DNA of 32,000 nt from Faecalibaculum rodentium (GTDB lineage Bacteria; Bacillota_I; Bacilli_A; Erysipelotrichales; Erysipelotrichaceae). How positions within the stretch are numbered: the stretch's first letter is position 1; the number at the start of each line of letters is the position of its first letter. Shown piece by piece: positions 1 through 32,000 of the stretch. The notes under the pieces were generated by a model that was not told where the DNA came from, did not search any database, and saw nothing but the letters and a program-made list of their open reading frames with translations. Location: the NCBI RefSeq assembly GCF_001564455.1, contig NZ_CP011391.1:2040001-2072000 (forward strand), read 5' to 3'. The position numbers and the translations under genes were made by a program.

Positions 1-18130: not shown

Positions 18131-19142
18131 TTACGATACCTTTCTAATAAATTTATTCGGATACAAGAAGAACTCCAACCACTCTGTCTTTTTCATGATA
18201 CAAGCAGCCATAATCGGACCTACAAAGCTAATTCCAAGTCCCAGCACTACATGAATCACAGTGTTTTCGATGCCGATCTTCATCAGGATAGATCTCATCG
18301 GTGCCGCAAACAAAGTGTGCATCAGGAAAATCGGCATTGTGTATTTTGCAAGAAAGTCCATTCCTCTACCGAACTTTTCCTCAAAACCCGCCGCCATCAA
18401 GATAACAGCTACACAAGCTAATAGCCCCATTGCGAAAGAGATCACACTACTGCCGATTTCCACCGTGTATACTACAATACTCAGAATTATAAACAGCATT
18501 CCGAATATTGTTCCTTTTACTTTTCTCCCCTTCAGCTGCACATTAAACGCACAAATACTCATACCGAGCACAAACCAGATTTCGTTTGAGAGAACCGTCG
18601 ATACAGCGTAAACGCTGTACCCCCCCCCCAGTTAAAATCAGGACTTTTGCTGCCAATGCAACAATCAGCCCTACCGCAGCTGCTTTCACACTGCTAAAAG
18701 TCGGTGTAACAAGAAAGATAAAGAATAGTGCATACAAATACCAGTACGGTGTTGTTGGGCGAAAAAATAATGTATCATCCAGACCTCCAATCTGGTTATT
18801 AACACGGCTTGGGAATACCTTTTTCAGCACCCATGTAGCAGTCGTAAAGGTTGCATAAGGAACACCAAGTGCTAACGCTTTTTTTGTCACATTCTTGCAC
18901 CAGCTACCAACACTGTTTACCTTGCCGTATTTCTGATACAAGTATCCGCTACAAATAAAGAACAGCGGTACGTGGAAGTAATAGATTGTCGTATTAAACC
19001 ATCCATACAGATTATTTTCCGGCAGAATATTCGCCTTCGTCATGCTCTGGAAGAAATGGCCCAGTACAACCAATATGCAGGCAATGACTTTTACATCATC
19101 GACCCATTTTTCTCTTGTTCTTACCGCTGTCTTTTCACTCAT
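18131..19142 (-). pseudogene. Acyltransferase family 3 (OafA/WcjE-like O-acyltransferase), out of frame at a G10 tract
   Basis: ORFs 18543..19142 (MSEKTAVRTREKWVDDVKVIACILVVLGHFF...) and 18131..18571 are the two halves. The frame after the tract reads YSVYAVSTVLSNEIWFVLGMSICAF. With G9 the gene is 1011 nt, giving 336 aa. Confidence 0.8.
18620..18629 (-). repeat. Homopolymeric G10 tract (C10 on the plus strand), coding-strand context actGGGGGGGGGGtacag
   Basis: Counted directly. Confidence 0.9.
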
Positions 19143-20323
19143 TACTTCGTCTCCATCTGCTGTGCGATATCAGTATCCACGATTTCCTCGCCAGTCTTGT
19201 GCTTCAGCTGCTCCTTAGATGCTTCACTCAGACCGTTATTGATCACACAGTTCATATCGCAGGTGCTGCACTTATCCAGATCCTCCTTGGTGACCTTGCC
19301 ATCACGGTAATCACGGCAGATTTTCAACTCGTACATGCTGTACGGATGCTTGGTAAAGAGAGCCTTGAACTTGTGAACCAGAACCCAGGTAGCGGGCTTC
19401 CAGATGTACTTGTGCATAGCCGGAGAAACAGAACCAATCATCCAGCAGTCACGGTCGCAGCAACGAACCTTTGCACGAACCTTCTCGGCCTCCGGGCTGT
19501 TCCACAGCTCATCCCAAGTCTGGTTATTCAGGTTGCCCATGACTTCTTTATCCTTGGTACCATTGCAAGGCATAACATCACCATACGGGTCGATGAAGAA
19601 GGTATCGAAGCTCATGTCGCAAGGCAGCAGACGCTTCTGGCCGTAGATGTAGTTGATCAGGCCGTGGTTGAAGTAAGCACGGAACCACTTTTTCGGGCTG
19701 TTGCTGCGGAGCAGTTCATTGACCAGGTTCTCGAAGTTCTTTGCAACCATCGGACGGTCATGGATGATGTTCTTTGCCTCAACAAAGTAGAAACTGTTGT
19801 GCAGAGAAGCGGTAGCGAACTCCATACCCATCTCATCGGAGATCTTGTACAGCGGAACCAGGTCAGGAGCGTTCTTGTCCTGAACGGTCATACCGAAGCC
19901 AACGTCCTTCATGCCCATCTCACGCAGTTTCTTCAGCGTGCCATAACCACGCTGGTAGCCGTTCTGTAAACCACGGATCTCGTTGTTGGTCTGCTCCAGA
20001 CCCTCGATAGAGATACGGATACCGATCTGCGGGAACTCTTTGCACAGGTCAACGATACGGTCAGTAAAGAAGCCATTGGTCGAAATAACAATACGGTCAG
20101 ACTTCTTGTACAGCTCACGCACGATATCTTTCAGGTCCGTGCGGATAAACGGCTCACCGCCGGTGATATTTGTAAAGTACATCTTCGGCAGCTTCTTGAT
20201 GGTTTCAATGCTGATCTCCTCTTCCGGCTTGGAAGGTGCTTTATAGCGGTTGCACATGGAGCAACGGGCGTTGCAGCGATAAGTGACGATGACAGTACCA
20301 TTTAACTTCTTTTCTTCAAACAT
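19142..20323 (-). CDS. Radical SAM enzyme with SPASM/twitch-like auxiliary cysteine clusters
   Basis: The motif C17-x3-C21-x2-C24 (YRCNARCSMC) is present. Downstream segments are PCNGTKD...VRCCDRDCW and a C-terminal C-x16-C-x2-C-x3-C cluster. Its start overlaps the upstream gene by 8 nt. Its stop overlaps the next start (TAATG). Confidence 0.85.
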   Translation of the reverse strand: MFEEKKLNGTVIVTYRCNARCSMCNRYKAPSKPEEEISIETIKKLPKMYFTNITGGEPFIRTDLKDIVRELYKKSDRIVISTNGFFTDRIVDLCKEFPQIGIRISIEGLEQTNNEIRGLQNGYQRGYGTLKKLREMGMKDVGFGMTVQDKNAPDLVPLYKISDEMGMEFATASLHNSFYFVEAKNIIHDRPMVAKNFENLVNELLRSNSPKKWFRAYFNHGLINYIYGQKRLLPCDMSFDTFFIDPYGDVMPCNGTKDKEVMGNLNNQTWDELWNSPEAEKVRAKVRCCDRDCWMIGSVSPAMHKYIWKPATWVLVHKFKALFTKHPYSMYELKICRDYRDGKVTKEDLDKCSTCDMNCVINNGLSEASKEQLKHKTGEEIVDTDIAQQMETK

Positions 20324-20935
20324 GATTAACTCTCCTATTGTTTACTTTATCTTTTAAGAATGTTTCGATTTTATTTAAGAACCACTTTGCACATACCGAG
20401 AACACAATCGAGCCGCAAACGACTACAACAGCCGTGAAAAGATATGCCAGCAGACCGTTTCCAAACAGATGTACAAGGTGTAGCTTCTCAAGCACACGAT
20501 AAATTACCATGTGGCACAGGTAAATCTCGAAGCAGATACCACCGAGGAACTTGGCGACTGGATTGACCAGTACCCCCCCCTTGCATCCGAGGGTATAAAT
20601 CAGTGCTGCCACACAGAAGAACAGCACCGTGAGCGTATTGCCGCCTAATGCAAAATAAGCAACTGCGGCAATCAACAAAGTCGCTCCGGCGATAACTTTG
20701 CATTTTGCTGCAAACTCAGCCAACTCTTTCCGATATAGAAAAATCAAGCCTCCAGCGATAAAATATACTGCACAGTACAGAATGTTTGTCCTTGCACTGA
20801 AATTTACGGCTGCTCCATCTGCAATGTGGCTTTCATCAAAGAAATATGTACTGCATACGAAGTTGTAGATTACGGCGCAGATAAATGCCAACCATGCACG
20901 TTTCTTGTTTTCCAGCAGAAAGCAGAAAAAAGGAA
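20316..20935 (-). pseudogene. Acyltransferase family 3, 3' portion (interrupted by IS1595); contains an in-frame G8 tract
   Basis: The segment reads ...PFFCFLLENKKRAWLAFICAVIY...ICFEIYLCHMVIY. It continues the 5' portion at 22056..22493 in frame once the IS and one target-duplication copy are removed. Confidence 0.8.
20573..20580 (-). repeat. Homopolymeric G8 tract (C8 on the plus strand), coding-strand context caaGGGGGGGGtactg
   Basis: Counted directly. It encodes the GG in GCKGGVLV. Confidence 0.9.
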
Positions 20936-22055
20936 CTTGATAGGCTACGAAGCTCAGTAAAGCTAAGCTGCAACCAGTTGTTTCTGGACGTCTTTAAAGT
21001 AGTCGATCATACCCTGCCGGGTCTGGTGAGCACCGCTGATTAGAGTTCTTCCCAGTGATGCAAAGATACTCTTTTTCTTCCATTTCCGGCGACTCAGTTT
21101 CCACTCGAAGTCTGCTAATTCGTTCTCCAGAAACTGCAGTGCGATCCCGTGTGCAGTCCCCTGTACCTTGCTTCTGAAGTTGGAAATGATGTGATCCAGA
21201 GAGGACAGATGATCTGTATCCACTTCGAACTTTTGGGCATCCACCAGTTTGCCGGCTATATCCAGAGCCAGGTTGGCCGAACTCCGGTCACAATGCACTA
21301 CACAGTCACTGGGGACTTCTTCTTCCAGAAACTTCTTCAGTTCTGCCTTATTCTCGCTGTGAACGATTCTGAATTTGACAGCATCTGTGGCTTCGAATAC
21401 TTCCTCATCACCATCCATGTCGTCCCAGACATAGTGTTTGATCACAGCTGCAGCCACATTGACTTTACCTTCTGCTCCCCATCCACGCTTTCCATGCTTC
21501 TTTCCGCCATAGGAAAAGACATCCAGTTCGATCGCATCGCAATCAACGGCTATGTGAGTTTCGTTGTCCTGCTTCTGAGCCTGTTTGATCTTGCGAAGCA
21601 TGAGTTTTGTGGTGTGGTAGCTGACACCTGTCAGATCACTGATGTATTTGGCAGAAGTTCCCGTCTTGGAGATAACATAGGCGAACATCACGAGGATCCA
21701 GGAAAACAGAGGAGCCTTGGTGCTTTCCAGCGCTGTCCCGGCAGTGACAGATTCCTGATGACCACAGTGAGCGCACTGATAGACAGTTCTGAGAGAGCCG
21801 TTTTTTCGTACAACAGTCGTGTAGTGGGTATGACCGCACTTTGAGCACACAAAACCATCCTTCCACTTCAGATCAAAGAAGAAGCGTTCTGCGTCATGGG
21901 GGTCTGAATACTGGGCATGGATATCAGCAAAAGTCAGGTCTTTGAACAGCGATTTCTTGAACATAGGGTGCCTCTCTTCCTGATTCAAGTATCGCATTAT
22001 TACTGGCGCTATTTATGCGTGATAAGCTATTAACTGAGCTTGGTAGTCTATCAAG
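20936..22055 (-). mobile_element. IS1595-family insertion sequence (1120 bp) with imperfect terminal inverted repeats and 8-bp target duplication
   Basis: The inverted repeats are CTTGATAGACTACCAAGCTCAGTTAATAGC (reverse complement of 22026..22055) and CTTGATAGGCTACGAAGCTCAGTAAAGC (20936..20963). The direct repeat AAAAGGAA occurs at 20928..20935 and 22056..22063. Confidence 0.85.
20963..21964 (-). CDS. IS1595-family transposase (N-terminal zinc ribbon plus ISXO2-like DDE domain)
   Basis: FFFDLKWKDGFVCSKCGHTHYTTV...YQCAHCGHQESVTAGT is the zinc-ribbon pattern. The likely start is MFKKSLF at 21964, with a GGAAGAGAGG RBS. Confidence 0.8.
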   Translation of the reverse strand: MFKKSLFKDLTFADIHAQYSDPHDAERFFFDLKWKDGFVCSKCGHTHYTTVVRKNGSLRTVYQCAHCGHQESVTAGTALESTKAPLFSWILVMFAYVISKTGTSAKYISDLTGVSYHTTKLMLRKIKQAQKQDNETHIAVDCDAIELDVFSYGGKKHGKRGWGAEGKVNVAAAVIKHYVWDDMDGDEEVFEATDAVKFRIVHSENKAELKKFLEEEVPSDCVVHCDRSSANLALDIAGKLVDAQKFEVDTDHLSSLDHIISNFRSKVQGTAHGIALQFLENELADFEWKLSRRKWKKKSIFASLGRTLISGAHQTRQGMIDYFKDVQKQLVAA

Positions 22056-22493
22056 AAAAGGAAACAGCAGATAAAACACAAAAATCACTGCCAAAGTCCA
22101 ACTCACACCGATAACCGATATGTTCATATTCGGCAAAAATCCCTGGCAGAGTGTCAGGTTTGCAAAGACCTCATACAACGCACTTTTACTAGGTGACATT
22201 ACGAAGTCCAGCACACAAAGCAACGCGAAATATGGCCAGATCTTGCTGTACCTTTTGTTGTAGAACTCTCCCACACCAATTTTCTGATCCTTGAATTTCT
22301 GGTAGTAGCCGCAGCACATGCCAAAGCTGCTGACCATCATAAAAAGGAAAACGAGGTTTGTGAAAGATGGTATCAGCCTCTCAAACACAAATCCTCCTAT
22401 CCCATATTCTCCATTTGCGAGGACGTGCATCAGTGCAATGCCAATGATGGCATACGCCTTCAATCCATCTATTCCCTCATATCTCTCTTTCAT
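22056..22493 (-). pseudogene. Acyltransferase family 3, 5' portion (interrupted by IS1595)
   Basis: MKERYEGIDGLKAYAIIGIALMHV...VSWTLAVIFVFYLLFPF matches the family. Its ATG overlaps the stop of the upstream gene (ATGA). Confidence 0.8.
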
Positions 22494-23458
22494 CCCACAA
22501 GCATCCCCCACAGTGTCTTCGCATATTTTTCCTCTGAACACTCACTTTCAAGGAAGTTCTTAAACTTCTCCGCAATAGCATTAGCTTCTTCTCTATGCTG
22601 CAAGAAGTACTGGATTGTATTTTTCCAGTCTTCTACATCCTTACCACATAAAGCACCTCTGCCATCGGCGGAATACTCCTGTGTAGTTACCGTATCCGAC
22701 GTGATTGCCATCTTCCCATTGGCGGCTGCCTGGTAAAAAGCAATCAATCCGGCCGGTGCCTCCGTATCCAACGGCGTAACTACCAGCTGTGACTGACACA
22801 TGAACTCAAGGAATTCCTGTTCAGGAATATCCGACTTCACCACCATATTTTTGCCGAAGTTCTCTTTGTACTCTTCAAACTTATCCTTCGGCATAACACA
22901 GTTGAATGTAACTTCCGGCATCGTCTGTGCAATTCTAATCAGAAACTCCCAGTCGCGACCGTTCCGTCCGCCGCAGAATACACTATTCGGCACTACTTCG
23001 CCTTCATATTCGATGCTGTAACCACCATGATAGGTGTCGTGCAGCAGTGTGTATCTCTTATGGATTCCGAGCATTTCGTTCAAGTGTTCACCGTACTTCT
23101 TAGAGGTCACAGTCGCTTGAACCTTTTTTGATATCAGAACCGGCTTGTATAAGAGCTTCGCCAACTTGTTCTTAGTAGTTGCTTTATCTTTAAGCAAAAT
23201 ATTCAGTGCAATGATTTTTCTATTTTTGAACTGCACTTTACACAGCCACCAGCACAAAACTGCCATGAAGTCATACCAGCAGATGATAGTGTCGCCATCG
23301 GCTGACTTCTTGATTATATCCTTGCAGGCTGCCAGCATTTCTTTAGTGGAACTACATTTCTGATGAGGATAAACCTGCCGAATCTTGGCTGTTTCATAGC
23401 TGTTCAGAAATGTCATATTCTGTTTATCTGCCGGGTTATCAAACAGCATATAAACCAT
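22490..23458 (-). CDS. Putative glycosyltransferase (GT-B fold)
   Basis: The 322-aa ORF sits within the glycosyltransferase block. Its C-terminal half (FCGGRNGRDWEFL...TPLDTEAPAGLIAFYQAAANGK) resembles the GT-B nucleotide-sugar-binding domain. An AGGGAGGGGG RBS is present. Confidence 0.5.
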   Translation of the reverse strand: MVYMLFDNPADKQNMTFLNSYETAKIRQVYPHQKCSSTKEMLAACKDIIKKSADGDTIICWYDFMAVLCWWLCKVQFKNRKIIALNILLKDKATTKNKLAKLLYKPVLISKKVQATVTSKKYGEHLNEMLGIHKRYTLLHDTYHGGYSIEYEGEVVPNSVFCGGRNGRDWEFLIRIAQTMPEVTFNCVMPKDKFEEYKENFGKNMVVKSDIPEQEFLEFMCQSQLVVTPLDTEAPAGLIAFYQAAANGKMAITSDTVTTQEYSADGRGALCGKDVEDWKNTIQYFLQHREEANAIAEKFKNFLESECSEEKYAKTLWGMLVG

Positions 23459-23475
23459 CGGCCTGTCCCCCTCCC

Positions 23476-24675
23476 TTACTGATACACCTTCATAATTTTC
23501 TCGTAATACTCATCAATGGTATCGAAGCTGATGTCCTTACAGTTCTTGCTATACTGCTCACACAGCTTCTTATCACTCCAGAGCTTCTCGATCTTCTTCT
23601 TCAGATCTTCGGCATTACCGCTCTCAAACAGCTCGCCGGTCTTGCCAACCTGAATCAGTTCCGGGATGCCACCGATGTTCGCTCCCAGCACCGGTGTGCC
23701 ATACATCTGGGATTCCATTACGGAGAACGGGCAGTTCTCATACCACTCAGACGGATAGATGGAGAACCGTGCCTCACGGATGAGCTTTTCCAGTGCCTCA
23801 CCTTTCTGGAAACCAACGTTCTTGATATTCTTAATACCATTTACCGTCTCTTCCAAAGGACCAGTGCCGGCGAAGATGAACTGTACATCCGGCAGCTCCT
23901 TACAGACCTTGATGAGTGTGCCGATGCCCTTTTCTTCAGAGAAGCGGCCAAAGTAGAGGACGTAATCCTTCTTTTCCGTTTCTTTCCACTCCACCTTGTC
24001 GATAAAGTTGTGCATTGCCACGGTCTTTGTTGCAAACAGCGGGTTGCTGTCCATCTTGCTCTTCATGAACTCCGAGCAGCAGATCATTGTGTCAATGTAC
24101 TTATAGGTACCCTTCCACTTCCAGAACTCAGCCTCCATCATGCCGATGGCTGACTTTGCCGTGGAGCCGTGGATGCACTTGCCTTTCATGCAGTTCACGA
24201 AATGGCCGCCGAGGCACTTCTCACAGTTCTGATGGGTGTTCGGATTGTTCAGCATGTGGTTCGGACAAACCAGTTGGTAGTCATGTGCCGTGAAGATGAT
24301 CTTACAATCTCTTCCGGTCTCCTTGCGCCACTTCACGATTTCCAGAATGATGGAAGGTGTCAACTGGTAATTGAAGTTGTTCGAGTGACAGACATCCGGC
24401 TTGAAGTCGTCCAGAACTTTTCTCAGCTGCACCCGTGCTTCCTTGCTGTAGATGGTCTTGATCGGGTAGGTCAGCTGGCTCAGTTTGCTGCCACCGTGGA
24501 AGTCCATGTCACTTGTGTAAGCATTGACCCGGTTGCCCACGCAACGGCCTTCATGCTCCATACCGAAGTACTGAACCTCGTGTCCGTGCTGCTCCAGCGC
24601 CTCACCCAATTTGAATATATACGTCTCACTTCCGCCGTTTCGGTGCAGGAATTTATTCAAAATCAGCGTCCTCAC
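23476..24675 (-). CDS. GT4-family glycosyltransferase
   Basis: MRTLILNKFLHRNGGSETY, FGRFSEEKGI and PSEWYENCPFSVMESQMYGTPVLGANIGGIPELI (EX7E) are present. It uses a GTG start with an AAGGAG RBS. Confidence 0.9.
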   Translation of the reverse strand: MRTLILNKFLHRNGGSETYIFKLGEALEQHGHEVQYFGMEHEGRCVGNRVNAYTSDMDFHGGSKLSQLTYPIKTIYSKEARVQLRKVLDDFKPDVCHSNNFNYQLTPSIILEIVKWRKETGRDCKIIFTAHDYQLVCPNHMLNNPNTHQNCEKCLGGHFVNCMKGKCIHGSTAKSAIGMMEAEFWKWKGTYKYIDTMICCSEFMKSKMDSNPLFATKTVAMHNFIDKVEWKETEKKDYVLYFGRFSEEKGIGTLIKVCKELPDVQFIFAGTGPLEETVNGIKNIKNVGFQKGEALEKLIREARFSIYPSEWYENCPFSVMESQMYGTPVLGANIGGIPELIQVGKTGELFESGNAEDLKKKIEKLWSDKKLCEQYSKNCKDISFDTIDEYYEKIMKVYQ

Positions 24676-24909
24676 GTTAAATTTCTCCTTGTTCTATGCT
24701 TTATTTCACTACCTCTGTTCAGATGAAGCACTTCCAATGTGTTGTTCATAAACCAGTGTGCTCCATACAAACGCAGGTAGTGATACTGAAAGTTCTTATG
24801 ATAATTTCATCTGCTGTTGCTGAACCTAGGTAGCGAGATTAAAACTGCTCTTGCAGCTCCCAGCCCATCTCGAAAAGTGCCGTAAATACGCTGTTTTTCA
24901 AGTGTTTTC

Positions 24910-25012
24910 ACTATGTACATCTCACTACCTGCGTTCGGTTAGAGGAGATTATTCAAAATCAGCGTCTTCACGTTATTTTTCTCCTTATTCTATATTTCAT
25001 TTCACAACATTT
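24910..25012 (-). repeat. Degenerate duplicate of the RBS and first ~20 codons of the GT4 gene at 23476..24675
   Basis: It is about 80% identical by eye to 24615..24715. It keeps AAGGAG and GTG but reads MKTLILNNLL followed by a stop. Confidence 0.6.
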
Positions 25013-25043
25013 GTTGGAATAGCCGAGACACCAGTTTTCTGCC

Positions 25044-26171
25044 TCATTTTCTATATAACTTCATCGTTTCCTGTACAACTTCGTCCCAATTGTATTTCTT
25101 GCAGATAAAGTCAGCTGCCTGCTTCTTCATTTTCATAACCATTTCCGGATGGTCACAAGCATCTTGCAGTTTTTCTTGCAAGTCCTTTACATCCGACTTT
25201 TTGAAAATCAGCGCCTTATCTTCCACAACCTCTGTACACTCTGGAATATCGGAAACCAGACAGCAATTGCCGTAGCTCATCGCTTCCAACAGACTCAGGG
25301 GCATCCCTTCCAGATCAGACGGCAGCGTATAGGTATAAGCATTACTGTACAACTCATCCAGCATTGCTCCCTGTACAAACCCGGTAAAGAGAATCAGATC
25401 ATCGCCCTTCGCTAGTTCTTTCAATTCCTCCATAAAGGAATCCGTATCACTGGAGCCGCCTGCAATGACCAGCTTTTTATCCGTCTTAACGTTCTTGAAT
25501 GCCCCAACCAGATATCGAATGCCTTTTTCCGGCACCAGACGACCGAGGAACAGGATGTAGGAGTCTTTTTCCAGTCGAAAATGCTCCTTGATTAGCTTCG
25601 CTTCCCGAATCTGCGGTCTATTTACACCATTGGGAATGAAGTGAGTTTCTCTACCATAGGTTTCCTTGAAATAGTCCTGCACGCCTTTGCTCAGAACAAT
25701 GACCTCGTCCGCATATTTCGCAGCATTTTTTTCGCCTTGGTGGATAAACTTAGAGCCAAGTCCTGATTGCCATTTCTCGCGCTGCCAGTCAATGCCATGA
25801 ACGGTAACTACAACTCTTTTCCCAAACATCTTTGGCAGCCATGTAAAGAAGGCCGGTCCTTCGGCGTGGATATGCACTACATCGTATTTTCCAAACGCAC
25901 TGTAAAGAGCCGCGAAAAATGAAGAGCTGACTGCAGCAAGTCCACGCCGCTCAATGGTCGGAACAGACTTCTGACGGATTCCCTCGTACTCCGTTTTACC
26001 AGCATCGTCATATTCTGCACCACTCACATGATGGCCTGCTCTGTTGTAGCAAGTCACGTCACAGCCATTCTGTGCCATTCGGGTGCAGAGTTCTTTGACA
26101 ACGATCTCTACTCCGCCCTCTCTTGATAATCGCTTCTGTCCGAACATCGCAATCGCAAGTTTCTTACTCAT
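25044..26171 (-). CDS. GT4-family glycosyltransferase
   Basis: MSKKLAIAMFGQKRLSREGGVEIVVKELCTRM...HIHAEGPAFF...FLGRLVPEKGI...PSDLEGMPLSLLEAMSYGNCCLVSDIPE matches the family. An alternative start lies at 26186. Confidence 0.85.
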   Translation of the reverse strand: MSKKLAIAMFGQKRLSREGGVEIVVKELCTRMAQNGCDVTCYNRAGHHVSGAEYDDAGKTEYEGIRQKSVPTIERRGLAAVSSSFFAALYSAFGKYDVVHIHAEGPAFFTWLPKMFGKRVVVTVHGIDWQREKWQSGLGSKFIHQGEKNAAKYADEVIVLSKGVQDYFKETYGRETHFIPNGVNRPQIREAKLIKEHFRLEKDSYILFLGRLVPEKGIRYLVGAFKNVKTDKKLVIAGGSSDTDSFMEELKELAKGDDLILFTGFVQGAMLDELYSNAYTYTLPSDLEGMPLSLLEAMSYGNCCLVSDIPECTEVVEDKALIFKKSDVKDLQEKLQDACDHPEMVMKMKKQAADFICKKYNWDEVVQETMKLYRK

Positions 26172-26434
26172 AATTCTTTCCCACACACAATCCCACTCAA
26201 TTTCTTCATCTATATTTCAGCCAACACAAAGAGCAGACAGGCTTGTTCACCTGTCCGCTGGCTGTCACCCCACCCTCATGGTCGAGATTTCTTCCTGTGC
26301 AGCATTTCTGCCACACAGAAAGATTAATCGTTCATTCTTCGGGTAAGAAAATATGAACTTCGGGGCGCGGAGCCTTTCATTCTCTGCCGTACCCTTGTCC
26401 CTATTATGACAGCCGCGTATTATTTCACACTCCC

Positions 26435-26808
26435 CATGGATAGTAACAATCACTTTCTTGCCAAGGAACTTTGGTATCCAAGAAAAAAAACGCAGGTCCT
26501 TCAGCGTGGATGTGCACGAGATCAAATTTCCCAAGCCCACTGTAGAGTGCAGAAAAAAAGGACGAACTTACAGCCGCAAGTCCTTTCCTATGAATTGTCG
26601 GAACCGCTTTTTGGCTAATCCCATCATATTCAACCAATTCTTCATCATACTCTGCCCCGCTAACATGATGGCCGCTTCTATTAAAACAAGTCACTTCATG
26701 TCCTTCTCTTACCATTCGAGTACAGAGTTCCTTTACTACAATTTCTACTCCACCTTCTCTGGATAGACGTTTCTGGCCGAACATAGCAATCCTTAATTTT
26801 TCACTCAT
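26435..26808 (-). pseudogene. Frameshifted, truncated paralogue of the N-terminal domain of the GT4 gene at 25044..26171
   Basis: MSEKLRIAMFGQKRLSREGGVEIVVKELCTRMVREGHEVTCFNRSGHHVSGAEYDE...HIHAEGPAFF parallels the intact gene. The frame changes at a T8 run (A8 at 26483..26490 on the plus strand). Similarity continues as SWIPKFLGKKVIVTIHG and then stops. Confidence 0.75.
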
Positions 26809-26879
26809 CTTTAATCCCCATAACCATTTCGTTTAGCTTTTTTAAAGGAACACATCTCTATCACCCCATAGATACGGGT

Positions 26880-32000: not shown

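Follow-up and report, generated by a model that had tools for sequence, protein, structure and literature searches.

The main finding in the window, by which is meant the whole 32,000-nucleotide stretch of Faecalibaculum rodentium DNA that was analysed, is a gene for a membrane O-acyltransferase of the Acyl_transf_3 (AT3) family that is interrupted by a mid-gene run of G residues. The gene is best read as a contingency, or phase-variable, gene of a polysaccharide locus, in which slipped-strand changes in the length of the poly-G tract would switch the O-acyltransferase on and off, a reading to which we give a probability of about three in four. In sequences that are otherwise identical the tract is found at different lengths, and in-frame (ON) and out-of-frame (OFF) alleles both occur naturally. 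The locus contains two AT3 genes, and the gene in question, being the second of these in the gene order, is referred to below as the second AT3 gene.

Anatomy of the gene and its reading frames

The gene and its parts are arranged as follows.

18131..19142, minus strand: second AT3 gene, encoding an Acyl_transf_3 membrane O-acyltransferase; out of frame with G10, 336 aa with G9
18620..18629, minus strand: G10 homopolymer (C10 on the plus strand), the candidate slippage tract, encoding Gly172-174 between two hydrophobic segments
18543..19142, minus strand: N-terminal product of the OFF state, 199 aa, consisting of 174 native residues and a 25-residue out-of-frame tail
18131..18619, minus strand: C-terminal 162 codons, translated solely at tract lengths divisible by three

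The first-pass annotation had proposed that a G10 tract splits an acyltransferase-3 gene and that G9 would restore a 336-aa open reading frame, and both statements hold. The gene is out of frame at the C10 run, its span of 1012 nt becomes 1011 nt (336 aa plus a stop) on removal of one G, and the restored protein matches PF01757 (Acyl_transf_3) from end to end, with E=8.7e-32 and 110.9 bits against a cut-off of 31, residues 12-312 being aligned with profile positions 2-324 of 326. The same annotation had the upstream frame reading ...KVLILTGGG and then running into nonsense, which corresponds to the 25-residue tail with which the 199-aa reading frame terminates in translation (...KVLILTGGGVQRLRCIDGSLKRNLVCARYEYLCV and a stop). 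The frame 3' of the tract begins YSVYAVSTVLSNEIWFVLGMSICAF... and is open until the stop at 18131. The gene is thus in frame with G6, G9 or G12, giving 335, 336 and 337 aa, respectively; G7, G10 and G13 lead into the same +1 tail, and G5, G8 and G11 into a second tail, TAFTLYRRFSQTKSGLCSV.

In AT3 enzymes that have been studied, a histidine near the N-terminus, in the first helix, and an FFxxSG-type motif have known roles. H29 and the segment F61-F62-I63-C64-S65-G66 are invariant in the 31 homologues compared, and this histidine and the FFICSG motif presumably have a catalytic role in the second AT3 gene product. A crude hydropathy scan gives many hydrophobic segments over the full length of the protein, with those at 154-171 and 177-200 flanking the tract. 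The AlphaFold model, made from a shallow alignment, has around 12 helices and is unusable at a mean pLDDT of 37.9, and a sequence search of the PDB returned no relative. The best 120 listed homologues are 85-97% identical and mostly 334-347 aa long; named ones include those of Holdemanella porci (88% identical) and Hominenteromicrobium, and a further homologue is found in one Lachnospiraceae genome bin. The window's 199-aa OFF product gave no record on exact look-up.

The polysaccharide locus

The second AT3 gene lies within a Wzx/Wzy-type polysaccharide locus that occupies the minus strand from about 28252 to 10517. The order of genes is a priming transferase, GT4 glycosyltransferases, a GT1-like gene, the first AT3 gene (split by an insertion sequence), a radical SAM/SPASM gene, the second AT3 gene and a hexapeptide acetyltransferase, followed by WbsX, Wzy, Wzx, a pyruvyl transferase and an FrhB-like protein. 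The G+C content of the locus is 32-45% (window 10500-20000) against 54% for the genome (PMC4752744). Given its place in such a locus, the putative activity of the second AT3 gene product is presumably acyl transfer onto a glycan acceptor. The neighbouring features that bear on the argument are listed here.

27008..28252, minus strand: priming sugar-phosphate transferase (Bac_transf), frameshifted by the loss of one C in the coding-strand C run 27114-27116
22056..22492, minus strand: N-terminal half of the first AT3 gene
20936..22055, minus strand: IS1595-family insertion that splits the first AT3 gene; 1120 bp long, flanked by an 8-bp target duplication (AAAAGGAA) and with imperfect inverted repeats of ~23 bp at its ends
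20316..20935, minus strand: C-terminal half of the first AT3 gene, with a G8 tract at 20573-20580
19142..20323, minus strand: radical SAM/SPASM gene, the stop codon of which overlaps the start codon of the second AT3 gene
17568..18128, minus strand: hexapeptide-repeat (LbH) acetyltransferase, immediately downstream of the second AT3 gene, with an in-frame G8 tract at 17950-17957

From the overlap of stop and start codons, the radical SAM/SPASM gene and the second AT3 gene would be expected to be co-transcribed. Homologues of the radical SAM/SPASM protein are numerous (6711 proteins at E<=1e-100, with one 90%-identity cluster of 10,053 members), and the gene usually sits 3' of two GT4 genes, forming a GT4-GT4-radical SAM block in many polysaccharide loci of gut Firmicutes. 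An AT3 gene is often absent after these homologues, as in the neighbourhoods of P0164 and P0212, which overturned the view that the radical SAM, AT3 and hexapeptide acetyltransferase genes form a fixed set of three.

The contigs that carry an intact Faecalibaculum priming transferase (P0297) have no AT3 tract and a different variable region, and a different variable region is found behind the same priming transferase in Faecalibaculum contigs other than the window (L054-L061). Taken with the low G+C content of the locus and the AT3 homologues in other genera, this points to a cassette that is passed horizontally between families of gut Firmicutes.

Two smaller observations concern mobile and fragmentary sequence in the locus. 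One member of the IS1595 transposase protein cluster is present on at least 1000 contigs. An N-terminal GT4 fragment (26425-26808, minus strand, a 127-aa ORF) separates the priming transferase from the first full GT4 gene, and since the near-identical contigs L062 and L063 have a 119-aa GT4 fragment at the matching position it is probably a gene remnant rather than an assembly error.

Variation in tract length among homologues and metagenomes

What lengths, then, does the tract take in related bacteria? Metagenome-contig DNA was scanned with the flanks fixed and the tract free, so that there was no bias towards any frame, and after L028 and L033 had been excluded as chance matches there were 16 true matches, 7 in frame and 9 out of frame.

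G7 followed by TAC: 2 contigs, out of frame
G8 followed by TAC: 3 contigs, out of frame
G9 followed by TAC: 4 contigs, in frame
G10 followed by TAC: 3 contigs, out of frame
G7 in a variant with GAC replacing TAC: 1 contig, in frame
G11 in the GAC variant: 1 contig, out of frame
Interrupted tract: 2 contigs, in frame

Some of these contigs have only 2-6x coverage, where errors in the tract are possible; those that are out of frame with good coverage include L024 (G8, coverage 54) and L031 (G10, coverage 16). A pattern scan of genome contigs with exact flanks returned one locus.

At the protein level the tract site in the best 120 homologues reads TGGY, TGGGY or TGGGGY, with a few interrupted forms (GIG, GTG, GMG), and in-frame homologues that encode two, three or four glycines are the signature of a slippage-prone tract. 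The earlier suggestion that a G10 is liable to slip is supported by these glycine numbers and by the occurrence of G7, G8, G9, G10 and G11 in the frame-unbiased scan. The first-pass annotation had also raised the question of mixed glycine codons at this position, and the homologues mostly turn out to have a pure G run that differs in length (G9 in L001-L011, G7-G11 in the scan).

A query built from the two out-of-frame tails alone retrieved 41 protein clusters from independent assemblies, with implied tract lengths of approximately G4 to G11. For P0155 (G8), which is among these clusters, 25 contigs are listed, and the tail of the window's own OFF product recurs in independent assemblies. Across related gut bacteria the tract varies from G7 to G12.

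Further comparisons are between sequences that are nearly identical outside the tract. L036 (G9) and L037 (G10) have 0 mismatches over 4805 bp and the tract is the single gap between them. Over their last 4.4 kb L027 (G9) and L031 (G10) differ by two substitutions and two indels, both indels being in G tracts, and in the near-identical central ~9 kb of the alignment of L036 with L024 all four indel events are in G tracts. Between the window and L022/L023 (99.8-100% identity) the only differences over 4.8 kb are within and beside the two G tracts. This restriction of indels to G runs fits a hypermutable repeat and not general sequencing noise.

An odd allele of the tract region, AAATTGTGGGGGGTTCAGC, was also seen. 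In L022, L023, L062 and L064, which come from different sequencing runs, the equivalent of 18592-18631 has AAATTGT GGGGGG TTCAGC replacing AACT G10 TACAGC, together with a 2-nt TC deletion 27 nt downstream, in sequence otherwise identical to the window. The cluster of lesions amounts to four substitutions and two deletions within 40 nt, and no donor sequence for the scrambled tract was found nearby. The OFF alleles of L012-L021 have the second AT3 gene in three ORF pieces. With such second lesions, whether in these pieces or in the scrambled tract and 2-nt deletion of L022/L062/L064, these particular OFF alleles cannot revert.

The spread of lengths also bears on programmed recoding, in which the G10 template itself would yield full-length protein through frameshifting of the ribosome or slippage in transcription, so that the gene is expressed in spite of its apparent frameshift. 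RNA polymerase can in principle slip on homopolymer runs. Recoding sites are, however, normally of fixed length, and what is found here is not a slippery site conserved out of frame at one length but a tract for which the scan gave all of the lengths G7 to G11, with most homologues in frame at the DNA level through G9 or G6. For these two reasons recoding is unlikely, and we regard it as very improbable indeed.

Reliability of the recorded length

The genome of F. rodentium ALO17, the strain to which the window belongs, was assembled from PacBio RS II C2 reads only, at >50x coverage (PMC4752744). This, together with a second one-base homopolymer loss in the locus, means that the record of G10 rather than G9 or G11 is not to be trusted. 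The second loss is that in the priming transferase, where the window is one C short of the C4 found in L062 and L063, two near-identical contigs of public sequencing runs in which the gene is whole at 457 aa; an exact look-up of the window's 414-aa truncated form returned no record, and the frameshift could be either a true inactivating mutation or a consensus deletion of the long reads. The G tract of the window's hexapeptide acetyltransferase is also one G shorter than in near-identical contigs. The first-pass annotation had named an assembly artefact, with a fixed G9, as the alternative, and this caveat holds: a homopolymer miscall, with the true ALO17 tract being G9 and the gene intact, or being of some other length, is a real if doubtful possibility. 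It would concern the recorded state of the window alone and is compatible with natural hypervariability of the tract.

Several points count against such a miscall. Over ~14 kb the window differs from those contigs by 9-10 substitutions, with indels only at homopolymers or beside the tract of the second AT3 gene, so it is not generally error-ridden. PacBio consensus may under-call homopolymers, and the loss in the C4 run goes in the same direction. If under-calling is at work, however, the tract would in truth have at least 11 Gs, and G11 too is an OFF length. Moreover, OFF lengths occur in 9 of the 16 independent metagenome assemblies, so that an OFF state is explicable without any artefact.

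Maintenance of the tract

Is the tract kept, or is it only a fragile site in a gene that is being lost? The conservation test was made across 16 lineages that share only 80-90% nucleotide identity, in which the third base is invariant at just 22% of 63 conserved four-fold-degenerate codons. No glycine codon is rarer than GGG, whose share is 6.7% across the locus and 11.5% where glycine is conserved in the second AT3 gene, and yet the GGG GGG GGG run is pure in most of the 16 lineages. Retention of a pure run despite the rarity of GGG argues against a neutral or merely fragile site, and on these codon statistics the tract is conserved beyond neutral expectation.

This matters for the explanation that the gene is a decaying pseudogene in a degenerating locus, the tract being no more than the weak point of a dispensable accessory gene in a laboratory isolate that no longer needs the polysaccharide. 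There is something to be said for decay, as the window has three lesions in one locus (the frameshift in the priming transferase, the IS1595 element in the first AT3 gene and G10 in the second), a shortened GT4 remnant, and relatives whose second AT3 gene has acquired irreversible second lesions. However, if the tract were merely fragile and deleterious, mixed GGN codons should have taken its place, and instead the pure run persists at 80-90% identity in genes that avoid GGG elsewhere. Among the abundant full-length alleles in frame are G6 and G12, which differ from G9 by whole codons. In addition, near-identical strains exist without the IS insertion or the priming transferase lesion, so that any decay must be recent and strain-specific. 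Decay of the locus is on this evidence improbable, somewhat more so than a miscall, and a phase-variable acyltransferase gene remains the preferred reading.

Runs of G are also unusually distributed in the DNA around the gene. The window has three sites with G>=8 (five overlapping 8-mer matches), all three on the minus strand; dinucleotide-preserving shuffles gave an expectation of 0.74 8-mer matches, and none of 100 shuffles reached five. In the related loci L001-L041, oriented by their AT3 gene, the sense strand has all 78 of the G>=8 runs and the antisense strand has none. They occur in genes for hexapeptide acetyltransferases, AT3 proteins, DUF6625, GT2, GT1-like, GT4 and FrhB-like proteins, and several of them vary in length among near-identical contigs. 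As an extreme, L026 has five such runs within 9.3 kb (at 1715, 2284, 2823, 5013 and 8581). The idea that TAC follows every tract proved too narrow, as TA follows in 9 of 18 distinct tract contexts, an excess over the roughly 1 in 12 expected, the remainder having A, C or TC/TG.

A model for the proposed switch

The second AT3 gene product would be a 10-TM-type O-acyltransferase of an exopolysaccharide or capsule locus. In replication, slipped-strand mispairing would add or remove G residues one at a time, a process that would be reversible within a clone as long as no further lesion is acquired. At tract lengths of 6, 9 and 12 the full enzyme would be made, with GG, GGG or GGGG accommodated in a short turn between two hydrophobic helices, and at the remaining lengths a stop 19-25 codons past the tract would leave a protein of ~195 aa without its C-terminal half. 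In the ON state the enzyme is predicted to O-acylate, and most likely O-acetylate, a sugar of the polysaccharide repeat unit. When OFF, this decoration would be absent, which would alter antigenicity as well as recognition by phage or antibody. The window, with G10, would represent an OFF length.

The two other acyl/acetyltransferase genes of the locus are proposed to switch independently of the second AT3 gene. The tract of the hexapeptide acetyltransferase is G9 in L022, L023, L062 and L064, where it is out of frame and splits the gene into 71 and 125 aa, and G7 or G8 in ten contigs of another lineage (L012-L021), where both are out of frame; the corresponding protein cluster includes shortened products of 66-74 aa. 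The first AT3 gene is whole, at 349 aa, in L022, L023, L062, L063 and L064. As the hexapeptide acetyltransferase and the first AT3 gene have separate G tracts, the locus can vary combinatorially. The states of near-identical strains compare as follows.

Window (ALO17): first AT3 gene broken by the IS; second AT3 gene G10, OFF; hexapeptide acetyltransferase G8, ON
L022/L062/L064: first AT3 gene intact with G8, ON; second AT3 gene OFF; hexapeptide acetyltransferase G9, OFF

These sequence states fit independent switching of the genes.

Comparison with known systems

Among gut commensals, the nearest precedent is the pilus switch of Bifidobacterium breve UCC2003, where intragenic G10 or G11 tracts divide sortase-dependent pilus genes into two ORFs and G9 fuses them, with equivalent G tracts across related strains (PMC9187656). 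That study cautions that an annotated tract length may reflect the limits of sequencing, and it measured switching in clonal populations by error-corrected sequencing (PMC9187656). The likeness to the second AT3 gene is in the host being a gut commensal, in the G run being within the coding sequence and in G10 splitting and G9 joining the gene. The differences are that the B. breve target is a pilus subunit, that the host is an actinobacterium and that clonal switching was measured there, whereas sequence comparison is used here.

Slipped-strand switching of polysaccharide acyltransferases is also known, in pneumococcal wciZ (serotypes 15B/15C) and in icaC of S. aureus (PMC4432689). Both resemble the present case in having a repeat within a gene for a surface-polysaccharide acyltransferase, and there the inactivation is reversible and the polymer itself is kept (PMC4432689). 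Their hosts are pathogens, and the enzymes are probably not close relatives of the second AT3 gene product. IcaC belongs to the same broad type of membrane acyltransferase, and the wciZ and icaC repeats are made of di- or tetranucleotide units rather than poly-G.

Finally, surface-glycan loci with several poly-G tracts are classic in Campylobacter, and two reports on Campylobacter jejuni describe multiple poly-G tracts in capsule and LOS modification genes, and combinatorial surface variation arising from them (PMC8437040, PMC13317227). The window is similar in having three G tracts in three acyl/acetyltransferase genes, and a related contig has up to five within 9.3 kb, but the bacteria concerned here are Gram-positive commensals of the gut (Erysipelotrichaceae, Lachnospiraceae and others). 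In the literature searched, poly-G switching is not described for the polysaccharide loci of gut Firmicutes, and the papers on gut-commensal polysaccharides contain no account of this locus. The phase variation found there was mainly that of Bacteroides invertible promoters, and the capsule of Mediterraneibacter gnavus has been reported without phase variation.

A possible wider system and its meaning

Beyond the single gene, there may be a general system in which Gram-positive commensals of the gut (Erysipelotrichaceae, Lachnospiraceae, Oscillospiraceae and others) have many sense-strand poly-G contingency tracts in their polysaccharide loci, mainly within acyl/acetyltransferase and glycosyltransferase genes that are shared horizontally. 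A single strain could in this way produce a combinatorial repertoire of surface decorations, with more than half of natural alleles OFF at any time. We consider the case for this broader proposal to be evenly balanced. If true, it would be a Firmicutes counterpart of the Bacteroides invertible promoters and the Campylobacter poly-G loci.

The surface polysaccharides of gut commensals influence antibody coating, phage susceptibility and colonisation. If the tracts do switch, strains that look identical could differ in the acylation of their polysaccharide, routine annotation would label the affected genes as pseudogenes, and one would be misled by tract lengths taken from assemblies of long reads or of low coverage. 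F. rodentium has been much studied as a commensal of the mouse, and with an 88% identical homologue in Holdemanella porci the switch may matter for studies of host interaction.

Other features of the window

Just past the end of the polysaccharide locus, the ORF at 8492-9841 (minus strand) has RVT_1 and GIIM domains, those of a reverse transcriptase and a group II intron maturase. Between 2000 and 4000 the window has a G+C content of 61-64%, far above its surroundings, with long ORFs that overlap on both strands.
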